64,000 nt of DNA from an uncultured Chloroflexia bacterium (GTDB lineage Bacteria > Chloroflexota > UBA6077 > JACCZL01): positions 1 through 64,000 of the forward strand of contig CAVXYC010000016.1 of the NCBI GenBank assembly GCA_963765765.1, written 5' to 3'. Positions 1 to 64,000 of this stretch are shown one piece after another (within the stretch, counting starts at the first letter, position 1; the number at the start of each line of letters is the position of its first letter). The position numbers and the translations under genes were made by a program. Below the pieces are notes generated by a model, which worked only from the letters and a program-made list of their open reading frames with translations, had not been told where the DNA came from and ran no database searches.

Positions 1-16
1 CGTCTAAGAGGATGTT

Positions 17-487
17 TTAGGCAGGTTCATCAGTCGTGAGCCGGATGGCTCGCGGCTCGGGCTGCCTTGCGCGAGCGTCCCGGGCGGTCACCGCCAGCAG
101 GCGAACGCAGCACTCGGCGGCTAATCGTCGGGACCGCGCCGACGACTCCTGGCCGGCTCCGGCGCAGGTAGAGCGCCGAGTAGGTCGGCATCGCGAGCAC
201 GATCCCAACGGCCAGCGCAACGATCCGGATCGTACACACAGTCCAGCCAAAAGTGGGTTGGCGACCACATCGAGCAAGTAGATCCCCGACAGCACCAAGG
301 TCGCGCCGATGACGAGCAGGTCCACGAGCACATTCGCCGCCGCGCCTTCGGGATCGAGGAACGCCGGACGCGAAATACCAGATGCTCGCGCAAAGAGCAC
401 GAAGTAGCCGAGGACGAGCAGCGTCACGGCAAGCAGTCCCCACCGCAGGAGCGCGCCACGATAGCCGACTGCCCGGCTGGTTTCCAT
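17..487 (-). CDS. Hypothetical membrane protein (frameshifted)
   Basis: Hydrophobic stretches LLRWGLLAVTLLVLGYFVLF and VLVDLLVIGATLVLSGIYLL. The C-terminus appears to continue in another frame (IVALAVGIVLAMPTYSALYL). Confidence 0.45.
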   Translation of the reverse strand: METSRAVGYRGALLRWGLLAVTLLVLGYFVLFARASGISRPAFLDPEGAAANVLVDLLVIGATLVLSGIYLLDVVANPLLAGLCVRSGSLRWPLGSCSRCRPTRRSTCAGAGQESSARSRRLAAECCVRLLAVTARDARARQPEPRAIRLTTDEPA

Positions 488-674
488 CACGCCGTCGGAT
501 ACGGCGGGTCGCAGCCTCATGCCCGGCGCTCGCCCCATGTACTGGCAGGCGCGCTGCCGCAACGAGGCGAAGAAAGCACTGGCTTGCGATGAGCCGGGCC
601 GCGCGCATCAGGTCCATGCTCTGCACGTTTGCATTTCGTCACGAACGCCGCCGGTCCCGGCAGATGATCGGTTG

Positions 675-1038
675 ATGATGGTCTCCGACGAGGAGCTATT
701 GTTCACCTCCACGGGTGACGAGGAGGCCTTCGCCGCCTTCTACCGCGCGCCATGCGCGGCCGCTGGCCGGGTTCCGTGCGGCGCACGGCGACGCCGAGCT
801 GGCGGCCGACCTGGCCGCGGAGAGGTCGCCGCGGCGCTCGCCTCACGCCGCCGGCGAACGAAGACGCGGGAGCGTGCGTCACACCGACGTCGAGCGCCGC
901 ATGCGCTTCGGCCTCGACGGACGGGTCCTGACGGTGCAGCTGCTTCCACGGTGCAGCAACCAGACCTTCGAAACGGTGAAGACAGCGGCTCGGATCGAGC
1001 GCGACCTGCAGCGCGAACATCACCGCGCCGCCGGATGA
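675..1038 (+). pseudogene. ECF sigma factor N-terminal fragment, degraded or fused to unrelated sequence
   Basis: SDEELL...DEEAFAAFYR / ...GDAELAADLAAE resembles actinobacterial ECF sigma region 2, split across frames. No region 4 is seen. Confidence 0.45.
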
Positions 1039-1231
1039 TCGGCGAACGAGAGCCACGCTCGCCCAGCTTGATCGAGGTCCAGACGCCTTCGACTGCGAGG
1101 CATCGCCCTCGAGAGGAGATATCGGGTCGATCCGCTGAGCGGCGCCGGCGTGCCCCTGCGCTGGCGAGAGGACATGGTACTGAGCAGCGCGGGCGGCCCG
1201 GGAGGCTGCCGGCGTGCTTTGATTCCCTCCG

Positions 1232-2525
1232 GTGACGGTCCGCGGCGCCGCCTTCCTCGGCATCGGCGCGATGGTCGGCGCCGGCATCTTCGCGCTGCTC
1301 GGCGAGGCGGCGCGGTCGCGGCGTCGGCCGTCTGGCTCTCGTTCCTGCTCGCGGGCGTCGTTGCCGCGCTGCTGGGCTACACCGTCGTCAAGCTGGGTGT
1401 CCGCTACCCGTCCTCCGGTGGCCTGATCGCGTACCTGCTGGAGGGGTTCGGCAACGGGCGGCTCGTCGGGATCGCCTCGTGGCTCGGCTACTTCTCCGCG
1501 ATCGTGATCGTCTGCTCGATGGTGGCGGTCGCGTTCGGCAGCTACGCGACGTCGCTGTTCGTCGGCGACGACGCCGCGGCCGGCTGGGACAACGTCTTCG
1601 CCACCGTGATCGTCGTCGCGATGGCCGCGATCAACCTGGTCGGCGCCCGCTTCGTCGACCGCGCCCAGTCGCTGATCGTCGTCGTCCTGCTCGCCGTCTT
1701 CGCCGTCTTCATCGCCGTGACGATCGTCGACATCGACTGGGATCTGCTCGCTTTCGGCGGCTACCCGCCGCTGCTCGGACGTCATCGCGAGCGTCGCGCT
1801 GACGTTCTTCGCCTACCTCGGCTTCAGCGTGATCACCTTCGCCGTCGGCGACCTGCGCGACCCGGCCCGCGAGCTGCCGAAGGCCATGTATCTCGCCTTG
1901 GCGGTCACGGCCGCCACGTACGTCCTGATCGCCCTCGGCGTGTTCGGGACGCTGACCGTCGAAGAGGTGCGCGGCTACGGCGAGACGGCGATCGCCGAGG
2001 CGGCGCGACCGGCCCTCGGCGACGCCGGCTTCACGATCATGGCGATGGCCGCTCTGCTGGCGACGGCGTCGTCGGTGAACGCGACGCTCTACGCGTCGGG
2101 CGGGCTGACGGCACGTTGGCCGAGGTCGGGCAGTTCCCGCCGCTCTTCGGGCCGGGCTCGCGACTCGGGCCGCACGCGGGGCTGTTGATCACCGCAGCGA
2201 TCGTGCTCGTCGTCGCCGAACGCTCGTCGACCTCTCGGCGATCGCCTCGGTCGGCAGCGCCTGCTCGCTCACGATCTTCCTGCTCGTCGGCGTCGCCGGC
2301 TACCGCCGCCGCTCCGAGACCGGCGTCGTGACGCCGATCGTCCTGGCTCGGCGTCGCGGCAACCGCGATCGTGCTCGTCTTCTTCGCCGTCGACACGCTG
2401 CGCAACGAGCCTCAGACCTTCGCCGCCATCGTCGCAATCGCGCTGCTCGCGGTGTCCTCGACTTCCTCTGGAAGCGCAGACGCGCCGCGCGGTCGCGCAC
2501 GAGCCCGCCGGTGCCGAGCGCCTGA
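1232..2525 (+). CDS. APC-family amino acid permease (multiple frameshifts)
   Basis: GIGAMVGAGIFALLG, RYPSSGG and FFAYLGF..ITF..GDLRDPARELPKA motifs; many TM segments spread over ORFs 1232, 1150, 1829 and 2328. Confidence 0.85.
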
Positions 2526-2601
2526 GGGACGGCTCCCCGGGGGGAAACGTTTCACTCCCGGGAGGGCTGTCCGCGCGAGCGCCGGATCGAGACGGTCGGC
2601 C

Positions 2602-4495
2602 ATGCCCTCTCCTCGTCCTCGTCCTCCCTGCTGGCGTGGAGCGGAGCCCGCCGCAAGGCCAGCAGGGCTGCGCCCCGCGCACGCTGAGCTCGGTGCCGCC
2701 CCGACCACGAGCGCGATCGGCAGCGCGGACGAAGTGGGCTGCTTCGTTTCACGGGCGCGGCGGCCAGGCGTGTGCGTGTGCGCGCCGTCGGACTTCCGGC
2801 GCGCTCGTCGCCGACCTGGTCGTCGCCGGCGCCGACTGCGTGCCCGCGCGTGCCGGCCTGACCTGCAGGCTGACGCGCCGGCGGCGTGCCAGCGTCGCGG
2901 TCGGAGGTACAAGGACGGCGGCTGGGGGGTCTCGGTCCAGCGGCTCGACGCCCCCGTCGGGTGTCGTCGCTGGCCTACGCGAACGCGACCGCGACAGGAG
3001 CGATGTCGCCTGGCGAGGCCGAATGCTGGCGGTTCTCTCAAACGACGGCGCGCGCCTGCGCGTGCGGGCCGTCACCGCGGCGGCCGCGCTGGAACCGCTC
3101 GTGGAGGTGCTGCGCCCCGAGGGCACGACGCGCTGCAACCCCACCTTCGCCGACGACTGGACCTGCCTGCTCGACCTCGACGGCACGCGCACGTTGCTGG
3201 TCAGCGACGCCGGCGGCGCGACCGGCGGGTATTGGATCTCGATGCAGCGGCTGAACGGTCCAGCCAGATGTGCCTCCAAGGGGTTCAGCACGACGGAGAC
3301 CCTGGGCTCGCTCGCAACGACCGGCGAGACCGACTGCTTCGCCGTCCATGGCGCCGTCGGCAACGCGCTGCGCGTGCGGCTGCTCGCGAACAGATCGACC
3401 CAACGACCGAGATAGTGCGCCCGGACGGAACGACCCCAGTGCGCGCCCAGCGCGCTCGAGAACCGCAGCTGCTCGACACCGACGGGCTGCACTTCGTTCT
3501 CATGCGCGACGGTGCAGCGACGAGCACCGGCAACTGCCGGATCGGCTTCCAGCGGCTCGACGACCCGCTGGGCTGCGACGTGGCGCCGTCGGTCCGATCG
3601 CGCGCTCGGCCGCGATCGCGACCTGGGGTGAGACGGACTGCTGTCGCTGCGACGCGCACCGGTCGGGAGCCGCGTGCGCGCGCGTCTGCTCCCGGATCCC
3701 AGGCAACTCGACCCGCACGCCGAGCTGATCGCGCCGGACGGGACGACGCCCTGCGCGCGGCGCTCACCGACAAGTTCACGTGTCCGACGATCGCGGCCAG
3801 TGTGCATACGCTGCTCGTGCGCGACGCGGGCTGGATGCCGGGGACGACCGGCTCGCGCTGCAGCGGCTCCAGAGCCCGATGGATTGCGGCACCGCTGGTG
3901 TTCGGCCCCGCCCTGGTTCCCGCCGCGCTGTCCACGCCGATGGAGACCGACTGCTGGCGCATTCCGGCCGCCGCGGCAATCAGCTGCGCCTCGAGGGCGC
4001 GGTGGCGGCCTCCGCGCACGTCGAGGTCGTGCGGCCCGACGGCACCACCCGCTGCCAGTTCGCCGGGCAGAGCAACAGGACGTGCGCCCTCGACACCTCT
4101 GGCACGCACACCGTGCTGATCGAGCACGAGGACCCCGCCCAGACCGGCGGCTACGCGCTGCTCGCCCAGCGCCTCAACGATCCCGTCGGCTGCGAGTGGC
4201 TGACGGTCGACGACGCGCCGCGCGCGGCTCGATCCCGGTGGCCGGCGGGCTCAACTGCTACCGCGTCGACGCGGAGCGGCTGGGAGCACCTGCGGATCCG
4301 GCTCACGGGCAGCGGAGGGCTGTCGCCGACCGCCGAGGTCGTGCGCCCGGACGGCACACGCCGCTGCGCGCCGGAGGTCGAGGACCTTCTTCGCCTGCGT
4401 GACCGAACACCGCCGGGTGGCGCACGATTCTCGTGACCAGCGGCGTGATCGGCCGCGCCGGCGACTACGAGCTCGATCTGCGCCCGCCGCCATAG
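2602..4495 (+). CDS. Secreted protein of tandem ~103-aa Cys-containing modules (PPC-like), heavily frameshifted
   Basis: Repeated EVVRPDGTTRC...C.LD..G.HT.L...TGGY....QRL..P.GC. The QRL codons recur at 2938, 3245, 3550, 3861 and 4167. Ends ...GDYELDLRPPP-TAG at 4493-4495. Confidence 0.65.
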
Positions 4496-5076
4496 CCGCT
4501 CAGCGGTACACCGTTCTCGCGCGCGTCCTCGATCGCCGACAGCGCCTCGTCGTCGGCCTCGGGCCGCTCGATGTTGAAGTGCGGCAGGCGCCGCTCGAGC
4601 CACACTGGTAGGCGCATGCGCAGCGCAGCCGGGTCCAGGACCGCACCGGCTGGCTCGCGAAACTCCGACGATCGGTTGTCGTCGATTGGACGCTCCACCA
4701 CGCAATCTGACCCGCCTGGTTGACAGCCGCGGGCTCGTGCTCGTCTGAGCGGCCGCCCCCGCACCGCGCGGGTCGGCGAACCCCGCGCAAGAGCCCGTTT
4801 TACGGCCTGACGTACTTGACAGGACGCGGTATGGTCGGCGGACACACACAGAGGTGCGCCTGACGTAGCTCGGCCGGTGTCGATTCCGGACCCGAAGCGC
4901 CGGGGTTCATCCTCGCTCCGGGATGGAGACTCCGGTGGTCGCGGTGCGGGCTGGCTTCGGCTGATCGGGGATCCGAGGAGGCATCGTCCATGGGGCCGGG
5001 CCAGACGGGTCGGGCGAGCGAGCTGGGAGGGTCGTCGCGACGTCGGCGCACGCCGACGGAGCTTGGCGAGGAACTG

Positions 5077-6790
5077 GTGGCGGTCAGTCGCGGCGTCGTG
5101 GAGGATCGCTGGAGAGTCGCGCTCGTCGTCGTCCTTGTCCTGGCGGGCCTCACTCTGCCGGCGGGTGTGGCTTCGGCACAGTTTCCGGGGAACTACACGA
5201 TGGTCGTCGATCAGGGCGGCGCGAATGACGTCAACTCGTCGCAGGTGGACCTGACGCAGTTCGGCCGCGACGATTCGGATCCGAACCGGTACAAGCTGTT
5301 GTGGAGTTGGGACGCGACCGACGACTGGACGGGCACGGGGGCGACGGGCGACGCGTGCGCGCTGTTCGACGGCGACGGCGACGGCCGGGTCAACTTCGCC
5401 GTATGCGCGCGGATCCAGAACCCGGCGGGAACCCGAACGCGGTCATGCAGGTGGTCGGGCTCGCCGTATGCGTACACGTGCACAACGCGCGCTCGACCGC
5501 TGCGGCCAGCCGACCTGTCCACCATCGCGCCCGGCACGGTCAACTCGGGCGCGATCGACCTGCTGACCGGCGCGATCCTGCCGAGTCCGCCGGCGAACCT
5601 GATCACGCGACGGATCCGTTCGGCAACCTCATCCCGGATCAGAACTGGCCGAACGACTCGACGATCGCGATCAACATCGCGAAGAGCATCCTGCCGTCGG
5701 GTGCCGACCTGATCAACGTCTGTACGTACCCATCGGCGGGCAACGGTGGCAACAACAACCCGTTCGACTGCATCATCGGTCCGGGTGACGGCCTGCTCGT
5801 GATCAAGAAGGTCACGACGGTGCCGACGAGCCAGGCGTTCGACTTCACGGTGAATCCCGGCGACCGGGCGTTCCAGATCGTCGGCACCGGCCAGACACCG
5901 CAGATCGGCATGGCGCCGACATCGATGACCGGTGGCCGAAGCCGTGCCGGATCAGTGGGCGCTGGACTCCGCGGTTGTGTGCTCGAGGACGGCGGACCGA
6001 CGGGCAACAAGAGCGGGACACGGTCTAGGGCATCACGATCCAGACGGGCCTGATCACGACGTGCACGTTCACCGACAGCCCGCTGCCGCCCGACATCAGC
6101 GTGACCAAGACGCCGGACGCCGCCGCGGTGTCGGCGGGGAGCCCCGATCGGATTCACGATCGCGGTGTTCAACGCCGGGCCGGGCCCGGCGACGAACGTG
6201 ACGCTGAACGACACGCTGCCGGCCACCGCCGGTCTGTCGTGGTCGATCGACGGCGGGACGGGCGCGGCGCAGTGCTCGATCGCGGCCGGCGTGTTGTCGT
6301 GTGCCGTTCGGGACGTTGGCTTCCGGGGGAAACGCGGACGGTGCATATCTCGTCGCCGACGACGCCGGCGTCGTGCGGAGCGGTTGATAACACGGCGACG
6401 GCGGACGCGAGCAACGATGACCCTGTGTCCGCTAACACGGCGGTGGTCGTGCTGTGCCCGAGAGTGAACGTGGTCAAGACCCCCGATGAGGGCATAGTGT
6501 CGGCGGGCACGGCGATCGGCTCCACGATCACGGTCGCCAACGACGGGCCGGGGACGGCGAGCGGCGTGACCTTGGTCGACACGTTGCCGGTGAGGGACGG
6601 GTTGGTGTGGTCGGAGTCGCCGGATGTCGCGGCGTGCTCGATCACGGCGGGCGTGCTGTCGTGCGACTTCGGCAATCTGAATCCAGGCGAGCGGCGCACC
6701 GTGCATCTGGTCTCGCCGACGACGGCGGCGTCGTGCGGGACGATCAGCAACACGGCGACGGCCGACTCGACCAGCCGTGACCCGGTCTCC
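5077..6790 (+). CDS. Secreted DUF11 (conserved repeat domain) protein, frameshifted and truncated at a junction
   Basis: Signal peptide (VALVVVLVLAGLTLPAGVASA), then two DUF11-type repeats: VTKTPD....AG....TI.V.N.GPG.A..VTL.DTLP...CSI.AGVLSC.FG.L.PGE.RTV. Similarity stops at ...DPVS (6790). Confidence 0.75.
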
Positions 6791-6966
6791 AGGCGCTGCT
6801 CAACGGAACTGCCGTCTCGTTCGGCCCCAACGTAACACCGACGTATATTGTGGACTACATCAACGCGCGCCAGCGTGGGCAGATTCCACCACAGGTGCTG
6901 GGTCGCACGCCGAACTATTCCGTCTGGATCAACGGAATAGAATACGCGAGAGTCTATCGTCTGTAG
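6781..6966 (+). pseudogene. C-terminal fragment resembling Chloroflexota GT39/PMT-like membrane glycosyltransferase tails
   Basis: Manual translation: PGLQALLNGTAVSFGPNVTPTYIVDYINARQRGQIPPQVLGRTPNYSVWINGIEYARVYRL-TAG. No start or N-terminus is present. Confidence 0.5.
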
Positions 6967-7031
6967 GCTTTTCGGATAGAAAAGAAGGCCACCGGATTGG
7001 TGGTCTTCTTCATCCATTCACTGATTACTGT

Positions 7032-7235
7032 CTAAGGTAATGATGGTGAGCCTGCGATTCCTTCACCCACGGCCTGAGTCAACGACCAACCGACATTAAG
7101 CTCGAGCGCTTGCTCCATCAAGCTCACTCCATCGTGAACCTGCTTTGCGGCAAATGCCGCTCGGATGTCATCGAGAAGGCGACCAAGCTGGGTCACCTGA
7201 CCGATCAAGGGGGAAGTGGGCTCCATTGCCTTCAC
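7032..7235 (-). CDS. Small hypothetical helical protein
   Basis: 67-aa ORF with protein-like amphipathic composition; no recognised family. Confidence 0.35.
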   Translation of the reverse strand: MKAMEPTSPLIGQVTQLGRLLDDIRAAFAAKQVHDGVSLMEQALELNVGWSLTQAVGEGIAGSPSLP

Positions 7236-7799
7236 ATCTTGGAAGCGGATGGTCGGATTGTAATGACTCAGTCACAACAACGCCACAATTAGCGACATCA
7301 AAATAAAGGTTTTGGCGAGGATCGTTATCAAGGCCGGATGGACTAATCCGCTCTCCGCGCGGCACGTTAGCCTTTGGCAAGCTGGCGACAGGCTGGGTCA
7401 AACGCGGCATTGCTTCCTTCCGAAGATCGGCTGGGGCGAAGCTGTCATCCGGGTCGGCCCTACTCACCGGACGCACTGGGCGGAAGCCGTCATCTGGATC
7501 AAACGGATTCTCGTTCGATCGAAGTTGAGGGATTGCCCGCTCCAGGCACCTGTGAGGATCATGTTCAAAGCGCTCTGCTGGGGTCTCCGTAGTCTGAGGG
7601 GCCAGGCCCACGGTCGCTTCATCGCGGGTTAGCCAGGCGGTCACAAACAGCATGCTCTGAGCGACTTTTTGGACTTTTGGATGTCGACAAGTCGTCTATC
7701 AGCACACAATGGACTCGCTCAACCGTTGGACAAACCGAGCTGCATCCTCCGACGCTTCATCTTCGTCGTCGCCTTCGTTCTTGCAACGAACGGAGACCT

Positions 7800-8960
7800 T
7801 CAGCTCAATTGGGCAACGCTCTCTGTCTGAGGGATGGCGCAGGCTGTGATGGGCCGGCGAAAGCCCTTGAGCGTGAGCTCGGGCAGCTCGTCCGCGCTGA
7901 TTCGGTCTTCAACAAGGGTGTAGGCGCGCTGGCTGATGAGGATCTGGCCAGGCTGGGCCTCGTCGCACAGTCGGGACGCGAGATTCACCACCGTGCCGAT
8001 GACGCCATAATCTTGCCGGCCTTCGAACCCCAGAACGCCGAGGGTGGCATAGCCGTAAGCGATGCCAACACCGAAGCCCACGTCCCAGCCTTGCCGTTTC
8101 CAGCCGATACTCAGCTCCGCCATACGGTCACGCAGATCCAACGCAAGCCGAACGGCCAACCCGGTCGGGTCATCGCAGGGAAATGGATCGTTGAAAAAGA
8201 TCATGAGCCCGTCGCCGGCGAAATGCCCCACAGTGCCCTGGTATTTGGTGATCAGTGGTCCCGCCGCATCGTGGTACTCACGAAGCACGGTCATGACTTC
8301 CTCGGGCTCGGCGGTCTCGGCAAAAGCAGTGAATCCGCGTAGGTCGCAAAACAGCACCGCGATCTGTCGCCGATGGGTGCCCAGGGCGCTCTCATCACCG
8401 GAGCTGACAATCGCCTCGGCAACCTGCGGCGATAGAAAGCTCTGCAAGCGTGCCATGCGCCCAATCTGTTCTACCTGCGCCTGTACGCGGTCCTCGAGCG
8501 ACCGATTCCAGGAAGTAGCTCGGCCGATTGCGCCTCGATGGTGTCGTGATAGCGCTTGATCCGCAGAAGCGATTTCACACGCGCCAGTAGCTCGGCCTGG
8601 TTGAAGGGTTTAGAAATAAATTCGTCCGCACCGGCCTCGAGCGCCTTGAGCTTTTCCTGGTCGCCCGCGGCAGTAATCATGACGACTGGAAGAGCGCGGC
8701 TCGCGGATCATCCCTGAGTCTGCGACACACCTCGTAACCGTCCATGACCGGCATCTGGATATCCAGAAGAATCAGGTCAGGAGGCGATCGGCCACGATAT
8801 TGAGTGCTTCCAGGCCTGACGTCGCTGGAATCACCGCGTATCCACGCGGACTGAGCACTGCGTCCAGCAGTCTGATGTTTTGAGGCGTGTCATCCACGAC
8901 AAGAATGCGCGGCGTTTCCTCAATCATCGAAGACACCGGTATCCAAGCCGCGACCGTCAC
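7800..8960 (-). CDS. Response regulator receiver fused to a class III adenylate/guanylate cyclase (frameshifted)
   Basis: REC: ILVVDD..., LLDIQMP..DG, FISKPF. Cyclase: [29 protein letters not shown]. Pieces lie in ORFs 8772-8960, 8471-8680 and 7800-8456. Confidence 0.9.
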
Positions 8961-9079
8961 AGAGCGGTTCCTCTCGCGAATACTTCACGCCACGCAACGA
9001 TGAATTCTCGGACAGAACCGCTCTCTGACGGTCGCGGCTCGGAGAAGTGACAGGGGGCATCACGCTCCACTTCCGCTTT

Positions 9080-9442
9080 TCAGAAACCCCGCACCTGATT
9101 ACCGAACTCCCGAACGTCAATGGGTTTGGTCAGGTAGCCGTCGAATCCAGCGGCGAGAAAGCGCTCGCGATCTTCTCGCATCGCCGACGCCGTCAACGCA
9201 ACGACCGGGGTCTCCGCCATAGAGGGATTTTCGCGCAGCCGTGCCAGTGCCTCAACACCGTTCATACCGGGGAGCTGGTATCCATGAGCACGAGGTCAGG
9301 CTTATGCTCAATGGCCAGCTCGATTCCCCGCTCAGCGGTCGTTGCCTCAATGGTCCGGAAGCCGCGGAACTGCAGCACGTCGCGGGCGAGCTTGAGATTC
9401 TTTTCGTTGTCTTCCACGATAAGGATCGAGCTCACCGGCCAT
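9080..9442 (-). CDS. Single-domain response regulator (DivK/CheY-like; frameshifted)
   Basis: MAGELILIVEDNEKNLKLARDVL...PDLVLMD..LPGMNG...VALTASAM...GYLTKPI. Confidence 0.9.
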
Positions 9443-9492
9443 GGGGTGCTCCCCCGCCGACAAGGTTCGGGCTCGATGATAAGCAGACAGGA

Positions 9493-11944
9493 TCACCCAC
9501 GGTTAGCCCTCGCGATCTCCCCTGGCTTTCCGACAGACGCAGCGCCATTCCGAGACCTCTGTCGGCTCGGAATAGCAAACGTAAACGTGCTTCCCACACC
9601 CACCTCACTCTCCACCCAGATCCGGCCCTTCGTGCAGCTCGGCGAAACTGCGCGTGAGAGCAAGCCCCAGCCCCGTTCCTTCCGGACGACCGCCTCCATG
9701 CCCCTCGGTTGACTGACGAAACTCCTCAAAGATGAGCTCGCGATCCTTCTCCGGAATACCGATACCCGTGTCTGTCACGGCTATGTGAACGTCGTTACCG
9801 ATCGTGCGAGCGGAGAGTGTGACCGACCCACCGTCCGGGGTGAACTTCACCGCGTTGGCGAGCAGATTGAACACCATTTGCTTCAATTTGCGCTCGTCCG
9901 CTTCGACAACGTCGATCTCAGGGTCCACCTCGAGGCCCAAAGCAATACCGTGCCTGCCCGCGCGCTCCTTCACCATGGTCAGGCCGTTCTCGAGCGATTG
10001 CGGGAGCGAAAACTCGCTCAGCTCCAGTTCCATTCGCCCGGCTTCTACCTTAGAAAGGTCCAGGATGTCATTGATCAATGACAGGAGATGCTGGCCTGAC
10101 GTCAGAATGTCGTTCAGATACTCTTCCTGCCGCTCGTTGAGCTCGCCGAACATCTTCTCCGATAGGACTTCGGAAAAGCCGATGATCGCGTTGAGCGGCG
10201 TACGGAGCTCATGCGACATGTTGGCCAGAAACTCTGATTTGTGTTGACTGGCTATCTCCAGCTCGAGATTCTTTTGTTCGAGAGCCTGGAACAGACGGAC
10301 GTTTTCGAGCGCTATGACAGCCTGATCTGCAAACGTTCGGAGCAGGTCGATCTGTTGGTCCGTGAACGGTCGCACCTCGAGCCGCCTGATCATGATGGTC
10401 CCGAGTGGCACGCCCTCGCGCAGGAGTGGCGTCGCGAGCGTAGTACGGTTGCCGATGTGCTCACTCAAGGCACGACCTTGGGGGAATTCCGTGGCGGGTT
10501 CTGCCGCAAGGTCTCGGACGTGGATCGTCTGCCTATCAATCACCGCGCGACCATTCACCGATCCACGCGTGAGGGGAAGACCCGCCATCCGAGCGGCCGT
10601 CGGCATGCTGCCGTACGCTGCAACCTCCTTCAGCACGTCCCCTTCAACGCGAAAAATGACGGCATCCGTAGCGTCGCACAGGCGCGCGGCGCTCTCAGCA
10701 ACTGCCGCCAACACCGGCTCTAGCTCATTCGGCGAGCTGGCGATGACTCGCAGGATCTCGCTTGTGGCTGTCTGCTGATCGAGTGACTCGCTCAGCTCAT
10801 GAGTGCGTTCTTGCACGCGACGTTCCAGGGTCGCATACGACTCGCGCAGCTGAGCAGTCATCCGATTGAACTCCTCGGCCAGCGTCTCCAGCTCATCGCC
10901 CGTGCGAATCTCGATGCGCTGGTCCAGCGCACCCGCTCCAATCTGAGCCGCGCTCGCCTGAAGCGCGCGGATGGGGGTGACCATGCGTCGAGCCAGAACG
11001 AGGCTCGCCACAATTGAGAGTCCGATACCCAGAAGAACTAACACGATGGTGCGAGCGATGGAGGCGTACAGCCCGCTCAGCGCTTCTTCCAGTGGCTGGT
11101 CCACGAAGACGAACCAACCAGGGGGCTCAACAAGGGCGAACGCCGTGAGCATTTGACGCCCCTGGAAGTCTCGAGTGATCGTGGGCTGCTCGGTAGCGCC
11201 GAGTACCCGCCTCGGAGCAGCACGCGCCTCCTGCACGTGGCTGAACCCCGAAAGATCTGTCTTTCTCAGCACCATGCTGATATCGGGATGAGCGACTAGC
11301 TGCCCGGCCTCGTCAACGACATAGGCATAACCAGCCGTGCCCACGCGTATCTGCGTCACCACGTCCCAGATGAGCTTCAGATTGACCTCGGCGCTGATGA
11401 CGCCGTTTGGGTCGTCCCTTCGCGAGATGGTCATGTACGGTTCGGACTCGTTGCGGAAATAGACCGGGCCAAAGTACGGACGATTAGGTTTCGGCTCGGT
11501 GAAACGCGGATCGGTGCTGTAGTCGATGCCGCTCCCCACGACGTTCATCGCCAGGCGTGAGACCCGAAGCTGTTCCAGACCCACGGTGTCAAGAAAGCTG
11601 ACGTCAGTGATTGCCGGTGCAAGACGCAAGAGTCGCGTGAAATCGTCCCGCCGCTGCGACGGGTTGGGAGCACCGGCGGCCCAGCCAAGCGCCCGCTCCT
11701 GGTCGCTCAAAAAGTCGCGAATTGTGGCGGCTGCGCCCTGCGCTTTTTCCTGCTGAAGACGCGCCAGCGCCGTCTCGTTCTCCCTGTAGGAGAAATACAG
11801 CTCCACGAGTCCGCTGACGATGAGCGCGCCGCTGACAAGCAGCACGATGAGCATGACGTACTTACGAAACAGGCGGCCATGCTGCCGCCCGCCAAGCGCA
11901 TGATCGCCCAACTTGTGTTCGCCGGCTACACCGGTCGCCGCCAT
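9493..11944 (-). CDS. Sensor histidine kinase (TM-Cache-TM-HAMP-GAF-HisKA-HATPase)
   Basis: H-box FLANMSHELRTPLNAI, N-box NLLANAVKFT, DTGIGI and GTGLGL. The last strand (GRIWVESEVGVGSTFTF) is in a shifted frame. Confidence 0.93.
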
Positions 11945-12585
11945 AGTGAACGTAAGGATCGCCCGATTCACTCAAATCTGCAAGTGAGACGGCCAAGATG
12001 AGCGCGGCCCTCACCGGAAATGCGGATCGCCCTCATTCCAGCGAGCACCTCGCCCAATGCCCCAACGTGAATTCAGGGAGACTCCCCGACGTGATGCTGC
12101 GACGTCGAAATCCCGCGGAGATTCCGCTCGAACTCGCGCCGACTTCAGTTCACGGTGAACATCTCAGCAGCTCGCGGATTGCGCTCACGCTTCTCCGGCC
12201 GTACACGCTCGGTAATTCAGGTGATTGATAAGCGCCGACAGCAGCTCCGGAAATTGACGACATGTCCGCCCATCGTTGCTCAGGCGACGCACATCATTAA
12301 GTGACCCGGAGCAGGTGAACGACTGTCTTCTCTCAAATGGTTTCGGTACTGTCACGCTTGGCGGGGCTCCTCTCAGCGCATCAACCCTGCGCGGCTCGGC
12401 GATAAGCCACCGTTTATCGATAACTGATCATCCGTTCATCGATGATTCCGAGCAGTATTAGCTGCGGCCGATAGACTGGACCCCAGATCACGTACTGCTG
12501 AATCCGGAGGTCCGAGTGACAGACTCTTCTCACAACCTTTCGCGCCGACAGGACATTGCCACAATCCGCGGTCGGGTCCACGACA

Positions 12586-13371
12586 ATGTCTGAGCTGGAA
12601 TCCATTGGGCGACCTGAGCTTGGACGCCGCATTCCGCTGCCCGGGACTCACAATCTGCGCGATGTTGGCGGTTACCCAACGGTGGACGGACGTGAGACTC
12701 GCTGGCGAACGCTCTTCCGAGCCGATAGCCTGCACAAGCTTTCCTTGCCCGCTCAGCAGGAGCTCATCGCATACGGCGTTCGAACGGTGCTCGACCTGCG
12801 TCGCGACATCGAGGTGGAGCATTGGCCAAACGTCTTCGCCAGCTCATCGAGCCTTCGTTATGCACGTGTCGATCTGGCCCCGATCGGCGGTGTAACTGAG
12901 ATCACTGAGTCGCCTCTCGAGTCGATCTACCGAGCTATCCTGGACTTCCGGCAACGCGAGATTGCCGAGGCGTTCATGATTCTGGCCGAAGAGAAGGGCT
13001 TCCCGGCGGTAATTCACTGCACGGCGGGCAAGGATAGAACCGGGTTACTGGTAGCGTTGCTGCTCAGCCTGGCCGGCGTGGACAACGAAACTATTGCATT
13101 GGACTACGCCTTGAGCTCCGAGTATCTGGGGCAGTCATACTTCAATGAGGCCAGGGAGCGAGCTGTGGTTGCCAACGTCCCATGGGAACGCTATCGACTC
13201 AACCTCGTGTCTCCGCCGGACTACATGCTGCGTACGCTGGACTATGTGGACAGACGCTACGGTGGCGTAGAGCTCTATCTACGCACCGTTGGCCTCAGCG
13301 AATCGGACATGTTCAATCTACGATCGGCCATGGTGCGATCGTATAAGCTCTCGCTCGTTCCATCGCGGTAG
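12586..13371 (+). CDS. Protein-tyrosine phosphatase family protein (IphP/PtpB-like)
   Basis: NLRDVGGY, VLDLR and the P-loop HCTAGKDRTG. Confidence 0.92.
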   Translation: MSELESIGRPELGRRIPLPGTHNLRDVGGYPTVDGRETRWRTLFRADSLHKLSLPAQQELIAYGVRTVLDLRRDIEVEHWPNVFASSSSLRYARVDLAPIGGVTEITESPLESIYRAILDFRQREIAEAFMILAEEKGFPAVIHCTAGKDRTGLLVALLLSLAGVDNETIALDYALSSEYLGQSYFNEARERAVVANVPWERYRLNLVSPPDYMLRTLDYVDRRYGGVELYLRTVGLSESDMFNLRSAMVRSYKLSLVPSR

Positions 13372-13414
13372 GATTTGCTGGTCTCTCCACCGGCGGTGGG
13401 GAGTCACGCCGTGA

Positions 13415-13807
13415 CTAGGCCGCGAAAAGCTTCCAAAGCCAGACGCATGCAAGCGCGGCCAGGCCCAGCCAGACCGCCACGATGGTGACCGCGGCGGCGA
13501 GGCTGCGTGGTCGATGTTCCGATAACGCATGATCCGCGCGAGCGCGCGCGTCCGCCATCACTTCACCGGGGACCATTTTCAAGAGCAGCGCCAACCCGAG
13601 CGGAATCAGTACCAGATCATCCAGGTAGCCCAGGACGGGAATAAAGTCAGGGATCAGGTCAATCGGACTGAAGGCGTACGCCAGGATAACCGCCGCCAGA
13701 ACCCGCGCGGGCCACGGTGTGCGCCGATCGCGCGCTGCCAGGTAAAGAGCATAGGTGTCGCGCTTCAGCGCACGAACGCGAAGGCGCCAGCTTTTCAACA
13801 ATCCCAC
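13415..13807 (-). CDS. YkvA / DUF1232 membrane protein
   Basis: YAFSPIDLIPDFIPVLGYLDD signature. Confidence 0.92.
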   Translation of the reverse strand: MGLLKSWRLRVRALKRDTYALYLAARDRRTPWPARVLAAVILAYAFSPIDLIPDFIPVLGYLDDLVLIPLGLALLLKMVPGEVMADARARADHALSEHRPRSLAAAVTIVAVWLGLAALACVWLWKLFAA

Positions 13808-14192
13808 GGGATCGATGATCCCACAGAAGGTATCTTGCCGTAACTCACCAGCGCTGTTGATTTACCGGATTTGGAGATGTTGGCTGGGAGCGAAACGCCT
13901 GCATGACGTACCCGCCCAGAGAGCAAATCAGTGATCTTTAACCGGAATTGATCTTCTGTTGATGTGACTCTCAGAGCAAGTTCACCGGTCAGGCCTACTC
14001 TGTCCTCTGGGCAAGCGCATCTGCGCTGTTCGGAAGGACCAGGAGCTGAAGCATGAGCGTTGAGATGGCCCACTGGAAACGTCGGCACAACGGACTCGGG
14101 CGTAAAAACGCACCACACAACGCCTTGTGCCGAGCGACGTCAATAACTCGATTGCGGACTCATGCGCGGTCCAGCCACACGGGAAGACACAG

Positions 14193-14867
14193 ATGACGGT
14201 CCGAGTCTCCGAACCGCGCGCAGAAGGCAGCACACCACCGCCAGAAAGTCTTACGGACGGCCTTCGCGGCCCCGGTACGGTTGTGATTCGAGTCCCACTT
14301 GCATCTGTGGGAGAGCGGCCTGAGCGAGACCGTCCCGACTCCTGCACGCAGTGCGGCAGCAGGGGATTCAACGTGCACCAGCGGTCCTGGCGAACTGTGC
14401 GCGATCCGCACATCAAGCGGGTGAACGTCGCACGCTACGTCTGCAAGCGCTGCGGCGGTACCAGCAGACTCTATCCAGCCGGTATCGGTCCGGAGCGGCA
14501 AACCGCGGCCATCAAACAGATCTGTGCGATGCTCTACTGCATGGGCCTGACCTATCGAAACGTGCAACAGATCCTGAAAGCCCTCGACTGTCATCTCTCC
14601 ATGACGACGATCCGCCAGGATGTGCTTCAAGCATGCGCGGTGGAGCAGACAATGCGCCCATTTGAACGACTCCGCCTAACCCCGCAGCAGCCCGGAAAGC
14701 TTAGTGGCCCGGACGGCTCACTGACGGTGCGTCTGCTTGGAACGACTCCCACCCGTCGCTGGCTCGAGCTCGAGCTACAACAGCGGCCGGGCGGTGCGGA
14801 GCTGGAGTGGCGCGCGCAAGTCTGCGCGCGTCAATTCACGAGTGTGGCGACATCCGTGGGAGTTTGA
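14193..14867 (+). CDS. Zn-ribbon + HTH protein related to transposase N-terminal domains, lacking an evident DDE core
   Basis: CTQC...RYVCKRC...LYP.G, then LYCMGLTYRNVQQIL...LSMTTIRQDV (HTH). The ORF is intact and has no flanking IRs that I can see. Confidence 0.65.
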   Translation: MTVRVSEPRAEGSTPPPESLTDGLRGPGTVVIRVPLASVGERPERDRPDSCTQCGSRGFNVHQRSWRTVRDPHIKRVNVARYVCKRCGGTSRLYPAGIGPERQTAAIKQICAMLYCMGLTYRNVQQILKALDCHLSMTTIRQDVLQACAVEQTMRPFERLRLTPQQPGKLSGPDGSLTVRLLGTTPTRRWLELELQQRPGGAELEWRAQVCARQFTSVATSVGV

Positions 14868-14940
14868 GGCATCAACGAGTGCCTCGAGCATTAGTCGTTC
14901 TGTACGAAAGGGGCCGCGTGCAGGGAGCGCCCTGAGCGAC

Positions 14941-15471
14941 TCAGTGCTCCTCGTGATCCACGCGCAGTGAGCGCAGGATTCTCGAGACCATGTTGTAGAA
15001 GCCGATTGTCGCGGTGAGCTCCATGATCTCCTGATCGTTGAAGTGAGCGCGCACGGCGGCGAAGGTGGAGTCGTCCGCGTCGAACTCCCGAGTGATTTGC
15101 TCAGCGTACGCGAGCACTGCCCGCTGCATGTCGGTGAAAACGGTGCTGGTGCTCCAGTTGGCCAGATCGTCGATCTGCGCCTGACTCACGCCCTCTTTCA
15201 CGGCGATGGGAGCGTGCGCCTGCCATTCATAATCTGCTCCGGAGATCTGGGCGACGCGGCAGATGGCCAGCTCGCGCATGTCGCCTCTCAGGGACGACTC
15301 CATCCGCACGGCCGTACCCATGTGGAGCCAGCCTGAAGCGATGGCCGGGCTATTCATGAGCAGCTTGTAGAGGTTGAGCATGCGCCCGCCGCGCTCGCGC
15401 TTGATCTGCTCCACCAGCGGCTTGAGCTCGTCCGGAACCGTGTCTGGGTTAACCAGTGGGATGCGCGCCAT
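14941..15471 (-). CDS. Carboxymuconolactone decarboxylase (CMD/AhpD-like) family protein
   Basis: RELAICRVAQISGADYEWQAH and ELTATIGFYNMVSR. Confidence 0.9.
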   Translation of the reverse strand: MARIPLVNPDTVPDELKPLVEQIKRERGGRMLNLYKLLMNSPAIASGWLHMGTAVRMESSLRGDMRELAICRVAQISGADYEWQAHAPIAVKEGVSQAQIDDLANWSTSTVFTDMQRAVLAYAEQITREFDADDSTFAAVRAHFNDQEIMELTATIGFYNMVSRILRSLRVDHEEH

Positions 15472-15483
15472 GAGCTACTCCTT

Positions 15484-15575
15484 GCTAAATGAAGAATGCA
15501 GAATTAAGAACGAAGAATAGCCAACAGAGATTACTGACCTAATTCTTCATTCTTAGTTCTGCATTGTTCATTAGC
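15484..15575. repeat. Inverted heptamer tandem repeat (GAAGAAT-like / ATTCTTC-like)
   Basis: AATGAAG AATGCAG AATTAAG AACGAAG ... CTTCATT CTTAGTT CTGCATT GTTCATT forms a long imperfect hairpin between the CMD paralogs. Confidence 0.8.
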
Positions 15576-16106
15576 TCAGTGCGCCTCTGAGTCCACCCTC
15601 ATGGTTCGTAGCACGCGCGATACCATGTTGTAGAACCCGATGGTTGTCACCAGCTCCAGCGTATCGCGCTCATTGAAGTGCTCACGCACGGAGCTAAAGA
15701 GCGCATCGTCCGCGTCGAGCTGTGAGGTCATAGAGTCGGTGAGCTCCAGCGCAACCCGCTGCGCCGGCGTATAGACATCCGAACCGCGCCAATCGCGCAG
15801 CGCATCGATCTGCGCCTGGGTTGCGCCGTCCTTGATGGCGAACGGCGCGTGTGCCTGGAACTCGTAGTCCGCGCCATTCGTGAGTGCGACGCGACAGATG
15901 GCGAGCTCGCGGATCGCGCCGTCCAGCGTGCCGCGGAAACGAACGGCGCTGCCCATGTGTATCCAGCCCTCGGCGATCGGCGGACTATTCAGGAGCATGC
16001 GGAAGAGATTCGATACATTGCCACCGCGCTCGCGTCTGATAAGCGCGATCGTCTCCTGTAGCTCTGCAGGGGCGGTTTCGGGATCGATATAAGGGATTCT
16101 GGCCAA
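15576..16106 (-). CDS. CMD/AhpD-like family protein (tandem paralog)
   Basis: Same length (176 aa) and same motifs as the neighbouring gene (RELAICRVA...DYE.QAH, IGFYNMVSR). TTG start. Confidence 0.9.
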   Translation of the reverse strand: MARIPYIDPETAPAELQETIALIRRERGGNVSNLFRMLLNSPPIAEGWIHMGSAVRFRGTLDGAIRELAICRVALTNGADYEFQAHAPFAIKDGATQAQIDALRDWRGSDVYTPAQRVALELTDSMTSQLDADDALFSSVREHFNERDTLELVTTIGFYNMVSRVLRTMRVDSEAH

Positions 16107-16211
16107 TTGGTAACTCCGATGAGAGGTGAGTTAACTGTTGACAGTTAACAGTGAGAGACGAAGCATTGGCCGCTGATAGCGCGTGCCGTTACTGTCGACG
16201 ACTGTAAACCG

Positions 16212-16490
16212 TCAACTCCGTTTTGCCTTCGCGTCGGCGCGGCGGAAGAGCGATTGTGACATACCTGCGCGGATCGCCATGATCCAGGCAATGGCGGCGT
16301 CGATTTCGGCGTCGCTTGCGCCAGCATGCCTCGCACCTACGAGGCGACGCTCCGTTCAAGGCTCGCAGTTGCCGGTGATGACAACGGCCAGACCAATCAA
16401 GGCTTTAGTCTTGGGATCCAGAGCGTCGTTGTCTCGACAGTGGGCGTACCACTCCTCGAACTCTTCGAACACATTGACGGAGTCATCCAT
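16212..16490 (-). CDS. Small AhpD/CMD-like candidate selenoprotein (CxxU), absent from the ORF track
   Basis: Manual translation: MDDSVNVFEEFEEWYAHCRDNDALDPKTKALIGLAVVITGNCEP[TGA]TERRLVGARHAGASDAEIDAAIAWIMAIRAGMSQSLFRRADAKAKRS. The CMD pattern continues in frame past the TGA at 16356-16358. Confidence 0.8.
16323..16351 (-). promoter_or_regulatory. Candidate bacterial SECIS element
   Basis: 3' of the UGA: AGCGU-C-GCCUCG-U-AGGU-G-CGAGGC-AUGCU. This is a stem with a bulge and a GGU-containing apical loop about 17 nt from the UGA. Confidence 0.7.
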
Positions 16491-16573
16491 GGCGGGTTCC
16501 CTGGTGAAAGTCTCCGCGCATGGTAGCAGAGGTTTGTTCGATCAGCGCCTGCTAAGAAGGCTCAGTTAACGCC

Positions 16574-18368
16574 CTAGTATGGCCGTCGCCGCAGCCGGCC
16601 CGCTGATCGCTGGCGATGCAATCGCGAGTGAAGCACGGTTGCCGACCGCCCTTCGGCTCTCACCGGGGTGGATCGCGATGAGTGGGGGGTTTCGATCTCC
16701 GCGAAGAGCTCGCGCACTTCGTCGGCTTCAATGGTCTCCCGCTCCATGAGTCGCTTTGCAACCCGCTCAATGGTGGACCGATTGGTGCTCAGGATCTCGT
16801 GGGCCAGGCGATGGGCATGAGAGATCACCTTACGGACCTCCCGGTCGATCGCACGAGCGGTATCCGAGCCAACCCCTCGATACTCATCCATGTCGTAGCC
16901 GTAGCCCGCTCCGGCAATAGCCATGGGGCCAATCCCCTTGCTCATGCCGAACGAAGTCACCATGCGCCGGGCCATCTCCGAGGCACGCTGAAGGTCGTTT
17001 GAAGGCCCGGTAGTGACCTCGCCGAAGATGAGCTCCTCTGCCACGTGTCCGCCCATCGCGCAGGCTATCGCCGCCTCGAAGTCGGACTTGCGCCACATGT
17101 TGCGATCCTCCTCTGGAGCCAGACGCGTATAGCCGCCGACCATGCCCCGCGAGACGAGCGAGATTTTCATGACTCGGTCCGCGTTCGGAAGCGCGGCCGC
17201 CACCAGCGCGTGGCCCACCTCGTGATACGCGGTGATCACGCGTTCTTTCGCGCTGAGGAGGTGACTCTTGCGGCGTGGTCCAGCCACAACGCGGTCCAGT
17301 GCCTCCTCGAGCTCCAGCTGGCCGATACTCGTGCCCTCTCTGCGGGCGGTAAGGATGGCCGCTTCGTTGAGTACGTTTTCGAGATCCGCACCCGAGAGCC
17401 CTGTGCTCTGCCGTGCCAGGTAATCCAGGTCGGCGTCTTCCGCGAGCGGTTTCCCGCGCGCATGCACATCCAGTATCTGTCGACGCCCCGCGGCATCGGG
17501 CAGGTCCAACTGTACCTGCCGATCAAAGCGGCCCGGCCGCAACAGTGCCGGATCCAGAATGTCGGCGCGGTTCGTCGCGGCCAGCACGATCACAGCACTG
17601 CGATCGCTGAACCCGTCCATCTCTACCAGAATCTGATTCAGCGTCTGTTCGCGTTCCTCGTGCGAAACACCCGCGTGGCCACCGCGGCGGCGTCCCACCG
17701 CGTCTATCTCATCGATAAAGATGATGCACGGTGCCAGCCTGCGCGCTTCCTGAAAGAGGCTTCGAGCACGCGACGCACCGACACCGACGTAAAGCTCTAC
17801 GAACTCCGAGCCCGAGCTCGAAATAAATGGCACACCCGCTTCACCCGCGACCGCTCGTGCGAGGAGCGTCTTACCAGTACCAGGCGGGCCTACCAGCAAG
17901 GCTCCACGAGGAACACGCGCGCCCAGAGCCGTGAAGCGGTCCGAATTACGGAGGAACTGAACAACCTCCTCAAGCTCTTCTTTTGCCCTCTTCAACGCCG
18001 GCCACATCTTTGAACCGGGTGGTCGGGCGCTCCGCGGTGATCGTCTTGAAATGATTCGAGGATAGGATTTTGCTGGGCGAGGAAACAGTTGACCTGGGAG
18101 TTTCCTCAGGAGCCGCGGATCTGGCGCGAGAGGCTAGCGCGGAGCGCACGCCGAAGACGAGCAACGCCGCGAGCGCTATTGCGGGAACAATGAGGTATAC
18201 GCCGTTCAGCCATTGAGTCCACTGTGTGAAGTCCGCCAGCCCGGCGTTGGTCAGCGTATTGAGCCACGGTACGCTCAGTGCGACCAATGTCACGATAAGT
18301 AAGAATATCGCGAAGGTTCCCATACCGTTGGGTGCTTCACCTCCCCCAAACCCACGTCCCCGAGCCAT
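16574..18368 (-). CDS. ftsH: ATP-dependent zinc metalloprotease FtsH (frameshift near 17985)
   Basis: Two N-terminal TM segments, [32 protein letters not shown]...LRPGRFD and HEVGH. Confidence 0.93.
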
Positions 18369-18489
18369 GCGAATCTATTCTCCTGTGCCACACCGCAGCG
18401 ACGCGGAACTCTGCAAGAGGCATGCCGTAAGCGGCGCTGAACAGGCCGGACTTTACCGAATGAGCTCGAGGTAGCTTTTCCCAGCCTGA

Positions 18490-20740
18490 CTAGGAAGCGG
18501 GCGCGAGATGTTTCGCCGTCAATGAGTCAGGGACGCCGAGGAGGTCGCGAGGAGTGCCCGCGAATACCACCTCACCGCCGCGACTGCCACCCTCCGGACC
18601 CATGTCGATGATCCAGTCGGCGTTGCGGATCACATCCAGGTTGTGCTCGATGACGATCACGCTATTCCCGCTGTCCACGAGACGGTTCATAATCGCCAGC
18701 AGGTGGGTGATGTCCGACATATGCAGGCCCGTTGTCGGCTCGTCGAGCACGTAGACGCTACCTTCCTTATGGAGCTCACTGGCCAACTTGATGCGCTGAC
18801 ACTCGCCGCCCGAGAGCGTGGAAAGCGGCTGTCCCAGGGTCAGATAGTCCAGGCCGACGTCGCTCATCGCCTGAAGCTTGCGGCGGATCATTTTTTGATG
18901 GAAGAACTCCAACGCCTCAGCGACGGTCAGTGCCAGCACATCGTTGATGGACTTGCCGTCAAGCTTGTATGCCAGGACCTCGTCCTTGAATCGACGCCCT
19001 CGCAGATCTCGCAGGGAGTCTTGATGCCATCGAGAAATGCCAGGTCCGTGTAGATCACACCAGAGCCCTTACAGTTCTCGCAGGCGCCTTTTGAGTTGAA
19101 GCTGAACAGACCCGCATCAGCTTTATTGGCACTGGCGAACGCCTTCCGGATGTCGTCCATCACGCCGGTGTACGTGGCTGGGTTTGATCGTGAAGTGGTT
19201 CCGACCGCTGATTGATCGATCACAATCGCTTCCGGATGCTGGCGCAGAAACACGTCCTCGATAAGCGAGCTCTTGCCCGACCCCGCCACGCCGGTGATGA
19301 CTGTCAGCACGCCCACGGGAATATCCACGTTGACGTCCTTCAGGTTGTTTGCGCGCGCATTCCGCACGGGAAGCGTTCCCGCGGGCGCCCGCACGTCTGT
19401 CTTCATGGGCAGTGAACGCTGAAGATACTGTCCCGGTGAGCGTGTCCGCCTTCAATAGATCCTGGAAGCTGCCTTCGAAGACGATCTCACCGCCCGCGGT
19501 CCCGGCATGAGGGCCAACATCGACAATGTGATCGGCTCCCTCGATGACATCGCGATCGTGCTCCACCACCAGTACAGTGTTGCCCTTGTCGCATAGCTTT
19601 CGGAGTAGCTCATTCAGCCGATGCACATCGCGCGGATGGAGACCAACGCTCGGCTCATCAAAGATGTACATCACGTCAACCAGGCTGCTTCCCAGGTGCT
19701 TGACCATCTTGACGCGCTGCGATTCACCGCCCGAGAGAGTGTCAGTCTCCCGATTTAGACTCAGGTACTCCAAGCCGATGTCGGCCATGTGCTGCAGCCG
19801 CTCCACGAGGGCATCGACCATCGGCGCGGCAACGGAGTCGGTGATCTCCCGAAGGACCGGGATCAGATCGCCGATCTCCATGCTCGACAGCTCGGCAATG
19901 TTGCGACCGTTGATTCGACAGCTCAGCGTGGCCTGGCTCAGGCGGGCTCCTTTGCAGAGCGGGCATGGCTGAGGCCTGATGTACGGCGCGACGGCCTTCT
20001 GGGTGCGCTCGGAAAGCGTCTTGAGGTCGCGACGCACATACGACTTCTCAATCTTCTCGATGATGCCCATATACGTGGCGTTCATCGTGGTGGCATCGCC
20101 TATCTTCAGCGGGTACTTGCGCGGCTTGCTATAGAGCAGCAGGTCCAGCTCTTCAGGTGTGAAGTCACCAAGCTTCTTGTCGTTGTCGAAGAACCCGGAC
20201 GCCGCGTACCACTTGGACTCCCAGGAGGCGAAGAACGGCACCTGGATGCCACCATCATTAATTGACTTGGAGTAGTCGAGAAAATCATCGGCAATCACCC
20301 CGAGCTTCCTGCCGATGCCGTTGCACTCCGGGCACATGCCCTGCGGATCATTGAACGAGAATGCGTTGGAGTACCCTATGTGAGGCTGACCGACGCGAGA
20401 AAAGAGCAGGCGCAGAAGCGTGTAAATGTCAGTGATCGTTCCCACCGTGGAGTGTGACCCGCCACCAAGCCGCTTCTGGTCCACGATCACCGCCATACTA
20501 AGGTTCTCAATGGCGTCCGCGTCCGGCTGCGGGTACCGGGGCAAGAAATTCCGGACGAACATGCTGAAGTTCTCGAAGAGCTGCCGCTGCGCTTCGGTGG
20601 CGACCGTGTCGAAGACGATTGAGGACTTGCCCGAGCCCGAGACGCCGGTGAAGATGGTGATCTTCCGTTTCGGAATCCTGAGCGACACGTTTTTCAGGTT
20701 GTTCTCGCGCGCCCCCGCGAATCTCGATGTATTCGGACAC
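18490..20740 (-). CDS. uvrA: Class II UvrA / DrrC-like ABC ATPase (frameshifted)
   Basis: [30 protein letters not shown], a second Walker A GVAGSGKS, and [12 protein letters not shown]. Shorter than canonical UvrA. Confidence 0.88.
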
Positions 20741-20867
20741 GTTCCACCTTCCGCGTGAGTGGCCCCGGGAGGTTTAGAGGGTACAGAGCCAACGGGGCTA
20801 AGGTGAAACGAACGGAACGGCGCGAGGGCGCGGAATTCGGAACCTTCTCTTTTCTGATCGCAAGCCA

Positions 20868-20954
20868 TAGCAACGGGCTTCCAGCCCGAACGCGCAGCGC
20901 GTGAACTACCTTTACTAACCTTGCTACGCGTACCGGGTGGAAGCCCGTTGCTAC
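20868..20954. repeat. GTAG-type REP inverted doublet
   Basis: TAGCAACGGGCTTCCA ... TGGAAGCCCGTTGCTAC. Confidence 0.7.
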
Positions 20955-20977
20955 GTGACTCTTGTGAGACGGAGCTG

Positions 20978-21454
20978 CTACTCCACACCCAGCTCCCGGG
21001 CTAGCGCCTCAAAGAGCTCGCGACTGCCCTCCTCACGCATGCGCGGGGCATCTTCGGAATCGAAATATGCTCCCTGCTCGGTGAATGTCAGACGCACCCC
21101 CTCGCCAGTCGGCTCGAGCTCAACAGTTGCGAGCGACGCTGAGATGGGTGAATCTTCGACGGCCATACGGTAGGCGAAAACGATGCGCCACTCTGGCACG
21201 ATGTCCAGATAGATGGTCTCGTTGATGATCGGCGGCCCGCCCTGGTAGCGGAATCGTGAGAATTCCCGCCCTCCGACCCGAAAGTCGGCGGTGTACTCCT
21301 CAACTTCCCATCCCTCGCCTTCGGCGAACCAGCGACGCTTGGTCTCCAGGTCGGCGAAAGCAGCGAAGACGCGGGCCGGCGAAGCGGCGAAGGTTCGTTC
21401 AATACTGAATGTGCTATGGATGGCGAACGGCTTGCCTGTCATCTTGTCTATCAT
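20978..21454 (-). CDS. SRPBCC (AHSA1-like) domain protein
   Basis: HSTFSIERTFAASPARVFAAFAD...DFRVGGRE...YLDIVP..RIVFAY...LTFTEQGAY. Confidence 0.9.
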   Translation of the reverse strand: MIDKMTGKPFAIHSTFSIERTFAASPARVFAAFADLETKRRWFAEGEGWEVEEYTADFRVGGREFSRFRYQGGPPIINETIYLDIVPEWRIVFAYRMAVEDSPISASLATVELEPTGEGVRLTFTEQGAYFDSEDAPRMREEGSRELFEALARELGVE

Positions 21455-21469
21455 GATGTGCTCCTTTTC

Positions 21470-21619
21470 TTATCGCGGGAAGTTGTAGGTCAGATGAACG
21501 GTGCGCTCTGAGTGCCGGACATCGGCAAGCTCGAGCCGACCGAGGCGCTCGACGATCGCCCGCCGCGTCGCCTCATCCAGCGACGAAAAGACCCAGTCCA
21601 CCGCGGATTGGTCAAGCAT
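21470..21619 (-). pseudogene. Truncated ArsR-family regulator
   Basis: MLDQSAVDWVFSSLDEATRRAIVERL matches an ArsR N-terminus, but the HTH core is missing. It sits in the usual position upstream of an SRPBCC gene. Confidence 0.6.
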
Positions 21620-21664
21620 CGACTTAAGTATTGCAGAGTGATGGGCGATAGTCAAGTAGACGCT

Positions 21665-21799
21665 TTAGTATCCCCAGATCCTTGGACTGCGGCGGTCTTC
21701 GCCGCTTTCTACTAGCGCGAAGCGCATCCGCCGACGCGCTTCCAGCCTCGCGAGAAAGCGGCGAAGACCGCCGCAGTCCAAAGGATCTGGGGATACTAA
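21665..21799. repeat. Long inverted repeat containing a TTGGACTGCGGCGG-type REP pair
   Basis: TTAGTATCCCCAGATCCTTGGACTGCGGCGGTCTTCGCCGCTTTCT ... AGAAAGCGGCGAAGACCGCCGCAGTCCAAAGGATCTGGGGATACTAA, with near-perfect arms of about 46 bp. Confidence 0.85.
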
Positions 21800-22417
21800 G
21801 GCCACCGCAGATCAGGCTGCGCGCAGCCGCCAACCCAGCACGGACATCGCGATTCCATACACCGCGGTCGCCGCGATAATCAGGGCACCGCCCGCCGGAC
21901 CGGCACGCCTCCGGCCGCGAGCAGCGCCAGTGAAACGCCAACGAGAGCCGCGTGAATCCAGCTCGGTCCAAACCCGGCCCGGTGGCAGGCGAAAGCTAGC
22001 GGGACGCTCGACACAACCCAGAGGAGCGACAGGAAGCCACCGACTGCGCCGAACCCCGTAGCTTCAATACGCTGCATCATCTCATGTCCGACTTGAGGCG
22101 CAACGTATTGCCTCCAGCAGCAATCCTGGCGCCATGCCAATTGCCCCGTGACGACCACCATCGCCGCGGCAATGGGAGCGTAGGCCCCGGCGCGGCGCAT
22201 CTCGAGCGCCTCTATGAGTGCGGGCAAGCCGAGCAATAGCACCGGAAGACTCAGGAGGCACAGCAGATGCGCCGCCTCCCACGTGGCCGCGCGGTACGCG
22301 GCATCGCTGTGCTCCAACGGATGCAGCAGGTTTCCCATGGCGAACATTAATCCGCCAACGATCAGTGCCCAGACCGGAGACGGCGGCGCGAGCCACTGAA
22401 TAGAGCCGTTCGGTCAT
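21796..22417 (-). CDS. Hypothetical multi-pass membrane protein (frameshifted)
   Basis: GGLMFAMGNLLHP...WEAAHLLCLLSLPVLLLGLPAL and further TM segments. The ends are uncertain. Confidence 0.6.
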
Positions 22418-22575
22418 GGTGCGCGGCAGAATCCGGATCTCCTGACAGGCGAGTCTACGTCCAATCGGCGGGTAGATCCTTCGCTGCGCTCCAGGATGAC
22501 AAGGATTCACTTCCAGACACGGAGCCGCGCGCATACGGCGGACTCTGTATCGTCATTCGGTCCTGCCGTTCCTGC

Positions 22576-23432
22576 CTAATAAATGATCGAAGGCAGGAAC
22601 GCGCCTTTGGGCTCGTTGTAGAGACCGATGCTCATCAGCGTCAGCGGCTGAACGACGCGCAGACCATGCTCCAGGCACCAGCGGAATACTTCGCTATTGC
22701 GTGTGGGCAGCAGGAACCCACTTGGATGGAACTCTGGCACGGCGCCGATCAGCGCCTTCAGGTCTTCATTCGTCTCGGCCACTGCATGGCCGAAGAACGT
22801 GAGCGAGGATGCGTACCCGGAGATTCGACCTGCGTGCTCGACCACCGTGGCGGTGCCCTGGCGAATGGCCTCAAGGAGCTCGGTAGTACGCGAGAAGCCG
22901 TGCACCTTCACGCTCAGCGAGTCGCACGCATCAAGATCGCTCTCGGTGGCCGCCCGCACGGAGTGGCCCGGTATTTCAACTCTCAGAGCGTTACCGCCGA
23001 TGTTTGAGAGCGGCTCCCGCGCGTCGAATCCGAGCTTCGTGTACAGCGACAATGAGCGATTGTGATAGGCCGACTGCACCAACCGAACGCCGCAAACTGC
23101 TGCTCGCGTACGCGCCGGAGGACGTCTTCCATAAGCCGTCGGCCGATCGAGCCATTCTGGACGGACGGGTCAACAGTGATGGGCCCCACGCCAGCAATCG
23201 GCGCAAGCTCCCACAGGAAGTTGCTCCCCGCCACGCGCCCATCAACTTCGGCCACAACCGAGTAGACGTCGGAGCGCGTGAAGATATGGGAGACGAGGCC
23301 GATTCCTGCTTCTGGCGATGGGAAATCGGCAGGAAAATTGTGCTGCCCAGAAATCGATTTGAAGGCTTCGTAGCAGATCGTTCCACATGCCACAGCGTCT
23401 TCTGGTTTACCGGGTCTCAAGATGATGTCCAT
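22576..23432 (-). CDS. GNAT-family N-acetyltransferase (frameshift near 23090)
   Basis: GVGPITVDPSVQNGSIGRRLM and SLSLYTKLGF. Confidence 0.88.
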
Positions 23433-23717
23433 CGATATGCCTCTTGAATGTTGACTGATCGGAGATTATGACGGTGCGGGGGGCGATGCGTGCACGATAG
23501 CTTTTGTCGGCTTGACCGAGGCGAACGTTCCAAACACGCAGCTTTGGCGGGCAGATCTCGCCAAGTTCGGCATATCGCATGCAGTTCAAGCTATGCAGAT
23601 TCGTCTAGCCAGCAAAGGCGGGTAGATTATCGGGCGCCACACCTTATCCCGCTAGCAAGCCAAATGCGAATAGGCCCCTAGCAGCCTGACTGGCACCGCT
23701 GTATCGCCGACTGATAA

Positions 23718-24095
23718 ATGAGGGAAAGCATGCCACGATCAACTATTGAGGCGATCTATCAGCCGCTGGCGCAACTCGAGAGCGGTGAGCCTGTACATTT
23801 CATTGATACGAAGAACGGAATCGAGATACCTATTGCCGGGGCTGTCAAGATTCTGCTTCACGTCAGAAATGACGGCCCTTCGCTGGCTACCGTAGTGATC
23901 CAGGGCGGCAATCCCAGAGTGAGCCCGCACGGGAATGGCGAGGACGAAATTATCCAGGTCGCGCGGCGTGAAACGCGATTTATCGGACCGATCGACGTCG
24001 CCGCGTTCGCTCAATTAGGCGATGTGCTATGGCTAGATTTCACCCCCGAAACCGTCGGCCGACTGAGCGTGTACCGCCTCAACCAGACTGGTTAA
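23718..24095 (+). CDS. Hypothetical protein (beta-rich, 125 aa)
   Basis: Clean ORF with protein-like composition; no family recognised. Confidence 0.55.
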   Translation: MRESMPRSTIEAIYQPLAQLESGEPVHFIDTKNGIEIPIAGAVKILLHVRNDGPSLATVVIQGGNPRVSPHGNGEDEIIQVARRETRFIGPIDVAAFAQLGDVLWLDFTPETVGRLSVYRLNQTG

Positions 24096-24273
24096 TCCAT
24101 GGGCGTCCGCCACAATTTCCTGCCCGCTAGAGGGGCGCTCCGGCCAGAGAAGAATTATCCTGCTTGACAGGTGGCCCGCCCGGAAGTATCACAGGCGCAC
24201 AGCGTGGACCGTGTACTGGCGTGATGAGTGTCGCGCGCGGCGACACTTCCGGCTGGTCGAAAGGAGCCGAACG

Positions 24274-24774
24274 ATGACACAGGTGGAAAAGAACCCGTTG
24301 GACAGGTCAGGGGTTATCACCGACGAGAAGCTGAGCGGCGACCACGACTATCAGAGGCGGCAGAAGCTGGCCACCAAGGGCTGGCAGGTGGCCAGCATTC
24401 CGGACAACGCCAAGCCCAAGCCTGGCGGAGGTAGCTATATCAAGCTCACCGACAACCGCCATGCTGAAGCGGTCATCAACGTCTACCCGCCGGGCAAGAA
24501 AGACGAGATGCACTGTCACCCAGGGTCAGAGCACATTTTCCTGTGCTTCCAGGGTCAGCTCCACATTTACGGTCTCGAGGACGGCGAGGATGTGATCCTC
24601 AATCCTGGAGAGCTGGTGCACATTCGTGCCAGCTACTACTACCAGCTCGCCAACGAGACCGATGAGCTCACCGTGCTCTACCAGGTAGCCACCAAACCGG
24701 CCAAGCCACCGCGCATCACCCGCTACAGCTATCGCGGCAAGGGCGACGTCGACCCAACGACGCTCGAAGGGTAA
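24274..24774 (+). CDS. Cupin domain protein
   Basis: MHCHPGSEHIF..FQG...LNPGELVHI cupin motifs; AAGGAG RBS upstream. Confidence 0.85.
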   Translation: MTQVEKNPLDRSGVITDEKLSGDHDYQRRQKLATKGWQVASIPDNAKPKPGGGSYIKLTDNRHAEAVINVYPPGKKDEMHCHPGSEHIFLCFQGQLHIYGLEDGEDVILNPGELVHIRASYYYQLANETDELTVLYQVATKPAKPPRITRYSYRGKGDVDPTTLEG

Positions 24775-24948
24775 TCGGGCCGCAGAGCGCTTGGCATGCG
24801 GCGCTCCCCCACGCCGCATCCAAAGCTCCGGGCGGATGTCGCCTCCATAGAGCCCACGGCTGATCGATGGCACGGCCATTGCGGGGCCGCCGGGTTAATA
24901 TTGGAGTGGTCGCGACCACTCCGGGCATCGTGGTAAATCAGAAACAGC

Positions 24949-27654
24949 GTGCACCATCACTGCCGACGGTACGGGCGCAGCACTGCGCCCCCTATACCGA
25001 ATGGCCTTCACACGCGGCGAGCTGTCAGCCCTCGCTCGCGATGGTCCCCGGCCACCCTGCTGACCGTGGCCCTACTTTTGGCCCTGGCGACGGCGTGCGG
25101 CCAGACGCAGCCTCAGGCCGGATCAGCCGGGCCGTCGGGCCGCGCATCCTCATCGCGGCAAGACAGGTCATCGACGGACGGCGCCGCTTCAGCTTTGCCG
25201 TCGCCGACGGCGGCGACGGCCGGCAACGTGGCGCTCTCGCGGCCCCTCCAGACGGGCGAATACGCAATCACGGCTAATCGCGACGATCACTCGCTGTCAA
25301 TCGTGCCGATCGGCCTGGCCAGTGTCGTGGCGACGGTTCCTGTGGAAGGGGCACCGCTCGGCGTCGCAACCGCGCGGGGACCAGATCGAGCCTTCGCACT
25401 CATCGACTCGCCGACGAGCTCGGGCCTCGCGGTGACCGACATCGACGCGATGACGCCGCTCGGGGCCGTCGAGGTGAGCCCACGTCCCGATCGGTTGCTC
25501 AATTCGCCCGGAAATGTCGGTGGTCCGCTTCTGATGCTGTCGGACGCCGACAACACGCTCCGATCGCTGGACCCTGACACTGGGACACTCGGCCCGGCGG
25601 TGCAGCTTGGTGCTGGACCGCATGCCGCGGCGCTGGACATCACCTCAGACCAGGCGGTTCGGCGGATCCTTATCAGCAGCGCGGGCGAAGGGGTCGTCTC
25701 GGCCATCAGCCCCGACGCGAAGGACATTCTCGCGACGATTCAGATCGGCAGACGGCCCGTCGGCGTCGCCCCGGCGGCGTCCTACGGATCGCGCCGCGAC
25801 CGGGTGTGGGTGGCAGACGGGGAGGCTGGTACCGTCACGCTGGTCGATCTCACGAGCGGGGCGACCGAGCAAACGATCCAGGTAGGTCCGGGCCTCACCA
25901 GCATGGCCGCCACGGCCGGTAACAGGTATCTTGTCCTCTCCTCGAGTGATCCGCTTCACGCGCTCTACGCGATCGATATCTCGATGGCCCAGATCGATCC
26001 ACGCCGCACAGTGGTCCAGGAGCTCACCGTGGACGGCGGCGTTCTGGCCGTGGCGACGGGCCTGGAGCCCACACTCGCATTCATCACGACGGGTGACAAT
26101 CGGCTACTGTATTGGGATCTAACCTCGAACACGATCAAGCAGTCGATCAGCGTCGGTCAAGGTCCGGTAAGCCTGACGCTCGGATTCGCGAATCCCTCAG
26201 GCTTTGTCCCGATCCGCACACCCGGTGGAAGCACTGACACTGGCGCGGCTCAACGGGCAGCGTCGGCTCGACAGGCAGCTCCGGCGGTGCGAGTGCGTCG
26301 GGCGCAGGCGGCTCCGCTGCAACGGGCGGCCAGATTGGGGCCGGCTCGACTGGCGGCGGCTCTACGAGTGGGGGCGGAGGCGCCAGCACAGGCGCTTCCA
26401 ATGGCGGCGGGGCTGGAGGCGGAACCAACGCCGGCAGCGGCAGCAGTGGTGCCGGGTCGGGTGTCACAGGAACGAACAGCGGTGGAGGTGGCTTACAGGC
26501 GAGCGCCGGCGGTGGCGCGACGACATCCGGCGGTGGCACCGGTGCGTCAAACGCCGGCGGGGCCGGCTCGGCCGGTGGTGGGGCAAGCTCGAGCGGCGCT
26601 GGGTCCGGCTTAGCCGTTGGGTCCAGCTCGACGCGGCGGCGGGTCCGGCGCAGACCGGCAGTGGCGGGACCGGCTCGGCCAGTGGCGGGATCAGCTCGGC
26701 CGGCGGTGGGTCCGGCTCGGCCAGTGGCGGCGGAAGCAGCTCAGCCGCCGGCGGGAGCGACTCGGCCGCCGGCGGGACTGGCTCAGCCGGTGGCGCAACC
26801 AGCTCTCAGAGCACTGGTCCCACCACTGGCCGCACCGGCGGTGGAGCGTCAGGCGGTACTGGAGCGTCGACGAGCACTGCCCCATCTAACGCCGGCAGCT
26901 CGAGCGCTACCCCGGGGGCTCAGGCCGCTGGCAGCGGATCTAGTGGCAGCACCAGTACCAACGCGAATTCGACCAGTAGCTCGGTTGGCGGCGCGGGTTC
27001 GACAGGAGCGAGCTCTGGAAGCAGTCCTTCGAGCGGTTCGGCCAGCCAGACAGGAAGCACGAGCGCTGGCGGCTCAACGGGCAGCACGGGCATCCGGTCG
27101 GCTCCCAGGCGGAGCCGCCGCAGAGCTCGCTCGTGTGCGGCATCCTGCAGCAGATCAGTCCACCGTTGTCCACCGCGGCTGGGTGCGCCGCCGCCCCGAA
27201 CGAGTCCGGCACTACCGCGAGTAACGCCGGTGCCACCGCCACCCCAACCGGCACGCCCAAGGACACGCAAGCCGCACCACCGGCGGCAACAGGTGTGCCA
27301 ACTAGCCAGCCCGGCGCGGGTCAGGCCAGCACCCCGGTGAGCGCGGTACCTACGAGCACCCCAGCTCCTGCCACGATGTCAGGCTCCTCCAGCGGTCCAC
27401 AGCCCGCCGCTCGAAGCGGGACTGGCCAGGCGAACATCGGCGGGGCCGGCCAGGTGTCATCCGGTGCGAGTCAGTCGGCTTCCCGTCCAACGGCGACTCG
27501 CGAGAGTAGCTCCGACGACGAACCAGATTGCGAGAGCCTGGTGCCCTCCTGGCTACAAGCTGACGTGCGCTCCTTGTGCAACGAAATGCGCGAGCGTACC
27601 GACCAGTCCGGCGATCAGGGACAGCGCGATCGCCCCTCGCGCGGCTCGCGCTAG
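24949..27654 (+). CDS. YVTN/YncE-like beta-propeller lipoprotein with a long Gly/Ser/Thr-rich tail (frameshifted)
   Basis: Lipobox LALATAC; repeats ATIQIGRRPVGVA, QTIQVGPG and QSISVGQGPVSL; low-complexity G/S/T region at about 26220-27500. Confidence 0.75.
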
Positions 27655-27768
27655 TACCGACGCACCTGGAGCTGACCGGTGGGCCGGGAGTCTCCGACCG
27701 TGCAGTACCAACTGGCATGGACGACTTGGTGGGTTGCCGGCCCCGTTCGTAGCAACGGTCTTGGAGTG

Positions 27769-28730
<962 letters not shown>

Positions 28731-28770
28731 ACCACGCCTCCTCATGGCGACACTGGCAGTCGGCGACCGG

Positions 28771-28990
28771 CGTCCCCAGGCCGGAACTTGCAGATACGGG
28801 CTGAGCGCCCCGGCAACAGTACAGGCTCACGGGACGACGGGCAGAGGTGAGGCCCAGGCTACAAAACGGTCTCACCGGACCGAGTGCGGATCGGACTCTC
28901 ACCTCCGGCCGACCGCATTCCAGATGGGCTCGCTGGCCTCGCGGAGTTATCCCCACCCCGCGACGACGGCGACTTATCCCCATCTTTCAC
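28771..28990 (-). ncRNA. Predicted IS110 bridge RNA (5' hairpin, target-binding loop, donor-binding loop)
   Basis: Guides TCCGCACT (28883-28890) and TTTGTAG (28859-28865) match the flanks. Guides ACTGTTGC (28813-28820) and TGCAAG (28787-28792) match the element ends. RNA boundaries are approximate. Confidence 0.8.
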
Positions 28991-29133
28991 GCTTCGCGTT
29001 CAAGATACAAGTGCGGAATTTATTCCGCCGTCTCCCGAACTGCAGCGGCTCGTGATCGCCAACTGAGCCGTCAGCGCACATGGGTCATGCGGTTAGACTC
29101 ATTGCCGGATCTGATGGACGGAGAGCGCGGCAC

Positions 29134-30240
29134 ATGGAATCTGGCGACATCATCCAGCGGCGGATGCACAACCAGCACCTCTGGGGACCGCCCCTCGAGC
29201 GGCCGGAGAGCGTTGTGCGATGGCTGGGCGCGATGCAAGCTCAGGAGTTCGGGCCGGCCAAGTGGGCGGTAGCACAGCGGTGCGGCGTGGTGGGGAATGA
29301 CGTCCTGGACCGCGCCTACGCCGAGGGCGTCATCCTCCGCACGCACATCCTGCGGCCGACCTGGCATTTCGTCGCGCCGGCGGATCTGCGCTGGCTCATG
29401 GCGCTTAGCGGCCCGCGCGTCCGGGCACTGAATGCCTCTGGGGAAAGACAGCTCGAGCTGGACAATGAGACCATTGCCAGGACCAATGCACTCATCGCCG
29501 CCGCCGTCCAGGGTGGCCAGCATTTGACTCGCACAGATATCGCGACTCGCCTGAACGAGGCCGGCATCCAGGCGAGGGGTCAACGTCTGGCGTACATCGT
29601 CATGCGAGCCGAGCTGGATGCAGTCATCTGCAGCGGCGCGCCGCGTGGCAAGCAGCACACCTACGCGCTCTTCGATGAACGCGTGCCTGGTGGCCCCGGC
29701 TTCGATCGGGATGAAGCTCTGGCCGAGCTGACCGAGCGTTACTTCACCAGCCGCGGACCGGCCACGCTAAAGGACTTCCTGCGCTGGTCGAGTCTGACAG
29801 CGGCTGATGGACGACGTGGCCTGGAGATGGTCGGAGGCCGACTCGAGCACGAGCAGGTGGATAACCGAACGTACTGGTTCGCAGCGTCGTCGCGATGGCC
29901 GGCGCCGGCGTCTCCGCGAGTCGATCTGATTCAGATCTACGATGAGTACGTCATGGGCTACAGCGAGAGTCGAGACCTGATCCAGTACGGGGACACCCCA
30001 TTCGACCTGTTCCAGGGTCGCGTCCAGTTCCCCCACGCGGTCATGCTCAACGGCCGGCTGATCGGCCACTGGCGGCCCGTCATGACTCCTCGTGCCGCCG
30101 CGATCGAAACGCAGCTTCTCAGATCGCTTAACCAGACCGAGCAGCGAGTGCTGGAGAAGGCGGTCGAGCGATATGGTCGTTTCATCGAGAAGCCTATCAG
30201 CGTACTGTTTTCGGACGCGGCTTCTGGAGCTCCGTCGTAA
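29134..30240 (+). CDS. Winged-helix (HTH_42) AlkZ-like DNA glycosylase family protein
   Basis: GAMQAQE (QxQ), RTHILRPTWHFV, RYF...GPAT..DF.RWS, and YDEYVMGY. Confidence 0.88.
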   Translation: MESGDIIQRRMHNQHLWGPPLERPESVVRWLGAMQAQEFGPAKWAVAQRCGVVGNDVLDRAYAEGVILRTHILRPTWHFVAPADLRWLMALSGPRVRALNASGERQLELDNETIARTNALIAAAVQGGQHLTRTDIATRLNEAGIQARGQRLAYIVMRAELDAVICSGAPRGKQHTYALFDERVPGGPGFDRDEALAELTERYFTSRGPATLKDFLRWSSLTAADGRRGLEMVGGRLEHEQVDNRTYWFAASSRWPAPASPRVDLIQIYDEYVMGYSESRDLIQYGDTPFDLFQGRVQFPHAVMLNGRLIGHWRPVMTPRAAAIETQLLRSLNQTEQRVLEKAVERYGRFIEKPISVLFSDAASGAPS

Positions 30241-30472
30241 GCAGACAGGCTGCGCGACGTTCGGGATATTCGAAAGCTTGCACCGGCAGGCTTTCCCCGC
30301 CCGCTAGCACCGCACAGAGACTGATCCGTAGTGCCTGCAGAATCTGGCTCGGCACATCGTCTCCCATGTGCTCTACGCGTATCGAGCTGAGTTCCTTCGT
30401 CGCCCCGAATAGGTCACATCGGGCAGTGCCCGCCTCCGCTACACTTGCAGACAAGCATTCCGGAGGGACCGC

Positions 30473-31405
30473 ATGGATTATCGGCGCCTCGGCAGCTCGG
30501 GGCTGCTTGTCTCCGCCATTGGCCTGGGCACTAACAACTTTGGTGGCCGTAGCGACTTTGATCAGAGCCGCGCCGTTATTGAACGCGCGCTTGACCAGGG
30601 AATCACACTGTTCGACACGGCGGATGTCTACGGCAAAGGCCGCTCCGAGGAGTTCATCGGTGAAGTGCTTGGTAGCCGCCGCAAGGACGTGGTGATCGCC
30701 ACCAAGTTCGCCATAGCAATGGGCGACGGGCCTTACGATAGTGGCGCGTCACGCCACTACATCTTCCGAGCGGTCGAGGCCAGCCTGCGCCGTTTGAAGA
30801 CCGACTACATCGACCTCTATCAGATCCATCGGCCGGATCCCAATACACCCATCCTGGAGACGCTGCAGGCGCTGGACGATCTCGTCCGCCAGGGCAAGGT
30901 GCGGTATGTGGGCCACAGCAACTTCGCCGCGTGGCAGATCGTCGACGCACAGTGGACGGCAAAAACGGAGCACCTGGCGCAGCCCATCTCGGCACAGCAC
31001 GAGTACAGTCTGCTCAACCGAACGATTCAGGCCGAGGTGCTGCCAGCGAGTCGAGCTCTGGGCCTGGGCGTGCTGCCCTACTTTCCGCTGGCCGGTGGTT
31101 TCCTCACGGGCAAGTACCGCAAGGACGCCATGCCAGAAGGGGCACGCCTGAGCGGTCCCGGCACCCAGCTGGCGGGCCGCATCCTGACTGATCCTAACTG
31201 GGAGCGCGTGGCAAAGCTAGAGGACTTCGCCGAGCAGAGCGGCCACAGTATGGTGGAGCTTGCCTTCGGCTGGCTGCTCGCCGAGCCGGCAATCGGCAGC
31301 GTCATTGCCGGCGCCACGCGGCCGGAGCAGATCGACCAGAACGTCAGGGCCGGGAGCGAGAAGCTCGCCGCGGACGAGGTCGAGGCGCTTTCCGCTCTCG
31401 TCTGA
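30473..31405 (+). CDS. Aldo/keto reductase
   Basis: LGSSGL.VS.IGLG, FDTADVYG, DYIDLYQIH and GKVRYVG.SN. Confidence 0.95.
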   Translation: MDYRRLGSSGLLVSAIGLGTNNFGGRSDFDQSRAVIERALDQGITLFDTADVYGKGRSEEFIGEVLGSRRKDVVIATKFAIAMGDGPYDSGASRHYIFRAVEASLRRLKTDYIDLYQIHRPDPNTPILETLQALDDLVRQGKVRYVGHSNFAAWQIVDAQWTAKTEHLAQPISAQHEYSLLNRTIQAEVLPASRALGLGVLPYFPLAGGFLTGKYRKDAMPEGARLSGPGTQLAGRILTDPNWERVAKLEDFAEQSGHSMVELAFGWLLAEPAIGSVIAGATRPEQIDQNVRAGSEKLAADEVEALSALV

Positions 31406-31468
31406 GGCTGCGAGGTGGCTGCCGCTGCAGCACCCATCGGGATTGGCTTCGGTATCAGCACGATCCAT

Positions 31469-31740
31469 TAGTGAGACAAATGATGCGAACCCGGGGGTCC
31501 ACGCACCTGGCATGAAAATGGGGCTGGGCTCGTCAGGGCCCAGCGGAGGCGTGGAAGGGCGCAAGCATTTGGCGCTGCGAGTACCGGTAGTGAGATTGAC
31601 CCGCCGTGCCGCCCGGCACACCCCTGTGGTGCTTCGAGCCCGCGTGAGAGTTTCGCGTGGTGTCCCGGCACGGCCGCGCCTCCAGATTGGAGGAACCCCC
31701 CATGGACGTCGTGCATCCTTGCTGTCCGCGGCTTGACGGA
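31469..31740 (+). mobile_element. IS110/IS1111-family left-end remnant with a structured guide-RNA-like region and the first ~12 transposase codons
   Basis: GGAGG RBS then ATG at 31702 giving MDVVHPCC..LD, a typical IS110-family N-terminus. Upstream are CATGAAAATGGGG and several hairpins. Confidence 0.65.
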
Positions 31741-31787
31741 AGCATACGAAGGTACCATCCTCATTGCAGGGTAGGGAGGCAACAACG

Positions 31788-32685
31788 GTGGCGGAACGGG
31801 ACATTGGCGCGCGGTCTGGGAGCCTGGAGCAAGACCAGGCACAATCTGCTCACTACACGGAGTGGTTATCGGCGTTCTTTGCCTCGCCGGATTGCGCTCG
31901 CTTATTCCTGCTGCTTGCCGAATCGAGCCGCGCGCTTGACGAGCTAACCACCGCTACAGGACTTCCGAGAGACGCTGTTTGCGCGAACCTGGCAACGCTG
32001 GAAGGACTGGGTCTCATACGCGAAGATGCCTCCACGGATGGCCCGTTCTATCGCCTTGACGAGCGAGCAGATTGGTCGGGCGATGGAATTCCTGGCTACT
32101 CGTCCCAGCGACTTTCGAACTCTCGCGGGTCGCCCGGCGCCGCTGTTCTCGTTGCCATCGGCGGACGGCAACGAGATCTCACTGGAGGATTGTCTTGCCA
32201 GAGGTCCCGTGGCTCTCTGGTTCTCCAGCGGCCTGGCGTGCCCGATTTGCCGCAGAAACAGAGCCCGTCTTAGCGTCAACTACTCGGTCTTCCGGTCTCT
32301 TGGTGCAGAGCTGCTTGAGGTGACACCCACGCCACCGGACAGAGCACGAATGTACTACTCCAGATTCAGCCTGACGTTCCCGTATTTGTGCGACCCCGAT
32401 ACGCGCGTCTGGGAGATGTACGGTCTCCGGCCGGGACGGCTGGGCCCGCTGCATGTCCTGGGAGTGATGCTTCCGGATGCCGTGGGCCCCAGGACCGTCT
32501 TGCACGATTGGGTTGATGGGCCGAAGATACAGCCCACGCAGGCAGAGTTAGCGCACCTGGGAAACGAGTACGGGTTCTTCCTGATCGATCAGTCCGGCGC
32601 CATCCGCAGCGCCGATGCCGGGCCATACATGGGCTTGCCTGCCAACGCGGAGATCGAGCGCCAGCTGCGGGCCCTGGTCTCTTAG
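31788..32685 (+). CDS. ArsR-like winged-HTH plus AhpC/TSA redoxin (probable fusion with a frameshift near 32065)
   Basis: HTH: ALDELTTATGLPRDAVCANLATLEGLGLI. Redoxin: GRPAPLFSLPSADG.EISL, ACPIC, FPYLCDPD and FLIDQSG. Confidence 0.7.
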
Positions 32686-33860
32686 GCTGATCGGCTAAAG
32701 GAGCGTCTCGGGGCGCATGGTGCTAATACCGAGCGCCCGTAAGGGTGGCGCAGATTGTGCGGGGCTGGCGGCACGACGCGGTGGGAGTGCCTCATGGCTG
32801 GGCGGATCGGTGCGGTGAGCTGGGCGGAACCGGTGGACGAGCTCGAGCGGCGATACCGCCAGGCGACCACGGTGGGGGCGCGCACGCGGTTGCAGGTTCT
32901 CTGGTTGGTGCGCCAGGGCCAGAGCGCTCGGGCGGCGGCGCACCCCGCCGGGGTGGGCGAGCACACCGCCATCCGCTGGCTCGGCTGGTATCGTCCCGGC
33001 GGCCTCGCCGCGGTCCTGCGGCGGCTGCCGGGGCACACCTCCCGGGGGCGGGCGAACTGGCTGAGTCGCGACCAGCGGTCCGCGCTGCTGGCCGAGGCCG
33101 CGACCGGGCGGTTCCTCACGGCCGCCGACGCTCAGGCCTGGATCCGGGCCGAGTTCGGCGTCGCCTACAGCCGGCGCGGCACCTACGGGGCGCTCGCCCG
33201 ACTGGGGATTCATTCCAAGGTCCCCCGTCCCCAGGCCGAGCGAGCCAACCCGGCGTCCCAGGACGCCTGGAAAAAGGGGGGCTGACCGCCGCCCTGCGCG
33301 ACGCCGGGCTCACGCGCGAGCGGGCGATTGTCTTCGGAGATGAGCTGCGTCTGGGGCTGCGCGGCCAGACGCGCCGGGTGCTCGGACCGCGTGGGGTGAA
33401 GGTGACCCAACGCCTGCAGCTCCGCTATGTCTGGCGGTACCTGCTGCTGGTCGTCGATCCCCGCGCTGGGACGCTCCGCTGGGCGTGGCTCGAGCGCATG
33501 CGCCAGACGCACCTGAGCCGGTGCTGCGCCGCTGGGCGCTGGAAGGATTGGTCTGGGACGGCGCCGGGAGCCATCGCGGGAAGCTGCTGGCCCCGCTGCC
33601 CACGCCGCGGGTGCTGCTGCCGCCGTACGCGCCGGAGCTGAACCCAGCCGAGCGGGTGTTCGAGGAGCTCCGCCGCCAGGTGGAGGGGCGGGTCTATCCG
33701 AGCATTGAGGACAAGCAGGCGGCGGCGGAAACGTCGCTGGCCGCGCTGTCCGCCGAGCCGGCGCGCGTCCGCCGACTGTGCGGCTGGCAGTGGCTCACGG
33801 CCGACCTCGATGCCCTGCCCCGGGCTGGGTAATGTCCGCCACTCTCACAGCGAATCGGTA
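32685..33860 (+). mobile_element. IS630-family insertion sequence with TA duplication
   Basis: Flanked by TA (32683-32684 and 33861-33862) with imperfect terminal IRs. orfA (HTH, 32794-33285) ends WKKGG at A5G6 (33271-33281). DDE: FGDELRLG, VWDGAGSH and PELNPAE. Confidence 0.88.
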
Positions 33861-33875
33861 TAAGGGGAGATCAGA

Positions 33876-34661
33876 GTGAACCCAAAAGTGACCTTGGCGG
33901 CAAGTGGCAAGACTTCTCGTGGCCAATTGATGGGATGGATGCGTATGCGTGGAGCGAAGCGCGTATTGATGGACGAGATCAAGTCTTTCTATCGGCCGAT
34001 CACGCCCCCAATGAACAGCCCTTGGCCAGAACCGCTCTTTGCGGCAGGTCGAGCCGTGGGCCACGTCCATATGTCGATTGGCTTTCTTCGCGAGACTGAT
34101 GATTACGGTATAGCCACTTACCACGCTCAAGCTGGTGTTGCAGCAGCTTATGCAGCAATCGATTGACCACTGCTGTATTTCTGAATTTTTGGCTTGAGCT
34201 TGGCCGAGAGCAAAGCCAGCCCCGAGCGCCCGTGGCCTCGAACCCAACAGCACCATCGACTTTGCCCGCGACGATTTTAGGGCCCTCGTGCGTGCAGCGG
34301 TAGCAAGTAACCCTAGCTGCCGAGTAGCTGTCGAACGGCTAATCACGGCCGTTGCCAAAATTAAGCCGTACCGAGATCGCGCCCTGCATCGCGACGGTCT
34401 CCGATTGTCGGGAGGTGGACGCGACACGGCTTTTGACCTTTGAATCCAGACAATGGATCGAGTCGCGTGGAGACAAATGGATAGGACCAATGGGCACGCC
34501 ATTCCCCGGCGGCGGACGGCATCGAAACGGTGATCGTCGACCTGTTCACGTATTGGGCGGCTTCTGGATCCGCGATTCTTGGTCTATTAGATGGGCTCAA
34601 AGGGCAAGGCGCCCCCCGAGCCCGGGTTCCCGAACCGGCCCTAATGACGTGTCGTCAGTGA
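33876..34661 (+). CDS. Putative HEPN-domain protein, split by several frameshifts
   Basis: AGGGGAG RBS; YHAQAGVAAAYAAID / TAVFLNFWLEL / ...KIKPYRDRALHRDG (Rx4H at 34372-34389), stitched manually from three frames. Confidence 0.4.
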
Positions 34662-34688
34662 TGAGCGAGTCCCATGCGTTCTCTTGTT

Positions 34689-35354
34689 CTACATGGGCCA
34701 CTCCTCCTTCCGCCACCCCATATCGAAGAACATCCACTCGTAGCGGCTGCAGGCGTAGTAGTGGCGGGCGAGGCGGGCGCGGGTGGTGGCGTCGGTGTCG
34801 GCAGCGAGGCGGTCTAAGAGGGCGCACATCTGGACGCTCTTCTCCTGCATGACCGGGCTGGCGTAGGTCTCGATCCAGAGGCGATACAACGGATGCTCGG
34901 GAAGGGCGCGCTCGGCCAGGATGCGGCCGACGTGGGCGTAGCCCCAGAGGCAGGGCAGGGTGGCGACCATGACGTCCAGGAAGCCACCGTTCAGGGCGGC
35001 CGCGGACATGTAATTGAGGTAGGCCTCGCAGGTGGGCGCGCGCTCACCCTTCGCGAAGTCTTCAACTGTGCAGCCGAAGTGCTCGGCGGCGGCCTTGTGG
35101 AAGATGGCCTCGCCTTTGAGGATGAAGAGCGCGCCCTCAGCGAACTGGGCCATGAGCTCAGGCGTGGGCGCTTTCTGTGAGGCGGCGACGCGCATACGCG
35201 CGTACTCCATGATGTACTTGTAGTCCTGGGAGATGTAGTAGCGGAACGTATCTTCGGGCAGCGTGCCGTCAGCGATGCCGCGCACGAGCGGCAGGTTGAG
35301 CACGTCGGCCCAGATTGGCGCGGCGGGCTCGTTGATCTCGTTGAAGAAGCTCAT
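34689..35354 (-). CDS. tenA: Thiaminase II / TenA family protein
   Basis: GTLPEDTFRYYISQDY, LPCLWGY (catalytic Cys), WIETY and RYEWMFF. Confidence 0.9.
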   Translation of the reverse strand: MSFFNEINEPAAPIWADVLNLPLVRGIADGTLPEDTFRYYISQDYKYIMEYARMRVAASQKAPTPELMAQFAEGALFILKGEAIFHKAAAEHFGCTVEDFAKGERAPTCEAYLNYMSAAALNGGFLDVMVATLPCLWGYAHVGRILAERALPEHPLYRLWIETYASPVMQEKSVQMCALLDRLAADTDATTRARLARHYYACSRYEWMFFDMGWRKEEWPM

Positions 35355-35528
35355 GGGAACTCCAGGTGTTAGGAGCTAGGGGTAAGGGATCAGTGAGGTG
35401 AATGGTACTCCGGCGAGGTGTGACTTGCGCGTTCTGAGGTCAGTACTGATGGCCTTCCGGGACCGCCGACATCCTGTCGGACCGGCCTGTGAGGGCCGTC
35501 GCGGTGATGCCTGTCGGTCGAGGAGACA

Positions 35529-35568
35529 CCCCTCCCCCGGCCCCTCCCCGCGCGCGGGGAGGGGAGTT
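35529..35568. repeat. CCCTC-type REP-like palindrome
   Basis: CCCCTCCCCCGGCCCCTCCCCGCGCGCGGGGAGGGGAG. Confidence 0.6.
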
Positions 35569-35661
35569 GGGATAGGGCAGAAGGAGCGGGGAGTTGTGGA
35601 TCTGTCGCGAAGGGTCCGGGACAGGATGCCGGGCGGTCCAAGCGGCAACGCTACAAGCTCG

Positions 35662-36112
35662 TTACGGTGATGGCTCGGGGTGGCCCAGCCGGCCCACCGG
35701 GCGCGAGAAGCCGAGACCGTACGGCTCGCTGTTCTCCCATTCGCCGGCGCCGATGCCGATGATGGGCGGTCGCTGGCTCAAGTGCGCCAGGGTGAGCGCC
35801 GCCTGGGCGAGTACGACCGGGTGGCGGCGGATCGGCTCGGTCACACCGACCCCAGCCGCGGGCCTGGAGCTTTGGCGGCGAGGTAGCCAAGCACCGCCTG
35901 GAACTCGAATGGTTCGTGCGGGGAGCTGCCCGGCGCGGCGAACCAGGTGAACTCCTCGTCCAGGTCGCCGCGGGGACGAAGTCCTGGTGATGGTCCTAGA
36001 CGAACACGGAATCGAGCTGCTGGTCGCGGGCGGCCGCGACCAGCGCGTCGACGGAGCCAAGCGGGGGCCTGGCGGCGATGTACATGCCGACTTCGATTTT
36101 TCGGTGAGTCAT
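35662..36112 (-). pseudogene. Truncated LLM-class (likely F420-dependent) oxidoreductase
   Basis: GVGVTEPIRRHPVVLAQAALTL...GIGAGEWENSEPYG. Contains an in-frame stop and frameshifts, and the C-terminal half is missing. Confidence 0.75.
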
Positions 36113-36191
36113 GTCTCGTTATTTCCTTGTTTTCAGCTTGTCGCATTCGCGGCTCGGACCACATCGCGGCCGGGCGGGCGCTCCGTGCTCC

Positions 36192-36939
36192 CTACACCAG
36201 AGGTTGTAGGCTGTCGCCGGTGAGGAGATACGCCAGGACCAGGCTGGCCGGCTCGGTCGTCGCCAATTGAGCGAACGCCTTACCGGCAGCGGCTGGCGTG
36301 ACAGGCGTACCCATCTGTGCCAGGAACTGCGCTTCCGTGATGCCGGCCCGAGCCGCGTAGGCGGCCACGAACGGGCGCCCCATATCGGTCTCGTTCGTTA
36401 ACCGCGGCAGCACAGCGATGAAGCTGATGCCCAGCTCGGCGCGCCTGGCTTCTTGCCCGGCATAATCAGCCATGAAGCGCAGCGTGGATTTGGCTCCCGC
36501 GTAGCCGCCGCTCAGGGGCGAGCTCCCGAGCGACGCGCCGCTGCTCATGACCAGCACCCGGCTGCCGGGTTTGAGTGGCAGCAACAGCACCTCGCGCAGC
36601 CATTGAAACCCGATCCGCACGTCGCTGTTCCAATTGGCTGAGAAGGTTTCCCAGGTGTGGTCCTGAAGCGGCCCGGGCTGGACCCGCGCACCGGCCACAA
36701 GCGCCAGAATGTCCGGCTCGGTGCCGCTGGAGCAGCGTCCGGGCGGCCCACGGTTCCGTGGCGTCGGCGACCTCGACAACAATGCCCGCTCTGGAGCGGG
36801 CAAGCTCAGTCAGACATGCCCCATCCCGCGCCACCGCGACCACGGTCGCTCCGGCGGCATGGAAAGCCTCCGCGATCCCGCGCCCCAACCCCCGGCTGGC
36901 GCCCACCACGAGTGCCGTCTTCCCTGTCAGCTCGTTCAT
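36192..36939 (-). CDS. SDR oxidoreductase (frameshifted)
   Basis: GASRGLG and YAGAK. Confidence 0.88.
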
Positions 36940-37419
36940 TTGACCCTCCTATTGGTCTCCGCCTGCGTTCTGGTCTCGACGCCCGGATGGTCCGGGCCGT
37001 CACTGATGCAGACACCCCGACATTCGAAAAGTGGGCGCACACCCTCGGAACCGATCGTGGCGATGGACCGCTTCTCGATGGCTACTCACCGGGCAACGTT
37101 TGCAGGGCCGCGGAACGAGGCGAGCCGAGGGAGGACCACCCGCGCCAGCTCCGCGGTGGCGTGTCGGAGGCGCGTTGCTCAGGGAGAGTAGGCAAGCACC
37201 CGCGCCGTGACCCAGTCGTACGTGCGCGGCGCCCTGGCGCCCGCCACAGAGCCGCGCCAGAGCAAGCGATTGCTCTGTGCGCGCCCTAGCCAGCGGCATC
37301 TCAGGAGGGACCTCTCCGCGCGCGGCTCTGTTCGGTGGTGGCAGACCGCCTGGTCGCGGGCGGTGAGCATGCCGGCTGGGCGTGACCGGCCGCCGCCCGC
37401 ACGGCGGCGGTCACACCGC

Positions 37420-38217
37420 TTAATCCACCAGCGCGCCGCCGGTGAGGTTGGCGATGGCACCCGTCATCCCGCCGGCGCGATCAGAGGCTACGAAGGCCGC
37501 GTAATCAGCGACTTCGGCAAGTGTCGGGAGGCGCTTCAGCAACGTGGTGCGCGCTAGCTCCGAGAGCCAGGCGTCTACGGTCAAACCAGAGAGCCCGGCC
37601 ATGCCAGCGAAGAGCTCGCGCGTGTGCGACGTGGCCACCGCTTCTGGAATTGCATGTGGGCGTAGACCCACTACGCGGATGCCGCTGGGACCGAGCTCCC
37701 CCGCGAGGATGCGTGAAAGCGCCTCGACGGCGGCGGCGGAGACGCCGTTTCCCAGAAACCCCTGACCCGACATCCGCGCTCCCGGCCCTGGCGAGAGCAC
37801 GAGAATGACGCCAGAGCCCTGTTTGGCCATATGCCGCGCGGCTGCCTTCGCAGTCAGGAACATTGTTCGCGTGTAGGCCGTGATGGGATGTGCGTAGTCT
37901 TCCAGAGACAGCTCCGCGAACGGAGTGCCCTGGACATGGGAGATGCCAACCGCGTTCAGTGCGATGTCGATACCACCCACCTTCGCCGCCACTGCGTCGG
38001 CGTGCCTATCGACAGCTCGCTCGTCCATTGCGTCGACCTCCGCGGTCTCCGCCCTCCCGCCCGCGGCAACTATTTCCTCAGCCACCTGGTCCAGTTTGGC
38101 AAGAGTGCGCCCCGCAAGAAAGACCGTCGCTCCCTCTCGAGCAAAAGCACGGGCAACCGCCCCGCCGACTGAACCACCGCCTCCGTAGATCACCGCAACC
38201 TTGTCCTTCAGCAACAT
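37420..38217 (-). CDS. SDR oxidoreductase
   Basis: KVAVIYGGGGSVG, GGIDIALNA, ELGPSGIRV and MTGAIANLTGG. Confidence 0.9.
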   Translation of the reverse strand: MLLKDKVAVIYGGGGSVGGAVARAFAREGATVFLAGRTLAKLDQVAEEIVAAGGRAETAEVDAMDERAVDRHADAVAAKVGGIDIALNAVGISHVQGTPFAELSLEDYAHPITAYTRTMFLTAKAAARHMAKQGSGVILVLSPGPGARMSGQGFLGNGVSAAAVEALSRILAGELGPSGIRVVGLRPHAIPEAVATSHTRELFAGMAGLSGLTVDAWLSELARTTLLKRLPTLAEVADYAAFVASDRAGGMTGAIANLTGGALVD

Positions 38218-38450
38218 CGCTGGCTCCTTTCTGTGTCGGTTGGGCGCGTGGCTGCCACGTTCGCCCTCCATCGACGTCCGGATCGTCCGAGCCGTCGATG
38301 ATTGCAGACACCGCGACGTCGAGAAAGTGGGCGCGCCCACCGCCCAGTTCGCCCCTCGGCCGGTGTCTCTACTGGCAGAACGACACGGCGCGTGTCGCTC
38401 GACTCGGTCACGCAACACGCTTGCGTGGCGCAACTGCAAGGAGAGGTCTC

Positions 38451-39029
38451 ATGCGAAAGCTGATTGCCGGAATGAAAGTGTCTGTTGATGGAAAGATCGA
38501 AGGGCCTGACGGTTATGCGGATTGGGTGGAGGCGTGGTCTGAGGATTACGGTCTCACCCCGCGGATAGACGCGTGCCTGCTGGGCGGCGGCATGTACCCC
38601 GGCTACGAGCAGTACTGGACCGCCATCCAGAATGAGCCGGGCAAGCCCATACCGATGACCGGCAGATTACCCACGCCGGGTCAGGTTGAATGGGCCCGCT
38701 TCGCGCTGCAAACCCCGCATTACGTCCTGTCGAACACGCTCACCTCGGCTCTCTGGCCAAATACCAGCTTCGTCCGGGGACTCAATGAAGTCGCCGCCCT
38801 GAAGGAGCAGCCCGGCAAGGACATCTATCTCATAGGGGGCGCTCGAACCACGGCGAGCCTCATCGAGGCGGGACTCGTGGAAGAGCTGCGTCTCATCGTC
38901 TACCCGCTGGTCGTCGGTGAGGGCAGGGGGCTATTCGCAACGTCCGAGCGTCGTCACGGGCTCGAGCTACGGAACGTTGAGCAGCTAGATGGCGCACGCG
39001 TCAGCCTCGTCTATGGAATCGGCAGTTAG
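38451..39029 (+). CDS. Dihydrofolate reductase-like (RibD C-terminal) protein
   Basis: VSVDGKIEGP, LKEQPGKDIYLIGG and GLVEELRLIVYP. Confidence 0.9.
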   Translation: MRKLIAGMKVSVDGKIEGPDGYADWVEAWSEDYGLTPRIDACLLGGGMYPGYEQYWTAIQNEPGKPIPMTGRLPTPGQVEWARFALQTPHYVLSNTLTSALWPNTSFVRGLNEVAALKEQPGKDIYLIGGARTTASLIEAGLVEELRLIVYPLVVGEGRGLFATSERRHGLELRNVEQLDGARVSLVYGIGS

Positions 39030-40497
39030 GTGAAGCTCATGAGCTCATCAAGCAACACGGCAACGAGAGGCTGGGTGCTGGCGCTTACGTCCGCGGCCTC
39101 GGCTATGGTCAATCTCGATTCGCTGGTCGTTACGACCGCCCTCAGCACGATCCGTCTAGACCTCGGCACGTCAATCGAGGCGCTGGAGTGGACGGTGAAC
39201 GCCTACATTCTGAGCTTCGCGGTGCTCCTCTTGACCGGCGCGGCGCTCGGCGATCGATTCGGGCGGCGGCGACTATTCGCTGCCGGCCTCGGCCTGTTCG
39301 TCGTGGCGTCGGCCGCGTGCGCACTGGCGGGCAGCATCGGCTGGCTTATCGCCGCGCGCGCCGTTCAGGGGGCCGGCGCGGCGCTGATCATGCCACTCGC
39401 GATGGCGCTGCTCAGCGTGGCGTTCCCGTCGGAAGAGCGCGGGAAGGCGCTGGGGATCTTCAGTGGCATCACCGGGCTGGCCCTCATCGCCGGCCCGGTG
39501 GTCGGCGGCGCGATCGCCGAGGGGCTCGCCTGGCAATGGATCTTCTGGATCAACGTCCCCATCGGCCTGATCATCCTTCCGCTCGCGCTAAGACGCATCC
39601 CGGAGAGCTTTGGACCGCGCAGTGCGCCCGACTTTCCGGGCCTCGTGCTCGCGACGGGCGCGGCTCTCGGGTTGGTATGGGGGCTGGCGCGCGCAAATGG
39701 CGCCGGCTGGGCCAGCACTGAGGTGGTGTTGGCGCTCGCGGGCGGGGCCGTGCTCACCATAGCGTTTGTCACCTGGGAGCGTCGCGCGCACGAGCCAATG
39801 GTGCCACCGCGGCTCTTCCGCTCGCGGGCTTTCTCCTCGGGCATTGTGGCGGGCTTCTTTCTCTATGGGTCGATCTATGGAACGCTGTTCTTCATGGCGC
39901 AGTTCCTGCAGACCGGGCAGGGCTACGGACCGCTGGACGCCGGCCGTACGATTGCTCCCCTGGACGGGCACCCTGTTTGTCGCGGCGCCCATCGCCGGCG
40001 CTCTCGTCAACCGGGTCGGCGAGCGGCCGCTCGTTAGCGGCGGACTGCTCGTGCAGGCGGTTGGCTTAGTGTGGATCGCGCTCATCGCCGCCCCGGACCT
40101 TGCCTACGCCGAGCTAATTGCGCCGCTGATCATCGCGGGCGCGGGCGTGTCCATGGCCATGCCCGCGACTCAGAACGCTATCCTGGGCGCCGTCGCCGCG
40201 CACGAAGTCGGCAAAGCCTCCGGCACGTTCAACACCTTCAGGTTTCTCGGCGGGGTATTCGGCATCGCGATCCTCGCCGCGGTGTTCGCGCAGGCCGGCG
40301 GCTTCGGCTCCGCACAGGCCTTCAGCAACGGATTCGCTCGCGCGATTGGCGTCTCAGGCATCCTGTCGCTCGTGGCAGCCGTCGCCGGGCTGTGGCTGCC
40401 CGGACGTCGCGCGATGCTATTTGCGACGGCGAGCGCAAACAGTGCGCCAGAGCCAAACAGACCGCTTGACCGCGAGGAGCGCCGCGATGCTGCTTGA
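39030..40497 (+). CDS. DHA2-family MFS efflux transporter (frameshift near 39945)
   Basis: LDSLVVTTAL, GDRFGRRR, ARAVQGAGAA and WQWIFWINVP. Confidence 0.92.
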
Positions 40498-40564
40498 GCG
40501 GGAGAACACGGTGATCTTCGGATCCCGGGATGCCATACTGGTGGGGCCACGGGGTTCCGAACAG

Positions 40565-41584
40565 GTGACAGAGAGTCTGGGCGTTGAATCAGCGGATCTG
40601 ATCCGCAGGGCGCGGGCCGGGGACGATGACGCGTTCCGCGAGCTCACCGAGCCGCACCGTCGCGAGCTGCAGGTGCACTGCTACCGGATGCTCGGCTCCC
40701 TGCAGGATGCCGAGGACGCGCTCCAGGACACGCTGTTGGCCGCCTGGCGAGGCCTCGGGGGATTTGACGGACGCGCCTCGATCCGGACATGGCTCTACCG
40801 GATCGCCACCAACCGTTGTCTCAATGCCCTTCGCTCGGCCAGCCGACGCCCCGCCAAGGAGTGGGACAATCCCCTGATTGAACCGCCCGAGCCCACTCGG
40901 CTGGGTGAGGTCATCTGGCTCGAGCCCTATCCTGACTCCCTCCTCGCGGGCGCGCTGCACGCGCCACTCGGTCCGGAGGCTCGGTATGAGCAAACTGAAG
41001 CCATCTCCCTGGCGTTCGTGACTGCGCTGCAAGTCCTGCCCGCGCGCCAGCGCGCCGTGCTGATCCTCCGCGAGGTACTCGGATACCACGCCCGCGAGGT
41101 GGCCGACATGCTTGACACGACGCTGGAGTCGGTCACCAGCGCCCTCAAGCGGGCGCGGGCCAGCCTGCAGCTTCGGCTGCCACCTGGCGAGCGCGAACCG
41201 CCTCCGGCTCCTGAGTCCCCCGCCGAGCGGGCGCTCGTTGCCCACTTCGTCGGCGCGTACGCCTCTGGCGACGTCGACGCCGTGATCGCCTTGCTTACGG
41301 CCGACGCCCTCGTGTCCATGCCACCCATTCCCTTTGAATACGTCGGCCGCGACATCGTTGCCGACTTCTTTGCCAGAGTTCTGGGTCTGGGACGGAAGCA
41401 TGACTTCCTGCCGACGCGGGCGAATGGACAGCCGGCATTCGGAGTGTACATTCGGACTCTCAATGGCGGCAGCCGGGCAAGCGGCCTTTACGTGCTCACG
41501 CTCGCAGGTGACCGGATCTCGGCGCTCACGCGTTTCGAGCCAAGCGTGCTCCCGTGGTTCGGGCTACCACAATCGCTCCCGTAG
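40565..41584 (+). CDS. ECF sigma-70 factor with a C-terminal SnoaL-like extension (SigG-like)
   Basis: HCYRMLGS..DAED, WLYRIATNRCL, LPARQRAVLILREVLG and TRANGQPAFG. Confidence 0.9.
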   Translation: MTESLGVESADLIRRARAGDDDAFRELTEPHRRELQVHCYRMLGSLQDAEDALQDTLLAAWRGLGGFDGRASIRTWLYRIATNRCLNALRSASRRPAKEWDNPLIEPPEPTRLGEVIWLEPYPDSLLAGALHAPLGPEARYEQTEAISLAFVTALQVLPARQRAVLILREVLGYHAREVADMLDTTLESVTSALKRARASLQLRLPPGEREPPPAPESPAERALVAHFVGAYASGDVDAVIALLTADALVSMPPIPFEYVGRDIVADFFARVLGLGRKHDFLPTRANGQPAFGVYIRTLNGGSRASGLYVLTLAGDRISALTRFEPSVLPWFGLPQSLP

Positions 41585-41589
41585 CGAAG

Positions 41590-41641
41590 CAAGAGTGAAG
41601 AGTGAAGAATTGGAGCTCGGAACACTCTTCACTCTTCACTG
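41590..41641. repeat. Inverted heptamer repeat between convergent genes (possible terminator)
   Basis: AAGAGTG AAGAGTG ... CACTCTT CACTCTT. Confidence 0.7.
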
Positions 41642-41645
41642 GCAG

Positions 41646-42587
41646 CTAGGCTGCCTGCGCCAGCGCCGTCACCTCGTCGCGCTCCTGCGGCGTCAGCACC
41701 CATTCCGAGGCCTTCGCGTTCTGGGTCACCTGCTCCGGCTTGCGAGCGCCGGCGATCACCGTGGCGCATTCGGGGTGGGCCAGGAGCCAGGCGATGGCCA
41801 GCTCCACCAGCGTTTTGCCGCGCGCATCGGCGAACGGGCGAATGCGGTCTACCACGTCCAGCGCGTGGTCGGTGAGATCGCGTCGGCCGTAGGGGACCTC
41901 GGCCGCGCGCGTCCCGGCCTCGGGCTCCTGGCCGCGCTGGTACTTGCCCGTCAGCACCCCGCTGGCAATCGGTCGAAACGGAATGATGCCCACGCCGTAC
42001 TCGCGGCAGGCATCAAGGAGGTGAGGATCCTGAAGACCCTCGACGATGTTCCATGAGGGCTGCACGGAGATCCACGGCGAAAGGCTGTGCTTATCCTGAA
42101 TGCCGCGCGCCTGGGCAAGCTGCCAGGCCATGTAGTTGGAGCAGCCGATGTAGCGCACTTTGCCCTGCTGAACGAGGTCATCGAATGCGCGTAATGTCTC
42201 TTCCAGGGGTGTGCTGTTGTCCGGTCGGTGCGCCTGATAGAGATCGATGTAATCGGTGTCCAGACGCTTCAGCGAGGCTTCCACGCCATCCATGATGTGC
42301 TTGCGAGAGAGCCCTGAATCGCTGGGGCCATCGCCCATCTTGCCAGCCACTTTGGTGCCGATAATGATGTCCTGGCGCTTGCCCTTCACGGCTTTGCCCA
42401 CGAACACCTCGGATGCGCCGTTGTTGCCGTAGACATCCGCCGTGTCCACGAAATTGATCCCTGCATCGAACGCCGCCTGGATGACCGCCACGGATCCAGA
42501 CTCGTCCGCGGTAGCGCCAAACGTGTTCCCACCCAGCCCGATGGCCGAGACCTTGAGCCCTGAGCTCCCTAATCGCCGGTATTCCAC
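41646..42587 (-). CDS. Aldo/keto reductase
   Basis: YRRLGSSGLKVS, VDTADVYG and DYIDLYQAH. Confidence 0.95.
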   Translation of the reverse strand: MEYRRLGSSGLKVSAIGLGGNTFGATADESGSVAVIQAAFDAGINFVDTADVYGNNGASEVFVGKAVKGKRQDIIIGTKVAGKMGDGPSDSGLSRKHIMDGVEASLKRLDTDYIDLYQAHRPDNSTPLEETLRAFDDLVQQGKVRYIGCSNYMAWQLAQARGIQDKHSLSPWISVQPSWNIVEGLQDPHLLDACREYGVGIIPFRPIASGVLTGKYQRGQEPEAGTRAAEVPYGRRDLTDHALDVVDRIRPFADARGKTLVELAIAWLLAHPECATVIAGARKPEQVTQNAKASEWVLTPQERDEVTALAQAA

Positions 42588-42719
42588 ACGCACCCTCCAG
42601 ACATAAGTCAGCCGAGAGCGGCATTCTAGCAGTGCTGAGTGGGAAGCTGATCGATAAGCGTGGAATAAGCAGCGCGGGATGCGGCTCATATCTCAGGCTT
42701 CGTCTGTTAGAAAGAGCTG

Positions 42720-44037
42720 ATGAGCACGTCGCGTTACGCGCACCTCAACTTGTTCACCGCGGGGCACGGCTACCACGAGGCGGCGTGGAGGTTCTCACCC
42801 AGCGGCGGCGGGCCGCTCACATTGCAACATTACGCCGGGCATCGCGGCGACGGCTGAGCGGGGCGTGATCGACTCGATCTTCTTCGCCGACTCGCCCGGC
42901 GTGGCCGAGTTCCGCACGCGGTATATGCCGCAGGGCGCCTACGACCCGATTGACGTGCTTGCCACGCTTATCCCGGTGACGAGCCACATCGGCTTACTGG
43001 CGACCGCATCCACCACCTACAGCGCGCCATGGGACATCGCTCGCCGCTTCGCCACGCTCGATCAGCTCAGTAACGGCCGTGCCGGCTGGAACATCGTCAC
43101 CACCACGAATCCCGCGGCGGCGCCAAATTTCGCCAATCGCGCCCATCCGGAGCACGGCGACCGATACGATCGGGCGCGCGAATTTGTGGAGGTCGTCCTC
43201 AAAGTGTGGGATGGCTGGATGGATGACGCCGTTGTGGCGTCGCAAGACGCGGGCATTTGGACCGACACCTCAAAGCTCCGTCCGCCCCGCCACAACGGCG
43301 AGCATTTTTCCGTGGCTGGTGTGCTGCCGTTTCCGCGCTCGCCTCAGGGCCACCCGGTGCTGGCCCAGGCGGGATCTTCTTCGGATGGAGTCGACCTGGC
43401 GGCTCGATTCGCCGATGTCGTGTTCACACCACAAGCATCGATGGATGCAGGCATCGCCTTCAGGGAGCGAATTCGCATGGCCGCGAAGGGCCACGGACGG
43501 GACCCGGACAACGTTCGCCTACTGCCAGGGCTCAGCTTCGTGCTGGGCAGCACGGAGGCCGAGGCCCACGCAGCCTGGGAGCTACTGGAAGCTTCATCCA
43601 GCGAGGAGTTTCGGCTCTTCAACCTGTTGCACATCACCGGCCTTCCAGCCTCGATGCTGGCCGAGGTCGATCCTGATGGTCCGTTTCCGTTCCACGTGTT
43701 CGAACGGTCGGCAGGGCACACGTTCGCCGCGGCCGTCACGAAAGTAGCCCGCGACGGAGGACTCACCTTTCGGCAAACCGCGCATCGGTTCGCAACCCTG
43801 CCCGGCGGGCTGCACTTCACAGGGACGCCGGAGAGACTTGCGGACCTTATTGAGACCTGGTGGAAGGCGGGAGCCGCGGACGGCTTTACGTTGCAGCCAC
43901 TGCGACTCCCGTCGGATCTCGACTTGTTTGTGGACCACGTAGCTCCCTTACTACAGGAACGCGGTGTGACCCGACGGGAATACTCGGCCGGAACACTGCG
44001 GGATCAGCTTGGTCTTCCGCGACCGATGAACGGTTAG
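42720..44037 (+). CDS. NtaA/SnaA/DszA-family flavin-dependent monooxygenase (N-terminal frameshifts)
   Basis: GYHEAAWR, IFFAD, ATASTTY, GRAGWNIVT, RSPQGHPV..QAGSS and GTLRDQLGL. Confidence 0.9.
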
Positions 44038-44204
44038 CCCGGATTATTCATCGGCCGCCTGGATCATTGTCATCCGGGGATTCACCATGCGGTCCGGCGC
44101 ACCGGTGCGCCATGAACACCGTCAACAATTCCCGCCGTCCGGAGGCCCGGTCATCCCTCGTGCCTCCGGGTGACAGGCGGACGAAACGGCAATACCAGGC
44201 CTGA

Positions 44205-44307
44205 GCCTCACTGTCATCCTGAGCGTCGAGCGAAGGATCTTCCCCGCCGGCGTCCTGGATAGTGCTGGGTGAGATCCTTCGCTCGGCGCTCAGGATGACA
44301 GTGAGGC
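44205..44307. repeat. TGTCATCCTGAGC-type REP palindrome
   Basis: GCCTCACTGTCATCCTGAGCG..AGCGAAGGATCT ... AGATCCTTCGCT..CGCTCAGGATGACAGTGAGGC. Other copies at 45918-46012; partial copies at about 22474-22501 and 44500-44512. Confidence 0.85.
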
Positions 44308-44342
44308 CTGGGGTTAGAACGCGAGGCGTCCGGATCCGAGCC

Positions 44343-44433
44343 GCCGTAGAGCGAAACTCCGTGCCCGCGAGTCAGCGACCCCGGGCAGTAATTTAGGACA
44401 AAGACTCGCAGTCACGGAGTCCCGCTCTACGGC
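44343..44433. repeat. GTAG-type REP inverted doublet
   Basis: GCCGTAGAGCGAAACTCCGTG ... CACGGAGTCCCGCTCTACGGC. Confidence 0.7.
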
Positions 44434-44678
44434 GCACCGGTAATGATGGCACCGGTTCCGGCGTCCATTACACGTCGGTGCGCCGGACCGCATGGCGCTT
44501 CTCAGGATGACAGTGACACAGGTGGCCGGGAAATAATCCGGGTAGTGCCCTCACAGTGCTCGCGTCAGCGAGCTAGCCCTAACCTTCGCGAATGCAAAGA
44601 AGTCCGGCGAGCTCGAGAGCTCGCCGGACTTCTTCAAATTTGCCTCGGCGGAGGCAGAGCTTAAGTTACGCGTCGCTG

Positions 44679-45236
44679 CTATTCGGGCTGGTTGCCAGTC
44701 TGCTCGGCAGCAGCAGGTGGAAGCAGGACCGCGTCAATGACATGGATGACGCCGTTGCTGGCCATGACGTCCGGTGTCTGAACGCTCGCCTGATTGATGT
44801 GCACAGAGCCGTCCATCACAGCGATCTGCACCGGCTGTCCTTGCACGGTGGTGGCTGACGTCAGGGTAATGACATCGGCCGAAGAAACTGCACCCGGAAC
44901 AACGTGGTAGGTCAGCACAGAGCGGAGCTGCTCTGGGTCGGCAAGAAGCTGCTCCACGGTGCCCGCGGGAAGCTTGGCGAATGCTTCGTCGGTCGGAGCA
45001 AAGACGGTGAAGGGTCCACTGCCTTTAAGCGTATCCACCAGGCCGGCGGCCTGGAGAGCCGTGGCTAGTGTGGTGAAGCTGCCAGCCGATACCGCTGTAT
45101 CGACAATGTCCGGCTGCATGCCCTGAGCTTCAACGGGCGATCGGCCGGCGACTGCCACCATTGCGGTCAGTGCCAGCGCTCGGACCACGGTAACCCAGCT
45201 TCTTGTGGGCGGGCGAAGCGCAACTATCGATTCCAT
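44679..45236 (-). CDS. Secreted fasciclin (FAS1) domain protein
   Basis: Signal peptide; [19 protein letters not shown] and [11 protein letters not shown]. Confidence 0.95.
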
Positions 45237-45917
45237 TCCTGGTGCCTCCTAGCACGTTCATCTGCCGCGTCAATCGCGGCCTGACATCACCTTACGGATG
45301 GTCAAAGAGCAGCAAGGAGGCGTTTCTTAGACAAAACATGGACAGACTGTGGGGCGAACGTGCGGTACCTATGTGGGTATTGGGCGGGCTGGCCGGGACG
45401 GGCGCGAGGCCCACGATCCCAGGCGGCTGCTCTCTCGCGGGGCGGCTGAACGAAGTTCTCCAGACGCGGGGAACCCGGAGGCTGGCCGCGCCAGCCCCCG
45501 GGACACGGGAGGAGATAAGGGGATTCGTTCAGCTACGCCATAGGCCCCTCCGCCACCGCAATCGCCTGCGTGCTCCGGTACTCGCGTCTTCCTATCACGG
45601 GCTACTGAGCAGAACCCCGATTCGTGCTCAACACTCCGTGATATCTAAGGAGAGATTCGAGCTACCGTTTGCTCTGCACACCCCGCGTCTGTGATGAGCG
45701 AATACTATGATTGGTCGTCGAGCCCAAACGCCGGCAGAGCATCCAATCTTTTGTTTTGCTTCTTCGTACGCGCGGCACAAATGGCACTGGCTCAAAGGTC
45801 ACGTTACGGCGAGCGGGGCGCCAACTGCATCGCAATGGGAACGATCGCAGCTTTTGAAGCCCCGATCGGTGGGCTCCAGCGACCCTCGTGGCGGTTTCCC
45901 ATCCATTCGCCGGATCG

Positions 45918-46012
45918 CCCTGTCATCCTGAGCGCCTAGCGAAGGGTTTGCCCCAACGAAGTCCAGGAGCCCGGTGGGTAAGATCCTTCGCTTGACGCTC
46001 AGGATGACAGGG
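45918..46012. repeat. TGTCATCCTGAGC-type REP palindrome
   Basis: CCCTGTCATCCTGAGCG ... CGCTCAGGATGACAGGG. Confidence 0.85.
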
Positions 46013-46070
46013 TAGCCAGGTGTCGATTCTCGATATCGATGCGGCGTGCCCGGTACTGGGCAAGTCCGAC

Positions 46071-47444
46071 TCAGCCTCTGCTCAACGCCGCCAGCAGCGG
46101 TCCCATCTCTTCTTGCTCGTCCAGCGCCCAGCATCGCTCCAGGACCGCGCGGCAGCGATCTTCGCCGAGCGCCGCGCCGGCAAGTCGACGGAGTTTCGCT
46201 TCTACATCTGTGTCCGAGAGTGGGTTACTGGCATTGCCAAGCGGGTAGCGTAGCTCTGCCACGTGCTTCTGCCCGCCTACTGTGGTCACTTCCATCCGAC
46301 AGTTGAACTCCTTCGGATGGCGCGCGGTGAACTCAGGATTCTCAACCACGGTCATCTTGCCCAGCAGTGGCCTTAGTCTGGGATCACGAACGCGCAACTC
46401 CTCAAAACTCGCGGGCGAGATGTCGCCATCAGTGAAGGCCACGGCCACGCAGTACGGGATGCTGTGGTCGGCGGTCTCGCGCGTTTGCGGGTCCCACTTC
46501 GCCAGCTCAGTGGCTGCGTTTCGCATCGCAGTGCGGTAGCTATCGATGTGGATGGAGGCGATTTCCTCCAACGCCACCCGCGTCCGAAGCTCTTGCGCCA
46601 GACCGATCGGTCCCTGCGTATCGATCTGCGACGGGAACGACTTGAATGTGGTGTTGAGGATGCGGAACGGCTCGCTACCGCCGCCCATAGTGCCGATGGA
46701 GCGCTGCTCACCGCAGATTTGCTCCCAGAAGCCGTGCTTACCTTCGAATGACTCCGCCGGGCCGGTCATGCCAAGCTCGGCGAGCTGGGCCGCAAAGACC
46801 GCGGCGCGGTTTGCGCTTGCGGTGGCACAGCCCTTCCACATGGTGAGATGCCCGACGCGGGTCACATCCAGCGCGACATTCGGGACAACCGCCAGCGTGA
46901 TCGCCTGGCGCATGCGGGCATCGTCCAGACCCAAAATCTTGCCCGCGCCGCAGGCCGCGCCAATGACCGAGAGCATGCCCTGGTCCCACCCCAGCTCGCG
47001 CACTTCCATCTGATCCGATAGGCGGCAGAACACCTCGTAGGCCAGGACGATGGCGGTGATGACGTCCCGGCCGTCGCTGCGTCGCGGCTCGGCCAGAGCC
47101 ATGATCGCGGGAATCATGTCGCTCGGATGCCCGCCACCCGGATTGAAGTAGGAGTCGTTGCAGTCCAGGTAGCGAACGGCAACACCGTTCACGAACCCGG
47201 CCATATCCGGGCTGGTGGAAGCGGCCGTTCCCCAGATGCGGGTCGCCTGCGTCCCCGAGATCGACTCGCCCAGCTTGCGTGCAATGGTCGGCGGCTCACC
47301 GTCGAACCCGCCGATAGCACAGCCGAACGTGTCGATCAGCGTGCGTTTCACGGCATGCACGACCTCGGGTGGGAGGTCTTCATAACGCAGCGCGCAGGCA
47401 TACGTGCTGAGCTTCTCGAGCGTCTGATCCATGGGCAGGTCCAT
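46071..47444 (-). CDS. MmgE/PrpD family protein (2-methylcitrate dehydratase-like)
   Basis: RYLDCNDSY...GHPSD, MWKG, ETADHSIPY and PLG...NPLS. Confidence 0.92.
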   Translation of the reverse strand: MDLPMDQTLEKLSTYACALRYEDLPPEVVHAVKRTLIDTFGCAIGGFDGEPPTIARKLGESISGTQATRIWGTAASTSPDMAGFVNGVAVRYLDCNDSYFNPGGGHPSDMIPAIMALAEPRRSDGRDVITAIVLAYEVFCRLSDQMEVRELGWDQGMLSVIGAACGAGKILGLDDARMRQAITLAVVPNVALDVTRVGHLTMWKGCATASANRAAVFAAQLAELGMTGPAESFEGKHGFWEQICGEQRSIGTMGGGSEPFRILNTTFKSFPSQIDTQGPIGLAQELRTRVALEEIASIHIDSYRTAMRNAATELAKWDPQTRETADHSIPYCVAVAFTDGDISPASFEELRVRDPRLRPLLGKMTVVENPEFTARHPKEFNCRMEVTTVGGQKHVAELRYPLGNASNPLSDTDVEAKLRRLAGAALGEDRCRAVLERCWALDEQEEMGPLLAALSRG

Positions 47445-47605
47445 TCTCTATTGGCGGTGAGTGTGGGTCTTGATGCGTTGTACACCCTGGCTTGCGGTTC
47501 CGGCAGGGTCCTTCCCGGGCTCAGCTTTTCAGCACAGCCCATCCGCAAGTGCGTATCATTGAAGCTCCGCCACCTGCCTCGGACTACTGCCAGGAGTCAG
47601 TTACG

Positions 47606-48082
47606 ATGACTGTGTCCGCGTCCATCGCGAATGCCACCAGGAGCGATTTCGACGAGATCGTGACACATCTCGAGGACTTCTGGGGGGATCACGCGCCGGC
47701 GCATCTGCATCACGTCTCGCTCATCAACCAGTTCGGAAATTCAGCGTTTGTGATCCGTGAGAATGGCCGAGTAGTGGCTTATCTCTTCGGATTTCTCTCA
47801 CAGGTGGAGCCGAGTAGCTGGGTTCACCTGATCGCGGTACGGAAATCGCACCAGGGGCAGGGACTAGGTCACCGGCTCTACGAGCGCTTCATCGAGTTTG
47901 CGCGGGAGCACGGTGCGCACGAGGTCATGGCACAGACAAGCCTGGACAACCTCGGCTCAGTCAAGTTCCACAAGAGCGTCGGCATGGAGCTGCTGGGTGA
48001 GCCCGACGAGCGGGGTATCCCGGTGGTGAAGGACCGTGGCGGTCCGGGGAAGGACCGGATTGTGTTCAGGATGTCAATTTGA
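47606..48082 (+). CDS. GNAT-family N-acetyltransferase
   Basis: VHLIAVRKSHQGQGLG and SVKFHKSVGM. Confidence 0.88.
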   Translation: MTVSASIANATRSDFDEIVTHLEDFWGDHAPAHLHHVSLINQFGNSAFVIRENGRVVAYLFGFLSQVEPSSWVHLIAVRKSHQGQGLGHRLYERFIEFAREHGAHEVMAQTSLDNLGSVKFHKSVGMELLGEPDERGIPVVKDRGGPGKDRIVFRMSI

Positions 48083-48087
48083 GGACA

Positions 48088-48197
48088 CGAATGAAGAATG
48101 AGCAATTAAGAATTAAGAATGACTCGGGCTACGGTGAGTCTAGAGAGATTTCCAGCTCCGCTCATTCTGCATTCTTAATTCTTCATGCTTCATTCGT
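48088..48197. repeat. Inverted heptamer tandem repeat
   Basis: GAATGAA GAATGAG CAATTAA GAATTAA GAATGA ... TCATTC TGCATTC TTAATTC TTCATGC TTCATTC. Confidence 0.8.
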
Positions 48198-48215
48198 CGG
48201 AGCGGCGGACTAGCG

Positions 48216-50020
48216 TTGCGTCCTCTCCTTCGTCTTCTCCGATATCTCCGCAGCTACCGCCTCATCACCATTGGGGCGTACATTTGCCTCCTGGCCAACG
48301 CCGGGCTAACCCTGATCGTACCGGCGCTTATTGGCAAGGCGGTGGACGAAGGTATTGCACAGGGCGACTTGACCGCGGTGGCGCACTTCAGTTGGCTCAT
48401 TGTGTGGGTCAGTGCGTTGCGCGGGCTCTCGGCGTTCGGCCAGGGCGCGCTAGCCGAGGCATCCGCGCAGGGTGTGAGCTACCAGCTTCGTAAGGTGCTC
48501 TACGCCCACGTCCAGCGACTCTCGTTCAGCTTTCACGATCAAGCTCAAACGGGCGAGCTCATGGCACGCGCCACGTCCGATGTGGAAGCGGTGCGCAACT
48601 TCACCGGCCGCGGCTTGCTGCACACCATCCAGCTTGTGCTGCTGCTTGTGGGCGTCTGCGTTGCACTCTTCAGCATTCAATGGCAGCTTGCCCTGCTCTC
48701 GGTCCTGGTGCTTCCCGCGCTCGCATGGCGGACGGAGCGCTTCAGCCGACGCATCCGGCCTATGCACCGCGCCGTTCAGAACGAGCTGGCCGCGCTGGCC
48801 ACGCTGATCCAGGAGAACATCGCCGGTATTCGCGTGGTGAAGGGCTTCGGCCGCGAGCAGTACGAGATCGATAAGTTCGAGCGACAGAACCGGACCCTGT
48901 ACGACCGTTACCTGGCGGCCACGCGTGAGATGTCGCTCAACGGCCCCGGCCTCGATCTGCTTTCGAATATCAGCACGCTGCTCATGTTGTGGTTCGGTGG
49001 CGTGTTGGTGATGTCCGGCCAGCTCACATTTGGCGAGCTCATTGCCTTCTATACCTATCTCCTGCAGCTCGTCCTGCCGATCCGCCGCGGCGGATGGCTT
49101 GTCGCCATGGGCTCACGCGCTTCGGCCTCAGCGGACCGCATCTTTGAGATCCTGGACACTCCAGTGGATGTGCAAGACAAGCCTGACGCCGTTCCAGTGC
49201 CGGCAATCACCGGTCGTGTGGAATTCCAGGACGTCTCGTGCGCGTACTTCCCCGGACGGCCGGTGCTGGAGCATGTCAACCTGACGGTCGAGCCCGGGCA
49301 GACGCTGGCGCTGGTGGGCGGCACGGGCTCCGGCAAGACAACGGTGGCCAATCTCATCCCGCGCTTCTACGACGTCTCGTCCGGCCGCGTCTTGATCGAT
49401 GGTCTCGACGTGCGCGACGTGCAGCTTCAGTCTCTGCGGCGCCAGATTGGGATCGTCCAGCAGGAGACGCGCCTTTTCGCCATCTCGATTCGCGAGAACA
49501 TCGCGTTTGGCGTCCCGGATGCCACCGATGCCCAGATCCGCGCGGCCGCGCGCGCTGCCCGAGCGGATGAGTTCATCGAGCAGCTTCCGGATGGCTACGC
49601 CACGATACTGGAAGAACGAGGCACCGGGCTTTCCGGCGGTCAGCGGCAGCGCATTGCCATTGCTCGAGCGCTGTTGCTCGACCCGCGTATTCTCATTCTC
49701 GATGAATTCACCTCCAGCGTAGACCTGGCTACCGAGCGCCTCATCCGCGAGGCGCTTCTGCACTGATGCAGCATCGAACGACGTTCGTTATTGCCCATCG
49801 AGTCGCCACCGTGCGTACGGCCGATCAGATCCTGGTGATGGACGCCGGCCAAATCGTAGCCCGCGGCACCCATCAGCAGCTCATCGAATCGAGCCAGGAA
49901 TATCGGGAGGTCTACGCCGAGCAGCTCGAGAACGAGCGCACCGCGAGAGCGCCGCTCGAGACTGATACGGACGGGCCTGCCGATGAGGACGGAGATTTCA
50001 TCGGGGGCCCTTCGTGGTTA
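48216..50020 (+). CDS. ABC exporter, permease + ATPase subunit 1 (frameshift near 49765; 3' end uncertain)
   Basis: TM domain, [21 protein letters not shown] and FVIAHR. Confidence 0.92.
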
Positions 50021-50058
50021 GGGTGGACAAGATGTCAACCTGGAACACCGTGGGGCGA

Positions 50059-50161
50059 CCCCACCCCAGCCCTCCCCGCTGCGGCAGGGAGGGAGCCGGA
50101 TTCTCGGGATTCCTTAGTTACCAGCCCCCTCCCTGCCGCAGCGGGGAGGGCTGGGGTGGGG
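50059..50161. repeat. CCCTCCCCGCTGCGGCAGGGAGGG REP-like inverted doublet
   Basis: The same unit recurs at 62781-62915. Confidence 0.8.
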
Positions 50162-50200
50162 TCGTCCTCGCGTCGCAGTTAAAAGAGAAGAGCCGCATCC

Positions 50201-52021
50201 ATGTATGACGCCTGGAACAGCGGCCCGGGCTTGCGCGACCTTGGCGATGAAGAAGGCGCAATTTACAACCCTCAGGTAGCCAAGCGCGCCCTGGCCTACG
50301 CGAAGCCGTACAAGCGCCAGCTCTTCGTCACTCTGGCCCTCACGATCCTGGCGGCCGCGCTCAATCTGACAGCGCCGTATCTGGTGAAGATCGCGATCGA
50401 CGAGCACATCGCGGTGGGCGATTTCCAGGGACTGACGGTCATCATCTTGCTGACGCTGGCAGTGTACGTCGGTCAGTATTTCGCCGTCTCGCGCGAGAGC
50501 GTCATCGTCGCACGGGTGGGCCAGCAAGTCATCAGTAAGATTCGCTCCGACCTATTCCACCGTTTAGAGCGGCTATCCCCGGGTTACTACGACCGCGCCA
50601 AGGTGGGGGTTGTGGTCTCCCGAGTCATCAACGACGTCTCGGTCATGAACGATCTGCTCACCAACGGGCTCATTACGCTTTTCGGCGACGTCTTCACTCT
50701 GTTTGCCACGATCGGAATCATGCTGGTCATGAGTCCCAAGCTGGCGCTGGTGACGTTCGCGGTGATGCCGGTAATGGCGATCGCCGTGGCCATTTTTAGC
50801 GCCCACGCCAAGGTGGCATACCGCAATACGCGACACAGGATTGCCGCGGTGACGGCCGATTTCGCGGAGGCCATTGCCGGCGCACGCGTCGTGCAGGCAT
50901 TCAGCCGCGAAGACGTGAGCCAGGCCAATTTCGATCGCTTGAATGACGCCAATCGTCGGGCTCACATCCACGCCAACACGCTCTCCTCGGGGCTGATGCC
51001 GATAGTCGAGTTCACCAATGCACTCGCCATTGTCGCGGTCATCTGGTACGGCGGCGCTCTGGTACTGGGAGAAGAGGTGACGCTGGGCGTGCTGGTGGCA
51101 TTCCTTACTTACATCTCGCGCTTCTTTCAACCAATTCGTGAGCTCACGCAGTTCTACAACCAGCTCCAGTCGGCTACTGCCGGGGGCGAGCGAGTCTTTG
51201 AGCTCATGGATGAGCCGGTCACCGTGAGTGAGCGGCCGAACGCCGTGTCGCTGGAGCAGGTGCGTGGCGAGGTCGACTTCGACGACGTCTGGTTCGCTTA
51301 CGATGAGCGGCCGGTGCTGCGCGATATCGACATTCATGCCGATCCCGGGCAGATGATTGCACTGGTGGGACATACCGGCGCCGGCAAGACCACCGTAGCA
51401 AGCTTATTGGCGCGCTTCTACGATCCGACCCGCGGCGCAATCCGCCTGGACGGCCATGACCTGCGTGATCTCTCAATGGCGACGTTGCGGAGCAACGTGG
51501 CGGTGGTGCTGCAGGATAATTTTCTGTTCGCGGGAACGATCGCCGACAACATTCGCTACGGGAAGCTGGATGCGAGCGACGCCGAGGTAGAGCAGGCGGC
51601 ACGCATCGCCCACGCGGACGAATTCATCCAGCGCCTGCCAGACGGTTATCGGACACTGGTGATGGAGAGCGCCGCGAATCTCTCCCTGGGTCAGCGTCAG
51701 CTCATCGCGATCGCTCGAGCCGTCCTGGCAGATCCCAGGGTGCTCATCCTTGACGAGGCCACCTCTAGCGTGGACCCGCGGACCGAGGCGCGGCTTCAGA
51801 AAGCACTCCAGGCGCTGTTGAAGGGCCGCACTTCATTCGTCATCGCTCACCGACTGCCCACGATTCGGGCCGCCGACAGCGTGTTGGTCATCGACGAAGG
51901 ACAGATCGTCGAGCGTGGAAATCACGAAGAGCTCCTCGCCCGGCGAGGCGCCTACTGGAAGCTGCATCAACAGCAGTTCGAAGTAGCGCCGGCAGAGGAC
52001 GCGACTCCGGTCCGATCATAG
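50201..52021 (+). CDS. ABC exporter, permease + ATPase subunit 2 (heterodimer partner)
   Basis: GHTGAGKTT, degenerate signature LSLGQRQ, and ILDEATS. Confidence 0.95.
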   Translation: MYDAWNSGPGLRDLGDEEGAIYNPQVAKRALAYAKPYKRQLFVTLALTILAAALNLTAPYLVKIAIDEHIAVGDFQGLTVIILLTLAVYVGQYFAVSRESVIVARVGQQVISKIRSDLFHRLERLSPGYYDRAKVGVVVSRVINDVSVMNDLLTNGLITLFGDVFTLFATIGIMLVMSPKLALVTFAVMPVMAIAVAIFSAHAKVAYRNTRHRIAAVTADFAEAIAGARVVQAFSREDVSQANFDRLNDANRRAHIHANTLSSGLMPIVEFTNALAIVAVIWYGGALVLGEEVTLGVLVAFLTYISRFFQPIRELTQFYNQLQSATAGGERVFELMDEPVTVSERPNAVSLEQVRGEVDFDDVWFAYDERPVLRDIDIHADPGQMIALVGHTGAGKTTVASLLARFYDPTRGAIRLDGHDLRDLSMATLRSNVAVVLQDNFLFAGTIADNIRYGKLDASDAEVEQAARIAHADEFIQRLPDGYRTLVMESAANLSLGQRQLIAIARAVLADPRVLILDEATSSVDPRTEARLQKALQALLKGRTSFVIAHRLPTIRAADSVLVIDEGQIVERGNHEELLARRGAYWKLHQQQFEVAPAEDATPVRS

Positions 52022-52100
52022 GAGTGCGGGAAGCCCGCCCCTCCGTGCGCGCCTTCCGTGCCATCCCCCCAGACCACCGTGGGCGTTTCCTCCGACGATG

Positions 52101-52634
52101 TCAACGCTCCCGCATGCCCTGCCACCGACCATACGATTTGCGCTGGCGCTGAGCTGGGCATTTCGGACAGTCCTCGATCGATTCGTCCCTGCCGCGCTCT
52201 TTGGCTTTGTCGCGGTCGGTCGTTCCAGTTTGCTGGTTCGACATCTCGGTGACACGCCCGTTTTCCGCCACCGTCTGGTAGAAGCTCCTCAGCGGCCCGC
52301 TGGCGCTGCGTCCCAGGAGGACGATGGACCTGATGTCAGGTCGCCCGCGTAGATACTTGACCGCGAGGGCCACATCCGGGGCCTGGTCCTCGATCAGATT
52401 ACGGACTGTTGTTCGTGCCCACAGTGTGTGGATTGGCGCACAGCACGGTGTAGCCGCGAGAGGCGAGATGCTGCTGGAGATATGCCCCAGATCGTTCGAG
52501 AGCGGATGCATCGAGAGCACGGCGGTACCGGTCCGCTCGTTTGGTGTGACCGGCTGATAGAGCATGCCGGGCACGCGGGGGCCAAGCACGAGGTAGGTTG
52601 AGGTGAAGTCCTGTCGTGCGATCTCTGCCATCAT
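52101..52634 (-). pseudogene. Truncated alpha/beta-hydrolase-like fragment
   Basis: LASRGYTVLCAN / DVALAVKYLR...IVLLGRSASG (nucleophile-elbow-like). Frameshifted and short. Confidence 0.55.
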
Positions 52635-52670
52635 TCTCCCCGTGCTTCAGAAGTAAGAGCCGCTGAAGAA

Positions 52671-52777
52671 AACGTAGTGGCGTCCCTTTGCCCTTCACGG
52701 GCGCCACCTGGGTATCCGTAGCCGCGACCGGGAACTAAGATCTCCAAGTGGCGCCCGTAAAGGGACGCCACTACGTT
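52671..52777. repeat. GTAG-type REP inverted doublet
   Basis: AACGTAGTGGCGTCCCTTT ... AAAGGGACGCCACTACGTT. Confidence 0.8.
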
Positions 52778-52806
52778 AACTCACGCCTTCGCGAGTTGTT
52801 AGCGAT

Positions 52807-53913
52807 TCAGAGCCAGGGATTGACTGTTACGTGTACACCACCGGGCTCGCCCGTTCCGCCGGTCGTATGGATCGCCAGATCGACATCCTTCAGACCGAAT
52901 TGGTGCGTGCACATGATGTCCAGCGGGTACTTCCCACCGGCGATGCGATTGATGGCAAGCTCGACGGATGCGTAGCTGTGGCCACGCGCACTCTTGAGCG
53001 TGATGTATTTGCGGGTCAGGCGATCGAGCGGGAACTGATCGATCTTGCCGTAGTAGCCCTGAGCCACATACACGCCGGCCTTACGAGTCATGATCTCGAT
53101 GGCTTCGGTCATGATGGCTGCCGGCGCGCCGTTCGTTGTATCGACGATGACGTCTACCCCATGGCCGTTGGTGATCTCGCGCATCTTGCTCGGCAGATCT
53201 TCCTTCTGGACGTCGATCGTGTGGTCAGCGCCGAGCTGCTTGGCGACCTCGAAGCGCTCGGCGTCTTTGGTCAAACCGGTGACGATGATCATGTCTGCGC
53301 CGGCGATCTTGGCAGCCAGCACGCAGCCGAGGCCCTGCTGGCCAGGACCCTGGATCCAGACGATCTTGCCTGGGCCTGCACCACCCTCGATGCACGCCCA
53401 CTGAATACCGTTGCCAATAGGCAGCGCCAGCGCCGACTGATCATTTGGCACGTGCTCGGGCATGTGGTGCAGCACTGCTTGAGGCGGCAGATAGGTGTAC
53501 TGGCTGTAACCGCCCCACAGCGCGGGCGTGATTTTTGTGGTGGTTGACCCGTAGCGGAGCGCCTCGGAGTTTGCCGACGCGTCCGTGGCGAGACAGTGGC
53601 GGTATTCACCCGCCCGGCAATACTCGCAGTGAAGGCACGGAAGGTATTCCTCCACCGCCACCCGGTCACCTTCCTTCACACCCCAGATCCGCTCCGCAAC
53701 GCGCCCAATCTTGTGGATGCGACCGACGTTCTCGTGGCCCATGATATTGGGCGTGTTGCGGTCCCCGTGGAACCCATGCACGTCGCTACCGCAGACGCCC
53801 GCCGCCTCGACCTTGAGAATCGCGCCATCCTCGGGCACGTCGGGCATCGGGAACTCCTGGAGCTCCATCTTCTCGTGGCCGATCTTTACCGCCGCGACTA
53901 CTGTTTCTGCCAT
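52807..53913 (-). CDS. Zinc-binding alcohol dehydrogenase (MDR)
   Basis: GVCGSD, GHE, CLHCEYC.......C and GPGQQG. Confidence 0.93.
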   Translation of the reverse strand: MAETVVAAVKIGHEKMELQEFPMPDVPEDGAILKVEAAGVCGSDVHGFHGDRNTPNIMGHENVGRIHKIGRVAERIWGVKEGDRVAVEEYLPCLHCEYCRAGEYRHCLATDASANSEALRYGSTTTKITPALWGGYSQYTYLPPQAVLHHMPEHVPNDQSALALPIGNGIQWACIEGGAGPGKIVWIQGPGQQGLGCVLAAKIAGADMIIVTGLTKDAERFEVAKQLGADHTIDVQKEDLPSKMREITNGHGVDVIVDTTNGAPAAIMTEAIEIMTRKAGVYVAQGYYGKIDQFPLDRLTRKYITLKSARGHSYASVELAINRIAGGKYPLDIMCTHQFGLKDVDLAIHTTGGTGEPGGVHVTVNPWL

Positions 53914-53926
53914 TGGGGACTCCTAA

Positions 53927-53988
53927 GTGATGAGTGATGAGTGATGAGTCATGAGTGGTCTTGTCCATCGCTCATGACTCATCACTTG
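53927..53988. repeat. Inverted heptamer tandem repeat (GTGATGA)n
   Basis: GTGATGA GTGATGA GTGATGA GTCATGA ... CTCATGA CTCATCA C. Confidence 0.8.
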
Positions 53989-53990
53989 GT

Positions 53991-54993
53991 CTAGAGGTCG
54001 AGGGTGCTCGGGGCGTAGATCTCCTCCAGGGAGACCCGCCGCTTGGTGAGACCCTGTTCGTAAGAATAATCCGCCACCGTCTCAAGCGTCTTCAAATTGG
54101 ACTTCACGCCGTAGGGATACGGATCGATGTCCAGGGCGCCAGCCTGTTCCGGCGGGATCAAGCCAAGGTTGACGTGCGTGGCGGCGAGCTCCTTCATACG
54201 CTTCTGGACGCCTTCTTTGGCCAGGCGGAAGGCATTGAATATGTTGAGCGCGACCCACGGGTTTTCTTCGAGAATGGAGCGCCGCACGACCATGCCGTGG
54301 TTGATGGGGAAGATTCCGGTTTTCTGGAAGTACCGCCGCCCCTCAGCCACTGGATTGGGGAACAGTCTACGGACCTTTGGGTTGCCTTCAAACACGATCT
54401 TGGCGCGGTCTACGAGGTTGGAGTCCACGATGTACAGGAGAGCCGCGTCGAGCCGCCCTTCCATCATCATCGTGCCAATGTTCTCCTCGAGCCGGAATCC
54501 GATTGAACTTGAGTCCCTCCGGAGGCGTGAAATTCGTAGCGCCGCCGTGGCTGCGCTCCTCCGTCCGCTCCATCCACCACTCACAGTCCATCGGGTCCAC
54601 GCCAAACTCATGGAGGTTGACGCCACGCGACCAGAGCGCGGCGGTCTGCTGATACTCGGGGACGCCGATGCGCTTGCCCTTGAGGTCCTCAGGCTTGTCG
54701 ATGCCAGCATCCACTCGTACCCACTGTCCCGAGTGAAAGAATTGGCGGTTCGTGTAGATGGGCAGTCCGACCCACTCCTTACCGCCGTTGGCGATGTACA
54801 TGAGCAGGGACGAGAGCGACATCTCGGAGATATCGAATTCAGAGAAATGAAGCTGGCGCCAGAAGATCTCGGACGGATGGGCGACGGTGGAGATTAGATC
54901 GATGCCATCCGGCTGAATCGATCCGTCAAGGACGGGGCGTGACCTGTCGTTGAGCCCCATGACCATGCTGAGCTGTAGTTTTGCCACTTGCAC
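53991..54993 (-). CDS. 4,5-dihydroxyphthalate decarboxylase-like protein (PBP fold; frameshift near 54495)
   Basis: FWRQL...EFDISEMSLSS, DLKGKRIGVPEYQQTA and TGIFPINH. Confidence 0.85.
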
Positions 54994-55169
54994 CTCCTCG
55001 TGCGCGCTGACCTATTACGTCAGTGGTTCGTTCCGCGTTCGCCGCGGCACGGGTCCTAAGAATAAACCAGGGGAGCCTCTACGGACTCCCCTGCCTACCT
55101 CGCGGTCAGAGGGGAACCCGTGAGCGGCTCCCCTGGTTGCCGTATCTCACGGAGTATCGGACGGGCTGA

Positions 55170-56429
55170 CTAGAAGACCGCCTCGACCTCGCGTGCGAGC
55201 TGCGTCTCGTGCCACGGCACATCGTCAGGCAGAAGCATCTCCGCGGGCCGCACGTTGGCGCCCTGACCCTGGCTGCCGATCGGGTCCTTGCCTTCCTGCA
55301 CGTCCCGCGCTGCCTGAACCAGCAGTCGGCGCATGAAGATGATGGCCGTATCCGCAGCGCCGAGCTTCTCCTTGGTGCGATCGAAGATGTGGCCCATCGT
55401 CTCCTGCAGCGCCGCGTCCTGGGTATTGACGCCGCGGATGCCGACGAAGAGCTCGTTCTTCTCGACTTCGCGATCCAGGAACCAGTCATTGCTGCGGTTC
55501 GCCTTGAGGTTGAACGTGCCCGGGATGAAGTCCTGCACACCGCGGCCGGACTCGTGCTCGTGCACCTGCCAGTCCTCGTACGAAAGCGGCTGATCCTTGT
55601 TGCACTTGTAGTTGTAAACGTAGCTCGTGTTGTCGTCTCGTGGCACCCAGATGTGGCCATTCATGGCCCGGTTGCCTTCCTGCTCATAATCCGACGCGCG
55701 GATCTGATAGAAGGGCATGATGTACTGGTAAAGCCGCACGTAGTTCTGGCGATCCTGAGGCAGGTTCCTCACACTCGCGTACATATAGCCGTAGTCTGTC
55801 GTGAGCACTTCGATGCGCGGATGCGTGGAGCGAGCCCGTGGATTGGCCAGGCCCCTCTTGCTCAGGCGGCGGTGCAGGAATGACGAGTGTGACGTGTCCA
55901 GTCCCCCCTCGAGCGCCTGGACGTAGTTACAGTCCTGGTATGTCTTGGAGACTCGGCACCAGCCCTCTGGCGCTCGCATCCACTCGAGGTTCGGGGGCGG
56001 CGGTTGCTTCTCGCGCGGACCCATATAGGTATAGACGATGCCCGCGAGGACAACCGTGGGATACGCGGTCACCTTCACCTTGTGTTTGAAGTTCGACTCT
56101 GGAGGCTCGTTGGGCATGTCGACGCACGTGCCGTCGGCATTGAACTTCCAGCCGTGGTACACGCAGCGGAGACCTTCCTCCTCATTGCGACCGAAGAACA
56201 GCGAAGCACCACGGTGCGGGCAGTTCTCAGCGACCAGGCCGATCGTGCCAGCCGTGTCCTTGAACGCGACAAGGTCCTCACCGAGCAGCCGTACACGAAC
56301 GGGAGCGCTGTCAGGCTCGGGCAGCTCAGATTCGAGTAGCGCCGGCATCCAGTAGCGGCGAAGCGCCTCGCCCATTGGTGTCCCCGGACCAACCCGGGTG
56401 ATCAGCTCATTCTGTTCCTTGTTCAGCAA
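55170..56429 (-). CDS. Rieske non-heme iron oxygenase (phthalate 4,5-dioxygenase / LigX-like)
   Basis: CPHRG...CVYHGW Rieske motif; EGGLDTSHSSFLH; QD...QE.MG. Confidence 0.93.
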   Translation of the reverse strand: MLNKEQNELITRVGPGTPMGEALRRYWMPALLESELPEPDSAPVRVRLLGEDLVAFKDTAGTIGLVAENCPHRGASLFFGRNEEEGLRCVYHGWKFNADGTCVDMPNEPPESNFKHKVKVTAYPTVVLAGIVYTYMGPREKQPPPPNLEWMRAPEGWCRVSKTYQDCNYVQALEGGLDTSHSSFLHRRLSKRGLANPRARSTHPRIEVLTTDYGYMYASVRNLPQDRQNYVRLYQYIMPFYQIRASDYEQEGNRAMNGHIWVPRDDNTSYVYNYKCNKDQPLSYEDWQVHEHESGRGVQDFIPGTFNLKANRSNDWFLDREVEKNELFVGIRGVNTQDAALQETMGHIFDRTKEKLGAADTAIIFMRRLLVQAARDVQEGKDPIGSQGQGANVRPAEMLLPDDVPWHETQLAREVEAVF

Positions 56430-56559
56430 GAGGCACCTCCTTCAAGTCCTGCAAATCTGCGTCGTCGTTCAATCAGGCGTTCTATCCCGCGCCACACTGA
56501 CTCGATCATACGCTCGTAAAGCGCAATTCGGCCAGTGGATAGGTAATGTAAGGCCATGT

Positions 56560-57829
56560 GAGATGGATCGCGTATGTCAGAGTGTACGTCCGCCCACGAG
56601 CACCGTCAAATGGCTGATGTGCTGAAGTGCTTGGAAGCTAGCATCGAGGAACTGGAGCGCCGCCGGGAGAAAGGCGGTCCGCGCGGGATGCAAGGCCTGA
56701 AACCGTCGCCAGCAACGGGGCGGCCACGCCAGAGCGCAGAAAACAAAGGGCGCAGGGAGTGGCAAGGGGGCGGGAGACGCAGACAGAGACGGTAGATCAT
56801 GCTCTGGATAGGTGTAAAGACTGCGGCACCATGCTCAATGGCGGATGGGTGAAACGCAAAGGGAAGTACTGGAGATCACCCCGAGGAAGGCCCGCGTCAT
56901 AGAGCACCGCTTTCTAGAGCGCGAATGCGCGCTCTGTGGGACGCGCGAGAACTCTGCGGTGGACATAGGAGAGCGGGTGCTAGGTAGTAAACGGCTGGGC
57001 ATAGGCTTGATCAGTCTGATAGTCACGCTGCGCGAAGTAGGCAGTCTAAAGGTGCGGAACATAGAGGCCTATCTGGAGAAGGTACATCAGCTGCATCTGA
57101 GTGTAGGCGCAATTACAGCAGCCAGTCAGCGCGTGGCTCTGGCAGCAGCGGAAGAGGTGACGGCCATCAGTGATCAGATCAGCGCGAGTGCGGCGGTCAT
57201 GCGGATGAGAGCGGCTGGCGCACCGCGGGGCGCAATGGCTACATCTGGACCTTCAGCACGCAGCACGCGCGCTACTTACTACACGGGCGCAGCACCAAGG
57301 ATATGGTTGATAAGGCGCTGGGGAAGGCGTTAGACGGCGTGCTGTGCAGTGACTTCTACGCAGCGTACACGCATTACGAGGGACTCAAGCAACGCTGTTG
57401 GGCGCATCTGCTGCGGGAGATACATGACATACAGCAGATCTTCACGGAAGATGCCTCGCTCGGAACCTGGGCCGCGGCGGTACACGCGCTGTTCCTGGAA
57501 GCTCGCGACACGGTGTGTACAACGGCGGAGCGACGCGCACAGGCCGCCGCGGCGTACCGGCGGCGCCTGCTCAATCTCGTGCGACCCGTCGTGGCCGACC
57601 AGATGCGACGGCACGGCAGCTGAGAGAGCGCCTAGAGCGTTTCATTGGGGACCTGTTAGTGTTAGTGACGGAGAGCGGCGTTGCCACGACCAACAATCTG
57701 GCGGAGCGCGGCCTGCGGCCGCTGGTCACGCGGCGGAAGATCAGTGGCGGGAGCCGGTCCGCGGAGAGGACCGAGGCCACGATGGTGCTGGCGAGTCTCT
57801 TCGGCACCTGGCAGCTCCAGGCCCAGAAC
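56560..57829 (+). pseudogene. IS66-family transposase remnant (frameshifted, 3' end interrupted)
   Basis: Zn-ribbon C..CG; GVLCSDFYAAY, QRCWAHLLRE and TNNLAERGLRPLV.RRKISGG. Confidence 0.85.
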
Positions 57830-59369
57830 CCGTGCACCTGAAACTTGTGCACAGGCCGTGGCTGGACGGGACCGGAGTGATGGGTGATGGGAGGAGTCGT
57901 GGCTGAGCGGTAATGCCCGACACTGCCGGAGAGATCAGCAATGGCCCTTCCGGGAAAGCTCACCACGCATCCCGGAAGGGCGCTGAAAGGACCGCCGACC
58001 ATGGACAGGTCAGCCCTTCCCCCCGCTATTGTTGCACCCATCGATACCTTCGTGCGCGACCTCATTGCTTGGGCCACCCAGCATCGCGATGCCGATCTCG
58101 CCATGATCGAAACGGTGGTGCGCGACCATCTGCGCGCGCTGGCACCGCAGCTCGTCGGCGGGATGATCAGCGTCACCCAACGCAGCCTCGATCCCGGCCA
58201 GCAACGCGATCGGCCCGGTGCCCGGAGTGCGGCGCGCTTGGGCGCGTGCGCGGCTGGCGGCGACGGCAGTTGCAGACCACCTGTGGACCGATCCAGTGGG
58301 AGCGGCCCTGGGCTCAGTGCTCGGCCTGCCGGGCAGTGCTGGAGTCCGACCGATCGCACGCTCGGCGTGCCGCCGCAGCAACGCAGCAGCACCAGCCTCC
58401 AGGCATGGCTGGTGTCCCTGGGCACGCTGCTGCCCTTCGCCACGGCCGGTGCGCAGCTCGCCACGTTGACCGGCGTGCGGGTGAGTGCCGAGACGCTGCG
58501 CCGCCTCACCGAAGCCGCCGGCCAGGCGCTCGACGCCCAGCTCCAGGAGGACGCCGCCACGGTGGACCGGACCAAGGGCCCGTCGGCCCAGTCGATCCGG
58601 CTCGGACGAGCTGGTGGCGGAGACCGATGGCGTGCTGGTGCGCTATCGAGACGGGTGGCATGAGGTGAAACTGGCGGTGGTGGGCGGGTGGAACGCGGAC
58701 CTGCCGCGCGAGCAGCAGCGCCTGCGTGCGCCGAGCTACGTAGCGGCGCGCGCCGGACGGGATGCATGGGGTCGGCGCTGGGGCGCGGAGGTGGCGCGGC
58801 GGCGGGGTGGAGGAAGTCAGCTACGCGGGCAGTGGCGTCAGCCCGGGCATCGCCACGCTGCGGCGGGTGCTGGTGCTGGGGGACGGGGCGCGCTGGATCT
58901 GGACCGCCGCGGCGGAGCACTTCGGGGAGCGGATCGAGATCGTTGACTGGTACCACGCCAGTGAGCACCTCGGACGGTGGCGCGGGCGGTCTACGGCGAG
59001 GGGACGACGGCGGCGACGGCCTGGGCGGAGGCGAGTCCACGGTGCTGTACGAGCAGGGCGCCGCGCGGTTCCTGGAGCGCCTGCACGATCTGACGCCCGC
59101 GACGGAGGCAGCCGGGCGACGGTGGCCACCGAGCGCGGGTACTTCCAGACCAATCGGGCACGGATGGCCTACCCGGCGTTTCGGGCCGCCGGCTATCCGA
59201 TCGGCTCGGGCGCGGTGGAATCGAGCGCGAAGCATGTCATCCAGCAGCGGATGAAGCGTGCCGGCTGCCGCTGGTCCGAGCGCGGCGGGCAGGCGCTGGC
59301 CGTCTTGTGTGCCCACCATGCCACCGCCACCGCCGCATAACCAAATACCCTCAAGTTTTGGGTGCACCC
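57830..59369 (+). mobile_element. ISKra4/ISLre2-type insertion sequence (transposase 58001-59340, frameshifted)
   Basis: Imperfect IRs GTGCACCTGAAACTTG and CAAGTTTTGGGTGCAC; ETDG, LGDGARWIW, DWYHASEH and GYPIGSGAVES. Confidence 0.85.
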
Positions 59370-59398
59370 ATGTGCGTTGTGGGTGGCCGAGCCTCATC

Positions 59399-59424
59399 TA
59401 ATACTGGCAAATAATACTGGCAAA
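59399..59424. repeat. Perfect 13-bp tandem direct repeat upstream of the ABC operon
   Basis: TAATACTGGCAAA TAATACTGGCAAA. Confidence 0.7.
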
Positions 59425-59566
59425 GAGTCACCGATCTGCAGCATGATGAAACGCGTACTGTGTCCAACGATATGCGACGATTTTCGCGTACATATGGAAC
59501 GTGTTGCTTCGGTATGAAGCGAAAGTATCGAAATAGCGGACCTTTTCGGAGTAGAGGTAGAGGAGC

Positions 59567-60814
59567 ATGAGGGAACTACGTCGATCATTTGGCCTGGTGG
59601 CTTCGATTGTCCTGGCAGTCGTTGTAGCCGCTTGTAGTCAACCCAGTCCAGCGGCACCGGCTAAGGATTCAGCCCCAGCCGCGAAGGAAGCAGCACCGGC
59701 TCAGCCCGCGGCCAGCAAGGATGCGCCCGCGGCTAAGGATGCCCCGGCGGCGGCCAGCAATACTGGCACCGCAAAGGCTGATGAGATGCTGGCCGCGGCG
59801 AAGAAGGAGGGTTCGCTGACGCTTGTCACGCATACAAACCTCCTCTACCGCGAGGTAGTCAACAAGTTCAAAGAGAAGTATCCCGATATCCAAGTGGAGC
59901 ACAACGCGATCCGTCCAAGCGAGTTCGCGCCGAAGGTCGTGACGGAGCAGCAGAACGGTCAGTTTGCGTACGATCTGTGGCTTTCTCCAACCAGCAACAT
60001 GGTTGAAGTTGTAGTTCCCGCGGGCGGGTTCCAGTCTATGGCCTCTTACCTCCTTCCCGAGACACTGGATGCCAAGAACTGGCGCACAGGCAATCCGCTT
60101 TACGCGACCACCGACCCTCTCATCCTGCTCAACCGCGGTAACGTGGATGGCACGGTCTGGGTCAACCGCGACCTCCTTCCAGCGTCAGAGTTCAATAACA
60201 CTGAGCAGATCATCGATCCGAAGTTCAAGGGCAAGATTCAGCTCCGAACGCCCAATGCTCCGCATGCGACAAGCCTGAACATGACCGGATGGCTCCACTC
60301 AAAGGGAGAGGACTTCGTCTGGAAAGTGATGAAGGATCAGGAGCCGATCTACATCGACAATGCTCGATTGCTCACTCAGAACCTGATCAACGGGAAATAT
60401 CCGCTGGCGGTTGGTATTGACGGCGCAACCCTCGACAACTGCATTACGTCCGGTGGCTGCAAGAACCTCGAGGAAGTTCGGGCTGGCGGAATGAAGTATC
60501 TTCTCGGCCAGGGCGTGGGCATGCTGAAGAATTCCCCGCACCCCAATGCCGGTGGCGTGTTCCTGAACTGGTTCTTCTCTAAGGAAGGGCAGGAAGCATT
60601 CGTCAACGGCATTACCGCGACTGAGCCGACGGGGAAGGACGCGCACTCCATCAACCCGGCCATCGAACCGCACAAGGACGCGGTTGAGAATGGCATGGTT
60701 CCTGACTACACGAATCTCGCACAGTACAGCCTTCAAGGGATGGAGCAGGGTGCTGAGGAGATGCAGAAAGTTATCGAGCTCTACCGTAAGGTGGAGGCCG
60801 GCGAGAGCCGCTAA
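59567..60814 (+). CDS. ABC transporter substrate-binding lipoprotein (FbpA/AfuA-like family)
   Basis: Lipobox VVAAC, PAAK-rich linker, AAKKEG.L, DPKFKGKI and PHPNA...FLNWFFSKEGQ. Confidence 0.9.
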   Translation: MRELRRSFGLVASIVLAVVVAACSQPSPAAPAKDSAPAAKEAAPAQPAASKDAPAAKDAPAAASNTGTAKADEMLAAAKKEGSLTLVTHTNLLYREVVNKFKEKYPDIQVEHNAIRPSEFAPKVVTEQQNGQFAYDLWLSPTSNMVEVVVPAGGFQSMASYLLPETLDAKNWRTGNPLYATTDPLILLNRGNVDGTVWVNRDLLPASEFNNTEQIIDPKFKGKIQLRTPNAPHATSLNMTGWLHSKGEDFVWKVMKDQEPIYIDNARLLTQNLINGKYPLAVGIDGATLDNCITSGGCKNLEEVRAGGMKYLLGQGVGMLKNSPHPNAGGVFLNWFFSKEGQEAFVNGITATEPTGKDAHSINPAIEPHKDAVENGMVPDYTNLAQYSLQGMEQGAEEMQKVIELYRKVEAGESR

Positions 60815-60834
60815 GCGGCGGATCGCTGGATTCT

Positions 60835-60879
60835 GAACGGGCGCGGAGGGATAATCGACCCCTCCGCGCCCGTTCTTTC
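60835..60879 (+). terminator. Stem-loop after the SBP gene (terminator or stabiliser)
   Basis: GAACGGGCGCGGAGGG ... CCCTCCGCGCCCGTTC followed by TTT. Confidence 0.7.
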
Positions 60880-60976
60880 ATGTAGCGCGGTAGATTGAAG
60901 GGAGACCATTGGTGTCCGGAGGCCGTTCTCGCTCGCGCGGGCTCCTTGCGCGGCGAACGAATTTGTACTGGAGGCT

Positions 60977-62740
60977 ATGCCCGTGGCCAGTGATGCCGTA
61001 GCCGCGAAGCAGCCGGTTTCTTCAGCTCCTCCGCGCTTCCGAGTGGATGGACTTACGATTCTCTACGTCATCTTGTTGACGTTCGTAGCGTTCATCGTGC
61101 TCTATCCCATCGTCCTTCTCGCGATCAACAGCTTCAACACGGCGCCATTCGGTCGCGGCTGGACCTGGGGCGTGCAAAATTGGCAGACGTCCCTTACTCA
61201 GCCGCGAATTGGAACCGCACTCTGGAATACGGTCACCCTATCAGTGACACGCCAGGTGCTTTCCATCTTGATCGGTGTCACGATTGCCTGGCTTCTGGCG
61301 CGCACCAATCTGCCTGGGCGAGGTTGGTTGGAGATGGGCTTCTGGTTTGCGCTTCTGCTTCCCCATCTCCCGATCTTGATGGGCTGGATCCTTTTGCTCG
61401 ACGGGCATTACGGCGTGCTGGTCAATGCGATCCGCGCGATTCCCGGCTTCTCAGGATTCCAGTTTGAGATCTTCTCCTGGTGGGGCATCGTGGTAGCCCA
61501 CCTGGTCATCAATCTCATACCGCTCAAGGTTTTTTTGCTGACCCCGGCGTTTAGAAACATCGATGGAGCACTCGAGGAAGCGGCCAGGGCGCATGGCGCG
61601 AGTACAGTGCGCTCGCTCTTTCAGATCGTTTTCCCCCTGGTGACGCCCGCGATTCTGTTCACGGCGCTGCTCGGCATCATTCGCTCCATGCAATCGTTTG
61701 AGATCGAGCTCATTCTGGGCGGCGCGGCGGGCATAGATGTCTATAGCACGATGATTTACCGCGAGATCCAGCAGTCACCGCCACGCTATGGCAGCGCCAC
61801 AGCCTTAGCGATGATTGTGCTCATAGCCATGACGCCATTCATCTTCATGCAGCAAGGCTTCATTCAGAGGCGCAGTTACCAGACGGTGTCGGGGAAGTTC
61901 CAGGCGCGGCTCTACGACCTCGGTAAACTGCGTTGGCCACTCTTCGCCGTGGTTGCCGGCCTGCTCGCATTCATTCTGGTCCTCCCAACGGCATTCATGC
62001 TGCTCAGCAGCTTTATGAAGGTCTTCGGCGTGTTCAACATCCCGGAGCCCTGGACTATGGGCAACTGGACTCGGATTCTCTCTGACCCACTCCTACTCAA
62101 GGCAATTGGCAACACGCTCACGATAGGACTGGGGGCCACGTTCGTCTCGATCACACTCTTTACGGTCATCGCCTACGTCTCCTTGCGATCAAAGTTCTTT
62201 GGGAGCCGACTCCTCGACTTCCTTACCTGGCTACCCAGCACGATCCCGGGAATCGTGACGAGCCTTGGACTTCTGTGGCTGTTTCTCAGCACCCCAATTT
62301 TCCGACCGCTCTACGGAACGATCTGGATTCTCATCATCGCCATGGGCATTGCTGGCATCACCATTGGCGTTCAGCTCATCAGAGCCAGTTTGATGCAGCT
62401 CGGGAATGAGCTCGAAGAGGCATCGTGGGCGGCCGGCGCGGGTTGGACGTTGACGATGCGTCGAGTTCTCATGCCGCTCATGGCGCCCACCATCGCCATT
62501 GTGGGGCTGCAAAGCTTTGCTGGGGCTGTGTCGGCCGTGTCGCTTATTGCACTGCTCGGGTCGGCTTCAAACAAGCCGCTCTCGCTGCTTCAGCTCGAAT
62601 ACCTGGACACCGGGCTTTTCGAGCCAGCGTCTGCCATTGGCATTGTCATCTTTCTGATGGCCGTTGTTGCCGCGGTGGCTGCGCGGATGATTAGCAATCG
62701 CGTCGGTCTGGCGAGGTTCGGGAGTAGCACTGGGCGGTAA
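60977..62740 (+). CDS. ABC transporter permease (FbpB/AfuB-like, two EAA loops)
   Basis: LEEAARAHGAS and LEEASWAAGAG; about 12 TM segments. Confidence 0.92.
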   Translation: MPVASDAVAAKQPVSSAPPRFRVDGLTILYVILLTFVAFIVLYPIVLLAINSFNTAPFGRGWTWGVQNWQTSLTQPRIGTALWNTVTLSVTRQVLSILIGVTIAWLLARTNLPGRGWLEMGFWFALLLPHLPILMGWILLLDGHYGVLVNAIRAIPGFSGFQFEIFSWWGIVVAHLVINLIPLKVFLLTPAFRNIDGALEEAARAHGASTVRSLFQIVFPLVTPAILFTALLGIIRSMQSFEIELILGGAAGIDVYSTMIYREIQQSPPRYGSATALAMIVLIAMTPFIFMQQGFIQRRSYQTVSGKFQARLYDLGKLRWPLFAVVAGLLAFILVLPTAFMLLSSFMKVFGVFNIPEPWTMGNWTRILSDPLLLKAIGNTLTIGLGATFVSITLFTVIAYVSLRSKFFGSRLLDFLTWLPSTIPGIVTSLGLLWLFLSTPIFRPLYGTIWILIIAMGIAGITIGVQLIRASLMQLGNELEEASWAAGAGWTLTMRRVLMPLMAPTIAIVGLQSFAGAVSAVSLIALLGSASNKPLSLLQLEYLDTGLFEPASAIGIVIFLMAVVAAVAARMISNRVGLARFGSSTGR

Positions 62741-62780
62741 CAGGAAGCAGGAGTCGCTCGCGCACTGAGAGGAACCCGAC

Positions 62781-62915
62781 ACCGGCTCCCTCCCCGCTGC
62801 GGCAGGGAGGGAGCCGGTGTAGCCGAAATTTCCTGGCTCAGAACCCGCCCCCAAACTAGAAATCCTTATCGTCCGGCTCCCTCCCTGCCGCAGCGGGGAA
62901 GGGCTGGGGTGGGGT
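62781..62915. repeat. REP-like palindrome pair
   Basis: CCGGCTCCCTCCCCGCTGCGGCAGGGAGGGAGCCGG plus a related inverted copy. Confidence 0.8.
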
Positions 62916-62957
62916 TCCTCCGCCCCTATCACCTGGACTATTTATGGAGGCTTTCCA

Positions 62958-63824
62958 ATGAAATTCAACATCAGCTTCCCGCAGGACAACGCCATGGCCG
63001 ATCCTGGCGCCGTGCGGGAGTTCGCGCAGATGGTTGACGAGAGTGGCTTCGATCACCTCACCGTCTCAGACCATGTGCTCGGCGCCAATCCCGCCAGCCG
63101 ACCGAACTGGACGGGGCGGTACACGGTGGATGACCCGTTCCGCGAACCAATGGTGATGTTGGGGTTCATGGCCGCGTGCACGTCGCGTGTACGGCTTGGA
63201 ACGTCGATCGTCATCCTGCCTCAGCGCCAGACCGCGCTCGTTGCCAAGCAGATGGCCGAGATCGATATTCTCAGCAATGGACGGGCAATGCTCGGCGTTG
63301 GTGTGGGCTGGAACGAGCTGGAGTTCGTGGGCTTGAACGAGGACTTCCACACTCGCGGTCGACGCATGGAGGAGCAGCTTGCTGTGATGCGCGCGCTCTG
63401 GACTGAGCGATCCACGACCTTCAGAGGCGAGTTCCATACGATTGATGATGCCGGCCTCAATACGATGCCGGTACAACGACCGATTCCCGTCTGGATGGGC
63501 GGCGCGGCTCCCCGTGTGATGAAGCGCATCGCGCAGCTTGCCGATGGCTGGCTGCCGAGCAGCGCCAGCGTGGCTGATTTCAACGCACAATACGAGCAGT
63601 TCAAGGGGCTGGTCCAGGAAGCCGGGCGGGACATCAATAGCATCGCGGTTGTGCCTCGGATGACGCTGAAGCGCGGCGCCGAATCCACCTGGCCGGAGCT
63701 TGTGGATGGGTGGCGCTCAACTGGCGCCACTCATCTCGGCGTGAGCACCAATAACAGCGACGCGGACTCAGCCGACGAGCACATCTCACTGGCGAGGGCG
63801 TTTGCCGAGAGCGTGATGCGGTAA
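62958..63824 (+). CDS. LLM-class probable F420-dependent oxidoreductase (Rv2161c-like)
   Basis: GFDHL..SDHV, ILPQRQTALVAKQ, GVGVGWN..EF, PVQRPIPVWMGG and ADGWLP. Confidence 0.9.
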   Translation: MKFNISFPQDNAMADPGAVREFAQMVDESGFDHLTVSDHVLGANPASRPNWTGRYTVDDPFREPMVMLGFMAACTSRVRLGTSIVILPQRQTALVAKQMAEIDILSNGRAMLGVGVGWNELEFVGLNEDFHTRGRRMEEQLAVMRALWTERSTTFRGEFHTIDDAGLNTMPVQRPIPVWMGGAAPRVMKRIAQLADGWLPSSASVADFNAQYEQFKGLVQEAGRDINSIAVVPRMTLKRGAESTWPELVDGWRSTGATHLGVSTNNSDADSADEHISLARAFAESVMR

Positions 63825-63851
63825 CTGCTAGCAGTTCGGGAATCCATGGTT

Positions 63852-63951
63852 CCCTCACCCTAACCGTCTCCCAAAGGACGAGGGAATAGCGTCGACGATC
63901 TCGGGCTTGATCCAGTTCCCTCGCCCTATTGGGAGAGGGTTAGGGTGAGGG
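63852..63951. repeat. CCCTCACCC-type REP inverted doublet
   Basis: CCCTCACCCTAACCGTCTCCC ... GGGAGAGGGTTAGGGTGAGGG. Confidence 0.8.
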
Positions 63952-64000
63952 GCCTACGAACTCGTTGTCTCTACGACCTGCACCACCCGCTTCTCCTTCA

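Follow-up and report, generated by a model that had tools for sequence, protein, structure and literature searches.

Selenoproteins of the CMD/AhpD-like kind have been catalogued since 2005, when a study of the Sargasso Sea reported AhpD-like (27 sequences) and CMD-domain (4 sequences) proteins with a CxxU motif (Zhang et al., 2005; PMC1088965). In 2008, 70 sequences from the GOS data were listed as 'AhpD-like 2, pfam02627, CxxU', a family described there as commoner in non-marine samples (PMC2398784), and a 2026 review names the 'CMD-like protein PF02627 CxxU' among the prokaryotic selenoprotein families, with CxxU also carried by the C-terminal AhpD-type domain of the multi-Sec proteins MduS and ArsM/AhpD (PMC13188914). 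BSepDB includes Sec-rich Chloroflexota from the class Dehalococcoidia (PMC13326102). RclX, a small CMD protein with a CxxC motif, gives Pseudomonas aeruginosa protection against HOCl and HOSCN (PMC7950407). AhpD of Mycobacterium tuberculosis, which reduces AhpC, belongs to the same fold family and has a CxxC-type redox site. The second Cys of AhpD is the attacking nucleophile, and the AhpD subunit is larger than a single domain of ~90 residues.

The gene considered here lies at 16212..16490 in a window of 64,000 nucleotides from an uncultured Chloroflexia bacterium, the window being the whole stretch of DNA that was analysed, and it adds a member to this already catalogued kind, as far as the published descriptions allow the two to be compared. 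It shares with the AhpD-like 2/CMD selenoproteins, as these are described, the same Pfam family, a CxxU motif with Sec in second position, homologues with Cys in that column and a SECIS element 3' of the UGA, and differs from them, by the same descriptions, in coming from a narrow clade of soil Chloroflexota. On the comparative sequence evidence given below, we consider it very probable that this is a real selenoprotein gene, in which the UGA at codon 45 is decoded as selenocysteine by means of the hairpin and SelB. The features referred to in the text are the following:

16212..16490, minus strand: candidate selenoprotein gene, 92 codons plus a terminal TGA, encoding a predicted CMD/AhpD-fold protein with the motif C42-E-P-U45
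16490-16488, minus strand: start codon ATG, from the sequence and its translation with TGA read as U
16365..16367, minus strand: TGC codon of Cys42, the partner of Sec45 in CxxU, in a column that is invariant in 13 of the 13 rows of alignment A1
16356..16358, minus strand: in-frame UGA, codon 45, probably read as selenocysteine, aligned with the second CxxC Cys of 7y4r, 3bey and 1vke
16328..16345, minus strand: putative SECIS upper stem-loop, GCCUCGU-AGGU-GCGAGGC, with 7 bp, a 4-nt loop containing GG, a UGA-loop gap of 17 nt and an energy of -10.8 kcal/mol
16323..16351, minus strand: entire predicted hairpin of the window's genome, including the lower stem AGCGU/AUGCU and a bulged C, from folding
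16212..16214, minus strand: terminal TGA, read as stop, with orthologues ending a few codons away at most

The original prediction had proposed a frame that opens with the ATG at 16490, continues through an in-frame TGA at 16356-16358 and ends at 16212, and both the sequence and its translation confirm it; with TGA read as U, the product comprises 92 residues and reads ...GNCEP-U-TERRLVGARHAGASDAEI... around the site. The gene had indeed been missed by ORF calling, the table 11 list holding only a 44-aa ORF at 16356..16490 that ends at the in-frame TGA. The Pfam family CMD (PF02627) matches the read-through product with an E-value of 3.2e-12 (46.7 bits vs. a cut-off of 23) over residues 12-76, a span that includes the TGA; the family pattern does resume in frame after this codon as had been claimed, and the alignments with 7y4r, 3bey and 1vke agree in placing the TGA in the column of the second CxxC Cys. 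The reading frames of the orthologues close with TAG in three genomes (G005, G006, and G003) and with TGA in a fourth (G007).

The distribution of Sec and Cys codons was followed across the window's taxonomic family, of which 10 genomes, including the window's own genome assembly (G000; 33 contigs, 91.84% complete), were searched with stops read through. An orthologue was present in 8 of them, at 62-74% identity, with TGA in the codon-45 column of five (G000, G005, G006, G007, and G003) and TGC in that of the other three (G002, G008, and G009), which belong to one genus, while this search returned no orthologue from G001, which is of the same genus as the window and 92% complete, or from G004 (80% complete). 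One of the five TGA orthologues comes from an unpublished genome (G006), and the conclusion is independent of it. Across 401 sampled genomes of the phylum, a match at E<=1e-6 was obtained in 69, and six match rows contained one TGA (G000, G005, G007, G055, G224, and G344); in the distant G055 and G224 the TGA once more fills the U position of C-x-x-U. The TGA forms are spread over five genera of the family and these two more distant genomes. Cys occupies the column in the metagenome proteins P0002-P0005 and P0007. Searched with the family profile, the best 150 of 2,896 metagenome cluster representatives included seven proteins ending exactly at ...NCQP, one residue short of the Sec column (P0051, P0063, P0069, P0071, P0077, P0132, and P0145), and P0006 ends likewise; we ascribe these termini to gene callers halting at the Sec codon. 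The original prediction had put the TGA where the family has a Cys, and among the homologues examined the column was always occupied by TGA or by Cys (TGC), never by another residue. At E<=1e-30 the search returned a single cluster representative among 1.84 billion proteins, and the closest public relatives are filed as 'Chloroflexota bacterium', forming a narrow clade of soil Chloroflexota. A scan of genome contigs with the single protein retrieved no relatives, whereas the alignment-based scan did recover them.

The second element of the prediction was a hairpin directly 3' of the TGA, and AGCGU-C-GCCUCGU-AGGU-GCGAGGC-AUGCU is confirmed as the minimum-free-energy fold of the RNA at this place. 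Compared with shuffled sequences, the fold of 63 nt gave z = -0.94, with 33 of 200 shuffles as stable, and that of 60 nt gave z = -1.76, with 10 of 200; since the DNA is GC-rich, the stability of the hairpin is by itself weak evidence, and its weight derives from the comparison with relatives. The bacterial SECIS consensus comprises a loop of 3-9 nt with a G in its first two positions, an upper stem of 4-16 bp, a distance of 16-37 nt between UGA and loop and an energy of -7.5 kcal/mol or lower (PMC13188914). These rules were applied by a script to seven TGA forms and three TGC forms. A hairpin was found in 7 of the 7 TGA forms, with a spacing of 17-18 nt, a stem of 6-7 bp and an apical loop of 3-4 nt (AGGU, GGGU, GGGC, or GUG), while none of the three TGC forms had a qualifying one. 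Six of the seven TGA forms agree with every rule, the exception being G224 with an energy of -7.1 kcal/mol. The hairpin in the window, whose likeness to a SECIS element had been proposed, does conform to the published consensus (7 bp, AGGU, 17 nt, -10.8 kcal/mol), and is the most stable among the orthologues.

The comparison extends to the codons that the stem overlaps. The residues encoded by the stem are RRLxGAR in the Sec forms vs. RRITGAK or RRIRGAK in the Cys forms, and the four stem codons that have their third base within the stem (CGC, CUC, GCG, and AGG) are all identical across the five TGA forms of the family, as compared to 5 of the 39 other codons for the same residue in each form (hypergeometric p ~0.001, hand calculation). 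Within the stem, G224 shows one compensatory change from C-G to U-A, the window a change from C-G to U-G, and the stem register of G055 is offset by one base; a formal covariation test on the seven sequences was not significant, with one double-change pair and 142 of 500 shuffles scoring as high. The lower stem AGCGU/AUGCU varies among the orthologues, whose folds differ, and as it is unconserved only the upper stem was counted as the SECIS element. An Rfam search of the hairpin region returned no family, the matches being at chance level (E>=1).

Evidence for translation beyond the TGA comes from the substitutions. For the 39 codons 3' of the TGA, dN/dS ranged from 0.07 to 0.54 (dS 0.38-1.86) in the 28 pairs among eight orthologues, and it was similar for the 36 codons 5' of the column. 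As judged from these ratios, translation and purifying selection extend over the region 3' of the TGA. The window and the public contigs of related strains disagree at 10 positions within the gene, which on hand reading comprise 8 synonymous third positions and the two residue changes E9D and R19G; all four differences located 3' of the TGA are synonymous third positions. The original prediction proposed that raw reads be inspected at 16356-16358, and this check was made in part, the sequence support at the site consisting of assembled contigs: the codon is TGA in both public contigs that cover it, one of which (X3) possibly comes from the source sample. Record 5 of X3 covers 16318-16468 with 0 differences and keeps the TGA, and record 8 of X4, from a related strain, has the TGA at 16356-16358 unchanged. 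The latter record is a contig of 1,196 nt from an RNA library, covering 16225-16900 with 16 differences and one insertion, and its extension over the gene is not proof of transcription.

The genome also encodes most of the machinery required. In G000, selA (555 bits, cut-off 268) and selB (312 bits, or 337 when summed over the frame so as to include its C-terminal part; cut-off 242) adjoin each other on contig C14 with intact frames, and selD (382 bits, cut-off 125) lies at C21:109702-110619 (locus L010). The selD gene carries an in-frame TGA of its own, in the motif GAG-U-ACK, and a hairpin of 8 bp that begins 10 nt after that TGA; it is itself a selenoprotein gene. An selA gene was found in 10 of the 10 family genomes. 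The original prediction had made the presence of sel genes in the source genome a point on which it could fail, and this presence was verified for selA, selB and selD, all above curated cut-offs, and not for selC in its canonical form. A canonical tRNA-Sec, of 97-100 nt and 62-73 bits, was found in 5 of the 5 relatives searched, the same-genus G001 included, where it measures 98 nt, while in the 33 contigs of G000 (91.84% complete) ARAGORN, Rfam, blastn and fuzzy motif searches did not find one; both blastn with the tRNA-Sec of the five relatives and the fuzzy motifs returned nothing. Likewise, no tRNA-Sec adjoins selAB or selD in G000, or lies beside the regions of G000 similar to the flank of the tRNA-Sec in G001.

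Several candidates for this tRNA were considered and rejected. The sole tRNA-SeC(tca) call of ARAGORN at default settings (C15:168062-168147; locus L144:263-348, minus strand) is 90% identical to the tRNA-Leu(taa) at C20:72127-72211 and was dismissed as a decayed copy of it. In this gene 2 of the 7 acceptor-stem pairs are mismatched and the D stem is disrupted by one mismatch, while the anticodon arm, variable arm and T arm are intact and the discriminator is A73, as in the tRNA-Leu parent; Rfam recognises it, at 33 bits, as a plain tRNA rather than a tRNA-Sec, its best matches in the relatives are ordinary tRNA-Leu(taa), and no integrase was found beside it. The best Rfam match to tRNA-Sec (47.7 bits, with 150 of 835 candidates scored genome-wide) is a tRNA-Ser(gct) according to ARAGORN. 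Two additional tRNA-SeC candidates, which ARAGORN returned at 90% of its default thresholds, were without Rfam support, and at 80% the output was noise.

Three other explanations of the in-frame TGA have to be set against selenocysteine decoding. The gap in the tRNA set favors the view that the lineage once used Sec here and that the organism has since lost selC, leaving the UGA as a stop codon in a gene that is now decaying: a canonical tRNA-Sec was missed by four approaches in G000 when every one of five relatives has one at 62-73 bits, and two neighboring genes, FtsH and a UvrA-like gene, look broken, being split into overlapping ORFs. Such a relic is nonetheless hard to reconcile with intact selA and selB frames, with an selD that needs Sec at its own UGA, with a hairpin that is more stable here than in any other orthologue (-10.8 kcal/mol) and with strain differences 3' of the TGA that are synonymous in four cases out of four, and we hold it to be improbable. 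The assembly moreover lacks ~8% of the genome, and tRNA genes commonly go unassembled; the absence of selC from G000 is read as a putative assembly gap.

A simple pseudogene, or a sequencing error that turned TGC into TGA in a Cys-type CMD gene, might be invoked on the grounds that the two codons are one base apart, that Cys forms occur in the same family and that the region contains apparent frameshifts. The probability of this is very slight, given that TGA recurs in the same column in five genera of the family and two distant genomes, that it is always paired with a hairpin and the Cys forms are without one, that dN/dS downstream is well below 1 and that two other contigs carry the TGA. It seems hardly more credible that the UGA is decoded as Leu by the tRNA-Leu-like tRNA of C15 with its UCA anticodon. 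Although this is the only tRNA gene with such an anticodon found in the assembly, and its anticodon, variable and T arms are intact with the A73 discriminator of a tRNA-Leu, its acceptor stem has two mismatches in seven pairs, its D stem is disrupted and none of the relatives has such a tRNA, their best matches being ordinary tRNA-Leu(taa); besides, a Leu in a CxxC/U redox site would make no functional sense, and TGA also serves as an ordinary stop in this organism, for instance as the terminal codon of the gene at 16212..16490.

With selenocysteine at codon 45, the reading that we prefer, the product can be placed among proteins of known structure. The AlphaFold2 model, computed with a 13-row alignment, has a pLDDT of 92.9 and contains four helices (residues 3-20, 26-39, 43-55, and 60-91), with the C-E-P-U motif at the turn into helix 3, and the product is predicted to be a four-helix subunit of the CMD/AhpD fold. 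Its Foldseek matches are small CMD proteins, namely RclX (7y4r; TM 0.70-0.75), O27018 (3bey), TM1620 (1p8c/1vke), and TTHA0727 (2cwq). RclX of P. aeruginosa (E 1.9e-7) and O27018 of Methanothermobacter (E 1.2e-5) are the closest solved structures by sequence and also by fold, both being CMD proteins of small size that have CxxC at the same site and are deposited as six chains. Six chains are in fact deposited for each of the four PDB relatives detected at the sequence level, which makes a hexamer a reasonable assumption, and by analogy the protein is probably a homo-hexamer.

Identity to RclX and O27018 is 29-34%, and the active site departs from theirs: where these proteins have Cys, Glu and His, the present one has Sec, Ala30 and Arg49. 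Arg49 stands in place of the His found four residues after the second Cys in 7y4r and 3bey, and Ala30 in place of the Glu of their T-x-E-L helix. We take this pair of His and Glu positions to form the proton relay of AhpD. Ala30 and Arg49 occur in all the close orthologues, in Sec and Cys forms alike, while the distant Sec forms G055 and G224 retain both Glu and His. The model for the AhpD core domain (TIGR00778) scores 20.7 bits, below its cut-off of 27.8. As the clade is devoid of the Glu and His of related CMD proteins, it may be something other than a classical AhpD-type hydroperoxidase; as compared to AhpD itself, the protein has a single domain of ~90 residues and is without the relay residues, and no AhpC partner was seen adjoining its gene. 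The original prediction of an AhpD/CMD-like, 92-aa Sec-dependent redox protein is therefore supported by homology, by the Sec/Cys column, by the hairpin and by selA, selB and selD, with the restrictions that 'AhpD' applies to the fold only, the Glu and His being replaced, and that the kind had already been published.

If the established bacterial pathway operates here, SelB loaded with Sec-tRNA(Sec) would bind the hairpin and insert selenocysteine at the UGA, giving rise to the 92-residue protein and not to the 44-residue stub. Following the chemistry of the fold family, Sec45 would then be the nucleophile that attacks an oxidised substrate, and Cys42 would resolve the Sec45 adduct to form a selenenylsulfide, which a thiol donor would reduce. 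The target of such a thiol/selenol oxidoreductase cycle could be an oxidant or a partner protein in its oxidised form. The role of the second Cys of AhpD as nucleophile fits the presence of Sec in that position. The function of RclX, the nearest characterised relative, offers a lead on the substrate and is not a test of it.

A more specific proposal is that the protein is a stand-alone selenol/thiol module of one soil Chloroflexota family whose chemistry or partner would be other than peroxide reduction, for instance the handling of a metalloid or organoselenium intermediate. This is suggested by Ala30 and Arg49 in the close clade together with the nearest curated relatives being methyltransferase-fused AhpD-type domains, and we regard it as speculative and rather unlikely. 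The best NCBIfam matches of the protein are to the AhpD-type domain of MduS (NF045649) with 54 bits vs. a cut-off of 380, at positions 234-316 of the 338 of the model, that of ArsM/AhpD (ArsM_AhpD_UU, NF041537) with 45.4 bits vs. 510, at positions 263-342 of 345, and GSU3128 (NF041047) with 34.6 bits vs. 110. Unlike MduS and ArsM/AhpD, it stands alone, without a methyltransferase domain, and no MduS-type gene was found in the G000 genome.

Because this clade scores under the cut-off of every NCBIfam model, automatic annotation will go on missing the gene, for which a correctly delimited selenoprotein gene can now replace the 44-residue stub of standard calling. What is known of selenocysteine decoding is left unchanged. 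The clade does offer a clean natural comparison, its Sec and Cys forms being ~70% identical and the Cys forms having no hairpin and altered residues where the stem is encoded, and could for this reason be useful for testing what Sec contributes to an AhpD-fold active site.

The neighborhoods of the orthologues differ, and the gene thus seems to stand alone. Downstream lie two CMD paralogues in the window, DsbD_TM in G005 and a GT4 glycosyltransferase in three other genomes, and synteny provided no functional clue. The G005 neighbor, encoded on the same strand as the orthologue (L064:3359-4108), is a thiol-disulfide membrane protein of the DsbD_TM/CcdA type and a possible redox partner; it was not seen beside the orthologues in the other genomes. 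Upstream of the orthologues in three relatives there is an ORF of ~304 residues without a Pfam family (L064:2020-2934, L066:954-1868, and L069:1928-2848), 53-66% identical between genomes, for which tblastn found no counterpart in G000.

In the window, the gene is preceded by an FtsH gene (16574-18368, minus strand) that appears as two overlapping ORFs in different frames, one with the N-terminal membrane part (17970-18368) and the other with the AAA and M41 peptidase domains (16574-18007), an apparent frameshift or assembly indel. A UvrA-like ABC ATPase at 18490-20988 on the minus strand is apparently broken as well, into three overlapping ORFs (19123-20988, 18927-19406, and 18490-18939). Directly downstream of the selenoprotein gene, two CMD-family paralogues of 176 residues each lie in tandem on the minus strand (14941-15471 and 15576-16106); both are without CxxC at the usual site, and their best NCBIfam match, 'YciW-related (seleno)protein', is well below cut-off. 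Scans for promoters and terminators around the gene gave nothing useful. A perfect palindrome, GTTAACTGTTGACAGTTAAC, occupies 16130-16149, in the interval that separates the selenoprotein gene from the next CMD gene, and a third copy of its half-site, GTTAACTG, is found at 16563-16570, 73-80 nt upstream of the selenoprotein start. The half-site occurs 3 times in the 64 kb as compared to 0.42 expected, and palindrome and half-site may represent a putative operator common to both genes.
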